Notes under the pieces: generated by a model
What the model saw: the letters and a program-made list of their open reading frames with translations, nothing else
Databases searched by the model: none
Told to the model about the DNA's origin: nothing
Made by a program: the position numbers and the translations under genes
Shown: positions 1 to 64,000 of the stretch, in pieces
Numbering within the stretch: position 1 is the stretch's first letter
Layout of the letters: each line of letters starts with the position of its first letter
DNA from: an uncultured cyanobacterium
Lineage (GTDB): Bacteria > Cyanobacteriota > Cyanobacteriia > CAKZMO01
Assembly (NCBI GenBank): GCA_963719515.1
Contig: CAVRCJ010000010.1
Location: forward strand, 320,001 to 384,000
Direction: 5' to 3'
Length of the DNA: 64,000 nt

Positions 1-159
<159 letters not shown>

Positions 160-295
160 TCACGCGTGGGCCCGGTCGATTTCTGACCTAAGGGTACACG
201 CTTCGGTCACCTTATGGCAGCTATCTGATGGACCCCCAACCCAAAACTACACATTAGCTGAGTCATTGCGCAAAGACGGCCCGCGAACAGCTTCT

Positions 296-700
296 TCAGA
301 AGGCCGTTAGCCGCTGCGCCTGCTCAATCCACAGGCGGACCTCCCCCAGGCTGGGGCAGCCCTGGCGATCGCGCAGAGTCGCGACGTGGAGCTTCATCAG
401 CTGCCGGTGGAGCTGCCCTATGGGGGTCAAGGCGAGCTGCTGTGGTGAGGCAATTCCGGCGTGCAGCAGTTCGCCGCAGTGCTGACAGCCTACGGCAGGA
501 ATGCGGGCCAAGTCGGCCAAGGCCATCCATTTGGTGAGGTGTTGAGGATGGACCCGCAGGCGGGCGGCGAGCGATCGCTGTCGCTCAGGCGATCGGTGCT
601 GCAAGAGTTTGCCCGTGGAGTCGATGCCGCAGCTGAGGAGTGCCGTGCGGCTATTGGCGTCTAGACCAGGAATAGCGTCAATGGGCCAGGTGGAGGGCAT
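296..700 (-). CDS. DUF4332-like helix-hairpin-helix protein
   Basis: WPIDAIPGL...ALADLARIPAVG..LLHAGI pattern; probable start is the ATG at 700 within ORF 296..745. Confidence 0.7.
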   Translation of the reverse strand: MPSTWPIDAIPGLDANSRTALLSCGIDSTGKLLQHRSPERQRSLAARLRVHPQHLTKWMALADLARIPAVGCQHCGELLHAGIASPQQLALTPIGQLHRQLMKLHVATLRDRQGCPSLGEVRLWIEQAQRLTAF

Positions 701-832
701 AGGGTAGTGGCAATGGCCAGCTGCGCTTTGACAAAGCGTCGTCAATTAACGGTGACCGAATTTGGATTGAGGGGCTATACTATTAAAGCTGGAAGGCTAG
801 CGCTTCTGTAGCTAGTGTAGCCTACCGCACCT

Positions 833-910
<78 letters not shown>

Positions 911-968
911 GATTATTGCTTGGGCTGTTCTGCAACGGTCCAGTTTTCAGCTCAGATAGCTCCTTAGC

Positions 969-1289
969 CTAAAGGAACTCTTTCAGCTTTTTGATCAGGC
1001 TCTTTTCAGACTCGACCCCAATCAACGTCTCGACAAGTTGGCCTTGCCTGAAGACCATAACGGTCGGCAGAATCTCAATATCGAACCGCTCAGCGATCGC
1101 CGTGCTCGCTTCTACATCTATCCTGCAAACCCTGACGCGATCGCTATAGTCACTAGCTAACTGATCGATGGCTGGTGCGATGAGTCTGCAGGGACCGCAC
1201 CAGGTCGCCATAAAGTTGACGATGAGCAGCGGCTCTTCCATGAGAGCGTCAAGTACTGCCTCATCTTTTATAAGAATAACGGCGCTCAT
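969..1289 (-). CDS. Thioredoxin family protein
   Basis: WCGPC active site, about 106 aa; ATG at 1289. Confidence 0.9.
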   Translation of the reverse strand: MSAVILIKDEAVLDALMEEPLLIVNFMATWCGPCRLIAPAIDQLASDYSDRVRVCRIDVEASTAIAERFDIEILPTVMVFRQGQLVETLIGVESEKSLIKKLKEFL

Positions 1290-1360
1290 GGCCCGTGCTC
1301 TCAAATTAAGTAAGGTTAAGTAAGGTAAGCTAATACCAGGGTTATTCAGCTGCTGCAGAT

Positions 1361-1708
1361 ATGAGTGCCGAGGACCTGCACCGCAACGAGATCTGGGAAA
1401 GGCTTGACCAAGGACGACAAGCCAAGTCCGAAGAGGGTGGGTACGCCGGTTATGGTTCGCCGGCCTTCGGGAAAAAGTCAGTCAATGGTGAACTGGTAGA
1501 CGATCCGGCAGAGTGCGAAATCATTGACCTAATTCGCCGTCACCACAAGTCTGGAAAATCTCTACAGAAAATTGCAGACTGGCTCAATCAGCAGGGCTAT
1601 TTAACTAAGCGGGGACGCGCCTGGCAGCGAATATCCGTGAAGCGCGTGCTCGATAGACTCTACGGAAATTCGCCAAGAAGCCGCGGCGTCTCCGAAGACT
1701 TTGAATAA
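1361..1708 (+). CDS. Stand-alone recombinase (DNA-binding) domain protein of the large serine recombinase type
   Basis: GYGSPAFG...SLQKIADWLN..GYLTKRGRAW...V.RVL resembles the Recombinase domain; no catalytic resolvase domain is present. Confidence 0.7.
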   Translation: MSAEDLHRNEIWERLDQGRQAKSEEGGYAGYGSPAFGKKSVNGELVDDPAECEIIDLIRRHHKSGKSLQKIADWLNQQGYLTKRGRAWQRISVKRVLDRLYGNSPRSRGVSEDFE

Positions 1709-2012
1709 ACCCTAAATGACACCCGCTATGGCTATTTCTTCTAGCCAGGTCTGCGGCAGTAACGCTAGTAAAGTAAAAGTTTTTGCCACTTCTCATTGGT
1801 AAAGATGCCCTGTTGTCCCTGTAACATCCCTCTATGATAACCTAGAGGACATAGCAACCGTTGCGAGGAAAGGCTTTTACCCAGATTGAGCGTTACATCC
1901 CTCAGGGGAGGTCAACAGCCCGATGGACTGACCGCAATAATAAACTCGCCCCATTATAATCTATTTGTATAATTTTCCCTATATGCACTCTACATAAGCT
2001 AGGCCAGCATCT

Positions 2013-3143
2013 ATGGAACCTGAGGCATTGCCTTCTTGGCTTCCAAACTTGAAAGACGCCATTGATCGTGACCCGCTAGTTGTTTCTCCGGAAACTTCCC
2101 TAGCTGGTGCGATCGCCCTGGTCAGCCGGGTTCACCTCAGCGCCTGTGCAATCGCAAAAGATATCGGCGCGTCAGATTTCGATATCAAAGTGGCCCAGAC
2201 AGATTGCCTGCTCGTAGCCTGCGATGGAATTGTTCTGGGTATCTTAACAGAGCAAGATATTGTACAGCTTACCGCCCAAGCCCTAGATGCGTTTTCCGTC
2301 AGCGTGGCAGACGTCATGGTCAAGCCTGTGATCACGCTCCCCCAGCGCTCTATCCAAAGCGTATTTTCTGCTCTATTTATCTTTAGACGATTTCAAATCC
2401 ATCATCTTCCTATAGTGGATGACCATGATTGTCTAATAGGGCTTATCTCTTACGAAAGTATCTATAAAACTTTGTGCCCCGCCAATTTGCTTCGACTCCG
2501 TCGTGTCTCTGAAGTCATGACGACGACTGTGGTTTGCGCCCCACTTACTGCAACAGTTTCTTCTCTAATTCAGCTAATGGCTGACCACTCAGTGAGCTGC
2601 ATTGCCATTGTGCAGCAAGATCCTAAAGGGGTTGAACAACCCGTGGGAATTGTGACTGAGGGGGACATCATTCAATTTCAGGCGCTGCAGATTGACGCCG
2701 CTAGCACCCAGGCAAGAACCGTGATGAGCAGCCCGTTGTTTTTGCTCAGGCCTGAAGATTCGCTGTGGAGAGCCCATCAAGAGATGCAGACCCGTGGGGT
2801 CAAGCGTCTAGTGGTGTCTTGGAACTGGGGCCGAGATATCGGCCTGATTACCCAAGCCAATTTGCTGTCCGTACTCGACCCCACAGAAACCTATGAAATG
2901 ATTGAAGTTTTGCAGCAAATGCAGCAGCAGATGCAGCGCGATGAATCAGAAGCCGAGACCTCTAGCACGGCTGGCGTCCCCACCTACGATCGCCAAAAGC
3001 TACTCGACACCCTCAACGCTATGCGAGACCACATCGGCCAAATCGTAGACGATTCCACCCTGTCGGCCTATCAAATGCGATCGCAAATGGGCTCAGTTCT
3101 CGATACGCTAGAGCAGCTCTCCCGCGATATTGACGACGAGTAG
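2013..3143 (+). CDS. CBS-domain protein (4 CBS repeats plus helical tail)
   Basis: Repeated GILTEQDIV / GLISYESI / GIVTEGDII / GLITQANL and VADVM-type CBS motifs. Confidence 0.8.
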   Translation: MEPEALPSWLPNLKDAIDRDPLVVSPETSLAGAIALVSRVHLSACAIAKDIGASDFDIKVAQTDCLLVACDGIVLGILTEQDIVQLTAQALDAFSVSVADVMVKPVITLPQRSIQSVFSALFIFRRFQIHHLPIVDDHDCLIGLISYESIYKTLCPANLLRLRRVSEVMTTTVVCAPLTATVSSLIQLMADHSVSCIAIVQQDPKGVEQPVGIVTEGDIIQFQALQIDAASTQARTVMSSPLFLLRPEDSLWRAHQEMQTRGVKRLVVSWNWGRDIGLITQANLLSVLDPTETYEMIEVLQQMQQQMQRDESEAETSSTAGVPTYDRQKLLDTLNAMRDHIGQIVDDSTLSAYQMRSQMGSVLDTLEQLSRDIDDE

Positions 3144-3162
3144 GGTACGCCACGACGTACCC
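3140..3162 (+). repeat. GTAG-type REP-like palindrome
   Basis: GTAG followed by GGTACG-ccacga-CGTACC hairpin between convergent genes. Confidence 0.5.
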
Positions 3163-3172
3163 CAGCCGCAGT

Positions 3173-4345
3173 CTAATATTCCGGCACCGAAGGGTCAATT
3201 TCCCGACTCCAGGCTAGAATACCGCCTTTGACGTTGGTGCCTTCGATCCCCGCATCCTTGAGGATGGACAGCGCCTTCGCCGAGCGCCCGCCCATCTTGC
3301 AGTGGGCAATCACCTTATGGCCGTTGACGATCTCTTTCACCTTGGCCACCCCGTCGCCGTTCTCAATATCCGGCAGCGGCACCAGCACCGACCCCGGAAT
3401 TTGGGCGATGTCGTACTCGTGGGGGTTACGCACGTCGAGCAGCACGTAGTCGTCTGCGCCGCTGTCGAGGACCTGCTTCAGCTCCTGCACCGACATCTCG
3501 GCGATCGCCGCCTTTTGTTCTTCTTCCATTGCTTTAGCCTGAGGAATGCCGCAAAACTGCTCGTAGTCAATCAGCTCTTCGATCACCGGGCGCTCGGGGT
3601 TAGGGCGCAGCTTCAGCTCCCGGAAGGTCATGTCGAGGGCGTTGTAGAGCATCAGCCGCCCGCTGAGGGTGTTGCCCTGGCCCAGAATAATCTTGACGGT
3701 TTCGGTGGCCTGGATAGTGCCAATGATGCCGCACAGCACCCCTAGCACCCCGCCCTCGGCGCAGGAGGGCACCAAGCCCGGCGGCGGCGGCTCGGGGTAG
3801 AGATCCCGGTAGTTGGGGCCGCCCTCGTAGTTAAACACCGTGGCCTGACCCTCGAAGCGAAATATCGATCCGTAGACGTTGGGCTTATCGAGCAGCACGC
3901 AGGCGTCGTTTACCAGGTAGCGGGTGGGGAAGTTGTCGGTGCCGTCCACAATTACGTCGTAGTCGCGCATCAGGTCCAGGGCGTTATCTGAGGAGATGCG
4001 GGTGTTGTAGAGGTCTACTTGGCAGAAGGGGTTGATTTCGAGAATGCGCTCTTTCGCGGACTCAATCTTAGGCTTACCAACGGCGGAGGTGCTGTGGATA
4101 ATCTGGCGCTGCAGGTTGGAGCGATCGACGACGTCAAAATCGACGATGCCCAGCCGACCCACGCCAGCAGCGGCGAGGTAGAGCAGCAGCGGGGAGCCAA
4201 GACCACCGGTACCAATACACAGAACGCTGGCGGCTTTAAGGCGCTTTTGGCCCTCTAGCCCCACCTCCGGCAAAATTAGGTGGCGGGAGAAGCGCTCGTA
4301 TTCTTCGCGGGAGAGCTGGACGTCGTCCAGGTTTGGATTCAGCAT
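3173..4345 (-). CDS. moeB: Molybdopterin-synthase adenylyltransferase MoeB with C-terminal rhodanese domain
   Basis: RFSRHL, GTGGLG, SNLQRQ, DGTDNF, PSCAEGGVLG motifs; rhodanese DVR...HCKMGGRS. Confidence 0.95.
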   Translation of the reverse strand: MLNPNLDDVQLSREEYERFSRHLILPEVGLEGQKRLKAASVLCIGTGGLGSPLLLYLAAAGVGRLGIVDFDVVDRSNLQRQIIHSTSAVGKPKIESAKERILEINPFCQVDLYNTRISSDNALDLMRDYDVIVDGTDNFPTRYLVNDACVLLDKPNVYGSIFRFEGQATVFNYEGGPNYRDLYPEPPPPGLVPSCAEGGVLGVLCGIIGTIQATETVKIILGQGNTLSGRLMLYNALDMTFRELKLRPNPERPVIEELIDYEQFCGIPQAKAMEEEQKAAIAEMSVQELKQVLDSGADDYVLLDVRNPHEYDIAQIPGSVLVPLPDIENGDGVAKVKEIVNGHKVIAHCKMGGRSAKALSILKDAGIEGTNVKGGILAWSREIDPSVPEY

Positions 4346-4431
4346 GGCAATCTAGCTTCGATGCAATGTGCAGTGTAGGAACAAGGCCCCCTAAGGGCGC
4401 ACGTCTGACAGCGATGCTTGCTTTGAAAGCG

Positions 4432-4628
4432 TTATGGGCGAGGCGTTACAAGCAGCGCTTCAGGCTGAAATTGCCTGTCGTCATTCAAGCCTCCAGCATA
4501 AGACATCTTGAGCCGTACCGTGTTGGACGGACACAATGATATACGAATAGTGGAAACAGAAATGGTGCGATGGAATCTGCGCTCCGCTGCGCGATCGCAC
4601 TTTGATGACAATCATGGGTTGCGAATGG
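4432..4628 (-). pseudogene. Degenerate duplicate of the 3' end of the Mov34/M67 gene
   Basis: Translates HYSYIIVSVQHGTAQDVLCWRL/DDDRQFQPEALLVTPRP* (one extra base near 4484), matching HYSYIIVSVHHGVPRDVLCWRLDEDRQFQPEALLITS at 15063-15180. Confidence 0.85.
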
Positions 4629-4659
4629 CGATGAAGCCATGCCTCCGCTACGCGATCGC
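4567..4659. repeat. Two 24-nt insertions into HIP1 sites (SDR5-like small dispersed repeats)
   Basis: GCGAT+ggaatctgcgctccgctgcgcgat+CGC (4567-4598) and GCGAT+gaagccatgcctccgctacgcgat+CGC (4628-4659). Confidence 0.6.
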
Positions 4660-4664
4660 TGCTC

Positions 4665-5086
4665 GTGACATACTCCCGACGCTCATTCTACGAATAGAGC
4701 GCGGGCTTCTTGGCTCGCGCACCACAAATGAATGGGTGCCGCACAAGAAAGTTTCCTGCTTCTCCTGGTCTTGTCTAGCCAAACAGCAAGCTGTATGACC
4801 CCGATTAGATCCCATCCACAGGCAATTTATTTTACGTCCAGGCAATGACCAACCCCAGACAGACTACTTTTTTGAGCTTCCTTTCTTCCAAAAACTGTGT
4901 CGCGTCACCGTTATGTTTTCTATGGGTGATATTTTTCTCGACGAACACTTTGGAGGGGTAGAAAACCTTGCAAACAGTTGATATGTATACATTCTAGCAT
5001 GAATAAGGATTGTTCGCCTTTGGCTCACGAGCCTTTCATCCCGACGCTGATGCTGCGCATACAGCGCGGGACTTCCCGTCTAAGAG
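4665..5086 (-). mobile_element. Non-autonomous IS200/IS605-family mini-element (422 bp), copy A, no tnpA/tnpB
   Basis: Left-end hairpin identical to the tnpB element at 27740, right-end hairpin ending in TCAC; about 5 differences from copy B (12124-12545). Confidence 0.9.
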
Positions 5087-5125
5087 TTAAAATTACGTCA
5101 CAAGCCCTGTATGACGTAGGCTGCA

Positions 5126-5736
5126 ATGGTTCAAGCAAGTGCTCTACTGATGAGCTTTGAAGCGTTTCTGGCATGGAAGCCAGAGACGGGACGGTATGAG
5201 CTGCACGATGGAGTGGTGGTTGAGATGCAGCCGACAGGGGCGCATGAGAGAGTTGTTGGACTGCTGAATCGCAAGCTGAATGTCCTAATCGACCAGGACG
5301 ATTTGCCCTATTTTATTCCCAACACGGCGATGATTCAGCCTCTGGGCTACGAGAGTGGCTACAAGCCGGACGTCCTGATGCTGGATTCTACGGGGCTCGT
5401 AACAGGGAGCCGTTGTGGGAGCGGGAGTCGGTGGTGACGCTGGGGGAGTCGGTGGTGGTGGCGGTTGAGGTGGTTTCGACCAACTGGCCAGACGACTACG
5501 CCCGTAAGTTTGAAGACTATGAGGCGATGGGCGTTGCCAACTACTGGATCGTTGACTATTTGGGACTGGGGGGGCGGCGCTATATTGGCTCGCCGAAGCA
5601 GCCGACGATTACGGTCTGTACGCTGGTGGATGGGGTTTATCAGACGCGGCTGTTTCGTCGGGGGGATGCGGTGGTGTCTCCAAGCTTTCCTCAGTTGAAA
5701 TTGACGGCGGAGCAAGTGTTTGAGGCGGGTGAGTAA
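5126..5736 (+). pseudogene. Uma2 family endonuclease, frameshifted near 5404
   Basis: RYELHDG..H...YKPDV in one frame; VEVVSTNW.DD..K..DY...YWIVD in the next; the break lies at a GGG run. Confidence 0.85.
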
Positions 5737-6091
5737 AAACCGGAGAATTAGGGGGACTGTACCGGAACTTGAGCAAGCTGCGTGGCGGCTGCGCCAGAAT
5801 CTTACGCCAGCGGAGGCGAGGCTATGGCGATCGCTGAGGAATCGGCAGCTTGAGGGACTACGGTTTCGCTGTCAGCATCCGGTTGGGCGGTTTATTTTGG
5901 ATTTTTATTGCCCGTCGCAGAAGCTGGTAATCGAGGTGGATGGGGGTGTGCATGATGAGCAGGCTGAGTATGATGCTGCGAGGACTGAGCAGCTTGAGGC
6001 ATATGGGTACCGGGTTCTGCGGTTTACGAATGAGGCGGTGATGGCAGATTTGAATGGGGTGTTGGAGGAGATTCGTCGGGCAGTTTTGTAA
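5729..6091 (+). CDS. DUF559 (Vsr-like) endonuclease domain protein
   Basis: LRQNLTPAE..LW..LR...RFRCQHP..FILDFYC...IEVDG..H...R...GYRVLRFTN motif series. Confidence 0.9.
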   Translation: MSKNRRIRGTVPELEQAAWRLRQNLTPAEARLWRSLRNRQLEGLRFRCQHPVGRFILDFYCPSQKLVIEVDGGVHDEQAEYDAARTEQLEAYGYRVLRFTNEAVMADLNGVLEEIRRAVL

Positions 6092-6476
6092 AAGGGTCTG
6101 TCGTACCGAGTGACACGTCCTGGAGGCCCCCTCCGCCCCCAATTCTGGGGGGACCAGAGAAAGGCCAAACTGATTGACGATAAAGACTTTCAAGAATTCT
6201 AATCTCGAATCCTGCTCCCCCAAATTTGGGGGCTGGGGGGCCTTCTCCGGTGGACAGATCACCAGAACAGCATTTTCCTTCAATCGTTTCAGACACAGAC
6301 CCTTTAGGCGGCTCGAAAATCACGACAAAGAGCGCTTGGGGAATTAGGCGCTTGAGGGTGCGAGCGTGGGCGTCGGCGTCGTTGCGTTTGCGGAAGCGGG
6401 CGACGGTAATGCGTTGGGCTTTGGGCAGCAGACGAATGATGCACCAGGGGTGGAGTTGGGTTCGGTAGTGCGACAT
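6024..6476 (-). CDS. Small basic cyanobacterial hypothetical protein (core about 57 aa; the ORF reads on through the palindromic repeat)
   Basis: MSHYRTQLHPWCIIRLLP..QRITVARFRKRNDADAH...F.VIFEPP, recalled as a recurring cyanobacterial small-protein pattern; the C-terminal part is translated repeat. Confidence 0.55.
   Translation of the reverse strand: MSHYRTQLHPWCIIRLLPKAQRITVARFRKRNDADAHARTLKRLIPQALFVVIFEPPKGSVSETIEGKCCSGDLSTGEGPPAPKFGGAGFEIRILESLYRQSVWPFSGPPRIGGGGGLQDVSLGTTDPFTKLPDESPPTPHSNLPSPPHS
6123..6244. repeat. Paired CCCCC-N-GGGGG palindromes (cyanobacterial REP/BIME-like unit)
   Basis: cccccaattctggggg (6136-6151) and cccccaaatttggggg (6217-6232) inside outer inverted GGCCCCC...GGGGGCC ends. 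Confidence 0.65.
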
Positions 6477-6505
6477 GGTTTGGTTTGTTGAATGGGTATG
6501 CAACG

Positions 6506-6529
6506 GTAGGGGCATACGGTCGTATGCCC
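6506..6529 (+). repeat. GTAG-type REP-like palindrome
   Basis: GTAG-GGGCATACG-gt-CGTATGCCC, a perfect 9-bp stem. Confidence 0.6.
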
Positions 6530-6728
6530 AGAATCTGGCGCAGGAAAATTTGCCTCCGCAGATGCAGAGGCCCAAAAAGGCGGAAGATTTGCAGCAGAAT
6601 ATGACCCCGAGTGGCGGTGCTATCGACTGCAAACAAAAAACGGTTTGTGCCTCGGAGATGAGACACTAAGGGAAAGCCGCAATCAGCTCTGTGAAGCTGT
6701 CCTGCGGGATTGTGTTTATCTTCAATAT

Positions 6729-6775
6729 GAAGTCTACTTCTAAATCAGGGCGCTGTCAAGAAGTATGCTTCTAAA
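6729..6775 (-). promoter_or_regulatory. Leftward sigma70-type promoter overlapped by two palindromic operator-like boxes
   Basis: Minus strand TTGACA (6754-6759)-17 bp-TAGACT (6731-6736); GAAGTctACTTC at 6729 and GAAGTatGCTTC at 6760, both followed by TAAA. Confidence 0.7.
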
Positions 6776-6786
6776 ACTTTTTGGGT

Positions 6787-7044
6787 ATGACTGAATCTGA
6801 TAAGGAGCCAAAGCAGGACATCTCGCCGCTGAAGCGGTTGCGGCAGCAGGCGGGAATGACCCAGGCGGAGCTGGCGCGTCAAATTCCGGATAAGTCGGGG
6901 AATGGGACGCTGTCGCAGCGGGCGGTTAGTGCTTGGGAGCGGGGGGAGTATCAGCCGGAGCTGACAATTCCACAGATGAAGGCGCTGTGTCGGGCGTTGG
7001 GGGTGACGTTGGAGGAGTTGCCGGATGATATGCGGCCTGGATAG
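6787..7044 (+). CDS. XRE/Cro-family HTH transcriptional regulator
   Basis: LKRLRQQAGMTQAELA...SQRAVSAWERG...LCRALGVTLEEL. Confidence 0.9.
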   Translation: MTESDKEPKQDISPLKRLRQQAGMTQAELARQIPDKSGNGTLSQRAVSAWERGEYQPELTIPQMKALCRALGVTLEELPDDMRPG

Positions 7045-7095
7045 GCGATCGCTTCTTGTTGCTTGCAGAAAAAAGCCCGACCAATGTAGGTTTTA

Positions 7096-7508
7096 GCTCG
7101 GACGGTTGAGCTCTGAGGCTAAACGGTCGGTCTTTTTACTCAAGGGATGCAGCTCAGAGCTCGGGCAATGCAGTTCTGAGCTCGAAGCGTGCAGTTCTGA
7201 ACTCGGACGGCGGAGCTCTGAGCTTGAAGCGCTTGGTGGTGCAGAAATCTCGGCCAGAGAATATTGATTCTCATAGAAAGGCTGGAAAAGCTCAGATACG
7301 TACTCTCAAACCACGCAAATACGTGGGGAATTGCCTCAATTTGCCCTGAACTGCGGAAATTGTCGTTTTCGGCGAAATCCTTTAGTACCAATGCTTTCAG
7401 GAGTTCTCTGCACCACTAAGGCTTGAAGCGTGAGACTCTGAGCTCGGGTAGTGGAGTTTTGGGCTCGGAGGATGCAGCTCGGAACTTGGATGATGGGTCT
7501 TTTTACTC
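7096..7508. repeat. Degenerate 21-bp tandem repeat array (about 10 units) interrupted by a MITE
   Basis: Units such as gctcgggcaatgcagttctga / gctcgaagcgtgcagttctga / actcggacggcggagctctga at exact 21-bp period on both sides of 7232-7420. Confidence 0.8.
7232..7420. mobile_element. MITE (189 bp) with 20-bp terminal inverted repeats and 10-bp target duplication
   Basis: TIRs cttggtggtgcagaaatctc / gagttctctgcaccactaag (17/20 match); GCTTGAAGCG is directly repeated at 7222-7231 and 7421-7430. Confidence 0.8.
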
Positions 7509-7515
7509 CATTGGG

Positions 7516-7836
7516 TCAAGTGGCGTGCTGCTCTGCCTGCGCCATGAATTCGTCTAGGAGTTGAAAGAATTTGTAGAATCCAGCTTTTTCGTCGTGGCAG
7601 GAGAGCATGAGCAGCTTCGCCCAGCTGGTGACGCTGGTGACGCCTAGCTTTTCCTGCAGCCAGGGCTGGAAGTTTTCGTAGAAGTGGTTTTCGGCTTTGC
7701 TGGGGGCTTGGCCGAGTTCGGTGCGGGCGAAGTCGTAGCCGATGGGGGATGTGGGGCGATCGCTGACGGAGGGGCGACCAATATATAGCCCTGGAGACTA
7801 TTTGATTTTGTCTAGGGTAGTGAAGAGATCTGTCAT
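7516..7836 (-). pseudogene. Conserved cyanobacterial hypothetical protein with in-frame TAG at codon 13
   Basis: Manual translation MTDLFTTLDKIK*SPGLYIGRPSVSD...FQPWLQEKLGVTSVTSWAKLLMLSCHDEKAGF..FFQLLDEF; stop at 7798-7800. Confidence 0.7.
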
Positions 7837-7851
7837 TTCAGCACGCCTTTT

Positions 7852-10800
7852 TTAATCGCTGATTCCCTGAAGGGCCTTTTGCTGCTCTTCCAAAATCCAA
7901 TCCGCGTCGGGGGTGAGTTCTAAGGCGCGTTCGAAATCGGTTAGGGCCTGCTCGTAGCGTTCTGTCTGCCGATAAGCTGTGCCGCGCTTGGCGATCGCCC
8001 AGGCATAGTCATTATTTAGCTCAATAGCCCGGTCGAAGTCTGTTAGAGCTTCTTCATAGCGCACCATCAAACGGTAAGTTTCGCCGCGGCTAGCGATCGC
8101 CCAGTCATCGCTAGGGGCGAGTTCAATGGCTCGATTGAGGTCTGTCAGAGCTTCTTCATAGCGTTCTATTTTGCGGTAGGCGTCGCCACGGTTACCAATT
8201 GCGATCGCATATTGAGGGTCGATGTCGATGGCTTGGGTGTAGTCTGCAATGGCCGCGTCTAAGTCGCCCTGGTCGCTGCGAGCATTGCCGCGATTGTTGT
8301 AAGCGATCGCATATTGAGGGTCGATGTCGATGGCTTGGGTGTAGTCTGCAATGGCCGCGTCTAAGTCGCCCTGGTCGCTGCGAGCATTGCCGCGATTGTT
8401 GTAAGCGAACGCATATTGAGGGTCGAGGTCGATAGCTTGGGTGTAGTCTGCAATGGCCCCATCTAAGTCGCCCTGGGCTCTGCGAGCATTGCCGCGATTT
8501 TTATAGAAAAGCGCTTTTTGGGGCTCGAGTTCAATAGCTTGAGTAAAATCTCTAATCGCTCCTCGGCCATCGCCTTGTGCTTCGCGGGCAAGGCCACGGC
8601 TATTGTAGGCACATGGAACACATGAAGCGGGAGGTTGAATCTCGATAGCTTGAGTAAGATCCTCAATAGCCTGCTCTAGATTTCCCTCGCCAAAATGAAT
8701 CTGCCCACGAGCATAGTACCCATAGGCATTCTCGGGATCAAGGTCAATAGCCTGGCTGAAATTCTTTACTGCTTCCTCATAGCGTTCTAGCTCTTCATAA
8801 GCTTCTCCCAAATGGATATAAGCATTCACCAAACTAGGCCTAACCTCTACAGCACGAGAGTAGTCTTCAATGGCTCCTACAATATCACCTTGTGCTTTGC
8901 GGACAAGGCCACGACCAACATAAGCACATGGAACACACGGAGCAGGAGGTTGAATTTCAATAGCCTGAGTAAAATCTTCAATGGCCTGCTCTAACTTATC
9001 CTGGCCATAGTAAAGGCTAGCTCGCCAATAGTAAGCATCAGAAAATTGAGGATCAAGCTCGATAGTTCGAGTATAATCCTCAGTAGCTCCTACAATATCG
9101 TCTTGTTCAATACTGTTGCGCTCACGGCGAGCCCTGCCGCGATAATAGTAAGTAATTGCATCCAAAGGATTATAAGATATAGCACGGTCAAAATCCCCAA
9201 TTGCCGCTTGCAAGTTACCTTGATTTCTATAAACAACGCCACGTAATTTGTGAAGCTCTCCTCTTTTCTCTCTGTTCGAGGTTTTTTCGAGCTTACGCGA
9301 GTAATAGCTAATGGCATAGTCGAAATCGGCGAGCGATTTCTCTTCGTTTCCTTGACGCTCATGAATAAGGCCACGAGTAAGATATGCCTCTGGATACTCA
9401 GGCTGAAGCGCTATAGCAGAATTTACTTGTTCTAACGCAAGCGGGTAATTCTCTGAAATTAGCAGTGAGATACCTATGTAATGATAAGCGTCTGCGTCTT
9501 CAGGATAAATCTCAAGTAACGTATTACTAGCTATAGCAATAATTTCAGCTTCTTCTCTCTCTAAAACAAGGCCGGCTGATGGCAAGGGCTCTACATTTAA
9601 TGATTGGCGCGAGCCCTCAACTGCATTGGCAGTCGTTGCATTTCCTAATTGTATAGGCGTGAGCGAGTTGCCGCTAAATAAATTCCACGTTAACGTAGAA
9701 AGTGTGTTTCTCAAATTCTCTGCTGTTACTGTATTTGGCTCAATCTCAAGCGCCCGTGTATAAGATTTTACGGCTTCAAGTACGCGCCTAGAACTCAGAA
9801 AAGCATTGCCACGCCCAACATGAGCGATGTGATTATCTGAACTGATATCTATAACCGCGTCGAAGCTTTGTAGGGCAAGATCAAAATCCCCCATTTGTGT
9901 ATGAAATTCTCCTTTAGCTATTAGAGCGTGTAAATTGTCAGAGTTTTCTCTTAGAATTTTATTAAGCTGAGCGATCGCCTCTTCACGATTCCCTTGGGCA
10001 AAACTAGACACAGCAGCAGTTATCGGAAAAATATCTTCCAAATCGCGCTCTTGCTCGGCAATATTAGCTTGTAGTATATCGGCCTCTTCTTCGGCTGCTT
10101 CGACGTCACGTAAAGCCTGCTCACGATCTGTCTGTGCAATAGTCAAATCGCCCCGAGCTTCAGACAAATTTTGTCGTGCTACTTCGGCTTGCTGCTGTGC
10201 TGAAGCTTGTTCGGCCTGAGCCTGTTTCGCGTCCTGGGTAGCTTGCTGATTTTGCCGCTTTAAAGCATTGTTGGTGTTTTGTAACCCGCTATTCTCCCCG
10301 GCCAATGTCTGATTTTTAGCTTGTAGCTCGCTCTGCTCATCTTGGACACCTTTTAGCTCCCGCAAGGCATCTGATTTGTCACCCTCAGCTTGTTGAGACA
10401 CCTGTAAAGCATTTTGCTTTTCGCGCTCAGCCTGCTGTGATTCCTGCTTAGACTCCTCAGCAAGAATTCGCTGCTCCGACGCTTCACGGGAAGCCACGTC
10501 TGCCCTGTTAATAGCCCAGCCCGAAAATATAGCCAATAGGCCCAACAGGCCAACACCTGCACCTGCTGCCCTACGACTAACCTTCTGCACCTGTTCCAGT
10601 TTCTGCCGCGCGATCGCAAGCTGCCCATTCGTCTCCTCCAGCGCCAGATTCCGCGCCTCCAGCCGCTGACTCGCCGCCGCCACCGCCGCCCGTTTCTCCT
10701 CCAGCTCCCGCCGCAGTCCCAGCTTCTGGCTCTCCACCAAATACTCATAATCCTGCTTGCTCAAGCTCCGCGACTCCGCCCAGTCCAGCGCCGCCCCAAG

Positions 10801-11988
10801 CGCCGCCCCCTGCAGCAAATCCCCATCCGATCGCGTCCCCAACCAAGCCTCAATCTCCTCCCCATAGGGCCGCAAATCCCCCAGCGCCTTCGCCACCCAA
10901 CCCGCCGAAAACACTGAGCCATAGATCGGGTTATGCACGCACAGCAGCCCGCCACACTCCACCACCACACCCGCCAGCCGCAGCTCCATCTGCTGACCGC
11001 TCGCATCCGCCTCAATCTCTTCTCCTTCTAAAACCTGCCGGTACAGCCCCAGCCGTCGCCCCTCCGTCGCCTTCACCCGCTCATCCAGCAGGCGATCGCG
11101 TATCGTCCGCAAATGCTCCGGCTCGTCCTGCGCCTCCCAATTCTCAATCACCCGCTCCCGCACCAAGTTCTCCACCATCACCGCCTCATCCCCGGCAGCA
11201 ATAAACGGCAACCCCTGAACCATCCCGCAAATCTTCTGCGTCAAAAACGGTTGCCCATTTGTCCAGTGCAGCACCGCCCTCAGCACCGCCTCCGGCTGCG
11301 CCGCAAAAGGCCATAGCCCCGCCACTAGTGGCCCCGTCTCTTGCGCCTCAAACCCCCGCAGCGCGATCGCATGCCCCACGTTAAACGGCGTCCGCTGCTT
11401 ATCTTCGATTAAATCCGACGGCGTCGCCACCCCCAACAAGCAAAACGTCAGCCGCTTAAACGCCGGCTTATCCGCCCGCTGGTTATAGCAATTGCGAATA
11501 ATCGTAAAAAAGTTATCCAGAGAAAACGACAAGCTCAGCACCGTGTCGATCTCGTCAATAAACACGGCGATCGGCTGCTGCACCTCCCGCAGCACCACCA
11601 TCTCCAAAAACTCCCCCAGCCGCTGCACCGCCGGGATTTCATTCCGCTCTCGCCACCACTGGCGAAAGTTCACCCGCGCCGTCAGCCCCAGCTCTTGCGC
11701 TAGCCTACGCGTGAACCCCGCATACCACCGGTCTGGCGTAATATCCTTGCCGCCCCCCACCTGCGTCAGGTCAATGGCCGCACAGGCCACTCCCTCCGCC
11801 TTCAGCCGCCCCATCGTCTGCACCCGTAGACTAGACTTGCCCATCTGCCGCGAATTCAGCACATAGCAAAACTCCCCGGCTTTGAGGCGATCGTACAGCT
11901 CATCATCCGCCTGCCGCTTCACATAGCTGGGCGCATCCGCCGGTAAGCTGCCGCCAACTTGGTAGGTATACTGCGAGCTCTGGGACAT
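7852..11988 (-). CDS. AAA_35 (AAA-like/STAND) NTPase - TM - coiled coil - TPR repeat protein
   Basis: [15 protein letters not shown], Walker [11 protein letters not shown], Walker [10 protein letters not shown], hydrophobic segment [18 protein letters not shown]-rich coil, many AYxxRG..A..D..AI TPRs. Confidence 0.9.
8201..8500. repeat. 102-bp tandem repeats (TPR units): two identical plus one diverged
   Basis: 8201-8302 is identical to 8303-8404; the third unit starts at 8405. Confidence 0.95.
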
Positions 11989-12123
11989 GGGGCCTATAAG
12001 ATAATCGCGTCAACAAAATCTGTATAGTCTCCCTTGGTAAGGGGGACGCCGAAGGCGGGGGTCAAGCAAAACTGCTATCTAGCCAGAATAGTCCAACTTT
12101 TTCTGCAGCCCCTACTTTTTTAA

Positions 12124-12545
12124 CTTTTAGACGGGAAGTCCCGCGCTGTATGCGCAGCATCAGCGTCGGGATGAAAGGCGCGTGAGCCAAAGGCGAACAA
12201 TCCTTATTCATGCTAGAATGTATACATATCAACTGTTTGCAAGGTTTTCCACCCCTCCAAAGTGTTCGTCGAGAAAAATATCACCCATAGAAAACGTAAC
12301 GGTGACGCGACACAGTTTTTGGAAGAAAGGAAGCTCAAAAAAGTAGTCTGTCTGGGGTTGGTCATTGCCTGGACGTAAAATAAATTGCCTGTGGATGGGA
12401 TCTAATCGGGGTCATACAGCTTGCTGTTTGGCTAGACAAGACCAGGAGAAGCAGGAAACTTTCTTGTGCGGTACCCATTCATTTGTGGTGCGCGAGCCAA
12501 GAAGCCCGCGCTCTATTCGTAGAATGAGCGTCGGGAGTATGTCAC
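12124..12545 (+). mobile_element. Non-autonomous IS200/IS605-family mini-element (422 bp), copy B
   Basis: TTTAA|CTTTTAGACGGGAAGTCCCGCGCTG... to ...GAGCGTCGGGAGTATGTCAC; inverted relative to copy A. Confidence 0.9.
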
Positions 12546-12565
12546 GTTTTCTTCTCTTAGCGATC
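12382..12565 (+). ncRNA. Putative TnpB omega-RNA (reRNA) scaffold plus flank-derived guide
   Basis: Shares AAATTGCCTGTGGA...CGGGG...CTAG...AGAAGCAGGAA...GAAGCCCGCGCTC blocks with the 3' end of the tnpB element, with different but pairing stems. 5' boundary uncertain. Confidence 0.6.
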
Positions 12566-13175
12566 GCGCAAACCGCTTCAAAATTTGTAGCACCACCGCC
12601 AAGTCATTGCGGCTATCGATGGCAAACAGATCCGACTGCCCGTAGTACGGCTGCGGCTGAGCTACCAGCTTGAGAAAGCGAAACGTAGACCCATTGCTCA
12701 CAAACCCAAACGTCGGCTGCGAACCATTGGGGCTACCCAGCATATAGGCCAGCGCTTGCGGAATCGCCGTTTCCACAGAATACGCCACCTGCTTCGACTC
12801 AATCACCGTTACCCAAAAGGGTGGAGAAAACGCTAGCAAATCAATTCGCCCCCGAACCACCAATCCCTCATCCTCAGAGGCGATCGCCACCTCTTTTTCA
12901 GCCGCTAGATAGAAGGGCGGTTGGTAGAAGGTGGCTAGCCTTAGCAGCGGCGACAGCACCACCATCTTCACCATCGGCTCCAGCATCGAATACTGCGATA
13001 GGTGGCGATACTCTGCCTTCACCTCAGCGATCGCCTGCTGCTCTGCTACCGTTAATTCGGGTAAGTCCGTTTGCCACTCGGGGAAAAACTGCTCGTCGTC
13101 GCTGCGCGTGAGGCCAAAGCTGTCCTGCAAATCGGGCAGCGTTATCTGACTAGCGGGAATTGCTTGAACCATCAC
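12513..13175 (-). CDS. PD-(D/E)XK restriction-endonuclease-like protein (HsdR N-terminal-like); last codons supplied by the IS right end
   Basis: RGRIDLL...VIESK...QALAYM...GFVSNG..FRFLKL motifs. Confidence 0.75.
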   Translation of the reverse strand: MMVQAIPASQITLPDLQDSFGLTRSDDEQFFPEWQTDLPELTVAEQQAIAEVKAEYRHLSQYSMLEPMVKMVVLSPLLRLATFYQPPFYLAAEKEVAIASEDEGLVVRGRIDLLAFSPPFWVTVIESKQVAYSVETAIPQALAYMLGSPNGSQPTFGFVSNGSTFRFLKLVAQPQPYYGQSDLFAIDSRNDLAVVLQILKRFARSLREENVTYSRRSFYE

Positions 13176-13258
13176 TCAATCCTCCATCGCTGACATATTT
13201 ATCATATCTACCCTGCCCTATCGGAAAGGCAAATAGCCTATCTCCCCAACCGATCGCC

Positions 13259-13324
13259 GTACGGGCGGGTTTAGCAAAAACGCCTCGGTCTTGACCAAAA
13301 CGTAACTGCCAAACCCGCCCCGAC
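13259..13324. repeat. Inverted REP-like pair
   Basis: gtacgggcgggttt (13259-13272) ... aaacccgccccgac (13311-13324). Confidence 0.65.
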
Positions 13325-13335
13325 GTATTTATCTT

Positions 13336-14873
13336 TTATCCCCCCAACCGATCGCCAAAATACCGCCGATATAAATCGCACCGGGGCACCACCTCATTGC
13401 CCCGCAAATGCACCACCCCCATACTATGCAGCTGAAACGCCTGCACCGACTCCAGCCGCACCGCTTCTCGTGCCGTCATCACCCGCCGAATCGCCCCCAC
13501 CATTTCCGAGCGCTGCTGCAAATTCCACAGGTGCCGCCGCAGGTGGTCACCGTAGGGTCCTTCCTCCGTCGGCGCAATTTCCAGCAGCTTATCCAAGGTT
13601 GTTTCTTTGCGGGCGATCGCATACAGCGCCACGCGCACCAAATAGGGGTGCCCCCCCACCATCGCCATCAGCCGCTCGGTCTCCTCCTCTCCCCAGTTCA
13701 AACCGTGCCGCTGGGCCAAATCCTGCACCTGTCCCGCGCCAAACTCCACCAGCTCAATCGGCAGCCCCACGTTAAAGGGCGACTGGTTAATATTCATGGG
13801 GATGTACACCTCCGTCGACTACACCACCACCAGCCGCAGCTGCTTCCACAGGTCATCCACCTTCGCCGACTCGTGCCAGGCCCGCAGCAGCCCCATAAAA
13901 TCCGCCGCGATGTTGGGGTGCTCAAACACCATGTCTACCTCGTCTAGCCCCAGCACCAGCGGCGAAGACAGGTTGGGCAGCAGGTACTCCTCAAAGTAGG
14001 CGGTGCAGTTGTCCTTCGCGCCAAAAATCTCCGCATCCCAGTAGTCCTTCAGCTTGTTGGGCAGCTTCAGCCGCCGGGCAATGCTGGCGCAAAACCAGCG
14101 CAAAAACTTGTCCAAATCCGAGAGATGGCCGCATCCGCCAGTTGAAAGCTGAGGGGCACCGTAGGCACGCCGCTTTCCGCGCTGCTGGCATGCAGCAAAA
14201 TCCGCGACATCAGCGAGGTTTTGCCCATCTGGCGCGGGGCCTTGATGCGGATCAGCGCGCCGGGCTTCAGCACCGTCTCGTAGCAGTTGGCCTCCAGCGG
14301 CGGGCGCTCCACATAATACTGCGAGGCTAAATCTACCTGTCCCCCCGGCAGCTCCGGCGGCGCAACGGGGACCGGGGGCGCTCGGGCTGGTCGATTAGCG
14401 GGCCTGAATCAGGCTGTGACTCGGGTTTAGGCGGCGCTGTCCGCTGGCCTTCTACGATCTCCAAAATATCCTGCAGCACGCGGGGCGTGTCTTCGGGCGA
14501 TCGCCACTGTCCCTGCTGGATGGGGTTGAGGTAACCCCGCAGGTCGTAGTTCATGGGGGATTCAAACGGAAAATTGACCCGAATCGGCAAGAGCTTGGGC
14601 TTGTCTAACTCTCGGGTATCCCGCAGCTCCCGGGCCCGCCGTACCTCTTCGGTCACCATCTCGCTGGTGGCCGACTGGGGCGACAGCAACAGCACAAAGT
14701 AATCGCAGCGTTCCAGCGCCTGATCAATGCGGGCGGACCAGTTGTCCCCCAGGCGAATGCTCTCCGCCGCCATGAATACCTCGTGCCCGGCACCCTGGAG
14801 CACCCGGTGAAATTCCCCCTGCCAGGTCGCTATCGGGCGGCTGACTGCGGTAGCTAATGAAGATGTGAGTCAT
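13336..14873 (-). pseudogene. TIR domain - AAA_35 NTPase, broken by three frameshifts and one in-frame TAG
   Basis: MTHIFISYRS..., DYFVLLLS...SEMVTEEV (TIR); YVERPP, APRQMGKTSL, LVLGLDEVD, NQSPFNVG, GGHPYL. Breaks near 14818, 14375 and 14122; stop at 13819-13821. Confidence 0.9.
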
Positions 14874-15062
14874 GTTTGGGCGCGGGCGCGGGTATCACCA
14901 TCAGCATAGTTCAGAGTTTTCTACAGTCTACAATTTTTTAGATTTCTCTCTTGCTCGATAGCCACCGCCGGAACACCAAAGCGCTGAAATCGGACCATAT
15001 CGCTGCTGCACGAACTGATGGGGATGAGGCGCTGTCGGTGATTGATAGGGTCGAGCCCACAG

Positions 15063-15530
15063 TCAAGACGTAATTAGCAGCGCTTCGGGCTGAAACTGCC
15101 TATCCTCATCAAGCCTCCAACACAGCACATCCCGAGGGACGCCATGATGGACGGACACAATGATATATGAATAGTGGGACCAGGCGACCAGGCGATCGCA
15201 CTCTGAGGGCAGCGCCGGGTGGTCGGGGTGGGAATGGATGATGCCGATGATGTCGAGCTCTAAGTCGCGGGCGTCTTTTTGAGCCTTCAGCATATCTCTG
15301 GGATCGATGGTGTAGCGGCTGGTTTTGGTGCGGGCTTCAGCGGCTTGGCGGGCGTCGGTGATGTTTTCTGCGGCGGACCAGACGTTGGGCACGAGGCGTA
15401 CTTCAACAAGTTGACGAATCGCATCGCTTTCACTTCGGCCCAGCAGAATGCCGCAGCCCTCTTCGGGGTAGGCTTGCTCGCCGCAGTGGGCGATCGCCTC
15501 CATATGCTCGGGGGTCAGCCGCAAGACCAT
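15063..15530 (-). CDS. Mov34/MPN/JAB (M67 family) metallopeptidase
   Basis: YPEEGCG and GIIHSHPDHPALPSECD JAMM motif. Confidence 0.92.
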   Translation of the reverse strand: MVLRLTPEHMEAIAHCGEQAYPEEGCGILLGRSESDAIRQLVEVRLVPNVWSAAENITDARQAAEARTKTSRYTIDPRDMLKAQKDARDLELDIIGIIHSHPDHPALPSECDRLVAWSHYSYIIVSVHHGVPRDVLCWRLDEDRQFQPEALLITS

Positions 15531-15545
15531 CGCACCACTCCCCTG

Positions 15546-16373
15546 CTATCGCTTCTTTTTCTTGGTGCTTTTCTTCGCGGCCCCAAACCCTTTCACCGAT
15601 GCCAGCGGTGGTGATGGAAACTGCGGTATCTCTTTAGCCTTGAGCGCGACATATCTTCTGGCAGCCTTAAGCCTCTCCGAGACTTTCGGCTTTAGCTGCT
15701 TTGGCGTAAAGTCTGACTCTTGTTTCAGCCCCAGCCTCACCTGCACCATTGGCCAACTTGTGGCAATCGTTTCGTCAATCTCTTTACTAGAAAAAACAGT
15801 TTCAATGAGCGGAGCCGCTTCTGCCGCCTTAAGCTCGGCCAGAGTATCAATCAGACACGAATCTAGGAAATCGTCTTCTCGACTCTCGTGGTTTTCCAGC
15901 TCCGCCATCAGCCGTTCGATGCAGCTCTGGCGATGCTGAGGATGTTTTGTCGCGATCGCTTCAAGACAGGCCATGAAGAAGATCCGATCGTGGGCAGCAT
16001 GCCGCGAGTTGTGAAAGTATTTTGCGGTGGGTGCGATCGCGCTTTCCCCGATCAATCCGATGGCTTCGGGGATATTCTGCTTGAAGTAATCGTCGTCTTG
16101 CAGCAGTAGCTTGAGCAAGGGGGCGATCGCCTCTTCTGCGCGAAGCTGCCCCAGAGCCCGAACGGCATGGATAGGGGCCCACGACGCTTTATTTGTCTCA
16201 GCAAGTTGGTCAAATAGCGGATCGCAGGCCATGCGAATCAGCTCAGGGGCATCAGCCTCCGTCAACCCAAAGCGCTCAGGGTAGTTCACCCAGCTTTCAG
16301 CCTTGTACTTGTTGTAGCTAGCGTCACAGTCTAGTAGCGCAGCGACAGATCCGGTATACGACTCTAACCCCAT
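15546..16373 (-). CDS. HEAT-repeat / DUF1186-like protein
   Basis: WAPIHAVRALGQLRAEEAIAPLL helical repeats; basic KGFG..KKKKR tail. Confidence 0.6.
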   Translation of the reverse strand: MGLESYTGSVAALLDCDASYNKYKAESWVNYPERFGLTEADAPELIRMACDPLFDQLAETNKASWAPIHAVRALGQLRAEEAIAPLLKLLLQDDDYFKQNIPEAIGLIGESAIAPTAKYFHNSRHAAHDRIFFMACLEAIATKHPQHRQSCIERLMAELENHESREDDFLDSCLIDTLAELKAAEAAPLIETVFSSKEIDETIATSWPMVQVRLGLKQESDFTPKQLKPKVSERLKAARRYVALKAKEIPQFPSPPLASVKGFGAAKKSTKKKKR

Positions 16374-16376
16374 AGT

Positions 16377-18503
16377 TCACCCCTTTAAATATCGCTCCAT
16401 TGCCCGTAGCGCTGTCCAAATCAGCTTAAAGTATCCCGGCTCAGCAACATCGATTGCCGCAGCTTCTGACCGGCTAGCCCCGAGTAGTCCCTCACCGGTT
16501 ACCCCATCCACCACCAGCACCTCCTGCTGGCCGTTCCGCAGCCGCAGCTCTGAGCCGTCCTCCCGCTGAAACACGCCGCAGACGTAGGGGCGCTCGTTGT
16601 GGGTAAAGCGAATCGGCTTCACCGCTTGGTGCGCCAGCCCCGAGACCTCGATCCTATCCACGTCGATATCTTCCACCGCAGGCCGCGCCCCCGCCAGCTC
16701 TAGCTCCACGCTCTGCTTCCCCTGCCACTCGTTGAGCCGCAGCTTATAGGCCACGTCCAATCTCTCTGGCAGCGGGTAATAGTCCCCCCAGCGCCAGGCG
16801 ATCGCCGTCCTTTGGGCCGATTTACCTGAACCAGCGGGGTCTTCTAGGGTCAGCTTTAGGTGACTGCGATCGCGGCCTACGGTGCGCTGCTCTACCACTC
16901 GCACCCCCGGCGTCCAAAACAGCGGCTCCGGGTTGCCAATGCCGCAGGGCTGCAGGCGGTCCATTTGCTGAAACAGCTCTAGAGTGACGACGCTGAGGGG
17001 GGTCTGGCCGTCGATATTGAGCGCGGGCTTGAGGTGGTGGGGATGCAGGGTGAGGTTGGCGTAGAGCTGCAGGCGGCGGCGAAAGGCCTCTAGGTTGGCG
17101 GCAGGCAGGGTGAAGCCCCCGGCGGCGGGGTGACCGCCAAACTTCCCCAGCACCGAGCCGCTAAACTGCAGCGCCCCGAACACGTCAAACTCAGGGATGC
17201 CCCGGGCGGAGCCGCGCAGGTGCTGGGCCTGACTCAGGTCGCTGGTGGGGCTCAGCTCGGCCTCGTCCACATCCTCGTCCGTGCCGATGAACACCGGCAC
17301 CCCGTAGCGCTCCACGAGACGTGAGGCCACAATGCCAATCACGCCGTGGTGCCAGCCGGGGCGCACCACCACCAGCACCCGCTCTTCCGCTAGGTCAGGC
17401 TTGGTGGTCTCGATGTAGGCGATCGCCTCCGCCTCAATTAGCTCGCACAGCTGGCGGCGGGTGCCGTTGACCTGCTCGCAGGCCATGGCCCGCTCTAGGG
17501 CCACACCCTCGTCGTCGGTGGTCAATAGCTCAATCACCGTCTGTGGGTTGCTGATTCGCCCCACGGCGTTGATACGTGGCCCCAGCCGAAACCCAATCGC
17601 TTCCGGCTTCAGCGCCTTTTTACTGCCCTCTATTCCCGACACCTGAATCAGCGCCTTCACCCCCGCAATCTTGGAGTGCGGCAGCAGCGCCAGCCCCTGC
17701 TGCACCCAGCGGCGGTTCACCCCCGTCAGAGAAGCGAGGTCGGCAATGGTGCCTAGGGTAAACAGCGCCAGCAGCGGGTCCGCCAATAGCAGACCGTAGC
17801 CCAGCGACTCCGCCAGCTCCCGCGCCAGCAGGTAGGCGACCCCAACGCCCGCCAGCCCCCGGTAGGGCGATCGCTCATCGATCAGCTTGGGGTTCAAGAT
17901 GGCGTTGGCGGGGGGGATTTGGGGCGGAACGTCGTGATGGTCGGTGATAATTACCGCCAAGCCTAGCTCCCGCGCCCTGGCGACAGGGTCGTAGGCGGCG
18001 ATGCCGTTGTCTACGGTGAGGATAATCTGCACACCTTCGGCGTGGAAGTCCTCCACGATGCGGCGGTTGATGCCGTAGCCCTCCATCATGCGGCTAGGTA
18101 TTGCATAGTCCACATCCGCACCCATGGCCCGCAGCGCCCGAATTAGCAGCGCCGTGCTGGTCATCCCGTCGGCGTCGTAGTCGCCGCAGATGGCGATCTT
18201 TTGGTCGGTGGCGATCGCCTGGCTCAGCAGCTCTAGGGCGTGGGCAAAGTCAGGGAAGTCGTCACCGGCGGCGGGCAGGGTCTCTAGGGTGGGGTCTAAG
18301 AACCGCGCTGCGGCCTCTACGGTATCAAAGCCCCGGTTGACCAACACCTGGGCCAGCAGGGGCGGCAGGTCGGTGGCGGCGGCGATCGCCCTTGCCTCGG
18401 CTGACAGTTCAGTAATACGCCACCGCTGCTCCGGCAACGATCGAGATTGAGAGGCAGCATCAAAGGCGGAGGGGCGAGGGTCAGATAGGGGAGGATGAAC
18501 CAC
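16377..18503 (-). CDS. recJ: Single-stranded-DNA-specific exonuclease RecJ
   Basis: GDYDADG, TVDNGI, TDHH, GPRINAVGR, GSAR, FGGHPAAGG motifs. Confidence 0.95.
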   Translation of the reverse strand: MVHPPLSDPRPSAFDAASQSRSLPEQRWRITELSAEARAIAAATDLPPLLAQVLVNRGFDTVEAAARFLDPTLETLPAAGDDFPDFAHALELLSQAIATDQKIAICGDYDADGMTSTALLIRALRAMGADVDYAIPSRMMEGYGINRRIVEDFHAEGVQIILTVDNGIAAYDPVARARELGLAVIITDHHDVPPQIPPANAILNPKLIDERSPYRGLAGVGVAYLLARELAESLGYGLLLADPLLALFTLGTIADLASLTGVNRRWVQQGLALLPHSKIAGVKALIQVSGIEGSKKALKPEAIGFRLGPRINAVGRISNPQTVIELLTTDDEGVALERAMACEQVNGTRRQLCELIEAEAIAYIETTKPDLAEERVLVVVRPGWHHGVIGIVASRLVERYGVPVFIGTDEDVDEAELSPTSDLSQAQHLRGSARGIPEFDVFGALQFSGSVLGKFGGHPAAGGFTLPAANLEAFRRRLQLYANLTLHPHHLKPALNIDGQTPLSVVTLELFQQMDRLQPCGIGNPEPLFWTPGVRVVEQRTVGRDRSHLKLTLEDPAGSGKSAQRTAIAWRWGDYYPLPERLDVAYKLRLNEWQGKQSVELELAGARPAVEDIDVDRIEVSGLAHQAVKPIRFTHNERPYVCGVFQREDGSELRLRNGQQEVLVVDGVTGEGLLGASRSEAAAIDVAEPGYFKLIWTALRAMERYLKG

Positions 18504-18619
18504 AGACGGCTTAACCTTCGTGGATAGCGACCGGAGGGACTAGGCCTCAGTATAGAGAGCTAGCGTATGGAACCCCGCTTTCGTAACAAAATCTCAAGGG
18601 ATGGACTCTAGAAATTGCG

Positions 18620-19027
18620 GTGAATACTCCCTATGCGAACCGTCTTGACCTTGAATCCATTAGGGATAGGGCGGTGCAGAACGATGCGCATCGTGCCCAG
18701 CTTAAGCAACTTGATTTGGCTACCCGTCACCGGGTTTTCCTTGAACTGCGGAAAGAGGAACGAGCGGTACTGCCCAAACTTTTTGAAGCGCGGAAAACCA
18801 TGACCTCTCTCCTTCCTCGCAGCAAATGCTGCCTCTACCCTGCGAATAGGCTCTTGAAGCACCTGAGACTGCACGTCCTTCAGGTGAGGAAATATCTTCT
18901 TAGCCGCAGTCAGCGCATTTTGCTGCTTGTAGTAGTGCGCCGCTCCTTAATTGTTCGCCTACGGCTCACGCGCCCTTCATCCCGACGCTGATGCTGCGCA
19001 TACAGCGCGGGACTTCCCGTCTAATAG
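18620..19027 (-). mobile_element. Doubly deleted derivative of the tnpB IS200/IS605 element
   Basis: Intact left end, about 300 bp nearly identical to tnpB 28063-28366, then only GGGAGTATTCAC of the right end. Confidence 0.9.
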
Positions 19028-19029
19028 TT

Positions 19030-19078
19030 AAAGAGCCCCGCAGTGCCAGAACACTATGTCTTGGCACTGCGGGGCTTT
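19030..19078 (-). terminator. Rho-independent terminator of the DUF4383-like gene
   Basis: 15-bp stem agccccgcagtgcca/tggcactgcggggct followed by CTTT on the minus strand. Confidence 0.7.
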
Positions 19079-19131
19079 GGCGATACAGGCCGCTGCTAGA
19101 AGCTAGCTTGTAGTCGGAGCTCAGCTGAGGC

Positions 19132-19572
19132 TTAGGCTTTGCCGCCGGAGATCTCAAGCAGGTCAGGGGTCTTGATGAAGCCGAAGTAGATGGCAAATAC
19201 CGCCGTGATGGCATGCAGGATGACGTTAGTCCCAAACAGCGGCGTTAAACCAAAGAGGGTATCAGCGTAGGGGATGAGGCCAAGGACCGCACCTGCAGTC
19301 ATAATGATGCCTAAAAGGCCGGAGAAGGCGCGAGCGCTGTCGAGGGCGATCGCCGTGGCAATACCGGTGAGGCCGAGCAGGAGGTTGATGCCACTACTCA
19401 AGTTGTTGACAGGGAGAATCCCTAGGAGATAGCTAAAAGTGGCGTTAAGGTCTGGATCGACGGTTAGGTTGGCAGAGTCAATAGTCTCAATGGCATTAGG
19501 AATTAGTCCTAAAATCCCGAGGACGAGATAAATGACGCCGAAGGTCAAAGTAAAATACTGTGTGGATTTCAT
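19132..19572 (-). CDS. DUF4383-like four-TM membrane protein
   Basis: FGVIYLVLGILGLIP...LLGILPVN...LFGLTPLFG.NVILH pattern; ATG at 19572. Confidence 0.7.
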   Translation of the reverse strand: MKSTQYFTLTFGVIYLVLGILGLIPNAIETIDSANLTVDPDLNATFSYLLGILPVNNLSSGINLLLGLTGIATAIALDSARAFSGLLGIIMTAGAVLGLIPYADTLFGLTPLFGTNVILHAITAVFAIYFGFIKTPDLLEISGGKA

Positions 19573-19931
19573 AGATTCTCCAATGAATAAAGGTGAAAAT
19601 TTCTGCCTAGTCTTGTCTTTTTTCAACTAGGAACGCGCATTAGTGAGCAGCTTCTATTAGGTCATCTCAGAAGAAATTAGGGATGAGCGTCGCTGACATC
19701 TCACAATGTCTATCGCGTTAAGTTCTTCAGCTTTACTATAGATAACCTTTCCAGGGTAAATATCGATAAAAGGCATCAGTTTTCTCTGTGCCAAAAGAGA
19801 GAGAATCTTGTCAATCTATTAATCAAATTGACGATTGAGGTTGCTTATGACCCTCCGGCAGCACAGTCTCTAGCAGCACGGCTATGACTCAGCGGTACTC
19901 GGGTCACCGCTCAAGCAATCCCTTCAAAAGA

Positions 19932-20678
19932 TCAGCGTACGTCCTGATAAAATCGCTTTAGCCAGGAGGTGGGTACGCTGAACCCCCACAAAATGCCGAT
20001 CATTAAATAGACCAGGTTAGCCCGCAGCGGCCCCCACTTCGCAACCCGGCGATCGCTAGAATAAACCACTCGGTTCACCAGGCGAATACGCCCCTGCTGC
20101 ACCAGTCTGAGGCAGAGATCACCGTCCTCCATAATTGGCATCGTTGGGTCGAACCCGCCGCAGGCCCAAAACGCTTTTGTATGGCAAAAAATTACCTGGT
20201 CTCCAAACAGCAGCCGTAGGCCACGCAAAAACAGGTGAGGCCGAAACAGCAGGGGAGCATAGAACGTTTTGAGGTAGTTGTGCAGCGAAGTGCCCCAGCG
20301 CGTTACCGTTCTACCCTGCATTAGCGAAATAAAGCCACCGCCTGCAACGTTCTGCTGCTGTAAAGTATGCTCAATCAGCCACAAGACATCGTTGGGCACC
20401 TCCGTATCGGCGTGGAGAAAACAGAGGACGTCGCCGCTAGCAGCCCTAGCCCCCTCATTCATCTGCAGCGATCGCCCAGGAAGACCATCTATTCTCATGA
20501 TAGGAACCGGACAGCGGTGGGTCTGCAGAGCGATCGCTGCCCTTGTTCCATCGGTGCTGCCGCCATCTACGACGATAATTTCCAGCGGCAGCGGCTGGAG
20601 CTGAGCGAGGCCAATCAGGGTTTGGTTGATACAGGCTTCTTCGTTCAGCGTAGGAATTATAATGGAGCAGCGAAGCAT
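19932..20678 (-). CDS. GT2 glycosyltransferase (TIGR04283-like)
   Basis: SIIIPTLNE, VVDGGSTD, QMNEGA, FLHADT, FGDQ, MED, SSDRR motifs. Confidence 0.85.
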   Translation of the reverse strand: MLRCSIIIPTLNEEACINQTLIGLAQLQPLPLEIIVVDGGSTDGTRAAIALQTHRCPVPIMRIDGLPGRSLQMNEGARAASGDVLCFLHADTEVPNDVLWLIEHTLQQQNVAGGGFISLMQGRTVTRWGTSLHNYLKTFYAPLLFRPHLFLRGLRLLFGDQVIFCHTKAFWACGGFDPTMPIMEDGDLCLRLVQQGRIRLVNRVVYSSDRRVAKWGPLRANLVYLMIGILWGFSVPTSWLKRFYQDVR

Positions 20679-20754
20679 AGGTGATATAAGTGAGGTCAAT
20701 CCTGGCTCATTCTCACGTAGACTGCTAGCCTTCTAAAACACCATTTAGATCACT

Positions 20755-21144
20755 ATGTTCGAGCGCATCAACCTTCCCGACGATATTCTCCCATCGGTTG
20801 CCCCCTATTCCCACGCCGTGAGAGCTGGAGATTTCCTATTTGTGACCGGTCAGCTGGCTGAAGACCCCCAGACGGGACAGGTGGTGCGCGGCAGCATTGA
20901 GACTCAGACCATCCGCGTGATGGAAAACCTGAAGCTGGTGCTTCAACACGCCGGGTCAGACTTTGACCGGGTGACGATGGCGCGAATTTTCGTCACTGAT
21001 TTTCGCTTTTACGACCCCGTTAACGAGATCTACGCCTCGTACTTTCCAGAGGGTGCGCTGCCGGGGCGAACAACGGTGGGGGTGACGGCGCTGGCGGCTT
21101 ATGGCGATGTGGAAATTGATTTGATTGCCTACTGCGGGAATTAA
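20755..21144 (+). CDS. RidA/YjgF family protein
   Basis: PYSHAV, LFVTGQL, N.IYA.YF...PGRTTVGV..L...VEIDLIA. Confidence 0.9.
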   Translation: MFERINLPDDILPSVAPYSHAVRAGDFLFVTGQLAEDPQTGQVVRGSIETQTIRVMENLKLVLQHAGSDFDRVTMARIFVTDFRFYDPVNEIYASYFPEGALPGRTTVGVTALAAYGDVEIDLIAYCGN

Positions 21145-21315
21145 TTGGCGATCGCTTCTAAGACGTTATCAATACTTTGCTTAGCGGCCCGCTCGCTAAA
21201 CGCCAGTGGGTCACCACAGCGTACGCAGGCCGCCTTCCAAGACGTTTCTGAACCGCCCAGAGCGCTACCCTAGAGGAGTGAAGCTCGCCGCTTCAAACGC
21301 AGTTCAACGCCGGTA

Positions 21316-23205
21316 ATGCTCATGGCCCCAGACCCTCATCCTTCAAATCCTAGCAACGGGGACGCCCCCTCGCTGAGCGATCGCTACACCGATTTTATTG
21401 ACCTGATCATTGACAACACCCTAAAAGGTAAGGTCCGCTCTAAAGAATACGTCTACAACCAGCTCGTCAAAAAACTCAAGCTAGGGGCGGGCGAAATCTT
21501 TGAGCGGTGCCTGCTCACGCGGCGCGGGGAAATTGACCAACAGTTAGAAGCCCAGAGAGACGAGCTGAAGCGCGCCAAGATTGAGCGTCAGAGCAAGGCA
21601 CTGCGCACCCTTGAAGACGCTTGGCGACAGTATCAAGATAGCCAGCAGAGCAAAACCGCCAGCAGCGATGCCGTTAGCCAGCTGATGCAGGCGACTGATG
21701 AGGAACGCCTCTCAGTGCTGGTCAATATCCTCGATCCCAACCAGACCTACGTCTTTAACCATCACCACATCGAGCTGCTGGCCCAGGCGCTAGCTCAGGT
21801 GCAGCCCAGCGACAATAATCACGGACTCGTTGAAGAACTGCACCGCATCGCCACCGGGCTGAAGCAGGGGCTAGCCACCTACACCGCTCTGCAGCCCCAC
21901 CTGCTCGGCTGGCTGTATGAAAATCCTCGTGCCGTCGGCTTTACCCAATCTGCGGTGAGCGATAATAATCCCTGGAACTATTGGGCAAGACATACGAGCC
22001 AGCCCCTCCCCCAGATGCTGTTTACCGCTCAAGCTCGTAATCAGTCTGCCCGAGCGATCGCTCAGCAGCGCAGCACTCTCGACCTGAGCGCTTGGGTCGA
22101 GCTGATGGTGCTGCTGCGGGGAATGCAAAGCGGCCTGGTGGAGTGGTTTGACAAGCAGCCCTATAGCTTTAAGGTGGGCCGCAACCTCTCAGCAGCCACT
22201 TTCTTTGCCTTTGCTATTATCTGGTGCGAGCTCAGCGAAGGCTCCCGCGCAGCTCAGCAAGCAGGGTTCAACCGCCTTTCTAGCGCCTGTTTTCAGGTAG
22301 CGCTGCAGATTCTGCGCACCTTCGCCCAGCGCGACAATTTTCCCCTCTACGGCGGTGTGTTCGTCTCCTTTTCAGGAGATAGCTTCCGCAATACAATCAC
22401 CTACCTCGACCAGCCCCTAAAAGCGATTGAAAAGACCCAGGAAAAAGCGAGAATTCTGACAATTTTGGGCTACTCTCAGCAGTGGGTGGGCAATCGCGAA
22501 CAGGCTAGACAGCTCTACGAAGAGGCTCTTGACCTAGCCCGCCAGGCCGCAGACCAAACCTGCGAGGTGGCCAACCTCAACCACCTCAGCCGCTTGAGCG
22601 TTGGGCAGCGGGAGTTTTCCGAGGCAATAGCCCACGGCCAGCGCGCCCTGCTGCTGGCTCGCCAGAGCGGTGATTCCATGGGGGAGACAAACGCGATCGC
22701 CAATCTGGGCTATGCCGAAGTGCGGCAAACTCAGCAGCAAGAGCACGTTACGACCCTGATGCTAGAGCCCGTTGTCCAAAGGCTGGAGCGGGGGCTGGCC
22801 CTATCAGACAAGCATAAAGACCTGCTATCAGGGCTGTTTTGCTCACTGGGTCTGGGTACGGCGCACCTGCTGCTGGAGCAAGCGAGTCTTGCAAAACCCT
22901 ACCTGGACCGTAGCCTTGTAGCCTCTATTCAGACAGGTAATCTAGAGCTAGAAGGGCTGAGCCATGCCGCGCTGGCCGAGGTGCTCTATCAGCTCGGCCA
23001 GCCAGGGGATGCAGTCGTTCATGCCTGCTTGGGGCTGTACTTGCTAGAGCAGAAAGAGGCGGCACAGCAGCAGGCGGCCAACCTGGTCGCCATTCTCAAG
23101 GGGCAGCTTGGGGATCGGTTTAAACAAATTTTGCAGCAGCAGCGATCGCAGATCGTTTCTCGAATTAGTGTTGAGGGCTATGACGACTTGTTAGAGCGAC
23201 ATTAA
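21316..23205 (+). CDS. Cyanobacterial TPR-repeat hypothetical protein
   Basis: 629-aa ORF with C-terminal long TPRs (ALDLARQAADQTCEVANLNHL; ALLLARQSGD..GETNAIANLG). Confidence 0.7.
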   Translation: MLMAPDPHPSNPSNGDAPSLSDRYTDFIDLIIDNTLKGKVRSKEYVYNQLVKKLKLGAGEIFERCLLTRRGEIDQQLEAQRDELKRAKIERQSKALRTLEDAWRQYQDSQQSKTASSDAVSQLMQATDEERLSVLVNILDPNQTYVFNHHHIELLAQALAQVQPSDNNHGLVEELHRIATGLKQGLATYTALQPHLLGWLYENPRAVGFTQSAVSDNNPWNYWARHTSQPLPQMLFTAQARNQSARAIAQQRSTLDLSAWVELMVLLRGMQSGLVEWFDKQPYSFKVGRNLSAATFFAFAIIWCELSEGSRAAQQAGFNRLSSACFQVALQILRTFAQRDNFPLYGGVFVSFSGDSFRNTITYLDQPLKAIEKTQEKARILTILGYSQQWVGNREQARQLYEEALDLARQAADQTCEVANLNHLSRLSVGQREFSEAIAHGQRALLLARQSGDSMGETNAIANLGYAEVRQTQQQEHVTTLMLEPVVQRLERGLALSDKHKDLLSGLFCSLGLGTAHLLLEQASLAKPYLDRSLVASIQTGNLELEGLSHAALAEVLYQLGQPGDAVVHACLGLYLLEQKEAAQQQAANLVAILKGQLGDRFKQILQQQRSQIVSRISVEGYDDLLERH

Positions 23206-23301
23206 GAGCTAGCAGCCTGAAGAAAGTTAATTCGACAGGCAGTTCTCTTTGCTGAACCTCCCTTGCGCTGTCCCGTAGTGGCTAAATTCTCAACTCTCCC
23301 T

Positions 23302-23976
23302 ATGACTCCCTCCAGCAAGCAGTGGACAGTCTGGGCGCTGCTGCTCAGCCTCACGGGCTGCATCAGTCCTCAGCCCAGCTCGAACCCATCTGAACCCTCC
23401 CCTACTCAAAGCGAAGCGGCCCGGCCAGAACCAGGGCGCCCGGCGCCGATCGCCCAAACCGACGGTCAAACCGACGCCGATATCTGGTCCCAGCTTCAGG
23501 AAGCCGATACCCACTACTACGTGCTGATGCGCCATGCGATCGCCCCTGGCACCGGCGATCCACCCAGCTTCGACCTACAGGACTGCTCCACACAGCGCAA
23601 CCTGTCAGAAGAAGGGCTGACCCAGGCCCGGCGCACCGGGGAGCTGTTTCGACAAAAGAACGTAGCGGCCGGGCAGGTCCTCTCTAGCGAATGGTGCCGC
23701 TGCCTTGACACCGCTACCCAGCTGGCTCTTGGTCCCGTAGAACCGTTCCCCACCCTAAACTCATTCTTCGAAAACCGTGCCCAGGGTCCAGAGCGTACCG
23801 AGCGTCTGCAAGCGTTCATGGCCGAGCATAAAGAGGCTCAGCAGGTGACGGTGATGGTGACCCACTTCGTCAATATTTCAGCGATTGCAGGAAGCGGCGT
23901 CGCTTCCGGGGAGATGGTGGTGATGCGATATGAGCAAAATCAGCTCCAAGTTGTGGGCCGAATCGAAGCGCAATAA
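23302..23976 (+). CDS. Histidine phosphatase family lipoprotein
   Basis: Lipobox-like LSLTGC; MRHA, RNLS..G, SS.WCRC..TA, VTH motifs. Confidence 0.8.
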   Translation: MTPSSKQWTVWALLLSLTGCISPQPSSNPSEPSPTQSEAARPEPGRPAPIAQTDGQTDADIWSQLQEADTHYYVLMRHAIAPGTGDPPSFDLQDCSTQRNLSEEGLTQARRTGELFRQKNVAAGQVLSSEWCRCLDTATQLALGPVEPFPTLNSFFENRAQGPERTERLQAFMAEHKEAQQVTVMVTHFVNISAIAGSGVASGEMVVMRYEQNQLQVVGRIEAQ

Positions 23977-23990
23977 GGCTTAATTAAAGA

Positions 23991-24063
23991 AGCTGGTGAC
24001 AAGATTCGAACTTGCGACCGGCTGATTACAAATCAGCTGCTCTACCAACTGAGCTACACCAGC
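23991..24063 (-). tRNA. tRNA-Thr(TGT)
   Basis: Reverse complement GCTGGTGTAGCTCAGTTGGTAGAGCAGCTGATTTGTAATCAGC...GTTCGAATC...CACCAGCT. Confidence 0.97.
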
Positions 24064-24290
24064 AACAGGGATTCAATATAGCAGATTTCCCGTCCGCCTA
24101 GCCAATATTTTCAGCGCCCCGTAAACGGTGGCCTAGCGCAGCCCCCCTCCGAACCGCCGCCAATTCGCTACCCTAAATACTAGAGGTTCTGTATGATGAT
24201 GCGTTAGATTATGGTGCGGTGGGCTTACGCACAGTGCACCCTGCGTCTCTATATTGCCGCTTTCACTACTTTGTTTGGTTCTCAAAATTC

Positions 24291-25118
24291 ATGATTAACC
24301 CGACGCTCAGCGCCCCCCCCACTCAAAAGCTGAACCAGCTGCGATCGCTCTTCTCCGAGATGCAGCAGGCGCTGATTGCCTACTCAGGCGGCGTCGACAG
24401 CGCCCTAGTGGCGAAAGTGGCCTACGACGTGCTGGGCGATCGCGCTTTGGCCGTCACCGCCGACTCCCCCTCTCTGCTGCCCGAAGACCTAGAAGCCGCC
24501 CGCCAGCAGGCAGAGTTCGTTGGCATTCGCCACGAAATCGTCCACACCTACGAACTCGACAACCCCAACTACACCTCTAATCCCGTCAACCGCTGCTACT
24601 TTTGCAAAAGCGAGCTGCACGACACCCTCAAGCCTTTGGCCCTAGAGCGGGGTTATCCCTACGTGGTGGACGGCGTCAACGCCGATGACCTGCAGGACTA
24701 CCGGCCCGGCATTCAGGCAGCCAAAGAGCGAGGCGCGCGATCGCCTCTAGCGGAGGTGGGTATCACAAAGCTAGAGGTGCGGCAGATTTCGCGACAGCTG
24801 GGACTTGACTGGTGGGATAAGCCCTCCCAGCCTTGCCTCAGCTCCCGGTTCCCCTATGGCGAATCCATCACGGTAGACAAGCTGCGCCGGGTGGGGCAGG
24901 CAGAGCGCTACTTGAGAAACCTGGGGTACCGGGATCTGCGGGTGCGCTCGGATGGGGACACGGCCCGCATTGAGCTGCCGCCGGGGGAGATTACGCCCTT
25001 CGTGCTGAACGTAGACCGCGATGCCATGGTGGCAGCGTTTCAGGAAATGGGGTTTTTGTACGTCACCTTAGACCTAGAGGGCTACCGCAGCGGCAAGCTC
25101 AACCGGGTGCTAGCTTAG
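24291..25118 (+). CDS. larE: ATP-dependent sacrificial sulfur transferase LarE (PP-loop)
   Basis: AYSGGVDS, NRCYFCK, DGVNADD..DYRPG, PCLSSRFPYG, DLEGYRSG. Confidence 0.9.
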   Translation: MINPTLSAPPTQKLNQLRSLFSEMQQALIAYSGGVDSALVAKVAYDVLGDRALAVTADSPSLLPEDLEAARQQAEFVGIRHEIVHTYELDNPNYTSNPVNRCYFCKSELHDTLKPLALERGYPYVVDGVNADDLQDYRPGIQAAKERGARSPLAEVGITKLEVRQISRQLGLDWWDKPSQPCLSSRFPYGESITVDKLRRVGQAERYLRNLGYRDLRVRSDGDTARIELPPGEITPFVLNVDRDAMVAAFQEMGFLYVTLDLEGYRSGKLNRVLA

Positions 25119-25178
25119 CCGTAGCGGCTGGGTAAACATCGGCAGATCTTAAAGACGCCCCGACGGGCGATCGCCAGC

Positions 25179-26006
25179 CTATAGCTCCTCAATAAGAATC
25201 GGACTTGAGACATGGCGTTGCGGCGCGCTGGCGTCTTCTACCGTAACGGCGATCGCCTTGATCCAGCGGCTGTCGCGGTAGACCGGCGGCAGAGGGATAG
25301 TTTCGCCTTCGCCCTCTGCCGTTTCGCCCTCTGCCGTAAACACGTAGGTGAGGATTGCGCCCTTCTCGTCTGTGGTGAACGGGGCGTCGGCCTGCAGCAC
25401 CGTCCACAGCGCATACACCTGACCCTCAGGAAGTGGGGGAAGTTCTGTCTCCAGCAGCGCCTTGAGGTTGGCGGCGTCAAGCGCTACTGTCACTGCGCCG
25501 TCTGCAGCGCTTCCTTCCGCCGGGTTGAGAGAAACCGTCAGAAAAGTCGCCTGCCCTTCGGTTTGCCTCTCGGCCTGTAGGGTCTGCAGCGATCGCCAGG
25601 TCAGGTAGTTGCTGAGGCTTAGCCCCACAATACATAGCGCCGCGATCGCCCCCAAATGTCTCCCCCAGCGGCCTCCCCAGCGGCGCGGTTCGGAGCGACC
25701 GTCACTAGACCATTCAAGGGAGCGGTTGGGCGGCGCAGGTCTAACCGTGGAGATAGATCTTGCCTGCGACGTCAGATGAGCGGCTTGGTGAGCATCCAGA
25801 AGTGACTCGCGTAAGCGACGGGGCGGCTGGACCTCCGCAGGGGCATAGGCCAGCTCAAACGCCTGCTGCATCTGCCTAACGTCTTGAGCGATCGCTGGAT
25901 CGGCCAGCATCTGCTCGATGGCAGCCGCTTCGTCTGGGCTCAAATCGCCCAAAACGTAGCCCGCGATTAATTCTTGCTGCTCTTTTCGAGACATCGACCC
26001 AGTCAC
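25179..26006 (-). CDS. RskA-like transmembrane anti-sigma factor
   Basis: AGYVLGDLSPDE N-terminus, single TM, LPPLPEGQVYALW and AVTVE; directly downstream of the ECF sigma. Confidence 0.85.
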   Translation of the reverse strand: MTGSMSRKEQQELIAGYVLGDLSPDEAAAIEQMLADPAIAQDVRQMQQAFELAYAPAEVQPPRRLRESLLDAHQAAHLTSQARSISTVRPAPPNRSLEWSSDGRSEPRRWGGRWGRHLGAIAALCIVGLSLSNYLTWRSLQTLQAERQTEGQATFLTVSLNPAEGSAADGAVTVALDAANLKALLETELPPLPEGQVYALWTVLQADAPFTTDEKGAILTYVFTAEGETAEGEGETIPLPPVYRDSRWIKAIAVTVEDASAPQRHVSSPILIEEL

Positions 26007-26045
26007 AGTGCCATCATCCCCCGTAAAAAATTGACCCAATGCCGC

Positions 26046-26630
26046 CTAAAGTTTGTTGGACTGCTGAATAACCTGGCGCAGGTTAAGCAAGCCGCGTCTG
26101 GCTCTGGACTTAACGGTGCCTACAGGAATATTGAGCTGTTCGGCGATCGCGGCTTGGGTAAGTCCGTCGTAGTAGATCATCTCTAGAACCTGGCGCTGAC
26201 TGCCCGATAGCGCGGCAAGCGCAGCCCGAACCTCCTGGGATCGCTCCTGCTGAAGTGCGGCGTCTGTAGGGTTGTCTGCTGCAGGTGGTGAGGCCCGCAT
26301 ATCGCCCTGGGATCGCCGCGACTGCTGCTCCCGCCGCCGCCGCGATCGCAACCGGTCTATGGCACGCGATCGCGTCAGAACCGCCAAAAACGTTCTGAGA
26401 GAGCCGCGCTGCGGATCATAGGACGAGCTCTCAGTCAGTTTAAGAAAAATATCCTGGGTGAGGTCTTCTGCTTCTTGAGCGCTACCCAAAACCTTGAGCG
26501 CAATACCGTAGACTAGACCCGCGTGGCGATCGTAGAGCAATCCTAAGGCATTGGTATCTCCCTGCGCGATCGCTGACCACAGGTGTCCGTCCGTTGGAGT
26601 CTCGTTAGGGTTAGATTTCCCAGAATCCAT
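26046..26630 (-). CDS. ECF RNA polymerase sigma factor (SigK-like)
   Basis: LYDRH..LVY..A, EAEDLTQDIFL, SRAIDRLR, YYDGLTQ..IA..L.IPVGTVKSR. Confidence 0.93.
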   Translation of the reverse strand: MDSGKSNPNETPTDGHLWSAIAQGDTNALGLLYDRHAGLVYGIALKVLGSAQEAEDLTQDIFLKLTESSSYDPQRGSLRTFLAVLTRSRAIDRLRSRRRREQQSRRSQGDMRASPPAADNPTDAALQQERSQEVRAALAALSGSQRQVLEMIYYDGLTQAAIAEQLNIPVGTVKSRARRGLLNLRQVIQQSNKL

Positions 26631-26964
26631 AGATCGCTGGATACACAGATACCACGACCCATCTTACCCTCTGACAGCAGGCTCCGATAGAACGCTCTCC
26701 GTAAAAACTACTACAGGTCAATTCAGACGTCCATAGGTCGGCGATTCTAGCGGGCTGTTAGAGAAGAAATATCGCTCGCCACAGCAGCATTGTTAATAAG
26801 CTAGTCGCCATCAGGCATACAGACTCTAGCGGGACGTATCGCATGAATTTTTTTTCATCCTGCATGGGCACCTCCTTTATCGTCACAACAGCAAGAACAC
26901 AACGAGCAGAAACACGGCAGCCAAGCAGCCTAAGGGATCGAACTCACGTCGAGTTCACTATAGA

Positions 26965-26990
26965 TACGCTGCTTACGGCAATTGGGATCC
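26965..26990 (-). promoter_or_regulatory. Putative ECF-sigma promoter (autoregulatory)
   Basis: Minus strand GGATCC-N16-CGTA pointing at the sigma gene. Confidence 0.65.
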
Positions 26991-27076
26991 ATTTAAGTTG
27001 AGATTACTTTTTGCAGGGAAAGGCATCTACAACAGCAGGTCGTTAGCTCTGTAGCAAACTAAAAAGAGCAGGCCTT

Positions 27077-27102
27077 GGATCCAAACTTGGAGTCTAAGCG
27101 TA
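27077..27102 (+). promoter_or_regulatory. Putative ECF-sigma promoter of the CHRD gene
   Basis: GGATCC-N16-CGTA ending 35 bp upstream of ATG 27138. Confidence 0.7.
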
Positions 27103-27137
27103 GTATTAAGTGAGTCCAAACATCGGGAAAGTATTTA

Positions 27138-27674
27138 ATGACAACGAAGCTCAACGGTCTTAAACTGGTGCTCGGCACCGTTGTTTTAGGCCTCGGAATT
27201 GCGCTGCCTCAAACCGCTAGAGCGGGTCACACAAACGTCATCCTCTCAACAGAGCTAGACGGCAGCGCCGAAGTTGCTGGCGATGGTGATACCAGCCAGC
27301 TAGTGGGAGATGCCACCGGCACGGGAGAAGCCTACGTTTTTGGCATTGACGGCGACGAGACTACGCTTTGCTACGTGCTCAACGTCTCTGGAATTCAGCA
27401 GGTGCCTGTGGGAAGCGGTATGGCAGCCCACATTCACGAGGGAGCAGCCGACGAGAATGGCCCCGTCGTTGCGGCTTTGGCTGGACCTGAAGACGGCAAT
27501 GCCGGTGACTGCCTGACTGAAGGCGAAGAGGGCAAGTTTCCTACAGGAGAAGCAGGAATTGTTCAGCGTATCTTGATGGATCCGGGGAGCTTTTACATCA
27601 ACGTGCACAATCCTCAGTTCCCCGATGGGGCTATTCGAGGACAGCTCTACAACGGCCAGAACCACACGCACTAG
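27138..27674 (+). CDS. Secreted CHRD domain protein
   Basis: Signal peptide ending ARA; LDGSAEV, AAHIHEG...NGPVV, FYINVH...P.GAIRGQL. Confidence 0.88.
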   Translation: MTTKLNGLKLVLGTVVLGLGIALPQTARAGHTNVILSTELDGSAEVAGDGDTSQLVGDATGTGEAYVFGIDGDETTLCYVLNVSGIQQVPVGSGMAAHIHEGAADENGPVVAALAGPEDGNAGDCLTEGEEGKFPTGEAGIVQRILMDPGSFYINVHNPQFPDGAIRGQLYNGQNHTH

Positions 27675-27699
27675 CCCTGTTCGACTGAATCTATGCACC

Positions 27700-27737
27700 A
27701 TCGCCACCAAGCCCATTTCGGCTTGGTGGCGATTTTT
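27700..27737 (+). terminator. Rho-independent terminator after the CHRD gene
   Basis: 14-bp stem atcgccaccaagcc/ggcttggtggcgat followed by a T-tract. Confidence 0.8.
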
Positions 27738-27739
27738 AA

Positions 27740-29137
27740 CTGGTAGACGGGAAGTCCCGCGCTGTATGCGCAGCATCAGCGTCGGGATGAGAGGCGCGTG
27801 AGCCGTAGGCGAGCGATTAAGGAGTGTCTCACTACTCCTTAAAAACGCTATAATCGAGGTATGTTGACCTTGAACTACTCCTACAGAATTTATCCGTCTG
27901 TTGAGCAGGAAGCCCGTATGGTCTGTTGGCTTGAGACCTGTCGCGGCGTCTACAACTATGCGCTGCGCGAACGCAAGGACTGGGTAAAGTCGAGAAGCTG
28001 TGCGGCTAATGCCTGCTCGCTTCAGTCGGAGTACGTCATGGCGGCGGACGCGCCATATCCTGACTACTACAAGCAGCAAAATGCGCTGACTGCGGCTAAG
28101 AAGGTATTTCCTCACCTGAAGGACGTGCAGTCTCAGGTGCTTCAAGAGCCTATTCGCAGGGTAGAGGCAGCATTTGCTGCGAGGAAGGAGAGAGGCCACG
28201 GTTTCCCGCGCTTCAAAAAGTTTGGGCAGTACCGCTCGTTCCTCTTTCCGCAGTTCAAGGAAAACCCGGTGACGGGTAGCCAAATCAAGTTGCCTAAGCT
28301 AGGCACGATGCGCATCGTTCTGCACCGCCCTATCCCAGAAGGGTTTGCGGTGAAAACGGTGCGCATCATCAAAAAGCATTCGGGGTGGTACGCTACCGCG
28401 AGTATTCAAGCTGATGTCAATGTTCCTGATGCCATCCCTGCTGGGGACAGCATTGGTATTGATGTCGGGCTTGAGTATTTCCTGTCCACTTCCAACGGTT
28501 TGCAGGTAGAGCGCCCGCGCTTTTTCGGTAAGCTGCAGCGCAAGCTTAAATTGCTGCAACGCAGGCTGAAGAATAAGCAGCGGCGCTCGAATAACCGCGC
28601 CAAGCTCATCGGAAGAATTGGACGGGTGCATGAGCAGATAGCCGCTTGCCGCCTTGACTGGCAGTTCAAGCTGGCCCACAAGCTTTGTGACCAGGCCCAG
28701 ATCATCTTCGTGGAAGACCTTGACTTTCGCATCATGGCGAAAGGGATGCTGGGTAAACACACACTCGATGCTGGCTTGGGGCAGTTCATAAACCAGGTCT
28801 TGCCATGGGTGTGCTTCAAGCGCGGCGTCTATTACGGCAAGGTTGACCCGTATGGCACCTCTCAGGAGTGCCCAGACTGCGGCGCTGTGGTCAAAAAATC
28901 GTTGGGCGATCGCGTTCATCGTTGTGGTGAATGCGGGTCGCTCAAGCCGAGAGATATTGCCGCTGCTCAAGTCATCAACGCCCGTGGAATTTCGGGTATT
29001 CAAATTGCCTGTGGAGTCGAGGTAGCGGGGATGTGGGAAACCATATCTAGCCAACTGGCCCAGAAGCAGGAAGCTCATCGGGTGACCGATGAAGCCCGCG
29101 CTCTATCGCATCAGCGATGAGCGTCGGGAGTATTCAC
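27740..29137 (+). mobile_element. IS200/IS605-family element carrying tnpB only (IS1341-type)
   Basis: Subterminal hairpins CCCGCGCT...AGCGTCGGG at both ends, right end TCAC, TTTAA immediately upstream; no tnpA. Confidence 0.92.
27861..29120 (+). CDS. tnpB: RNA-guided endonuclease TnpB
   Basis: YSYRIYP HTH start, FPRFKK, RuvC GIDVG / FVEDL / PRDIAAA, zinc finger CPDCG..CGECG; TATAAT 6 nt before the ATG suggests a leaderless mRNA. Confidence 0.95.
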   Translation: MLTLNYSYRIYPSVEQEARMVCWLETCRGVYNYALRERKDWVKSRSCAANACSLQSEYVMAADAPYPDYYKQQNALTAAKKVFPHLKDVQSQVLQEPIRRVEAAFAARKERGHGFPRFKKFGQYRSFLFPQFKENPVTGSQIKLPKLGTMRIVLHRPIPEGFAVKTVRIIKKHSGWYATASIQADVNVPDAIPAGDSIGIDVGLEYFLSTSNGLQVERPRFFGKLQRKLKLLQRRLKNKQRRSNNRAKLIGRIGRVHEQIAACRLDWQFKLAHKLCDQAQIIFVEDLDFRIMAKGMLGKHTLDAGLGQFINQVLPWVCFKRGVYYGKVDPYGTSQECPDCGAVVKKSLGDRVHRCGECGSLKPRDIAAAQVINARGISGIQIACGVEVAGMWETISSQLAQKQEAHRVTDEARALSHQR

Positions 29138-29183
29138 CTCCGTGGGGGTGCGGCACAGTCGCTGACCCCTAAGGCCGCCAAAG

Positions 29184-31744
29184 CTAGCTCTTGCTGAGCT
29201 TGCAGGTCAGCCCGTTGTCCAGGTTGCCAGCTCCCGACATCGCATCCGATAAATTGATGGACTGGGGCGACACCTTCCAGATCTCGTCGCAATACTCTTG
29301 GACAGAGCGATCTGAAGAGAATACACCCATGCGGACCGAGTTCAAGATAGACAGTTTCGTCCAGTGGTCTGTATCGCAGTAAGCCCGACTCACCGACTCT
29401 TGGCAGTCGACGTAGGACTGATAATCTGCCAGTAGGGCAAAGGGATCGTGGTGAAGCAGCTTACCGAGAAGCGGCTCGAACAGGGCCGTATCTCCGTGGG
29501 AAAAATGGCCCGATGCAATCAGGTCAATCGCGTCTTTGAGCACGGGGTTGGTGCGGTAGTAGTCCTGAGGGTTGTAGCCTTCCGCTTTGAGATCCTGAAT
29601 TTGCTGCGCCGTGAGGCCGAACAGGAAAAAGTTCTCTGCGCCAACGGCCTCACGAATTTCTACGTTGGCGCCGTCTAGGGTGCCAATGGTAAGGGCACCA
29701 TTCATCGCAAATTTCATGTTGCCGGTACCGGAGGCCTCGAACCCAGCAGTAGAAATTTGCTCTGACAGGTCTGACGCAGGGTAGATCTTTTGGCTGTTGG
29801 TGACGTTGTAGTTGGGCAAAAACACCACCCGCATTTGATTGCGCAGTTCTGGGTCGCGGTTGATCATGTCCGCTACCGAAGTGATCAACTTGATCATCAG
29901 CTTGGCCATGTGGTAGCCCGGTGCCGCCTTGCCGCTGAAGATAAAGGTGCGGGGCGTAATTTGCAGCGACGGGTTTTGCTTAAGCTGGCTGTAGAGGGTA
30001 ACGATATGGAGCGCGTTGAGGTGCTGCCGCTTGTATTCGTGAATGCGCTTCACCTGCACGTCGAACAGCGACAGGGGGTCGACTAAGATGTCCATTTTGC
30101 TGTGAATATGGCTCGCCAAATCGCGCTTAATGGCCTGCTTAATATCTCGCCATTCCTGCCGAAAGCTACTGTCATCGGCCATGGGTTCGAGGCGCTTGAG
30201 TTCGTCAAGGTGTTTGACCCAGGTGTCCCCAATGTGGCTAGACACTAGTTTTGTCAGGCGGGGATTGCTCAGGGCCATCCAGCGCCGGGGGGTGACGCCG
30301 TTGGTTTTGTTGCAGAACCGGTCTGGAAACAGCTCGTAGAAATCTTTGAGTACGGTTTGCTTGAGCAGTTCGCTGTGGAGCTCGGCGACGCCGTTGATAG
30401 TGTGGCTGCTGACGCAGGCCAGGTTGGCCATTCGCACGTAGCGATCGCCGCTCTCATCGATGAGTGACATCCGCGCCAGCCGCTCGGGGTCTTTGGGAAA
30501 CTTCATCCGCACCAGATCTAGAAAGCGGGCGTTGATTTCATAGATGATTTCTAGATGGCGCGGCAGCAGCCTGCCAAACAGGCTGACGGGCCATTTCTCA
30601 AGAGCCTCGGGCATCAGGGTGTGATTGGTGTACGCTAGGGTCTTTTGGGTAATCTCCCAAGCCCTGTTCCAGGTCAGCCCTGCATGTCTAACAGCAGTCG
30701 CATCAGCTCAGCCGCTGCGATCGCTGGGTGGGTATCGTTGAGCTGAATGGCAAATTTCTCGTGAAATTTTTCTACAGGGACGTCCTGCCTCTCCAAAATC
30801 CTGAACATGTCTTTGAGAGAACAGGATACGAAGAAATGCTGCTGCTCCAAGCGCAGCTGCTTCCCGGCCACCGTATCGTCATTGGGGTACAACACCTTGG
30901 TTAGGTTCTCAGAAGAGACTTTCTCTTCCACTGCTCCGTAGTAGTTACCCTCATTGAAGACGGCGAAGTCAAACGACTCATTTGCCTCAGCCTTCCACAG
31001 CCGCAGCGTATTGGCTGTATTCACCTGGTAGCCCAGTATGGGCGTATCATAAGGAACCCCCAACACCTCTCTTTCAGGCACCCAGCGAACGCGGTAGCAA
31101 CCGGACCGATCGGTGTAGGCCTCGGTGTAGCCGCCGAATTTCACCGCCTGCCCCCATTCTGGGCGCACCACTTCCCAAGGGTTGCCGTAGCGCAGCCACT
31201 TATCGGTGCGCTCGACCTGCCAGCCCTCCTTGAGGTCCTGCTGAAAAATGCCAAATTCGTAGCGAATGCCGTAGCCCAGCGACGGGACTTCTAGCGCGGC
31301 CATGGAGTCGAGGTAGCAGGCCGCCAAACGTCCCAAACCACCATTGCCTAACCCTGGCTCCACTTCCTGGGACAGCAGCTGATCAAAGTCTAGGCCTAGC
31401 TCTTCAATGGCCTGCTTCGCGGGCTCATAGATGCCCATGTTGATCAAGTTGTTGCCCAGGTGCGGCCCCATCAAAAACTCTGCTGACAGGTAGCACACCG
31501 TGCGCGCTTTCTTCTGGGTATAGCCTGCAGCGGTGCTGTTCCAGCGCTGCAGCATGCGATCGCGTACGACATAGGCCAAAGCCGTGTAGTAATCGTGCTG
31601 CGTTGCCAGGGTCACCGGCTTTCCCTGAACAAAAAACAGATTGTTCAAAAAAGAGCGCTTGATGGCTTCAACCGTAATCCCGGTGCGGCTGCCATCAAAT
31701 TTTGCTGCGCGATCTAGGCTAGAAGAGGGCTGAGCGATATCCAT
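29184..31744 (-). CDS. glgP: Glycogen phosphorylase, with a single-base frameshift near 30678
   Basis: [47 protein letters not shown]; one added G in a GGG run joins the two ORFs. Confidence 0.93.
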
Positions 31745-32053
31745 GGCGATTTCGACTCGTAATTGGGCGAACTATTGTATCTATAGTCACAATTAATTCA
31801 CAGCAAATTCTCACGTTTTGTCGCATTGGCTACAACTTCAGTAAAGCTTAAGATGTAGCCGACAGCTGGCGCGGGAGTTGCCTAGAGCGAGAGTTGCCTC
31901 TATCGGCGGCAGCTGGTCTCAGCCGCCCAGACAGTCTGGTCCGATGACCTTTAGCCCTGATAGCGGCCTTTAGCCACAGCTCGAATTGAATTGGACCGAG
32001 GCTTTATACTGGTATGCTGTGGCCTCTGAATTCGCGACCCCTACCTACGACCT

Positions 32054-33145
32054 ATGCTTAGAGCCGGAATTGTCGGACTGCCCAACGTCGGCAAATCAAC
32101 ATTATTTAACGCCGTCGTCGCCAACGCTAAAGCGCAGGCGGCCAATTTCCCCTTTTGCACCATCGAGCCCAACGTGGGCGTGGTGGCGGTTCCCGACGAG
32201 CGCCTTAACGCCCTCACCCAAATCTCTGAGTCCGACCAGACTGTTCCTGCCCGCATCGAATTTGTAGATATTGCGGGGCTGGTGAAGGGGGCAAGCCAGG
32301 GGGAGGGCTTGGGCAACCAGTTCTTGGCCAACATCCGTGAGGTAGACGCCATTATTCACGTGGTGCGCTGCTTTGATGACGACGACATTATTCATGTGTC
32401 AGGCTCTATCGACCCGGTGCGGGATATCGAGGTGATCAATCTAGAGCTAGCGCTGGCAGACCTCAGTCAGATCGAGCGCCGCATCGAGCGCATCCGCAAG
32501 CAGGCCCGCTCTAATAAAGAGGCTCAAATAGAGTTGACCATTTTAGAAAAGCTGCAGCCAGTGCTGGACGGCGGGCAGCCGGCGCGGCAGGTAGAGCTAG
32601 ACGAAGAAGAGGAGCTAATCATCAAACCCCTGGGTCTACTGACCCGCAAGCCGATTATCTACGCCGCCAACGTATCTGAAGACGACCTAGCCACAGGTAA
32701 CGACTGGGTAGAGAAGGTGCGGGGGGTGGCCAGGGCTGATGGAGCCCAGGTGGTCATTGTCTCGGCGCAGGTGGAGGCGGAGCTAGTGGAGCTATCCAAC
32801 GAGGAACGAGCTGATTTCTTAGAGGCCCTCGGGGTAAGCGAAGGTGGCCTGAAAACTCTAATTCGCGCCACCTATGAGCTGCTGGGGCTGCGCACCTACT
32901 TCACAACCGGACCGAAAGAGACCCGCGCTTGGACCATTCGCGCCGGGATGGTAGCCCCCCAGGCGGCAGGGGTGATCCACACTGATTTTGAGCGGGGCTT
33001 CATTCGGGCAGAGACGGTGGCCTATGGTGACTTGGTTGAATCGGGCTCCATGGGAACGGCGAAAGATAAGGGACTGGTGCGCAGTGAAGGGAAAGAGTAC
33101 GTCGTCAAAGAGGGCGATGTGATGCTGTTTCGGTTTAACGTTTAG
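32054..33145 (+). CDS. ychF: Redox-regulated ATPase YchF
   Basis: GLPNVGKSTLFN, NFPFCTIEPN, DIAGLV, FIRAE, FRFNV. Confidence 0.97.
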   Translation: MLRAGIVGLPNVGKSTLFNAVVANAKAQAANFPFCTIEPNVGVVAVPDERLNALTQISESDQTVPARIEFVDIAGLVKGASQGEGLGNQFLANIREVDAIIHVVRCFDDDDIIHVSGSIDPVRDIEVINLELALADLSQIERRIERIRKQARSNKEAQIELTILEKLQPVLDGGQPARQVELDEEEELIIKPLGLLTRKPIIYAANVSEDDLATGNDWVEKVRGVARADGAQVVIVSAQVEAELVELSNEERADFLEALGVSEGGLKTLIRATYELLGLRTYFTTGPKETRAWTIRAGMVAPQAAGVIHTDFERGFIRAETVAYGDLVESGSMGTAKDKGLVRSEGKEYVVKEGDVMLFRFNV

Positions 33146-33196
33146 ACGTTTGGGATTGGACGCTTAGAATTTGTTTATATGGGGAGGCCAAGGCTG

Positions 33197-34258
33197 ATGT
33201 CAGAGTCGCTGCGTGATTTAAAGGCGTCGCTGGGAGCGACGTTTGAGGCTGAGTCAGAGATTGCCCTCAGCTTTGACAGCGATGGAGCCGCTCGGGAGGC
33301 CGTGGCGTCAGGGGTAGCCCTGTGCGATCGCTCCCACTGGGGACGCATTGAAGTTTCGGACGGCGATCGCATTCGCTTCTTGCACAACCAAAGCACCAAC
33401 GACTTCATGACCCTGAAGCCAGGGCAAGGCTGTGAGACGGTGTTTGTGACCTCCACCGCCCGCACGGTGGACCTAGTGAGTGCCTATGCCCTAGAGGAGA
33501 CCGTGCTGCTGCTGTGCCACCCCAGCTGTCGCCAGTCCCTGATGGCCTGGATGGACCGGTTTATCTTTTTCTCAGACAAAGTGCAGCTAACGGACGTGAC
33601 CGAGAGGACGGCGGCGTTTAGCGTCATGGGACCGGGGAGCGACGGACTGCTTCAGAATTTGGGGCTAGAGGGCGTTACGGATCAACCGCCGCAGTCCCAC
33701 GCGTCCTTTGCGCTAGACAATCTGACGGTGAGGGTCGCTGTAGGGAGTGGTTTGGCCACTCCGGGCTACACGCTATTCGCTGAGGCTGACCAGGCCGCTG
33801 ACCTGTGGCAACGGCTAACGGCAGCGGGCGCGGTGCCTTTAGGCGATCGCCTTTGGGAGGAGCTACGGGTGGTGCAGGGCCGTCCAGCGCCGGGGCAAGA
33901 GCTCACTGAGGACTACAATCCGCTAGAGGCGGGGCTATGGCAAGGGGTGTCGTTTAATAAGGGCTGCTACATCGGGCAGGAAACCATTGCGCGGCTGAAC
34001 ACTTACGGCGGAGCGAAGCAGCAGCTTTGGGGGCTGAGGCTCAGCGGAGCGGCAGCGGTGGGGGAGCGCATCACCCACGATGGGGAGCGCGCTGGGGTGG
34101 TGACCAGCGTAGTGGAAACCCCCGAGGGCTGGGTAGGGCTGGGATATGTGCGCTCAAAGGTCGGCGGTGCGGGGCTAACGGTGCAGGTGGGCCAAGTACA
34201 GGGAACGGTGATGGAGGTGCCGTTTTTGACGCGGCAAGAAACGGTGGAGACGCTGTAA
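33197..34258 (+). CDS. ygfZ: Folate-binding protein YgfZ
   Basis: KGCYIGQE signature and GcvT-like fold motifs. Confidence 0.9.
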   Translation: MSESLRDLKASLGATFEAESEIALSFDSDGAAREAVASGVALCDRSHWGRIEVSDGDRIRFLHNQSTNDFMTLKPGQGCETVFVTSTARTVDLVSAYALEETVLLLCHPSCRQSLMAWMDRFIFFSDKVQLTDVTERTAAFSVMGPGSDGLLQNLGLEGVTDQPPQSHASFALDNLTVRVAVGSGLATPGYTLFAEADQAADLWQRLTAAGAVPLGDRLWEELRVVQGRPAPGQELTEDYNPLEAGLWQGVSFNKGCYIGQETIARLNTYGGAKQQLWGLRLSGAAAVGERITHDGERAGVVTSVVETPEGWVGLGYVRSKVGGAGLTVQVGQVQGTVMEVPFLTRQETVETL

Positions 34259-34391
34259 CCCCAGGAATAAAGCGTGAGCGCGCCCCCACGCTCGCTCAGA
34301 TATATTGCTCAGAGAAAGGCTCTCGGCTCAAAGCCTTGACGTTGTGTAGGCGATGGGGCACACAATTGTCCTAATGCATCAAGACTGCCCT

Positions 34392-34931
34392 ATGACTTCA
34401 GACTTAAATATTTCCCTGGACGCTCTGCCCTTCATCTCCTACATCGACGATGTCGGTCAGCTGCCCGACACGCTCGATAAAGTTGGAATTTACGCCATCT
34501 TCGATGCGGACAAGACCCTCCAATTTGTGGGCTATTCCCGTGATATTGGCCTTAGCCTCAGGCAACACATCATCCGCTGTCCTCAGCAGTGCCACTGGCT
34601 GAAGGCCCACACGATTGAGCGGCCCAAGCGCTCAACGCTAGAGGATATCGAGGCGGCTTGGCTGGCGGAAAATGGCGAGGTGCCTTGGGGAAACCGCGAC
34701 GGGGAGACCGCCTGGATACAGCCCGTAGACGCCAAACTACAGATGACTGACGATGAGCGGCGAGCCTACGCTAAAGCGCCCGGCGAATTAGAGCAGATGA
34801 AAACCCTGAAGCGCGTCGCTCGCCGGGTGGAGGAGGCGATCGCCGCTCAGCTACAGGGGCGGGGGCTGCAGGAGCAGATCCGATTTGACCCCAAGCTTAA
34901 AGAGCAGGGACTGTTGGGCGTTAAGCCTTAA
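34392..34931 (+). CDS. GIY-YIG-like domain protein
   Basis: GIYAIFD...FVGYSR..R motif. Confidence 0.75.
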   Translation: MTSDLNISLDALPFISYIDDVGQLPDTLDKVGIYAIFDADKTLQFVGYSRDIGLSLRQHIIRCPQQCHWLKAHTIERPKRSTLEDIEAAWLAENGEVPWGNRDGETAWIQPVDAKLQMTDDERRAYAKAPGELEQMKTLKRVARRVEEAIAAQLQGRGLQEQIRFDPKLKEQGLLGVKP

Positions 34932-34981
34932 GCGCAGCGCTTATCTAGTACAGCCGCAGCGTGCTGTGACCAACGCTGCCC

Positions 34982-35263
34982 CTACTTAGAGCCGTAGTAA
35001 AACGCCATCTCTTTGGGCTTCAGCGGCGCGAACTCCGCCGCTTTCAGCTTTTGATTGAGCTCCTCTTGGCTCAAGTGCTTAGCGCCGATGCGCACGATAC
35101 GCGATCGCATTGTGTTGGTCACGCCGCTGCGCTGCCGTCCGGCCTCTAGGGCCATGACCTCGGTGTAGAGGTTGAGTTTGTCGGCAGGAATGGGGCTGCC
35201 GTCGAGGTCTTGACCTTCAGCGATGGCAACGTCAACTGCGTCGGCCCCTGTCGTCGTAGACAT
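34982..35263 (-). CDS. Conserved cyanobacterial protein (DUF4090-like)
   Basis: GADAVD.AI..G.DLDGSPIP...RQRSGV.NTMRSRIVRIGAKH. Confidence 0.7.
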   Translation of the reverse strand: MSTTTGADAVDVAIAEGQDLDGSPIPADKLNLYTEVMALEAGRQRSGVTNTMRSRIVRIGAKHLSQEELNQKLKAAEFAPLKPKEMAFYYGSK

Positions 35264-35339
35264 GGCAAATCAGCCTAAAATACTACGCCCCGAATTGTAT
35301 CAGGGTTTGGGCCCTCAGCTTTTTTCTAGGTGCCCTGCC

Positions 35340-35618
35340 CTAGGCGTCACCGTCCACCCACAGCAGCCTCACCGCCATGAGGGCAAAGCCCAGCGCCGCC
35401 GCCGTTTTCACCCAGCGAATGGGCAGCAGCGCTGCCGCCCCGTCGCCAATCCACACGCCCAAGAATGAAGTGAGCAGCAGAGCGCTCACCGCACCCGCGA
35501 ACACAGGCCATAAAGATGAGGCGCTGCCGCTGAGGGCGATCGCCGCGAGCTGGCTTTTATCTCCTAGCTCAGAGATGAACACCGTGATAAAGCTGAGTCC
35601 GAGTAGGTTCCAGTCCAT
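35340..35618 (-). CDS. TMEM165/GDT1 (UPF0016) half-transporter
   Basis: ELGDKSQ motif, three TM segments. Confidence 0.9.
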   Translation of the reverse strand: MDWNLLGLSFITVFISELGDKSQLAAIALSGSASSLWPVFAGAVSALLLTSFLGVWIGDGAAALLPIRWVKTAAALGFALMAVRLLWVDGDA

Positions 35619-35682
35619 TAGAGTTTAGCCGTATAGCTTGCCAAAGGTTTAAAAAGCGCCGAGAGTCTACTGACAGCACCTG

Positions 35683-36063
35683 TCACAGATGCACCACATC
35701 CCACAGCAGCAGCAGCGAGATAAAGGCTAAAATTGCGCCGGTTGTGGTTTCTAGAGTTTCGACGGAGACCCGCTTAGAGAGCCAGCGACCGACTCCGACC
35801 CCAATTAAAGTCGTCAAAATCAGCGCGGATCCTGCCCCTAGAAAAACGGTTAGGGGGGATTGAGACTCGGCGCTCATCAGCAGGGTAGTGAGCTGGGTCT
35901 TATCCCCTAGCTCCGCCACAAAAATAGTGACGAACGTCGTTAGGAAAAGCCTTAAGCTCCCCAGCGATGCCGCTTCAGGTGGGGCGGGCTGATCGGCAGG
36001 TGCCATATCTGCCGTCTGAACAACGCCAGAGCAATCATCAATATTCTCGGTGTCTTGCGGCAT
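35683..36063 (-). CDS. TMEM165/GDT1 (UPF0016) half-transporter
   Basis: ELGDKTQ motif, three TM segments. Confidence 0.9.
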   Translation of the reverse strand: MPQDTENIDDCSGVVQTADMAPADQPAPPEAASLGSLRLFLTTFVTIFVAELGDKTQLTTLLMSAESQSPLTVFLGAGSALILTTLIGVGVGRWLSKRVSVETLETTTGAILAFISLLLLWDVVHL

Positions 36064-36126
36064 GGCAGAATAAAACTAACCGGGCTTAGCTGACCGGCCT
36101 GTACGGCGGGAAAGAGCTGACCCATT

Positions 36127-36489
36127 CTAGCCCGAATCAGCCGCCGCGATCGCCTGCGTAAAGCGAACCATCTCCGAGCTGCAATCGCCCCGAACCGATT
36201 CGATCTGCTCAACGCAGCAGGCGATCGCAAAATCGTCTAGCTCCTCGGGAGCAATGCCGTACATCTCGCTAAACACATCGGGCTCGACGCGGCAAAAACG
36301 AGGGCGATCGGCGTAGATACGGCAGCGTCGCGACGGCGCGTCGAAGTGAACACACCAGCCATCTTCACCCACCAGGCTCAAGTACAGCAGCAGCTCGTCC
36401 TTCGAGAGATATTCGTTTAGGTCAGGCCGCTCTAGCGGATTGAGATAGCAACATGAGCCGCAGCTGTCGATACATTGCCAAGTTGCCAT
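36127..36489 (-). CDS. YkgJ-family cysteine cluster protein
   Basis: CxxxCGxCC...C...CRIY..RP.FCR...CC. Confidence 0.88.
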   Translation of the reverse strand: MATWQCIDSCGSCCYLNPLERPDLNEYLSKDELLLYLSLVGEDGWCVHFDAPSRRCRIYADRPRFCRVEPDVFSEMYGIAPEELDDFAIACCVEQIESVRGDCSSEMVRFTQAIAAADSG

Positions 36490-36617
36490 AGCGTTACGAG
36501 GGTTGCTTTAGTGACGATGGAGTTAATGTTGAGGGGCGGACGCGCCTGAATCAGGTAAAATGTGTTGCAGATTCTGTCTCAAGACAACCTTTTTCTTAGT
36601 CTACTTTAGGAGGCGCT

Positions 36618-36749
36618 ATGAGCTTTATAACAAACGCAATCGGCGGATTAAACTTTGAAGCCATTATTCAGCTAACGCTGGTGGGGATGATCATGATCTC
36701 CGGTCCCATCGTCATTTTTCTGCTTGCAGCCAGCCGAGGTGATTTGTAA
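36618..36749 (+). CDS. psb30: Photosystem II reaction centre protein Psb30 (Ycf12)
   Basis: Manual translation MSFITNAIGGLNFEAIIQLTLVGMIMISGPIVIFLLAASRGDL; AGGAGG RBS; below the ORF-track cutoff. Confidence 0.92.
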   Translation: MSFITNAIGGLNFEAIIQLTLVGMIMISGPIVIFLLAASRGDL

Positions 36750-36921
36750 GAGCGCGCTTTAAGCATCACTATTGACCGAGAGCGGCGGTAGCCTGCCCTT
36801 GCGCCGAGGGATACCGCTATCGAGCGCAAATCGTCCCTCTTCCTAAGAATCCCTTAAGAAAGTCGACCAAGATTTCCAGAGCGAAATGCTAAGATTGCCA
36901 TGACTGCTCTGAGGGTTTGAC

Positions 36922-37914
36922 GTGACTCATTCTGCAACGCTGACGCTCCAGCCGCCAATGCCTCAGCTTGTTGACAACAGTCGACTACGGCTGTTTTCCG
37001 GTTCATCCAATACTTCCTTGGCCCAAGAGGTTGCCCGCTATTTAGGCATGGATCTTGGGCCTATGGTTCGCCAAAGGTTTGCCGATGGCGAACTCTATGT
37101 CCAGATTCAAGAGTCGATTCGCGGGTGCGACGTCTATTTGATCCAGCCCACCTGCCACCCGGTCAACGACCATCTGATGGAGCTGTTGATCATGGTTGAT
37201 GCCTGTCGGCGGGCGTCAGCGCGGCAAATTACTGCGGTGCTTCCGTACTATGGCTACGCCCGCGCCGATCGCAAGACGGCGGGCCGGGAGTCGATTACCG
37301 CAAAGCTCGTCGCCAACCTCATCACGGAAGCGGGCGCCGATCGTATCCTGGCGATGGACCTGCACTCCGCCCAGATTCAAGGATACTTCGACATTCCGTT
37401 TGACCATGTGTACGGCTCCCCCGTGATTTTGGAGTACCTTGCCAGCAAAAAGCTATCTGATTTGGTGGTGGTGTCGCCCGATGTCGGCGGCGTGGCGCGG
37501 GCGCGAGCCTTTGCCAAAAAGCTGGAGGATGCGCCTTTGGCTATCATCGATAAGCGTCGTCAGGCCCACAATGTTGCCGAGGTGATGAACGTTATTGGTG
37601 ATGTCAGAGGCAAAACCGCCGTCTTAGTGGATGACATGATCGATACGGCGGGCACCATCTGTGAGGGAGCAAAGCTGCTGCGGGAAGAGGGGGCCCGCCA
37701 GGTTTACGCTTGCGCGACCCACTCGGTGTTTTCACCTCCAGCCATCGAGCGGCTTTCGGGAGGTCTGTTTGAAGAGGTGATCGTTACCAATACGATTCCC
37801 CTGCCAGAGACAAAGCAATTTGAGCAGCTGACGGTGTTATCTGTGGCGAACCTTCTGGGCGAAACCATCTGGCGTATTCACGAAGACAGCTCCGTCAGCA
37901 GCATGTTCCGCTAG
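36922..37914 (+). CDS. prs: Ribose-phosphate pyrophosphokinase
   Basis: FADGE, PYYGYARADRK, DLHSAQIQG, VSPDVGG, VDDMIDTAGT. Confidence 0.97.
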   Translation: MTHSATLTLQPPMPQLVDNSRLRLFSGSSNTSLAQEVARYLGMDLGPMVRQRFADGELYVQIQESIRGCDVYLIQPTCHPVNDHLMELLIMVDACRRASARQITAVLPYYGYARADRKTAGRESITAKLVANLITEAGADRILAMDLHSAQIQGYFDIPFDHVYGSPVILEYLASKKLSDLVVVSPDVGGVARARAFAKKLEDAPLAIIDKRRQAHNVAEVMNVIGDVRGKTAVLVDDMIDTAGTICEGAKLLREEGARQVYACATHSVFSPPAIERLSGGLFEEVIVTNTIPLPETKQFEQLTVLSVANLLGETIWRIHEDSSVSSMFR

Positions 37915-39494
37915 CGTCTTAAGGCCACCGCCAGCAAATTGCTGGCGACTAAAGAAACCAGAATTGCGTTGTAGACCGCATGGTCGGCGGTGCTAGCCGC
38001 TACGCCCGCCTCTTGCGCCTGGTCCAAATCCTGGTGCTGACGCAGGTGGCGATCGCAGACGTACTTGTAGCGGCAGGCAAATAGGAAGCCCGGAACGATC
38101 AGCACAATCCCCCCCAGCAGTGGGATACCCGCCAGCAGATGAACTAGGCCGAACTGGGTAGAGCGGACGGCAATTTTACGCCAGGTGTTTGCGCCCCGGC
38201 GGAAGATATACTCTTCTAGTCTGGCCCAGAACGGGATGCCGGCCAGCAGCAGCAGCCAAAATCCAAGGATAAACAGCGTTGCCCAGGGCAGCGATGAGGA
38301 CGCTGGTGCTGCGGCCAGGCTGCCCCAAGCGGCCCAGGGAATAATCTGTCCCAGCAAATGTTCGGCGATCGCCCCCGCCCGAATCAAGGTCGATGGCCCA
38401 CTGCTGAATGAATTGAACGGCTGAAAGATAATGTTGCCGGATTGGCCAAAGATGAGGTTTGCCCAACCCCAATGCATAAACGGCGGAACCACCCGCTCCG
38501 CCATCAGAAAAGTGCCGGTTGTCACCGCAATAATTCCCGCCGCCCGCACATAGGTGAGCAGACCAGAGCGGAAGTAAACCGTCCAAATCATGCTCAGCCG
38601 CTGCCTGTGCCGCCACAAATCCGCCACGATTAAGGCAATAATTCCGATGGAAAACAGCCTTGCGCTCCAGGCCTGTAGAGGCGCTGACAAGCTCGCTGGG
38701 GCAAACAGCAGCAGCGCCAAAATACCCGCCAGTGCGAGGAGACGGTAGCGGACGTGCAGGGCCACAATGCGCAGCGCGTGGCCAAGCTGCTGCCTGCCGG
38801 AAGGTTGGGTCAAGTAGGTCAGCAGCTGCCCTGAGGCGACGATACTCACCAAGCCGTAGAGGGCCGCTGGATAAGAATTAGGCTGTTGGGTCCAAACGCT
38901 TTTGCAGTGATCGAGCGCCTGGCGAAACTCCCCCTGCTTAACGAGCAGATAGGCGGCCAAGGCCTGGGCCGAGGGCTGTGGGTCCATCGTCAAAGACCGC
39001 TCTACGCTCTCTAATGCTCCCTTATCTTTTCCCATACGGGCTAGGGCAATGCCGCGGTTGTGCCAGGCCTTGCTAAACTCTGGGTCTAGGGCGATCGCCT
39101 GGTCGAAGTCGGCGATCGCCCTAGAAAGCTGCTTGAATATCAGATGGACCAGTCCTCGAGCATTGAAGCCTTCTGCTGACAGCGGCTGCAGGCCGCGATT
39201 GCAGTAGTCCAAAGCCGCCTGCTGCTTCCCCAGCATTGCCAGCACCGTTCCTTGAGCGCTTAGGGTAGCGCTGTCGTTGGGTTCAATGGCCAAAGCTTGC
39301 TCGAAACTAACGCGAGCTAGCTTGGGGCGCTTGAGCTGACGGAGCAAATAGCCCCGCTGCCGCCAGATATCGGCGGCCTCTGCCGACGATGGATTGTCTA
39401 GGCGCTTGAGGGCCTTATCGTAAGCGAGCAAAGCCTGCTCATCGCCAAGGGGGCTGATATTGTTCGCCGTTAACCGGTTGAAGCGCATTATCAA
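37911..39494 (-). CDS. TPR repeats fused to a multi-pass membrane domain with CPBP/Abi protease-like motifs
   Basis: N-terminal TPRs; C-terminal EEYIFR, FGLVH, HAVYN. Confidence 0.65.
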   Translation of the reverse strand: MIMRFNRLTANNISPLGDEQALLAYDKALKRLDNPSSAEAADIWRQRGYLLRQLKRPKLARVSFEQALAIEPNDSATLSAQGTVLAMLGKQQAALDYCNRGLQPLSAEGFNARGLVHLIFKQLSRAIADFDQAIALDPEFSKAWHNRGIALARMGKDKGALESVERSLTMDPQPSAQALAAYLLVKQGEFRQALDHCKSVWTQQPNSYPAALYGLVSIVASGQLLTYLTQPSGRQQLGHALRIVALHVRYRLLALAGILALLLFAPASLSAPLQAWSARLFSIGIIALIVADLWRHRQRLSMIWTVYFRSGLLTYVRAAGIIAVTTGTFLMAERVVPPFMHWGWANLIFGQSGNIIFQPFNSFSSGPSTLIRAGAIAEHLLGQIIPWAAWGSLAAAPASSSLPWATLFILGFWLLLLAGIPFWARLEEYIFRRGANTWRKIAVRSTQFGLVHLLAGIPLLGGIVLIVPGFLFACRYKYVCDRHLRQHQDLDQAQEAGVAASTADHAVYNAILVSLVASNLLAVALRR

Positions 39495-39606
39495 GTCGTA
39501 AACGGGTGGACTTAGAGGGAGGAACGTCTAGTTTCAGCATACTCTAGGCACCGTGACCACTTTACGGCATGCTAGACGTGAGCATAACGACTAAGGAGGC
39601 TTTCCC

Positions 39607-40317
39607 ATGGCTGCAGACATTGATCCCCAAACCCTAATGAAGCAGGAGGTCGGCCGTGCTGCCGCCGAGCGCGTCTCGTCGGACTCCATCGTCGGCCTGG
39701 GCACTGGATCAACAACGGCCTTCGCCATCCAATATCTGGGGGAGCGGCTCCAGTCGGGAGATCTCAAAAACATTAAAGGCGTGACCACTTCGTTTCAGGC
39801 GATTGTGCTGGCGCGTCAGTACGGCATTCCGGTGGTGTCGCTGGACGAGGTGGACCATATTGATGTGGCCATTGATGGAGCCGATGAAGTAGACCCGCAA
39901 AAGAACCTGATAAAAGGCGGCGGGGCTGCCCACACCCAGGAAAAGATTGTCGATTCTCTGGCCAAGCAGTTCATTGTTGTGGTCGATAGCGGTAAGCTTG
40001 TAGACTCTCTGGGCAGCACCTTTCTGCTGCCGGTGGAGGTCATTCCTATGGCGGTTAGCCCGGTAATGCAGGCCATCAAGACGCTAGGGGGGGAGCCGAC
40101 CTTACGAATGGGGGTAAAAAAGGCGGGTCCCGTCGTGACAGACCAGGGAAACTTGGTGATCGACGTCAAGTTTGACAGCATCGCTGACCCGGCGCAGCTA
40201 GAGTCTGCCCTCAATAATATCCCAGGAGTCTTGGAAAACGGTCTGTTTGTCGGCGTTGCCGATGTTGTTTTGGTGGGAGAGCTAGACGGCGATACGCCTA
40301 GGGTTCGCGAGCTGTAG
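39607..40317 (+). CDS. rpiA: Ribose-5-phosphate isomerase A
   Basis: GLGTGST, DGADEVD, KGGGAA..EK, TDQGN. Confidence 0.97.
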
Positions 40318-40773
40318 TTCTGACAGACTCGCCCGCAGGTTTGGTGCTACCGCCATTGGGGACCCGGTTTGCTGCGCGTCCCCAATTTTAGAAATCCCTC
40401 TTTGAAAATTAATACAACTGTGAAAAGCCTTTGAATGCTGGCGAACAAGAGGGGCTAGCACAGCAATTCGTACGGTAAACTGGGATACACGTTAAAACGC
40501 TCTATGTTGCCGGAAGGCATTCTAGCGGCCAATTTTGTGCAGGCAGGGTGTCCAAGCCTTATTAAATTCCAAGCGGATCTTCACGTTTGTTTTGGGTTTG
40601 AGCAAATAAAGGCATTGAATTAGGGGCACAGCGACAAGCGCTTGGTTTTGACAATGATATTAAAACCCTTAAGCTGTAGGCATCAAAACCCAAATCTCTC
40701 TACATCTACCTATTTCGAGTGGGTGCATATCGCTTTTAAGCCCACTCATAGAGAAGCCGCTACGCATCTACGT

Positions 40774-40859
40774 CCTAAATCCTTCTCTCAATGCTGGAAG
40801 AGGGACTTGAATCTCTTACCCTCCTTTTCCCGGAACTGAGAGAAGAGGCTGGGGGGTGA
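40774..40859. repeat. Degenerate cyanobacterial palindromic dispersed repeat
   Basis: cctaaatccttctctca..tgg.agagggacttga ... cctt.tccc..ctgagagaagaggctggggggtga, a decayed double-hairpin unit. Confidence 0.45.
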
Positions 40860-41191
40860 CATGCTCCCTTTCAAGTTCGATGTCCCATCCGGATGAGCTT
40901 TGGAAAGAGTTTAAAGCTTCTCTTAGGCTTGTTAGCGTTGCCTAGAAGCGTGCAGGAAATGCGGCGTTCATCACGCCGATGGCCTGTGGAAGGCCGTAGT
41001 GCGGTACGCTGCTATTTTTTAAGGCTACGGTCAGCTGCCATAACAGTCAGGATAAGTGTCAGTTGAAATTAGCGTGCATCTTTGCCATTGCGTTATAGGC
41101 AGTAACTTACGATGCCCTTAATAGCAAAAAATCTGCCTTAAGTCCTTTTATCTTGTCTACTGAGTATAGACATCTATAATTTTTTGAAGGT

Positions 41192-42370
41192 ATGATTCCT
41201 CTCTATTCAAAAAGCTTGAAAGAATTTTCGTTTGGGCATAAGACTCTTGCCCGAAAGATTTCTCAAGAGAATGATTTATCATTTACCGGCTACTGGCGGC
41301 ATCGACTCCAATACTCCCTTCAAAATCAGGACTTTAGGTCGTGGTATCTGGGGTTATCGCAGGGAAAAATCGTCTTCTCCGATAGTGAGCCGCTGTCCAT
41401 CGATGGTTTACTGGCAATCGTCGAGCGCTACCTTCCCTCTCTCAGAAACGACAAGGCCAAGTATCTGCTCGGAACGTTGAAGCAGATGCTGCCCCCTGTC
41501 GATCAGCAGCAGCAGCTTAAAATGCTGCCAAACCTGCTTGAGAGCTGCTATAGACTAAAGCTCGCTCACCCCAAAGAGATTGAACGTGCTCTGCGTCTGA
41601 AAATTCTTCAAGACTTTGATGAAGTCTTGTTCGACTCTGTTGGCCATGCCGAGTTTTTGCCCGACTCAGACCTCTCACATCAAGTTCCAATCCCTGGGTT
41701 TGACCTCAAAGGAATGCTGTCTGAAGCACGTAGACGCAAAATAGTCTGGGATAAGGTGAAGACGATCATTCCGTCTCTAGATACGATATTGATGGCAAAC
41801 GACAGCGCCATTAAACAAGCCAGCCTGACCTCTGCTCAAAAAGTTCATCTGCAGAAGCTTATTTCCCACGGCGACTCTATAGACACTATTTCTGAGTCTT
41901 TGTGTCAGGACAGGCTGGAAATTGCCAAAGGGCTAGCGCAGCTGGTCAATAAAGGTCTGTTTTCAATTCAGCCTGCGGAGAAAGGCAAGAGATCAGAGAT
42001 CTTGATCGTTGATGACTCTCCGCTGATGCTGCAAATGTTTCAAACCCTCGTTTCGAGCTGGGGATATCCGGTGCGATCGCACTCTGAGCCCACCTCAGCC
42101 TTGGAGGTAATGCTTCAGTCCAACCCTGTTGCCATCTTCTTGGATGTCAACATGCCTGAAATTTCGGGCTTTGATTTGCTAAAGCAAATTCGCCGTCAGC
42201 CTGCGCTAGCGGGTATTCCTTTGATCGTTATGACTGCGGAGAGAACGCTCTCCAACAATTGGAGAGCGCAGTGGAGCGGCTGTCGCTTTTTATCAAAGCC
42301 CCTAGCTCCCGAGGAGTTTCCCAATTTTAAAATCGAGCTCCGCATGCTTTTAGAAACAATTTTAGGCTAG
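41192..42370 (+). CDS. PatA-type response regulator (N-terminal PATAN-like region plus receiver)
   Basis: C-terminal ILIVDDS...FLDVNMP..GF...FLSKP; first gene of a tax-like cluster. Confidence 0.8.
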   Translation: MIPLYSKSLKEFSFGHKTLARKISQENDLSFTGYWRHRLQYSLQNQDFRSWYLGLSQGKIVFSDSEPLSIDGLLAIVERYLPSLRNDKAKYLLGTLKQMLPPVDQQQQLKMLPNLLESCYRLKLAHPKEIERALRLKILQDFDEVLFDSVGHAEFLPDSDLSHQVPIPGFDLKGMLSEARRRKIVWDKVKTIIPSLDTILMANDSAIKQASLTSAQKVHLQKLISHGDSIDTISESLCQDRLEIAKGLAQLVNKGLFSIQPAEKGKRSEILIVDDSPLMLQMFQTLVSSWGYPVRSHSEPTSALEVMLQSNPVAIFLDVNMPEISGFDLLKQIRRQPALAGIPLIVMTAERTLSNNWRAQWSGCRFLSKPLAPEEFPNFKIELRMLLETILG

Positions 42371-42498
42371 CGCCTATATTCTGCTTTAACGACGCTTCAA
42401 AATAGCTTTCCGGGTCGCCTAAATTGGGGCAGAACTAATAATTAGAAAAATATATCTGATTTCCTCTTCCTTTGAAACAAAGTGAGTAAGCTATAGCC

Positions 42499-42855
42499 AT
42501 GCAATTTCTGGTTGTTGATGATAGTGCTGTCGACCGGCAATTTTTGTCATCCCTGCTTCAGGATATGGGACATAATGTCGAATCTTACGACAACACAGCT
42601 GGGGTGGTAGATAAGCTCGCAACGGGGCAATATGCCTGTCTGTTTTTAGACATCGTGATGCCGGGCCAAGACGGCTACAGGCTTTTGAGAGAGATTCGCG
42701 CAAATCGAGAAACGGCGCGGCAAAACGTCGTATTTTACTCCACCAAAAATACCCCTGTAGAAGTCAAATATGGCCTACAGCGGACGGGGGCCAACGACTA
42801 CATTATCAAGCCCGCAAGTCGAGAGCGCCTCTCTGAGGTTTTGCAAAAGCTTTGA
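42499..42855 (+). CDS. CheY-like single-domain response regulator
   Basis: LVVDDS, FLDIVMP..DGY, ST, GANDYIIKP. Confidence 0.9.
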   Translation: MQFLVVDDSAVDRQFLSSLLQDMGHNVESYDNTAGVVDKLATGQYACLFLDIVMPGQDGYRLLREIRANRETARQNVVFYSTKNTPVEVKYGLQRTGANDYIIKPASRERLSEVLQKL

Positions 42856-42916
42856 CGTTTTGCCTTGTCCTAGGGTGCCCCATCACCGCCGTTCTGTTGA
42901 TTTCTCTGGCTCACCT

Positions 42917-43354
42917 ATGAAACCGAATAGTCCGACCGTCAATTTTGCAGTCCAAGAAAGCCACTATATTTTGACCCAGGTGGGAGAGCGTCGAATTGCC
43001 TTTCCCACCCAGACCATTACAGGCATTTTGCTAACAGAGCGATCGCAGGTTTTGGCTCTGCCTTTTTACCACGAGATGATCTTGGGCGTCGTTCACTATC
43101 AGGGACAATTGGTCCCGCTGGTGACGCTACGACACCTGCTTGAAGGCAAGCCCAGCCCACTCAGAGAGGTTTTTAACGCAGTTCAGCTCAGCGAGTCCAC
43201 AAGCGTGCCGGGGTTAGGGCTAATTGTCGATCAACTCCTGGGGCACTGCGGTGAAGATCAAGTTGCTGATGATCACACCATAGAGCGGTTCCAGCCTCAG
43301 ATATTAGAGCCAACGCTGTGGCAGCCTCAGCGCTGGACCCCGCTGTCTTCATAG
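42917..43354 (+). CDS. CheW-like protein
   Basis: LALPF...ILGVVHYQGQLVPLVTL...GLIVDQLLG. Confidence 0.85.
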   Translation: MKPNSPTVNFAVQESHYILTQVGERRIAFPTQTITGILLTERSQVLALPFYHEMILGVVHYQGQLVPLVTLRHLLEGKPSPLREVFNAVQLSESTSVPGLGLIVDQLLGHCGEDQVADDHTIERFQPQILEPTLWQPQRWTPLSS

Positions 43355-43416
43355 GGTTTGAAGTTCAGCAGGTTTGAAGTTAAACCACTATTCATCTTCT
43401 CAAGAGTAAAGCCATC

Positions 43417-46314
43417 ATGACCGCTCCAGGCCAAAACCTATGGGATTCTTCCGCCCAGACTGACGAGCAAGACAACGGCACAGTGCCCCCCTCTGCCGAT
43501 GCAGCGGCGATCGCTTACCCCTCATCCAAAGATGTAGAGGCCACAACGGTGTATCCGGACCAGCCTCGCAGAGGGATCAGCATTAGAATCAAGGCCATGG
43601 TCTTGGCAGCCCTTTTTGGGGTGGCGCCAGTGCTTGTCGTTAGCTTCATTGGCTATCGCTCAGCCAACAGCTCAATTACCGAAACGGTCGCCGAACAAGA
43701 GCTAGAAGAAGTCGACCAAATTGCGTCTCAGCTCAGCACCTATCTGCAAGAACGGATCACCAACGTCAAGACAATTTCAGCAGTTGTGACGGCGTCTCCG
43801 CTCTTTGAAGGCGATTCAACCGCCCAGGAAACCCGCCTAGAGCAAGCCCTCTCAGAGCAGCTCACCAAGTTTGTCGAAGGCGATCGCACCTACACCGGCA
43901 TTGGCGTTTACGATCTAGAAGGAAATTTGCGGCTGCAGTCATTGGGAGCGAGCCTTGATCCTAAGCAGGGAGATGTCCCCTACTTTATACAGGCTATAGA
44001 AACTGAGACCGCTACGGTGAGCGAGCCGGTACCCACTGCCGACGAACAAGATAGTCCCTACTCCGTCTACGTGACGGCCCCTATTACCGACCAGTCAGAG
44101 GACGTCAGAGCGGTCTTGGTCGCCCAAATCCCGGTTAGCCTGATCGGTGACTCAATTTTAGGAACAGGTGTTTCCGAGGAAGAGGAGGAGGGAGAAGAGT
44201 TTTATCGCCTAATAGACTCCTCCGGAAACATCATTCAAAGCCTACCAATTAGTACAGAAGACGTCGAAATTGGTTCGCCACTCACCGAGAAAATTCCCGG
44301 TTTTGAAGCCGTACAGGCCTCAAGGGAGCTGCAGACCTGGATCGGACCAACCGCTGCAGGTGAAGCCTTAATCGCCTACGCGCCGGTATCTGGAGTAGAG
44401 GGGCTGAACTGGAGCGTGGTGGCTTCCGAAACGACGGCGCAGGCCTTCGAAGCCCAGCAACAGCTCCTAAAAACCATTCTTGCAGGCACTGCGATCACGG
44501 GAATTATCGCGGTTCTGCTGGGGGTCTTGCTGGCAGAGCGGACCACTCAACCAATAGAGCGAGTGGCTAAAACCGTAGAATTGCTGGGTCAAGGAGACCT
44601 CCGGGCCCGGGTCTTAGTGCAGGGTAATGACGAACTAGCGGTGCTGGGCCACAACGTCAACCGGATGGCGGGTCAAATTCAAGCGCTGCTGCAGACCCTC
44701 AGTCAAAACGCGAATCAGCTCGACAAGCAAAACAACGTTTTGGCAGACCTAGCGCGCAATGAGGCTCTGATTCGAGGGGATGTGCCAGCGGCAGTCGAGG
44801 TGTTTGCTGAAGCAACGGCGAACACCCTAAATGTTGAGCGCGCGAGCGTCTGGGTCTACAACGCTGAGGTGGGCGAAGCCCTCTGCATCAACACCTCCGA
44901 TCAAAGCCGCCTTGAAGCCGCGCCTGCGGTAGGGGGGATAACGTCCGCCGATCTGCGAGCGATCGCCGAGAGCCAGGGGCGGGCCATCCGCGACGTTTCC
45001 CGCCACAGTAAACTGCAGGCGCTCCAGACTGCCGGTCATCTAGACCCCAACACAGTATCTGTTTTGGAGGTGCCGATTCAAATTGGGGGAACCGTGGTCG
45101 GCCTCTTGCGCTGCGAGCACCAGGGCGAGTGTAGAGACTGGAAACCTCAAGAGCAGCTCTTTGTCAGCTCTGTAGCCAACCTCGTGGCGATCGCCTTGGA
45201 GAGTGAAGTTTTGCAGAAGGAGGTAGACCACCTACTAGACGTGGTGTCTGAGGTGGAAGACGGTAACTTGACGATTCAGGCTCTGGTCAGCGATCGCAGC
45301 ACGGGGCTAGTGGCGGACACCTTCAATCGCCTTGTCGAACGGTTGACCGAAGTGCTTCAGCAAACTCTAGAAACTGCGCAGCAGGCCTACGAAAATGCCC
45401 AAAAGCAGAAGTCTCAAGCCGCTCGAATCGCCAGCAACGCTGAACAGCAGGCCCAAGGGGTAAATCAAGTCCTTCGATTTACAGATGAGGTCAAGGTGCG
45501 AGCCCAAGATACGGCTCGCCAGGTGGAGGCGAGCCGCGCTTCTCTACAGACGCTGCAGAAAACTGTAGAGCAGGGAAAAGACGCCGTTACCACCGTCACG
45601 GCGGGCATCGACATTCTTCAGGAGGACAGCGATCGCATCATCCAGCAGATGAAGACCCTGGGGGAGTTCGTCGGGCTTGCCGACCAGTTTGTCCAAGACC
45701 AAACTCAAATTGCTTCCCTAACCCAAACCCTGGCGCTCAATGCCTCTCTGGTGGCGGCCCGCGCGGCCGAACAGCGCGACCCTCGGCAGTTTGCGGTGGC
45801 GGCCCGTGAATTTGGGGCGATCGCCGCTCAGGTGAGCCAGCTGGCGCAACAGACCAACGACAGCCTGACTACCCTAGAGCAGCGCAGTACTCAAATTCAA
45901 AGCGTGGTCTTCGCTGTCGACGCCAACGTGCAGCGGGTCGGAAGCTTGGTCGACAGCTTTACCCGAGGTGTTGAACAGTCCAACCGGGTCTTTGAGAACG
46001 TTCAAGTCGTCACGTTGGAAGCGGTAGATGCCGAAGAGGCGGTTGCCCGAGCCAGTCAGGAGATTATCGATGCGGTGCAGTCAGCGACTGACGTCGTACG
46101 CACCATCACCGATATTACCGCTCAGACCGCTAATCTCACCCAAAACAACCGCACGCAGTCCGAGCAGATGGAAATCCTCTCTGGGCAGCTTTTGCAGACG
46201 ATCGCCTTCTTCCAGCTCCCCCCACCCCTGACGATCCCCCGTGACGTTCAGAGCAGCCTCCCAAGTGAAGCTGTCTCTGGCCCTGAAGACGCTCCAACAA
46301 CGATTACGGCCTAA
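43417..46314 (+). CDS. Methyl-accepting chemotaxis-like receptor (TM-Cache-TM-HAMP-GAF-HAMP-signalling)
   Basis: Two TMs, YF..A..VSEP Cache motif, HAMP (GDL...DELAVL..N.M), GAF (VERASVW...VGLL..EH..RDW), tip LALNASLVAARAAE. Confidence 0.88.
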   Translation: MTAPGQNLWDSSAQTDEQDNGTVPPSADAAAIAYPSSKDVEATTVYPDQPRRGISIRIKAMVLAALFGVAPVLVVSFIGYRSANSSITETVAEQELEEVDQIASQLSTYLQERITNVKTISAVVTASPLFEGDSTAQETRLEQALSEQLTKFVEGDRTYTGIGVYDLEGNLRLQSLGASLDPKQGDVPYFIQAIETETATVSEPVPTADEQDSPYSVYVTAPITDQSEDVRAVLVAQIPVSLIGDSILGTGVSEEEEEGEEFYRLIDSSGNIIQSLPISTEDVEIGSPLTEKIPGFEAVQASRELQTWIGPTAAGEALIAYAPVSGVEGLNWSVVASETTAQAFEAQQQLLKTILAGTAITGIIAVLLGVLLAERTTQPIERVAKTVELLGQGDLRARVLVQGNDELAVLGHNVNRMAGQIQALLQTLSQNANQLDKQNNVLADLARNEALIRGDVPAAVEVFAEATANTLNVERASVWVYNAEVGEALCINTSDQSRLEAAPAVGGITSADLRAIAESQGRAIRDVSRHSKLQALQTAGHLDPNTVSVLEVPIQIGGTVVGLLRCEHQGECRDWKPQEQLFVSSVANLVAIALESEVLQKEVDHLLDVVSEVEDGNLTIQALVSDRSTGLVADTFNRLVERLTEVLQQTLETAQQAYENAQKQKSQAARIASNAEQQAQGVNQVLRFTDEVKVRAQDTARQVEASRASLQTLQKTVEQGKDAVTTVTAGIDILQEDSDRIIQQMKTLGEFVGLADQFVQDQTQIASLTQTLALNASLVAARAAEQRDPRQFAVAAREFGAIAAQVSQLAQQTNDSLTTLEQRSTQIQSVVFAVDANVQRVGSLVDSFTRGVEQSNRVFENVQVVTLEAVDAEEAVARASQEIIDAVQSATDVVRTITDITAQTANLTQNNRTQSEQMEILSGQLLQTIAFFQLPPPLTIPRDVQSSLPSEAVSGPEDAPTTITA

Positions 46315-46354
46315 GACCTTTTTTGGCCTATTCCGCTGACCACAAACCCCAAGA

Positions 46355-48907
46355 ATGGATATGACAACGCTTCAACCCAGCTCCAGCTCAGGCTCAACCC
46401 GCCCCGCCCCGCTGCCAGATTTTGCGGGTGACCCTGCCTTCGCGCTGCCTCGAGGACAAGCGAAACTTCGTCAACTTTTAGGCATCCGGACTATTGTGAT
46501 CACCTCTTTCGTGGTTCCTATTGTGTTTGGAGTGGGGATAACGGGATGGCTTTCGATTCGAAATGGCCAAAAGGCGGTCAATGAGCTTGCGATTCAGATT
46601 CAGCAAGAAGTGAGCGATCTGATTACACAAGAGGTTGATCTTTTTCTAGACACGCCCCCCAATATCCACAGCACCATTGAAGCGGGTATTCAAAGCGGCT
46701 ATATCAAGCTTGATGACCTTTCAACCCTAGAATCCTACTTTCTACAGCAAATTCGGGCCGGCGTAGTGCCTGATATCATGTTTGCCAATCCTGAGGGCGA
46801 CGCCCTAGGAGTCCGGGAAAGAAGCGATGGCAGCATCACCGTCAGAGTCAAAGACGACAGCACTGGGGAGGCGCGCGAGAAATACGTCCTAGATGATCAG
46901 GGTAACCGGGTTGAGCTGATTCAAACCAAGGAATACAACACGCAAGAGCGCCCTTGGTACAAAGCCGCCGTAGACGCCGGACAGCCCACCTGGAGCGCTA
47001 TCTATCCTTCTGCAAACCTGCTGTGGCCGGAAATAAGCTCCGTCAGACCAATGTACGACGAGGCGGGGTCGCTCATTGGCGTCCTCGGCAGTGAGCTGAC
47101 CGTCGAGAACATCAGTCAGATGCTGCAGACCTTGGACATCAGTGATTCTGGGCAGGCGTTCATTATCGAGCGCAACGGCGACTTGGTTGCCAGCTCCACA
47201 GCAGAAGCACCTTTCCTCCTGGTGGACGAACAGGCCGTGCGCCTAGCGGTCACCGATAGCCAAGATCCGCTTACCCAGGGCACCGCCCAGTATCTGACAG
47301 AAACCTTCGGCAGCTTTGAGCAGATTGTATCGGGGCAGACCTTGAACTTTGAGCTAGGCGGCGAACGACAGCTTGTGAAGGTTACCCCACTGCAGGATGG
47401 GGAAGCCATCGACTGGCTTGTTGTGGTTGCGATACCCGAGTCAGACTTCATGGCCGGGATCAACGCCAGCACCACCAATACCCTTGCCCTATGCGGAACT
47501 TCGCTGGTCATTACTCTCCTAATAGGACTCTTGATCTCTCGCTGGATCACCGACCCGGTCATTCGCCTCAGTCGCGCGTCGGAAGCGATCGCCAGCGGAG
47601 ACTTAGGGCAGCGGGTCAGCGTCAAGGGAGCAGGAGAATTGAGCACCCTGGCCCGGTCGTTTAACCAAATGGCCCACCAGCTTGGGCAGGCGTTTACCGA
47701 TTTAGAGACGGCCAATACCGCCCTCGAAGCGCGGGTCGAGGACCGGACGTCAGCCCTGAATGAGCAGACCCAGATGCTGCAGGATGACATTGAGCAGCTG
47801 CTCGACATCGTAGACGCTGTGGAAGAGGGAGACCTCACGGTTTCTGCAACGGTGAACCCCACGTCCACCGGCCTAGTGGCCGATACCTTCAACCGTCTAG
47901 TTGAGCGCTTTGGCGAAGTCATGTCGACGGTAGCAGCGGCAGCGGGGCAGGTTAGTCAAAGGGCTGAGCAAGTAGAAACCCTAGCGGAGAGCACGGCCGT
48001 CAACGCGCGCCAGCAGGTAGAATCTGTGACCCAAATGCAGGGGTTGATGGAGCACATCAACACGCTGTCCCAGGGTAATACCCAGCATGTGTCGGCCACT
48101 GACGGCGCTATGGCTGACGCTGAGGGAGCGGTCGAACAGGGACAGCGAGAAATTACGGTGGTGAACAGCGACATCGACGTACTGCATCGGGAAATGCAGC
48201 AGATTGTGGGGCGGACTCAAACCCTGACCAACTACACCGATCTGGCGGCCCAGTTTGTGAAAGACCAAAAGCGGATTGCGTCTTTGACCCGCGTCTTGGC
48301 AATGAACGCCTCTATGCTGTCAACCCGCGCCGCGCAGCAGCAAGACCCCACCCAGTTTGCGGCCATCACGCGGGAATTTGAGGCGATCGCCACCCAGGTC
48401 AACGATCTGGCGGCCCAAACCAACCAGAGCTTGGTGGCGCTGCAGCAGCGCACCGAACAAATTCAAACGGTGGTGTCGGGCCTTAACAGCGACGTTACCG
48501 TCATTAGCCAGCGAACCGATAGCTTGACTTCAGGGGTCAACCAATCCAACAAGGCCTTTGAGCAAATTAAAATAGCAACCCGCAAGGTGGCTGAGCTCGG
48601 GGAGCAGGTGACTGAGTCTAGTTACGCGATCGCCGCCGCCGCCCAGGATGCCCTTCGGCCTATCCAGGACATCTCTGGAATTGCTCTCGAGACCTTTGAT
48701 CGCGCCAATCTCACGACAGAGCAGTCCCAGACCATGGAAAAGGTTGCCCGAACGCTGCGGCAAAGCGTGGCAGGTTTCCGATTGCCTACGGCCCTTGCGG
48801 CTGCCCAGCCTGACGAAGCAGATCCCGCAATCAACGTTGCGGCATCTCCACTCCCCCTCAACGCACTTGCTGACAATGCCGCTCAATCTGAGGGGGCCAG
48901 CTACTAA
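46355..48907 (+). CDS. Methyl-accepting chemotaxis-like receptor (TM-dCache-TM-HAMP-HAMP-signalling)
   Basis: RPWYKAA...W dCache motif, HAMP GELSTLARSFNQMA, degenerate tip LAMNASMLSTRAAQ. Confidence 0.88.
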   Translation: MDMTTLQPSSSSGSTRPAPLPDFAGDPAFALPRGQAKLRQLLGIRTIVITSFVVPIVFGVGITGWLSIRNGQKAVNELAIQIQQEVSDLITQEVDLFLDTPPNIHSTIEAGIQSGYIKLDDLSTLESYFLQQIRAGVVPDIMFANPEGDALGVRERSDGSITVRVKDDSTGEAREKYVLDDQGNRVELIQTKEYNTQERPWYKAAVDAGQPTWSAIYPSANLLWPEISSVRPMYDEAGSLIGVLGSELTVENISQMLQTLDISDSGQAFIIERNGDLVASSTAEAPFLLVDEQAVRLAVTDSQDPLTQGTAQYLTETFGSFEQIVSGQTLNFELGGERQLVKVTPLQDGEAIDWLVVVAIPESDFMAGINASTTNTLALCGTSLVITLLIGLLISRWITDPVIRLSRASEAIASGDLGQRVSVKGAGELSTLARSFNQMAHQLGQAFTDLETANTALEARVEDRTSALNEQTQMLQDDIEQLLDIVDAVEEGDLTVSATVNPTSTGLVADTFNRLVERFGEVMSTVAAAAGQVSQRAEQVETLAESTAVNARQQVESVTQMQGLMEHINTLSQGNTQHVSATDGAMADAEGAVEQGQREITVVNSDIDVLHREMQQIVGRTQTLTNYTDLAAQFVKDQKRIASLTRVLAMNASMLSTRAAQQQDPTQFAAITREFEAIATQVNDLAAQTNQSLVALQQRTEQIQTVVSGLNSDVTVISQRTDSLTSGVNQSNKAFEQIKIATRKVAELGEQVTESSYAIAAAAQDALRPIQDISGIALETFDRANLTTEQSQTMEKVARTLRQSVAGFRLPTALAAAQPDEADPAINVAASPLPLNALADNAAQSEGASY

Positions 48908-49075
48908 CCCGGAAAAGAGCGAGGTCTCTATTATCTAGCGCCTGCTGAACTGCCCTCGCTTCTCCACACCGCGCGATATCGCCCTTACCCTTTGTTCCCC
49001 GACCTTTACCTTATGCTTAACTCTAAAAAAGCTCCCCAGGCTCCAGTTAATTTTATCGGTGGTTCAGAAGACCTG

Positions 49076-52000
49076 ATGGAAGCTCAGCTGCAGCAAGAGC
49101 TTCTAAGCATGTTCGAGGTCGATACTCAAAAGGGGCTACAGGCCTACTTGGATCAGGCGAGTCATCTGCAGTCCGACCAGTGGAACACCGATATTCAAAC
49201 CCTCTATCGCGCAATCCACACCATCAAAGGCGGAGCCGTGACGGTGGGGGCCGACGCGATTCTGCAGGTAGCGACCGTGTTAGAGGATCTGCTCTCTGAT
49301 CTTCGCCGCTTAGAGACTGCTCCTCCCCTAGAAGACGGTCAGCTGACAAACATGCTGGTAGAGGCCGGAGAACTGCTGGCATCCGCCAGTTTAATTAAGG
49401 CCGAAAAGGCAGAGGCTCGTTCCCGGGTGGAACCCTCCGTACAGCGAATTCACTGGCTGCGATCGCACATCCAAGCGTGCTACTTACCCCATTGGAGCCC
49501 GCAAGAGCAAATTCAGCAGGAATTTGTTCAGCAGGGCTTCGACCTAGTGGTGCTCGATTTGGAAATTGCCCTGGAAAACCTCACCGTTGAGGGAGCCCTC
49601 CCTGAAGAGGTTCTCCAAACCGGCCGTAGTTTAGTCGAGCAGCTTCGCCAGATTGGAAACGATTTAGAGCTGTCTGCCGGTTGGCGCACCCTGCTTCAGC
49701 AGGCTGAAATCCTGCTGGAGCGCCGCAGTGTTGAGATTTGGCAAACCCAATGGCCGCGCCTGTTTCAAGCGCTAAAAGGCTCAATTCGTAGGGGGAGCGA
49801 GCCCGTTTCCTTTACCTTGGTGCTGCCCGAGGAGGCCGCTGACCCAGCGGCTACGTCACCGCTCCCACAGAGCGCAGCGTCTGACGCGACTGCCGGAATT
49901 GACGGCGCTGAGGCTAAGGGTAGCGCTGAGAGCCAGAGCATTACCGAGATTAGCTGGGCTGAAATTAGTGGAGCTGCCGAGAGCGAGAGCGATGACGAGA
50001 GCGATAATAGCGCCGAGGTATCAGACGTATTGACCGACGTCGGCGCGTTCCTTGATGAACTTGGCAGTCTAGAAGACCTCCCAACGGCCCTGCAGGATGC
50101 CGCTGACGAGGAGGCTCAAGATGAATTTTTAGGAGAGGCGGAGGCAGCGCAAACCACCGCCGAGGCTATAGAGACCCTCGCAGCCTTGGACTGGGCAGTC
50201 GCGGAGACAATGCAAGATTCGCTTTTAGAAGAAGTCCAGGCGACTCCCGCCGAGCCCTCCATTGAGGCTTTGCTTGAGCCTGTAGATCCCGCCTACGACT
50301 TGGCTATAGTGCCCCCAACGGAGTCAGATGCCGCCGAGCAAGTCCAAATTCCAGTTCCCCTAGAGCGCCTTGACCGGTCTGCTCAAGACCTAGTGGACGC
50401 CTTGCTATCGGTCAGAAGTACCCAGGGCATTTACAACGTTCTCCAAAACCAGATTCTGCAGCTCTCGTCCTTAGCTCAAGAAGGGGTTCAGTACATTACG
50501 CGCCTGCGGCAGATTCAGGACGACTACGCTTTAGTCGACACCCTCAACGATTTACGGCAGACAGGCCCTGAACCCGAGCGCTACCGTCAGGGTTACGTCA
50601 CCATCAACCGCCTGCTCGAAACCAGCCTGCGCCTATCGGAATTGGGCGCGGAGACCGAGAAGTCGGCAAAGGAAATGACCGAAAGTCTGCAGGTTTTGGA
50701 TGGCAACGTCCTTAAGCTACAGGCGACGGTAGAGGAAAGCCGCTTGGTTCCTTTTCGTAATCTCGCCTTTCGGACCAGGGCAATTCTTCGAGACCTGACG
50801 ACGCGCTTTGACAAGCCGGTCAAGCTGACGATTCAAGGAGAGCGTACTGAGCTAGACGTGGGCAGCGCCCGTAGTTTAGAGCCAGCCCTCCTCCACCTGA
50901 TTCGCAATGCCTTTAGCCACGCCATCGAGCCGTTAGAGGAGCGCCAAAGCTTGGGCAAGCCCAAACAAGGTACCCTCAGCCTGTCACTACAGCGCTTGGG
51001 TAATGTCTATCGGTTGAGTCTGCAAGACGATGGGCGCGGCATTGATGCTCAAGCAATTCGCGATCGCGCCTTGGACCTAGATCTTCCTCGGAGCGACACG
51101 TCAACCTCAGCTAACCTGCTGGCGGTCATTTGCCAGCCCGGGTTTAGCTCGAACACTGACGTGAGCGCCCTGTCTGGCCGAGGCGTCGGAATGGATGTGG
51201 TGGCGGCTCAGATTGACAAGATGGGGGGGAAGCTAACCCTAGAGACGAGCTTGGGACAGGGCACAACCTTCTCTCTACAGTTTCCGGTTCCTCACCTGCT
51301 GGTGTCCTGTCTGCTGCTGCGGGCGGGCGATCGCACGTTTGCCCTTCCGTTCGAAGATACCCGAAGCATTGCCCTCCTGGAGACCCTCGAAGCCACCCCA
51401 ACCCAGCAGGGTGCCTTCTCCTGGCAGATTAAAGCGGATGGCGAAGTGCTCCCCGGTCTCGATTTGCTGGACTACTGGCAGCCCCAGACCGGCGATCGCG
51501 CGCTGGAAGAAACTGCCGTTTGCACCTACGTTCAGCTCTCCGATGGCGGACAGGGCGTCTGGCTAATCGCCGATGACCTGCTGGGTCAGTCCGATCTGCT
51601 CATCAGCGCGCTTCCTACCCCGCTGCAGGCCCCCGAAGGCGTCATGGGAGTTAGCTTACAGACCGATGGGACACTGGTTCCGGTGCTCAACGTCGCTGCG
51701 ATTGTTGACCACCTGCGTGCCAGACCCCAAAGCTTTAGGGCGACTTCTGATCAATTTTCTGGCCAATTTTCTGGCGACACCCCAGACAGCGCCTTCAGCA
51801 CGCCGACAATTTTAATTGTGGACGATGCCGCGCTGATGCGGCGACGCATTGAGGCCAGCCTCAACTCCCACGGCCATCCTACTCACACCTGCGCTGATGG
51901 CCTAGAAGCCTGGAACTGGCTGAAGGCCAACCCAGCGCCTGCCCTAGTGATCACCGACATTGAGATGCCAAACATGGACGGCTTCACGCTCATTGATCGC

Positions 52001-52168
52001 TGTCGTCAAGAGGACATGCCAATGCCGATCTTGGTGGTCTCCTCTCGGCTATCAGAGGATTGGTTTGCGGAAGCCCAGCGCCTTGGGGCCAACGATTATT
52101 TGACGAAGGGATTTTCTACGGTAGAGCTGTTGAACAAGGTCAACCACCTAGCGACATCAGAGGTCTGA
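49076..52168 (+). CDS. CheA-like hybrid kinase (Hpt - acidic linker - HATPase - CheW - receiver)
   Basis: RAIHTIKGGA, HLIRNA..HAIE, DDGRGID, PGFSS, SGRGVGMDVV, C-terminal VDD...TDIEMP..DG. Confidence 0.93.
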   Translation: MEAQLQQELLSMFEVDTQKGLQAYLDQASHLQSDQWNTDIQTLYRAIHTIKGGAVTVGADAILQVATVLEDLLSDLRRLETAPPLEDGQLTNMLVEAGELLASASLIKAEKAEARSRVEPSVQRIHWLRSHIQACYLPHWSPQEQIQQEFVQQGFDLVVLDLEIALENLTVEGALPEEVLQTGRSLVEQLRQIGNDLELSAGWRTLLQQAEILLERRSVEIWQTQWPRLFQALKGSIRRGSEPVSFTLVLPEEAADPAATSPLPQSAASDATAGIDGAEAKGSAESQSITEISWAEISGAAESESDDESDNSAEVSDVLTDVGAFLDELGSLEDLPTALQDAADEEAQDEFLGEAEAAQTTAEAIETLAALDWAVAETMQDSLLEEVQATPAEPSIEALLEPVDPAYDLAIVPPTESDAAEQVQIPVPLERLDRSAQDLVDALLSVRSTQGIYNVLQNQILQLSSLAQEGVQYITRLRQIQDDYALVDTLNDLRQTGPEPERYRQGYVTINRLLETSLRLSELGAETEKSAKEMTESLQVLDGNVLKLQATVEESRLVPFRNLAFRTRAILRDLTTRFDKPVKLTIQGERTELDVGSARSLEPALLHLIRNAFSHAIEPLEERQSLGKPKQGTLSLSLQRLGNVYRLSLQDDGRGIDAQAIRDRALDLDLPRSDTSTSANLLAVICQPGFSSNTDVSALSGRGVGMDVVAAQIDKMGGKLTLETSLGQGTTFSLQFPVPHLLVSCLLLRAGDRTFALPFEDTRSIALLETLEATPTQQGAFSWQIKADGEVLPGLDLLDYWQPQTGDRALEETAVCTYVQLSDGGQGVWLIADDLLGQSDLLISALPTPLQAPEGVMGVSLQTDGTLVPVLNVAAIVDHLRARPQSFRATSDQFSGQFSGDTPDSAFSTPTILIVDDAALMRRRIEASLNSHGHPTHTCADGLEAWNWLKANPAPALVITDIEMPNMDGFTLIDRCRQEDMPMPILVVSSRLSEDWFAEAQRLGANDYLTKGFSTVELLNKVNHLATSEV

Positions 52169-52188
52169 GCACAGACGTCCGCTGCGGG

Positions 52189-52620
52189 CTAAAGGAGTCC
52201 CTCTAGGTGGCGGCGGATGCGGTCGAGTTCGGTGGGGGGAAGGGCGTCGCTGCCGTCACCATTGCTGTCCCCAGGCGACGAGTCTGATGGCGAACCTGGC
52301 CGCAAAGCGTCTGGGGGTGAGTCCTGCTCTTTTTCCCAATCTGTGAGCTCAACGCTCGATTCGGGAGGAATCTCTAGATCGCCTTTTTCTATCAGCTTGT
52401 ACTCGTAGCCCGCTCCCTGACAAAACTCCTCAATCTCGTCTCGGTCGAAGGGCTCAACGGTAGGCACCCGAAAATCCTGGGCCTCCAGCATCAGCGTGTA
52501 GCGCTCAGCGTCATCTTTATCCTCGAACATCAACACAACGTTGCGATCGTCACTGGTCTTTAATGTGTGAATCCCTTCACTATCCGTTCCAGCATCAAAT
52601 AGCAGCACGTATATGGTCAT
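52189..52620 (-). CDS. DUF3110-like protein
   Basis: YVLLF...EGIHTL...VLMFE..DDAERY..MLEAQDF. Confidence 0.8.
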   Translation of the reverse strand: MTIYVLLFDAGTDSEGIHTLKTSDDRNVVLMFEDKDDAERYTLMLEAQDFRVPTVEPFDRDEIEEFCQGAGYEYKLIEKGDLEIPPESSVELTDWEKEQDSPPDALRPGSPSDSSPGDSNGDGSDALPPTELDRIRRHLEGLL

Positions 52621-52789
52621 AGCGAAGTCGCTCTCAACACCTATGCCAACATCTTACCGAAATCATGGCGCGGGAAATCTTTGCCTTTAAAGACGAAAAT
52701 GCTAGATTTGGCTGAGCCTTTGCGCAGCAGCGCTGTAGAACTGCACTGCCGTTGATTGGCCCGAAGCAGTATTGATAGTGACGATCAAG

Positions 52790-53563
52790 CTACAGGGTCA
52801 CCAGCGAAATCGTCTCTTGAGGCTTTGGCTCGACGACGTCGGTGGTCAGCTCGCGCGCCGCCAGCGCCTGCCGAAACGTGCTGACGCTGCCCACCGTGCT
52901 CAGCAGTTTGTCCAGGATGCCGCTGTAGGTAATGTCGCCACCGGCTGCCGTCGGAAAAAACAGCCTGGGCTGGAGGGTCTCGGCTAACATCAGGGCGCTC
53001 TTGTCGCCCTGGATGATGGCACCCGCTACGGGAAGCTCTAGGTTAACAACGGGGCTGATGACGACGTCTACCGGGCCATAGCGGTCCACATCGGGAGGCG
53101 GATAGCCGTGGGGCTCGTAATAGATGGCGGTGTGATTGGGCCGGGCTGCATTGGGGAGAGCAGTCATCAGATAGCCGTTTTCTGGGGTAATGCCCACGGG
53201 CGCTCCCCGAAACGCCTTGATCTCTAGATGCTCATTGGCGTAAGACTCGCCCGGCGCGATCGCCGTCACGCTTTGGTAGCCCAGCGCTTTGACTACGGTG
53301 GCGGCATTTGGGGAGCCCACCACTGGAATTTGGCGATCGAGCTGCTGCAGCGTAGGGCGGTGGGTGTGGTCCGGTAATCCCTGAGAGAGCACGATTAGAT
53401 CGATATCCTTAGGCAAGGTCTCGATGGGCGCGGCGTGGTCACCCTTAAATAGCCAGGTCTGGCCACCAAACACCAGAGAGTCCAGTAGCCAGGGATCAAT
53501 AAGAATGCGGTAGTCGCCCAAATCCCAAAGCCAGCTGTTAGCGCCGTAGTACGTCAAGTCCAT
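52790..53563 (-). CDS. MBL-fold metallo-hydrolase-like protein
   Basis: NSWL...ILIDPWL, LSQGLPDH.H, ENGY, YYEPHG. Confidence 0.8.
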   Translation of the reverse strand: MDLTYYGANSWLWDLGDYRILIDPWLLDSLVFGGQTWLFKGDHAAPIETLPKDIDLIVLSQGLPDHTHRPTLQQLDRQIPVVGSPNAATVVKALGYQSVTAIAPGESYANEHLEIKAFRGAPVGITPENGYLMTALPNAARPNHTAIYYEPHGYPPPDVDRYGPVDVVISPVVNLELPVAGAIIQGDKSALMLAETLQPRLFFPTAAGGDITYSGILDKLLSTVGSVSTFRQALAARELTTDVVEPKPQETISLVTL

Positions 53564-53670
53564 AGAAAGGGTTAGGGGTGTAGTGTCGCGCGCACGTCTG
53601 CTGAACGCTATAGAATGCCGGTAGATCTATTGTCGGCCTACTCCCAGTGTAAAAGGATTTACCGGTCCCC

Positions 53671-54702
53671 GTGACGATTTTGGTCTTTGGCAGTCTCAAT
53701 ATGGACTTTGTGGCTCAAGTCTCCCGGCTTCCCCAGGTTGGGGAAACCCTGCGGGGGAATCGATTCACGATGACGCCTGGCGGGAAAGGGGCAAACCAAG
53801 CCGCGGCGGTGGCCCGTCTGGGGGGAGATTGCCGCATAGTGGGACGCGTGGGAGGGGACCCCTTTGGCGCAGCGCTGACCCAGCAGCTTCACGAGACCGG
53901 AGTCGACTGCAGCGCCGTCTCTGTGGATTCCACCGTATCATCTGGGGCCGCGGTCATCGAGGTGAGCGATAGCGGCGACAACCGCATCGTGGTCATTCCA
54001 GGAGCTAATGGACAGGTTGGTGAGAGCGACCTCATGCGGCTGGCTGCACTTTTGCCCCAGGCGAGCTGGCTGCTGCTGCAGCTCGAAATTCCTCTACCCG
54101 TTGTGGTTTCTGCCGCACGCGCTGCCCGCGCCGCTGGGGTGCGCGTCATGCTTGACCCCGCACCTGCCCAAGCCCTCCCCAGCGAGCTGTATGGGTATGT
54201 TGATGTGCTCACCCCCAATCAGACGGAAGCGGAGCGGCTGACAGGGCGCACGGTGACAACGCAGGCTGAAGCGACTGAAGCGGCGGCCTGGCTGAGGCAG
54301 CGAGGCGTGTCTACGGTAGTGATTACCTTGGGCGCGCAGGGGGCATTCTATAGGTCGTCGGGCAGAGCGTTGAGTAAATCGCTGGGCGAGTCGCCGGAGC
54401 CATCACCCGGGGACTGGGCCTCGGATGACACTGGGTTAGTGCCTGCCTTTCCCGTCAAAGTGGTTGACACCGTGGCGGCTGGCGACACGTTTAACGGGGC
54501 GCTGGCGATCGCCCTCAGTCAGCGAAGAGGGGCATCCGGCAGGCCTGAGCCGTCGCTCTATGACGCGATTCGCTACGGGGCCGCCGCTGCCGCGATCGCC
54601 GTGACTCGAGCGGGCGCTCAAGCGGCCATGCCGACAGCTTTAGAGCTGGAAGGTTTTCTATCTCAACACACGAGCGACTCAAGTCTTGATAGAAACTTAT
54701 AA
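53671..54702 (+). CDS. rbsK: Ribokinase
   Basis: GSLNMD, GGKGANQA, NRIVVIPGAN, QLEIP, DTVAAGDTF. Confidence 0.92.
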   Translation: MTILVFGSLNMDFVAQVSRLPQVGETLRGNRFTMTPGGKGANQAAAVARLGGDCRIVGRVGGDPFGAALTQQLHETGVDCSAVSVDSTVSSGAAVIEVSDSGDNRIVVIPGANGQVGESDLMRLAALLPQASWLLLQLEIPLPVVVSAARAARAAGVRVMLDPAPAQALPSELYGYVDVLTPNQTEAERLTGRTVTTQAEATEAAAWLRQRGVSTVVITLGAQGAFYRSSGRALSKSLGESPEPSPGDWASDDTGLVPAFPVKVVDTVAAGDTFNGALAIALSQRRGASGRPEPSLYDAIRYGAAAAAIAVTRAGAQAAMPTALELEGFLSQHTSDSSLDRNL

Positions 54703-55033
54703 AACTAGACGAATTCCTGTGCTTACATGTACATATGTGATTTCGAACGATGGCCTGTCGGCCCTATAGCGGTAATCGGCGAGGGAAGCCCTTCGGCGAG
54801 TAGTCCTTTTGATACGGCATACAGGCCGGGTTCTCGTTTAAACCACACCCCCTTGAGACGCGAGATTTCCTTCAAAGGAAATTTATGTTTCAACTTCAGA
54901 CGAGGTTCATATGGTGTACCTATCCCAAATAGATAAGCCTGCGCCCAGTGAGCGCTGTTGAGGAATTCCTCAAGTACGCTTGCGTTTGACGTGTCTTGTA
55001 GTACCTGTAAAGACTTAAGTACCAATCTTCCCT

Positions 55034-55360
55034 ATGCTGAAAACCTATCAACCCGAAAAATTTGTGACTGAGGTCAACGAGTTTGAGATCCGCGACTGGG
55101 TCCAGGAAAACGTACAGGCTGGCGTCAGTCACCTTCTCATTGACTTTCAGAATGTTGGCTTCATCAACAGCAGCGGTCTGGGCGCGTTGGCAACAGCGCT
55201 CAAGATGGCGCGAGAAGCAGATACTCGGCTCGCCCTCAGCTCCCTAAATCCCCAGGCGCGCATGACGCTAGAGATTGCGGGTATGGATAAAGCGTTCGAG
55301 ATCTTTGAGAATCCAACCGATTACGAATCTGCAATCTCCTCCCCCTCTACGGTCAGCTAG
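55034..55360 (+). CDS. STAS domain anti-sigma factor antagonist
   Basis: LLIDF..V.FINSSGLGAL motif. Confidence 0.85.
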   Translation: MLKTYQPEKFVTEVNEFEIRDWVQENVQAGVSHLLIDFQNVGFINSSGLGALATALKMAREADTRLALSSLNPQARMTLEIAGMDKAFEIFENPTDYESAISSPSTVS

Positions 55361-55451
55361 GTCGCGGGAAAAGATCGCGCCAGCGACACCGCGATACAAC
55401 GCTACGCCATTCACACCGTTGAGCGGCTCACCCTCTGGGCGGTGAGCCGCT

Positions 55452-56051
55452 TTAACTATTCTGTGGGGTAACGGCGTGAGCGGTCTGAGCGGCTGACCAC
55501 TGGCCATAGTCTTGGCGCAGATGATTAATTAGACGCTCCTCAATTGTCCCGAGAACGCCGCTAAGCAATCTATTGCCAACTCTTCTCACGATGGCATTGG
55601 AGATAATAGCAAAGCTTGGAGGGAGATCGACCCGCACTTCCAAGTCGGCTATGCCCGTCAGATGGCTGCTCTCTGCAGCGTCGTGGAGGTCTACCGGTTC
55701 TGCCGTCACCACGCGCTCTGCGGCGGCATACAGCTGTCCTGTCAGCGTCAGCGTAAACTGGCGATTTATGGCATCTACCCCTGAAATCTGACAGTCTACT
55801 GCTTCGATGTGCAGGATAGAGCCGGCATCGGTCCACACGCGCAGGTCAACCGTCGGCTGAATCTTGAGCATAAAAAACTGAAGCGCCTGCATGCGGAGCC
55901 GAAAGACGTCGTTCCCGCACTCTTTAACTCGATCTGAGGCGAAGAGGGCGTAAACTAGGCGTCGGGGCTGAGCTAAATAGGCCTGAAGCGCTGTTCGCGA
56001 CCCTGGCAAATCTAGTTCGACAGATTGAGAGGCTGCGAAGCGCGACATCAT
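55452..56051 (-). CDS. DUF1997-like protein
   Basis: F.ASQSV...YL.QP.RLV...FRL.M..L.F...QPTV.L...DY..W. Confidence 0.75.
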   Translation of the reverse strand: MMSRFAASQSVELDLPGSRTALQAYLAQPRRLVYALFASDRVKECGNDVFRLRMQALQFFMLKIQPTVDLRVWTDAGSILHIEAVDCQISGVDAINRQFTLTLTGQLYAAAERVVTAEPVDLHDAAESSHLTGIADLEVRVDLPPSFAIISNAIVRRVGNRLLSGVLGTIEERLINHLRQDYGQWSAAQTAHAVTPQNS

Positions 56052-56249
56052 CAAGCTTGATAAAGGGAGGGGGGTAAGGCACAGTTGCTAAAGCGCTGAC
56101 GGCGGCGATCGCTACCGGACAGGGCAAGAGTGACATTGCTGATTGTAACGGCTCTCTAATAGACTGACCTTGTCCTAAAAGTATACGTCTGTTGGGCGCT
56201 TGCCGTACAATTCGGCTGCTCTCTAAGACAACCCTCACTGAGCAACCCT

Positions 56250-57116
56250 ATGCCCCTCACCCTGGCCCATCTTGGCCCTCAAGGCACCTACGCCGAGACA
56301 GCCGCGTCGCTTTGTGCCCAGTGGTGGTATCAGCGAGGGCTGGGCACCCTGGTGCTGCAGCCTTACTCCAGCATTGCCCAGAGCCTAGAGGCGGTCGCCG
56401 CCAACCAGGCCGAATTTGCCATTGTGCCGGTAGAAAACTCCACTGAGGGCAGCGTTACCATCACCCTCGATACCCTATGGCAGCTCGATGCACTACAGGT
56501 CCGTCAGGCGTGGGTGCTGCCTATCTCCCACGCGCTGCTGTCCCAGGCCAGCGTCACAGACATCGAGGTCATTTACTCCCATCCCCAGGCGCTCGCCCAA
56601 TGCCAGCGGTGGATAGAGGCCCAGATGCCCCACGTCTCTCCCATTCCCACCCGCTCGACCGCTGAGGCCGTCCAAAAGCTCAGCGAGCACCCCACAACCT
56701 CAGGGGCGATCGCCTCTAGGCGAGCAGCCGAGATGTACCACATGCCGGTCATCGCTGAGGCCATCAACGACTACCCCGACAACTGCACCAGGTTTTGGGT
56801 CGTCAGCCAGCCCCAGCGGATTTACCCGCAGCTGCGCCCCTGTAGCCACATTTCCCTTGCCTTTACGCTTCCTGCCAATCAGCCAGGGGCTTTGGTCGAG
56901 CCCCTGCGAATTTTTGCTGAGCGGGCCATTAACCTCAGCCGCATTGAGTCGCGTCCCACAAAGCGATCGCTCGGCGAGTACCTATTTTTTCTTGACCTAG
57001 AGGCCAATTCATCTGATACAGACGTCCAGGAGGCTCTCACGGCCCTAGGCGAGGTCACCGAAACGCTAAAGCTGTTTGGCAACTATTCAATTTGGAGGGC
57101 CGATTCAGAAGATTAG
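56250..57116 (+). CDS. pheA: Prephenate dehydratase
   Basis: LGPQGTY, PVENSTEGSV, SHPQALAQC, N.TRF, NLSRIESRP. Confidence 0.96.
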   Translation: MPLTLAHLGPQGTYAETAASLCAQWWYQRGLGTLVLQPYSSIAQSLEAVAANQAEFAIVPVENSTEGSVTITLDTLWQLDALQVRQAWVLPISHALLSQASVTDIEVIYSHPQALAQCQRWIEAQMPHVSPIPTRSTAEAVQKLSEHPTTSGAIASRRAAEMYHMPVIAEAINDYPDNCTRFWVVSQPQRIYPQLRPCSHISLAFTLPANQPGALVEPLRIFAERAINLSRIESRPTKRSLGEYLFFLDLEANSSDTDVQEALTALGEVTETLKLFGNYSIWRADSED

Positions 57117-57751
57117 GGCAGCGCGTCTTTGAGCGCAGTCCGGGCCGCAAGGTGGCTGCGGGTCGTGGTCAAAATCTCGGCTTCGCGCTCTAGGCGCTCA
57201 ACGGTATCCTGCATCTCGAGAAGCATCTGCTGCTCAGGAGCAACGCCATACAGCGTATGGGCTACCCAATAAGAGAGGTCGAGCGGGGCCTCGGGAATAT
57301 CATCCGGCAGATTGATAGCTTGACCCGTTAGCTTTGCCGACAGGTGAACCACGTCCTGAAGCAGCTGACTCACTTCGGTGGACAGACCGCGCAGATCGCG
57401 CTCGGTAGGCTTGTCCTCCATCCACTCCACTAAGCCGACGTAATAGGGCTTCTCGCGCACGTATTCCAAGACGCGGAACCGCTGCTGCCCAATGGTGACG
57501 ATCTTCATGCGGTCGTCAGGCAGCCGCTCGCAGTGGACAAGCTCTGCGCAGCAGCCCACCGAGGCAATGTCGCCGCTAGCGGGATCATACATCACAACCC
57601 CAAAGCGGCGATCGCTCTGCAGAATTGTATTCATCATGATGCGGTAGCGGAACTCGAAAATGTGTAGGGGCAGCGGACGGCCAGGGAAAAGGACGACCTC
57701 AGGCAGTGGAAAAAGAGGAAGTTCGCGCACGGCAACGGATGGAGGAGTCAT
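57113..57751 (-). CDS. LON peptidase substrate-binding domain protein
   Basis: LPLFPLPEVVLFPG..LPLHIFEFRYR.M, GQQRFRV. Confidence 0.9.
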   Translation of the reverse strand: MTPPSVAVRELPLFPLPEVVLFPGRPLPLHIFEFRYRIMMNTILQSDRRFGVVMYDPASGDIASVGCCAELVHCERLPDDRMKIVTIGQQRFRVLEYVREKPYYVGLVEWMEDKPTERDLRGLSTEVSQLLQDVVHLSAKLTGQAINLPDDIPEAPLDLSYWVAHTLYGVAPEQQMLLEMQDTVERLEREAEILTTTRSHLAARTALKDALP

Positions 57752-58017
57752 TTAACGCCAGCCGTCATGAACGAATGACGGTGTAAAAGGTTACGTGACC
57801 TACAGGCCAGCGTGGCCGCAGCAGCCACTGAGTAAACGCAGGATTTGTAGGTGACGCTTACCAGTGTATCGTATTGTTTCAAATCGGACAGCCAGATACA
57901 GGCAATGGGGCACAGCGACAAGCCATGCCCCTTTAACGGGTAGGTTTCAGAGTGGCGATCGCGCCGAAAGCAGCCCTGAAGGATCTACGCGTCCAGCGCC
58001 TAGGTTTAGTTCAAGAC

Positions 58018-58530
58018 CTAGACGTCGCGCTCGCTGAGCTCCCGGGTCATGTAGTCAAAAGGCTCAGCGACGATAGAAGCCACATCGCCAATCTCAGCTT
58101 CGCCGACCATCTGCATCACCATATCCTTTAGGATTTGGATGCCGACTACCGTTGGGCCAATGGGCACGCCGAGAGAGTTGTAGGTCTCGCGCAGCCCTTC
58201 CAGAACGCGCTCGTCAATCACGGTAGTGCTGCCGGAAACGAGAGCGTAGGTTGCGTAGCGCAAATAATAGTCCATATCGCGCAGGCAAGCGGCGTAGCGG
58301 CGAGTGGTGTAGGCATTCCCGCCGGGACGGATCAGCTCAGGAACGGCTTCAAACAGCGCCAGTCCCGCTCGTTTTACTACAGACGCCGCGTTGGCGTTAA
58401 TCATTGTCGCTGCCTGAACGCGAGCTGTCCCCGAGTCAAAGTACTCTTTCAGCTCGCTCAGGGCGTTTGTATCGAGGTAGCGCCCCGCCACGTCATAATC
58501 CCGGATTAAATCTGTTATCGCGTCTCGCAT
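58018..58530 (-). CDS. apcF: Allophycocyanin beta-18 subunit
   Basis: MRDAIT.LI..YD..GRYLD, GGNAYTTRRYAACLRDMDYYLRYA; 170 aa. Confidence 0.93.
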   Translation of the reverse strand: MRDAITDLIRDYDVAGRYLDTNALSELKEYFDSGTARVQAATMINANAASVVKRAGLALFEAVPELIRPGGNAYTTRRYAACLRDMDYYLRYATYALVSGSTTVIDERVLEGLRETYNSLGVPIGPTVVGIQILKDMVMQMVGEAEIGDVASIVAEPFDYMTRELSERDV

Positions 58531-59607
58531 GCCGTTAAACCTCCAAGCGATTCTCCCAAGCCTATCACGAGCCAAATTTGATCGTGACTACACCCCTGAC
58601 TCTAGTCGCTTTCGAGGACACTTGGGCATTAAGTTTTGTGCATCTGCTTGAGGGGTTTTAAACCTCTTGGAGACTCCACATTTGCGCAACGCAGCTTGTG
58701 GTGAGTTGGGCTTGTGCCCGTAGTGGCAGGTTGAGCTTGGCCTGCTAGTAGCGAGTTAGGCTTACGCCAGTATCGGCAAGTTAGGCTTACACCTACATTG
58801 GAGGACCGTTGAAGATTCTCGGCGTCTCGGCGTATTGCCACGACAGTGCAGCAGCACTGCTTTAGAAAAATGGCTCAAGCGAAGGGTGCAACCCTGACGC
58901 TAGTGCTCATTCCGGCAATTGATAATTTTATGCGGCAAGCCCCTGAAGCGCCGCTGACCATCCAGCCTGTTTTTCGGTAGTTTGCGGCGCAGCGAGGCAT
59001 TGAGCTCATCGACTTAGCTCATCGATTTAATAGAGATGCCAAATGAGCCCGACTACGCCAGGTACCACCACACCTGCGATCGTCGTCGGTCAGCCTACAG
59101 AAACCAGGTGGCGGCAGAGGCGATCGCCCGCTAGATAGGCAGCTGAGCCGCATCACCCCGGCGCGCAACTTGACCAAGGCTCGCCTGCAGTCTGAATTGG
59201 CAGCGCCGTCCAAAAGCTAAGCTTTTCCTTAAAACAGGCAGTCGGACCGAGGGACGCTCCAGTGCTGCGCTAGCATTCAGGCTATACGCAATTTACCGGC
59301 CATGCTTATCTTCATTCGTCCGGTAAGATTGTTCAGCACCCAATGTTGCTCTATCTTGCGCGATCGCTTTCCCCTGAACTTTCGTCGCGCGTTTTGAAAG
59401 CGGTTTAGCGTAGGTTCAAGTCACAGTTGTCAGGATGTCTGGCTGCTAGAACTGTAAGGTTGTTACCAAGTTGCTTTGGCAAGATTTTTAAGCCCTGATA
59501 GATGCTCGTCCCTGGGCACTTCAAACCGGTAGGCAAAGCAGACGCTACGCCAAAGGCGGTGTGACGGATGCTGACGTTGTACTTTCAAACTGGACCCAAA
59601 TCTTCCT

Positions 59608-62238
59608 ATGACATCTGGCAATCTAGATCGCAGCACTCTAGCTCAAACACCTCCAAAGCAAGGCATTCCGGACGCTGGGGATCGCGCTCACCAGTCCACC
59701 GAAGCCTCCATCAGCCATGGCGTCTACGTCACGGTTCACGGCCACTTCTACCAACCCCCGCGAGAGAATCCCTACCTCGACGCCATCGAGCGGCAGCCCA
59801 GCGCCTCCCCCTTCCACGATTGGAACGAGCGCATCCACTACGAGTGCTATCGCCCTAACGCTTTTGCCCGCATCCTCAACAGCGCGGGCGAGGTGATGGA
59901 GATTGTCAATACCTACGAGTACTTAAGCTTCAACATCGGCCCCACGCTGATGAGCTGGCTAGAGCGCTACGACCTAGAGGTCTACCAGCGGATTCTAGAC
60001 GCGGACCGCAAGAGCTGCGATCGCCTCAATGGTCACGGTAATGCGATCGCCCAAGCCTACAACCACATCATCTTGCCTCTGGCCAACGACCCGGACAAGC
60101 GGACCCAAATTCGCTGGGGCAAGGCCGACTTTAAGTCTCGCTTTGGCCGCGATCCCGAGGGCATGTGGCTGGCGGAGACCGCCGTAGACTACATCACGCT
60201 GTCCATCCTCATCGAAGAGGGCATCCGCTTCATTGTCTTGGCCCCTTCTCAGGCCCAGCGCTGCCGCGTCTTGCGGGCCGCTGAGCGCCCCCAAGCCGAA
60301 TGGGTGGAAGTGGGCGGCGGGCAGATTGATCCCGTGCAGCCCTACCGCTGCTATGTGCCTTCCGGAGCAGCGAGTGAGGGAGAGCCGCCCTACATCGACA
60401 TCTTCTTCTATGACGGCCCCATCTCCAGAGATATGGGCTTTAACGAAGTGCTCACCAGCTCCCAGCGTTTTGCGAGCCGCGTGGGGCAGGCGGTGCGCGG
60501 GGATCACCGGGAAGCGCAGCTGATCTCAGTGGCCACCGACGGCGAGACCTTTGGCCACCACAAAGGCGGGGCGGAGAAAGCCCTGGCCTACGCCGTCACC
60601 CATGAGTTCCCGGCTCAAGGCTGGACGGTGACCAATTTTGCCCATTACCTCAGCCTTCACCCCCCCACTTGGGAGGTGGAGCTAAAACCCGTCACCGCTT
60701 GGAGCTGCTCCCACGGGGTGGACCGCTGGCAAGACGACTGTGGCTGCGGGGGCGGAGGTACTTGGAATCAGCAGTGGCGGCGACCGCTGCGGGACAGCTT
60801 GGACTGGCTTCGAGACCGGCTAATTCCGGTATACGAGCAGATGGGTGCGGCGCTGTTTCTAGATCCCTGGGAGGCGCGGGATGCCTACATCGCTATCCTG
60901 CGCAATCGCGGCGAAGCAGCGCTCAGCGGCTTTTTTGAGCAGCACCAGTCTCATCCCCTGTCGTCAGCCGAGCGCGTCGATGCCCTGCGGCTGCTAGAGC
61001 TACAGCGCCACGCCTTGCTGATGTACACCAGCTGCGGCTGGTTCTTCGACGAAATCTCTCGCCCTGAGGGAACACAAATTTTGCGCTATGCGGCCCGCGC
61101 CATTGAGCTTGCGGGCGAGGTGGCCGGGGTGCAGCTAGAGCAAGAGTTCGTAGAGCGCCTCAGCGCTGCCCCCAGCAACGTAGACTGCTTTAAGCACGGC
61201 GGCGATATCTACCATCAGCTGGTCAGCCCCTCCCGCATTGGCCTAGGTCAGGTGGCGGCCCACTACGCCATCAGCTCTCTTTTTAATCCCTACAACGCCA
61301 CCCAGCGACTCTACTGCTACAAGGCTCACCGCATAGACTACCAGCACCAGCGCATTGGCCCCTTGACCCTGGCAGTGGGGCAGCTGCAGCTCACCTTTGA
61401 GACCACCCAGGAAACGGTTCATCTCGTCTTTGGCGTCCTGCATCTAGGGGGATGGGATTTCCACTGCTGCATCGCCCCTTTCACCGGACGGCTATCTTAC
61501 GCCCAGACCAAGGCTGAGCTATTTAACACCTTGGGACAGGCCAGCGTGGCTCAGCTGATTGTGGCGATGAACCGCACTTTGGGGGAGGAGAGCTACAGCC
61601 TGCAGGATCTGTTTGCTGAGGAGCGCCACCGGATTATGCGGCTGCTGAGTCAGGAGACGCTGCAGCGGCTAGACCAGCTCTACACCCAGACCTACCGCGA
61701 TAACTACAGCATCTTGGCGGCCTTCCATCGAGACGGTCTAGAGGTGCCCCAAGAGCTGCAGGTGGCCGCCGATATTGCCCTCAACCACCGGGCAATGTCG
61801 ATGCTTCGGGTGCTAGAGCAAGAGGTCGGCCAGGATTCAACCTTACCCACCACCGCGATCGCTGAGCTAGAGGCGATCGCCGTCGAAGCCGACCAGCTGC
61901 ACTGCCGGCTACAGCTGACGGAGGGCAAGCACATTGTGCAGCGCCTGATTCTGCGATCGCTGTGGCAGCTGCTTCAAGACTTCCAAACGGAGACCATCGC
62001 CGTAGAGGCCAACTGGCTGCAGCGGCTGATTGACCTGGGCGATCGCCTCCGTTTGGGGCTATCCCTAGACCGCGCCCAGGAGCTGTATTTGCGCAGCCTG
62101 CGGGACAGCGTGGTGCCTCAGCTGCTGGCGCAGCCAGTAGCGCTACGGGTAGCGGCGCTGGAGGATTTGCGGCAGCTCCTGCTGCTGGGACAGCGATTGG
62201 CGGTGGATGTTGACCACCTGCTGGCAGAACTGAACTGA
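59608..62238 (+). CDS. GH57-family / DUF3536 domain protein
   Basis: HGHFYQPPRE, YNHII.PL, GMWLAETAV, TDGETFGHH, MYTSCGWFF. Confidence 0.9.
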   Translation: MTSGNLDRSTLAQTPPKQGIPDAGDRAHQSTEASISHGVYVTVHGHFYQPPRENPYLDAIERQPSASPFHDWNERIHYECYRPNAFARILNSAGEVMEIVNTYEYLSFNIGPTLMSWLERYDLEVYQRILDADRKSCDRLNGHGNAIAQAYNHIILPLANDPDKRTQIRWGKADFKSRFGRDPEGMWLAETAVDYITLSILIEEGIRFIVLAPSQAQRCRVLRAAERPQAEWVEVGGGQIDPVQPYRCYVPSGAASEGEPPYIDIFFYDGPISRDMGFNEVLTSSQRFASRVGQAVRGDHREAQLISVATDGETFGHHKGGAEKALAYAVTHEFPAQGWTVTNFAHYLSLHPPTWEVELKPVTAWSCSHGVDRWQDDCGCGGGGTWNQQWRRPLRDSLDWLRDRLIPVYEQMGAALFLDPWEARDAYIAILRNRGEAALSGFFEQHQSHPLSSAERVDALRLLELQRHALLMYTSCGWFFDEISRPEGTQILRYAARAIELAGEVAGVQLEQEFVERLSAAPSNVDCFKHGGDIYHQLVSPSRIGLGQVAAHYAISSLFNPYNATQRLYCYKAHRIDYQHQRIGPLTLAVGQLQLTFETTQETVHLVFGVLHLGGWDFHCCIAPFTGRLSYAQTKAELFNTLGQASVAQLIVAMNRTLGEESYSLQDLFAEERHRIMRLLSQETLQRLDQLYTQTYRDNYSILAAFHRDGLEVPQELQVAADIALNHRAMSMLRVLEQEVGQDSTLPTTAIAELEAIAVEADQLHCRLQLTEGKHIVQRLILRSLWQLLQDFQTETIAVEANWLQRLIDLGDRLRLGLSLDRAQELYLRSLRDSVVPQLLAQPVALRVAALEDLRQLLLLGQRLAVDVDHLLAELN

Positions 62239-62373
62239 CCCCCTGTAGTCTCCCAGCTACGAGGGGATTACAAAGGATTTTCCCAAGATCTATCGCCCTA
62301 CGCGGAAATTTAGATCAACTGCGACAGCGATGGTTTATACTTGAAGACCGTGTTGGACAAAGGTGTCCACCGA

Positions 62374-62454
62374 GCGGATGTGGCGGAATTGGTATACGCG
62401 CACGCTTGAGGTGCGTGTGGCATTGCCTTGCGAGTTCGAGTCTCGCCATCCGCA
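62374..62454 (+). tRNA. tRNA-Leu(GAG)
   Basis: GCGGATG/CATCCGC acceptor, CACGC-TTGAGGT-GCGTG anticodon arm, long variable arm, GTTCGAGT T-loop. Confidence 0.96.
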
Positions 62455-62476
62455 TCATTCTGGGAGTTAATCCCTC

Positions 62477-62514
62477 ACAGCAGGAGCGAACGATTGTTTG
62501 CTCCTGCTGTTTTT
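62477..62514 (+). terminator. Rho-independent terminator after tRNA-Leu
   Basis: acagcaggagc...gctcctgctgt stem followed by a T-tract. Confidence 0.8.
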
Positions 62515-62575
62515 ATTAGGAGAACGAAACCCAGTCTCTGACGGGGCGATCGCGCTGGGCTAGCTGGGCTAATAG

Positions 62576-62764
62576 TTAACCGCGCCCGGCAGTTGCGTCT
62601 ACTGGCTCAATCTCCGACAGCCTGAAGGTCACCAGCTTATCCCAGTTTCCTCCCTCAAACAGGACTGCAGCGTTACCGTCAGAAATCCGCTGTACAAGCC
62701 CCTGAAAGCCATAGTAAGTGTCGTCAATGTTGGTGACTCGAACGGCTGATCCTGGAAATATCAT
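62576..62764 (-). CDS. ndhS: NDH-1 subunit S
   Basis: PGSAVRV...[27 protein letters not shown]. Confidence 0.93.
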
Positions 62765-62965
62765 TGTGTGTATGCCTCTATAGTCATTGGGGCAGCTCTA
62801 ACCGCTGCAGATCCTTTCATAGCTTAAGCTATTGACGCTGTGGAGGTGCAACAGCCCAGCGGCGGTTTCAACATTATGTGACGCGAGGCGCGGGGAAATA
62901 GGTATAAACGCTAAAATTACACCACAAAACGCCATGTCAACCCGCAAATCAGCGGCATCAACACA

Positions 62966-63670
62966 ATGGCACCCCTCTTATTCCGCGATCGCACTGACGC
63001 TGGGGCACAGCTTGCCGCTCGGCTTGAAAGCTATGCCAACCGGTCAGACGTCGTCGTTCTAGGGCTCCCTCGGGGTGGGGTGCCGGTGGCCTCCGAAGTG
63101 GCAAAGGCGCTGAACGTGCCGCTAGACGTGTGCGTGGTGCGCAAGCTCGGCGTGCCGGGGCAAGAGGAGCTGGCCATGGGGGCGATCGCCGACAACATCT
63201 GCTACCTCAATCGGGCGATCGTCGAGCGCTGTCGGGTCTCGGCGGCGGTAATAGAGCAGGTGACCCAGCAGGAGCGGCAGGAGCTAGAGCGGCGTCAGCG
63301 AATCTATGGGCGCAATCGCTCGCCCATAGACCTGTGCGGACGGACAGTCATTCTTGTCGATGACGGTTTAGCCACCGGGGCCACCATGATCGCCGCCGTT
63401 GAAGCAGTCAAACGGCGGTCCCCAAGCGCTATTGTTGTCTCTGTTCCCGTTGCGGCCTCAGAAACCTGCCGCCTTCTGAGTCGCCGGGTGGATAGCGTCA
63501 TCAGCGCGACACAGCCCAAGAGGCTGCGGGCAATTGGGTTGTGGTACGAAGACTTTTCGCAGACGACGGACGAAGAGGTGCGAGATCTGCTTCGCCGCCC
63601 CTACGCAGAACCTAACGCCAGCGAGGGGAAATGTTCCGGGCCAGCCAGCAGCAGCGATCGCGCTCTGTAG
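62966..63670 (+). CDS. Phosphoribosyltransferase family protein
   Basis: FRDR.DAG, LPRGGVPVA, VILVDDGLATGAT. Confidence 0.9.
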   Translation: MAPLLFRDRTDAGAQLAARLESYANRSDVVVLGLPRGGVPVASEVAKALNVPLDVCVVRKLGVPGQEELAMGAIADNICYLNRAIVERCRVSAAVIEQVTQQERQELERRQRIYGRNRSPIDLCGRTVILVDDGLATGATMIAAVEAVKRRSPSAIVVSVPVAASETCRLLSRRVDSVISATQPKRLRAIGLWYEDFSQTTDEEVRDLLRRPYAEPNASEGKCSGPASSSDRAL

Positions 63671-63681
63671 GCCCAAACGCT

Positions 63682-64000
63682 CTATGGCTCTTCCATAGAG
63701 GGAGCCTCTCCCAAATACACCTCAATTACTCGAGGGTTATTTTGAACTTCCTCCATGGATCCCTCACAAAGTAGCGATCCTTCGTGCAGCACCGTCACCT
63801 TGCGGGCGATCTGGCGCACAAACTCCATATCGTGCTCAATCACAACGACAGAATGACTCTCCGCCAGGGCCAGCAATAGCTCCCCCGTTTGGGCCGTCTC
63901 CTCATCCGTCATCCCCGCCACCGGCTCGTCCACCAGCAGCAAATCTGGCGACTGGGCCACCAGCATGCCAATTTCCAGCCACTGCTTTTCCCCATGGGAC
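63682..64000 (-). CDS. urtD: Urea ABC transporter ATP-binding protein, C-terminal part (runs off window end)
   Basis: SHGEKQWLEIGML, LLLVDEPVAGMT, IEHDMEFV, VIEVYLG. Confidence 0.88.
   Translation of the reverse strand, partial: SHGEKQWLEIGMLVAQSPDLLLVDEPVAGMTDEETAQTGELLLALAESHSVVVIEHDMEFVRQIARKVTVLHEGSLLCEGSMEEVQNNPRVIEVYLGEAPSMEEP

Follow-up and report, generated by a model that had tools for sequence, protein, structure and literature searches.

Gene-less IS605 elements of cyanobacteria carry a conserved structured RNA domain upstream of a TnpB omegaRNA scaffold

The 422-bp mini-element at 12124-12545 (+) of the window (the whole 64,000-nucleotide stretch of cyanobacterial DNA that we analysed) is a non-autonomous, gene-less and PATE-like element of the IS200/IS605 type, referred to here as family F1. 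Its 3' part is homologous to the omegaRNAs linked to tnpB genes and appears to keep their conserved structure, including an end pseudoknot. The initial annotation regarded such elements as consisting of a guide RNA only. This part of the description did not survive, since a conserved structured domain (domain A, 12243-12333) is present between the promoter and the scaffold. Covariation suggests that domain A is a conserved structured RNA domain of gene-less IS605 elements in several cyanobacterial families. A domain seen in gene-less elements only, and under structural selection, would support, indirectly, the existence of a working RNA.

The mini-element, its ends and its predicted transcript

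The window contains two copies of F1, copy B at 12124-12545 (+) and copy A at 4665-5086 (-), both of 422 bp. In copy A, domain A lies at 4877-4967, the scaffold at 4665-4860 and the predicted guide at 4649-4664. The initial annotation had counted about five differences between them, and pairwise alignment gives exactly five, at 12126, 12180, 12250, 12296 and 12472. Two of these (12250 and 12472) retain pairing via G-U, the one at 12472 being the pairing-preserving change from C-G to U-G that had already been pointed out. The flanks of copies A and B are unrelated and TTTAA precedes both. Searching the genome (5.28 Mb in 21 contigs) with blastn, we found six copies of F1, four at 99-100% identity (copy B among them) and two at 89%, and no full-length cognate parent. 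Loci of this genome group with records named as Cyanobacteriota. Such a parent was not found among 61 relatives and 401 genomes of the class either, and the nearest scaffold matches in these genomes are themselves gene-less. As had been claimed, F1 encodes neither TnpA nor TnpB: it shows no similarity to the TnpB of the window (P0001) or to five TnpA proteins of the genome, and no cargo genes were found in the mini sequences. We rejected the idea of a coding remnant or small peptide in F1, given the lack of similarity to TnpB or TnpA, and also a short frame beginning within the -10 box, which in alignments is shifted by indels between copies.

Some features of the neighbourhood deserve mention. 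A 220-aa frame (12513-13175, -) with a weak match to HSDR_N ends within copy B, from which it takes its last 10 codons and its stop. The gene adjoining copy A (5126-5736, +), which encodes an Uma2 putative restriction endonuclease, is broken into two frames. A 75-nt repeat (79% identity) occurs near copy A, at 4485-4559 and again at 15109-15183, with further likenesses in relatives. Elsewhere in the genome, three elements stand in a row on one strand (C11:289940-292664), a broken tnpB element lying between a copy of F2 and one of F1.

The ends of F1 are those of a mobile element. The target motif TTTAA (TAM) lies outside the element, at 12119-12123 (+) for copy B, and precedes all six copies. 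Their flanks are otherwise unrelated across the six TTTAA insertions, i.e. insertion took place 3' of a fixed motif and without target duplication. The left end (12136-12170, +) comprises the guide tetranucleotide AAGT and a subterminal hairpin for TnpA (12140-12170), and a second subterminal hairpin occupies the right end (12505-12535), where the helix is 96% paired among 19 sequences. The left-end hairpin is shared with the full tnpB element, as first annotated: positions 5-73 are 96% identical to the left end of the element at 27740-29137. The base following AAG complements the last base of the TAM in 113 of the 114 left ends in the genome, and in 40 of 46 in the fetched loci, which fits the choice of targets via base pairing of the left-end guide, as presented in the accessible text of Meers et al. 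The genome also holds intact candidate TnpA genes, with 14 matches to Y1 TnpA, 13 of them over the cut-off (one joined hit counted), and two 1800-bp elements at tnpA positions carry the same type of end hairpin. One empty allele was found in a relative; it is diverged and its spacing is merely similar. Near-identical copies, valid ends and resident tnpA genes give good support to the early proposal that TnpA is borrowed, and F1 is almost certainly mobilised by TnpA in trans. A short palindromic fragment built of two halves of the left-end hairpin was observed at C6:143686-143748.

An intact candidate TnpB gene is also at hand. The full tnpB-only IS605 element at 27740-29137 (+) has the same left end and TAM as F1, and its 419-aa ORF (27861-29120), P0001, matches the Pfam families HTH_OrfB_IS605, OrfB_IS605 and Cas12f1-like_TNB over the cut-off. 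Reading the translation by eye, we found the D, E and D residues of the RuvC motif. The P0001 family counts six near-full open copies in the genome (91-100% identity), and open TnpB frames 75-78% identical to P0001 occur in the three other genomes with domain A that were checked. The element at 27740-29137 is a candidate nuclease donor for F1.

The predicted promoter is an extended -10 of tnpB type, TGCTAGAAT, at 12211-12219 (+), and our analysis confirms both these positions and the correspondence with the TATAAT of the full element. The hexamer TAGAAT of the mini lies 6 nt before A12226, the predicted transcription start, and TATAAT lies 6 nt before the start codon of the full element. This distance between -10 and start codon is 6 nt in all six full elements examined, and F1 reads ATA at the place of the start codon. 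The tnpB genes of the P0001 clade appear to be leaderless, both in the window (27855-27863) and in five other copies. A TAnnnT hexamer is found upstream of the 5' domain in 34 of the 35 minis examined, at a distance of 11-41 nt. A strict scan of 12100-12700 for -35 and -10 boxes found no promoter. The transcript of the mini is predicted to start near 12226 and to span some 320 nt plus the guide. The RNA of F1 is, we think, very probably made and folded.

An omegaRNA scaffold preceded by a structured domain

The scaffold (12350-12545, +) is made of a 5' hairpin, a long-range stem, an extended third stem and the right-end hairpin, and it ends with TCAC. The 3' part of the mini had been described as a region of 165 nt keeping the conserved blocks of the tnpB 3' end. 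The blocks are indeed kept, and the region is longer, about 196 nt counted from the 5' hairpin at 12350; the mini and the tnpB end both have the three stem pairs cited in the initial annotation. Applying a structure hand-drawn from F1 to 19 sequences (13 minis and six tnpB-linked), we found 84.6% of pairing and double changes in 22 of the 46 pairs, with the caveat that the counts of covariation given here for the scaffold and the domains come from related sequences and are not independent events. None of 500 shuffles scored as high and slid controls reached 35-41%. The covariation with tnpB 3' ends that was expected from the start is thus observed. Bases -5 to -3 (12541-12543) pair with an upstream GAY (12394-12396, +) in 96.5% of the cells of these 19 sequences, forming a putative end pseudoknot that is the counterpart of the one in ISDra2. 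Folding of single sequences does no better than shuffles (z of -0.31 for 12226-12545, -0.71 for 12340-12545 and -0.01 for 12220-12350), so the structural case rests on covariation.

Where does this scaffold come from? In the multiple alignment, it is 84% identical to the scaffold of the gene-less family F2, and 74-77% to four tnpB-linked ends of other families, with 55% for the end of the local tnpB element (74% over the aligned columns of a pairwise alignment); it aligns with ten tnpB-linked ends at 55-77%. Being nearer to F2 and to the ends of other families, this scaffold shows that F1 did not arise by deletion of the tnpB element nearby, and the view that the minis form a separate lineage stands. 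In fact, the window includes a true simple deletion of the local tnpB element, in single copy (18620-19027, -), which looks quite different: it retains the left end, 304 nt of the ORF and the last 12 nt, without right-end hairpin, omegaRNA scaffold or 5' domain. Judged by eye, the extended third stem is present in 14 of 18 mini scaffolds (17 with a 5' domain and one without) and in none of ten tnpB-linked ones. This extension and the 55% identity mean that binding by P0001 is not assured. The predicted guide of copy B, placed in the 3' flank by analogy with TnpB biology, is 12546-12561 (+). None of the six F1 guides has a second site with TAM plus guide in the genome, which is as expected from the retention model in the available text of Meers et al. 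On balance, we consider it likely that the F1 RNA guides TnpB.

Domain A (12243-12333, +) sits where the tnpB reading frame would begin. It opens with a short stem (12243-12245 with 12251-12253), whose loop (12246-12250) pairs with 12329-12333 in a pseudoknot spanning a long hairpin (12256-12323), itself interrupted by an A-rich bulge and capped by a loop of 15 nt. Double changes affect 8 of 21 pairs among 17 sequences, in which the invariant core was partly fixed by the search pattern, and 8 of 27 pairs among 17 of the 28 members found later with a covariance model, these 17 having been chosen as one alignable subfamily. In this subfamily the pseudoknot helix is 91% paired, with double changes in two of its six pairs; on a mixed alignment it is 60% paired, which is not above all slid controls. 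When 24 of the later members were compared with shuffles, nine beat nearly all of them, six were middling and nine did not. Unpaired residues are also conserved among the 28 model-found members, with AAAUA in the bulge of all 28, and GAAA and UAA in the loop kept in 23-27 of 28 at each position.

The pattern scan retained 15 cyanobacterial loci out of 79 genome matches and 9 out of 16 metagenome matches. On inspection by eye the discarded ones (64 and 7, respectively) appeared to result from chance or from coding sequence, and three of them, when scored with the covariance model R1, gave a best E of 0.064. The covariance model matched 4 of the 151 genomes searched in one family and 15 of the 61 in another; in the source genome, R1 matches at the six F1 copies only. 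A right end follows domain A at 225-274 nt in 31 of 34 distinct loci, of which two others are cut by a contig end and one lacks it. Among the 28 later model matches, 17 have a right end, seven do not (three being near a contig end) and four could not be parsed. None of the 15 genome and nine metagenome pattern loci has a tnpB match within 1.5 kb, and near the 28 later loci there is one piece of tnpB, on the opposite strand. Domain A with a tnpB on the same strand was thus never seen among the loci examined, implying that the structure is kept inside gene-less elements. In one genome (G260) domain A is even better kept than the scaffold (89% vs 72%). Viral contigs yielded one match to the pattern, due to chance. 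No Rfam family matched the elements over its gathering score and no ribozyme was found at E up to 10 (5, 13 and 6 loci). Finally, we found no notable complementarity of domain A elsewhere in the genome or to the tnpB mRNA, with 26 of 30 shuffles pairing better, and an antisense action on this mRNA was set aside as unsupported.

Other 5' domains and the possible roles of the RNA

Gene-less elements with a 5' domain are not restricted to F1. A census of the end type gave 53 copies of F4 (392 bp), 17 of F2 (450 bp; 18 by blastn), six of F1 and two of F3. The most abundant family, F4 (e.g. C10:3313-3704, -; 53 sites), carries domain E and has ends in common with a 1483-bp tnpB family. F2 and F3 carry domain B (e.g. 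C10:526044-526492, +; C4:102372, -; C1:7546, -). F2 has an F1-like scaffold but follows TTAG. The ends and the TTAG motif of F2 and F4 are shared with two other tnpB-bearing families, and the left end and TTTAA of F1 are common to the tnpB family of the window. Domain B was found in 7 of 401 genomes with an exact pattern, and not at all in viral contigs; domain E was found in 9 of 301 genomes. Double changes in domain B (eight sequences) affect 9 of 21 pairs, among them two of three in the short stem and two of three in the pseudoknot. By eye, the loop of domain E and its partner strand change together between genomes. A resemblance to the hatchet ribozyme was considered for domain B and dropped, as the Hatchet model has no match in the genome.

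Domains A, B and E look as if they occupy one frame, in which a stem of 3-4 bp has a loop that pairs 3' of a long hairpin, an A-rich linker leading to the pairing strand. Hardly any base of the outer frame is fixed, and the inner parts bear no relation to one another; R1 scores domain E at E 4.1 and does not match domain B, thus revealing no sequence homology between types. A descriptor of the frame, written from the same sequences with 12 shuffles each and to be taken as descriptive, found it in 34 of 35 elements, in a few of them in a different register, and failed on one (L045). The scaffold of F1 (type A) is closer to that of F2 (type B) than to those of other type A minis (84% vs 67-72%), one type A subfamily has a visibly different scaffold, and the G260 mini has a left end and TAM matching the resident tnpB element. 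These observations suggest that left ends, 5' domains and scaffolds may have been exchanged between lineages by recombination. The scaffold tree, with 5 of 25 branches well supported, is too weak to order the events.

There is further diversity. A 413-bp gene-less family, of which four copies were found (right end at C3 471847, +), has another 5' RNA region, in which no frame could be seen by eye. A single gene-less element with a right end at C6 326870 (+) has a structured-looking region with GGGTTCG motifs (by eye), and adjoins a short divergent frame, possibly a gene for a small DNA-binding protein. Two more types of 5' domain occur on gene-less IS605 elements, one fitting the pseudoknot frame (L020:1380-1470 and L054, genome G018) and one that did not fit the descriptor (L045:1400-1480, genome G142, and L048).

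How might such an element work? We propose that F1, as a non-autonomous IS200/IS605 element, depends for its movement on a Y1 TnpA encoded elsewhere in the genome, and that in F1 the leaderless tnpB transcription unit has become a gene for a non-coding RNA of some 320 nt, the guide not counted. The 3' 196 nt would be an omegaRNA that loads, in trans, a P0001-clade TnpB resident in the genome. TnpB would then cut the empty alleles left by excision, and repair from a filled copy of the chromosome would retain the element. The 5' 90-110 nt, at the start of the would-be ORF, would fold as a pseudoknot-closed domain that may protect the RNA, or keep it folded, until TnpB binds and trims it. An untranslated RNA would have no ribosomes to cover it, and a compact 5' pseudoknot could substitute for them. 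This PATE-derived, free-standing guide-RNA gene is in our opinion the best explanation, and we give it, taken as a whole, an even chance of being right. That the 5' domain is a protective or loading module is a working model to which we lean a little less than that.

The same structures can be read otherwise. The RNA could be real and have another role, e.g. as a decoy soaking up TnpB, or through the binding of a host factor by the 5' domain. The 79 copies of gene-less minis with 5' domains do outnumber the tnpB elements sharing their ends; domain A, through its purine-rich bulge, helix of 5 bp and large loop, resembles the platform that a double T-loop forms in T-box stem I, as described in the accessible parts of the sources (PMC11404447, PMC4810234); and each inner domain retains its primary sequence over distant families. 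Yet, the T-box model finds no match at F1 and the positions of the first T-loop bulge vary, nothing notable in the genome or the tnpB mRNA is complementary to domain A, and the conservation of the guide-side pseudoknot and of a matching TAM fits real guiding, making these roles unlikely in our view. A self-cleaving ribozyme of an undescribed class, trimming the transcript to leave a stable 5' end on the guide RNA, would account for a compact pseudoknotted fold at the 5' end and for the strong conservation of unpaired residues (AAAUA, GAAA, UAA). But no Rfam family was found even at E up to 10, Hatchet included, and a frame with almost no fixed bases around unrelated inner parts would require several distinct ribozymes, which renders this possibility very improbable.

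The RNA might even be irrelevant, if the structures have their role in the single-stranded DNA intermediate, or were passively inherited as relics from the 5' leader of an unsampled parent. The top strand is also the one on which TnpA acts, G-T pairing is possible in DNA as well, and our searches sample genomes rather than all elements. However, the domain follows a -10-like hexamer at 11-41 nt in nearly all minis (34/35), compensatory changes occur between mini lineages, the full elements have a start codon 6 nt behind the -10, hence no leader, and no parent with the domain was found. We regard both the DNA-level and the relic versions as quite improbable, and retain the free-standing guide-RNA gene as the preferred reading. 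A bolder proposal is that the minis carry interchangeable pseudoknot-capped modules, placed before TnpB scaffolds, widespread in cyanobacteria and having an activity of their own, be it that of a ribozyme, of a nuclease-blocking fold or of a receptor for a host factor or tRNA. This is speculative and we would not bet on it. If true, a free guide RNA would capture TnpB in trans and outbreed the elements coding for the nuclease, and if the 5' domain were catalytic it would define a new class of ribozyme. Should its role instead be to stabilise free guide RNAs or to load them, the module could become a portable part for TnpB tools. This genome, in which genes for TnpB and TnpA are resident and three mini families with different 5' modules are abundant, is a clean test set for such questions.

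Comparison with known systems

Resemblances to other structured RNAs provide leads and also limits. Like T-box stem I, domain A has a purine-rich bulge, a short helix and a large apical loop (PMC4810234, PMC11404447, in their accessible parts). In domain A, unlike T-boxes, we saw no specifier loop or antiterminator, and the bulge bases vary. We rejected its identification as a T-box riboswitch, since RF00230 has no match at F1 and a single one, of E 0.94, elsewhere in the genome. IStrons also carry a second structured RNA on the omegaRNA transcript, which in the available text (bioRxiv 10.1101/2023.11.20.567912) is a group I intron on IS605/IS607 elements. In contrast to this partial description, F1 has no group I match in Rfam, has a -10 of its own and a domain of about 100 nt. 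The ends of F1 (TTTAA and CAC) also lack the U and G splice-site bases of IStrons, and with neither a group I match nor fitting end bases we discarded an IStron identity.

The closest parallels are with TnpB itself. TnpB trims the 5' side of its RNA, which is normally its own mRNA (PMC10278001 and PMC10097598, in the text available). The omegaRNA of the ISDra2 TnpB shares with F1 the right-end hairpin, the guide in the 3' flank and the pairing of bases -5 to -3 with a 5' segment (PMC10097598, accessible text). According to the same text, the 5' extension in ISDra2 is tnpB coding sequence, dispensable for cleavage, whereas that of F1 is non-coding and, on the evidence of covariation, under structural selection.

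That elements may carry an omegaRNA only and rely on TnpA and TnpB supplied in trans has been published before. According to the accessible text of Meers et al. (bioRxiv 10.1101/2023.03.14.532601), PATEs of Geobacillus often encode omegaRNAs and need the TnpB of other elements in trans. Like F1, they are gene-less and retain both ends, and they are mobilised in trans, as F1 almost certainly is. In that text no extra 5' RNA domain is described for PATEs, whereas the conserved domain of F1 stands in place of the ORF, beginning where the start codon would be; and the F1-type minis, unlike the PATEs presented there, appear to mix domain and scaffold between lineages. We found no description of the 5' domain in the literature searched, subscription papers and preprint supplements being outside its scope. 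Hence, what we consider new, besides a domain A that belongs to no Rfam family, is the range of this domain and the pseudoknot frame that it shares with domains B and E.
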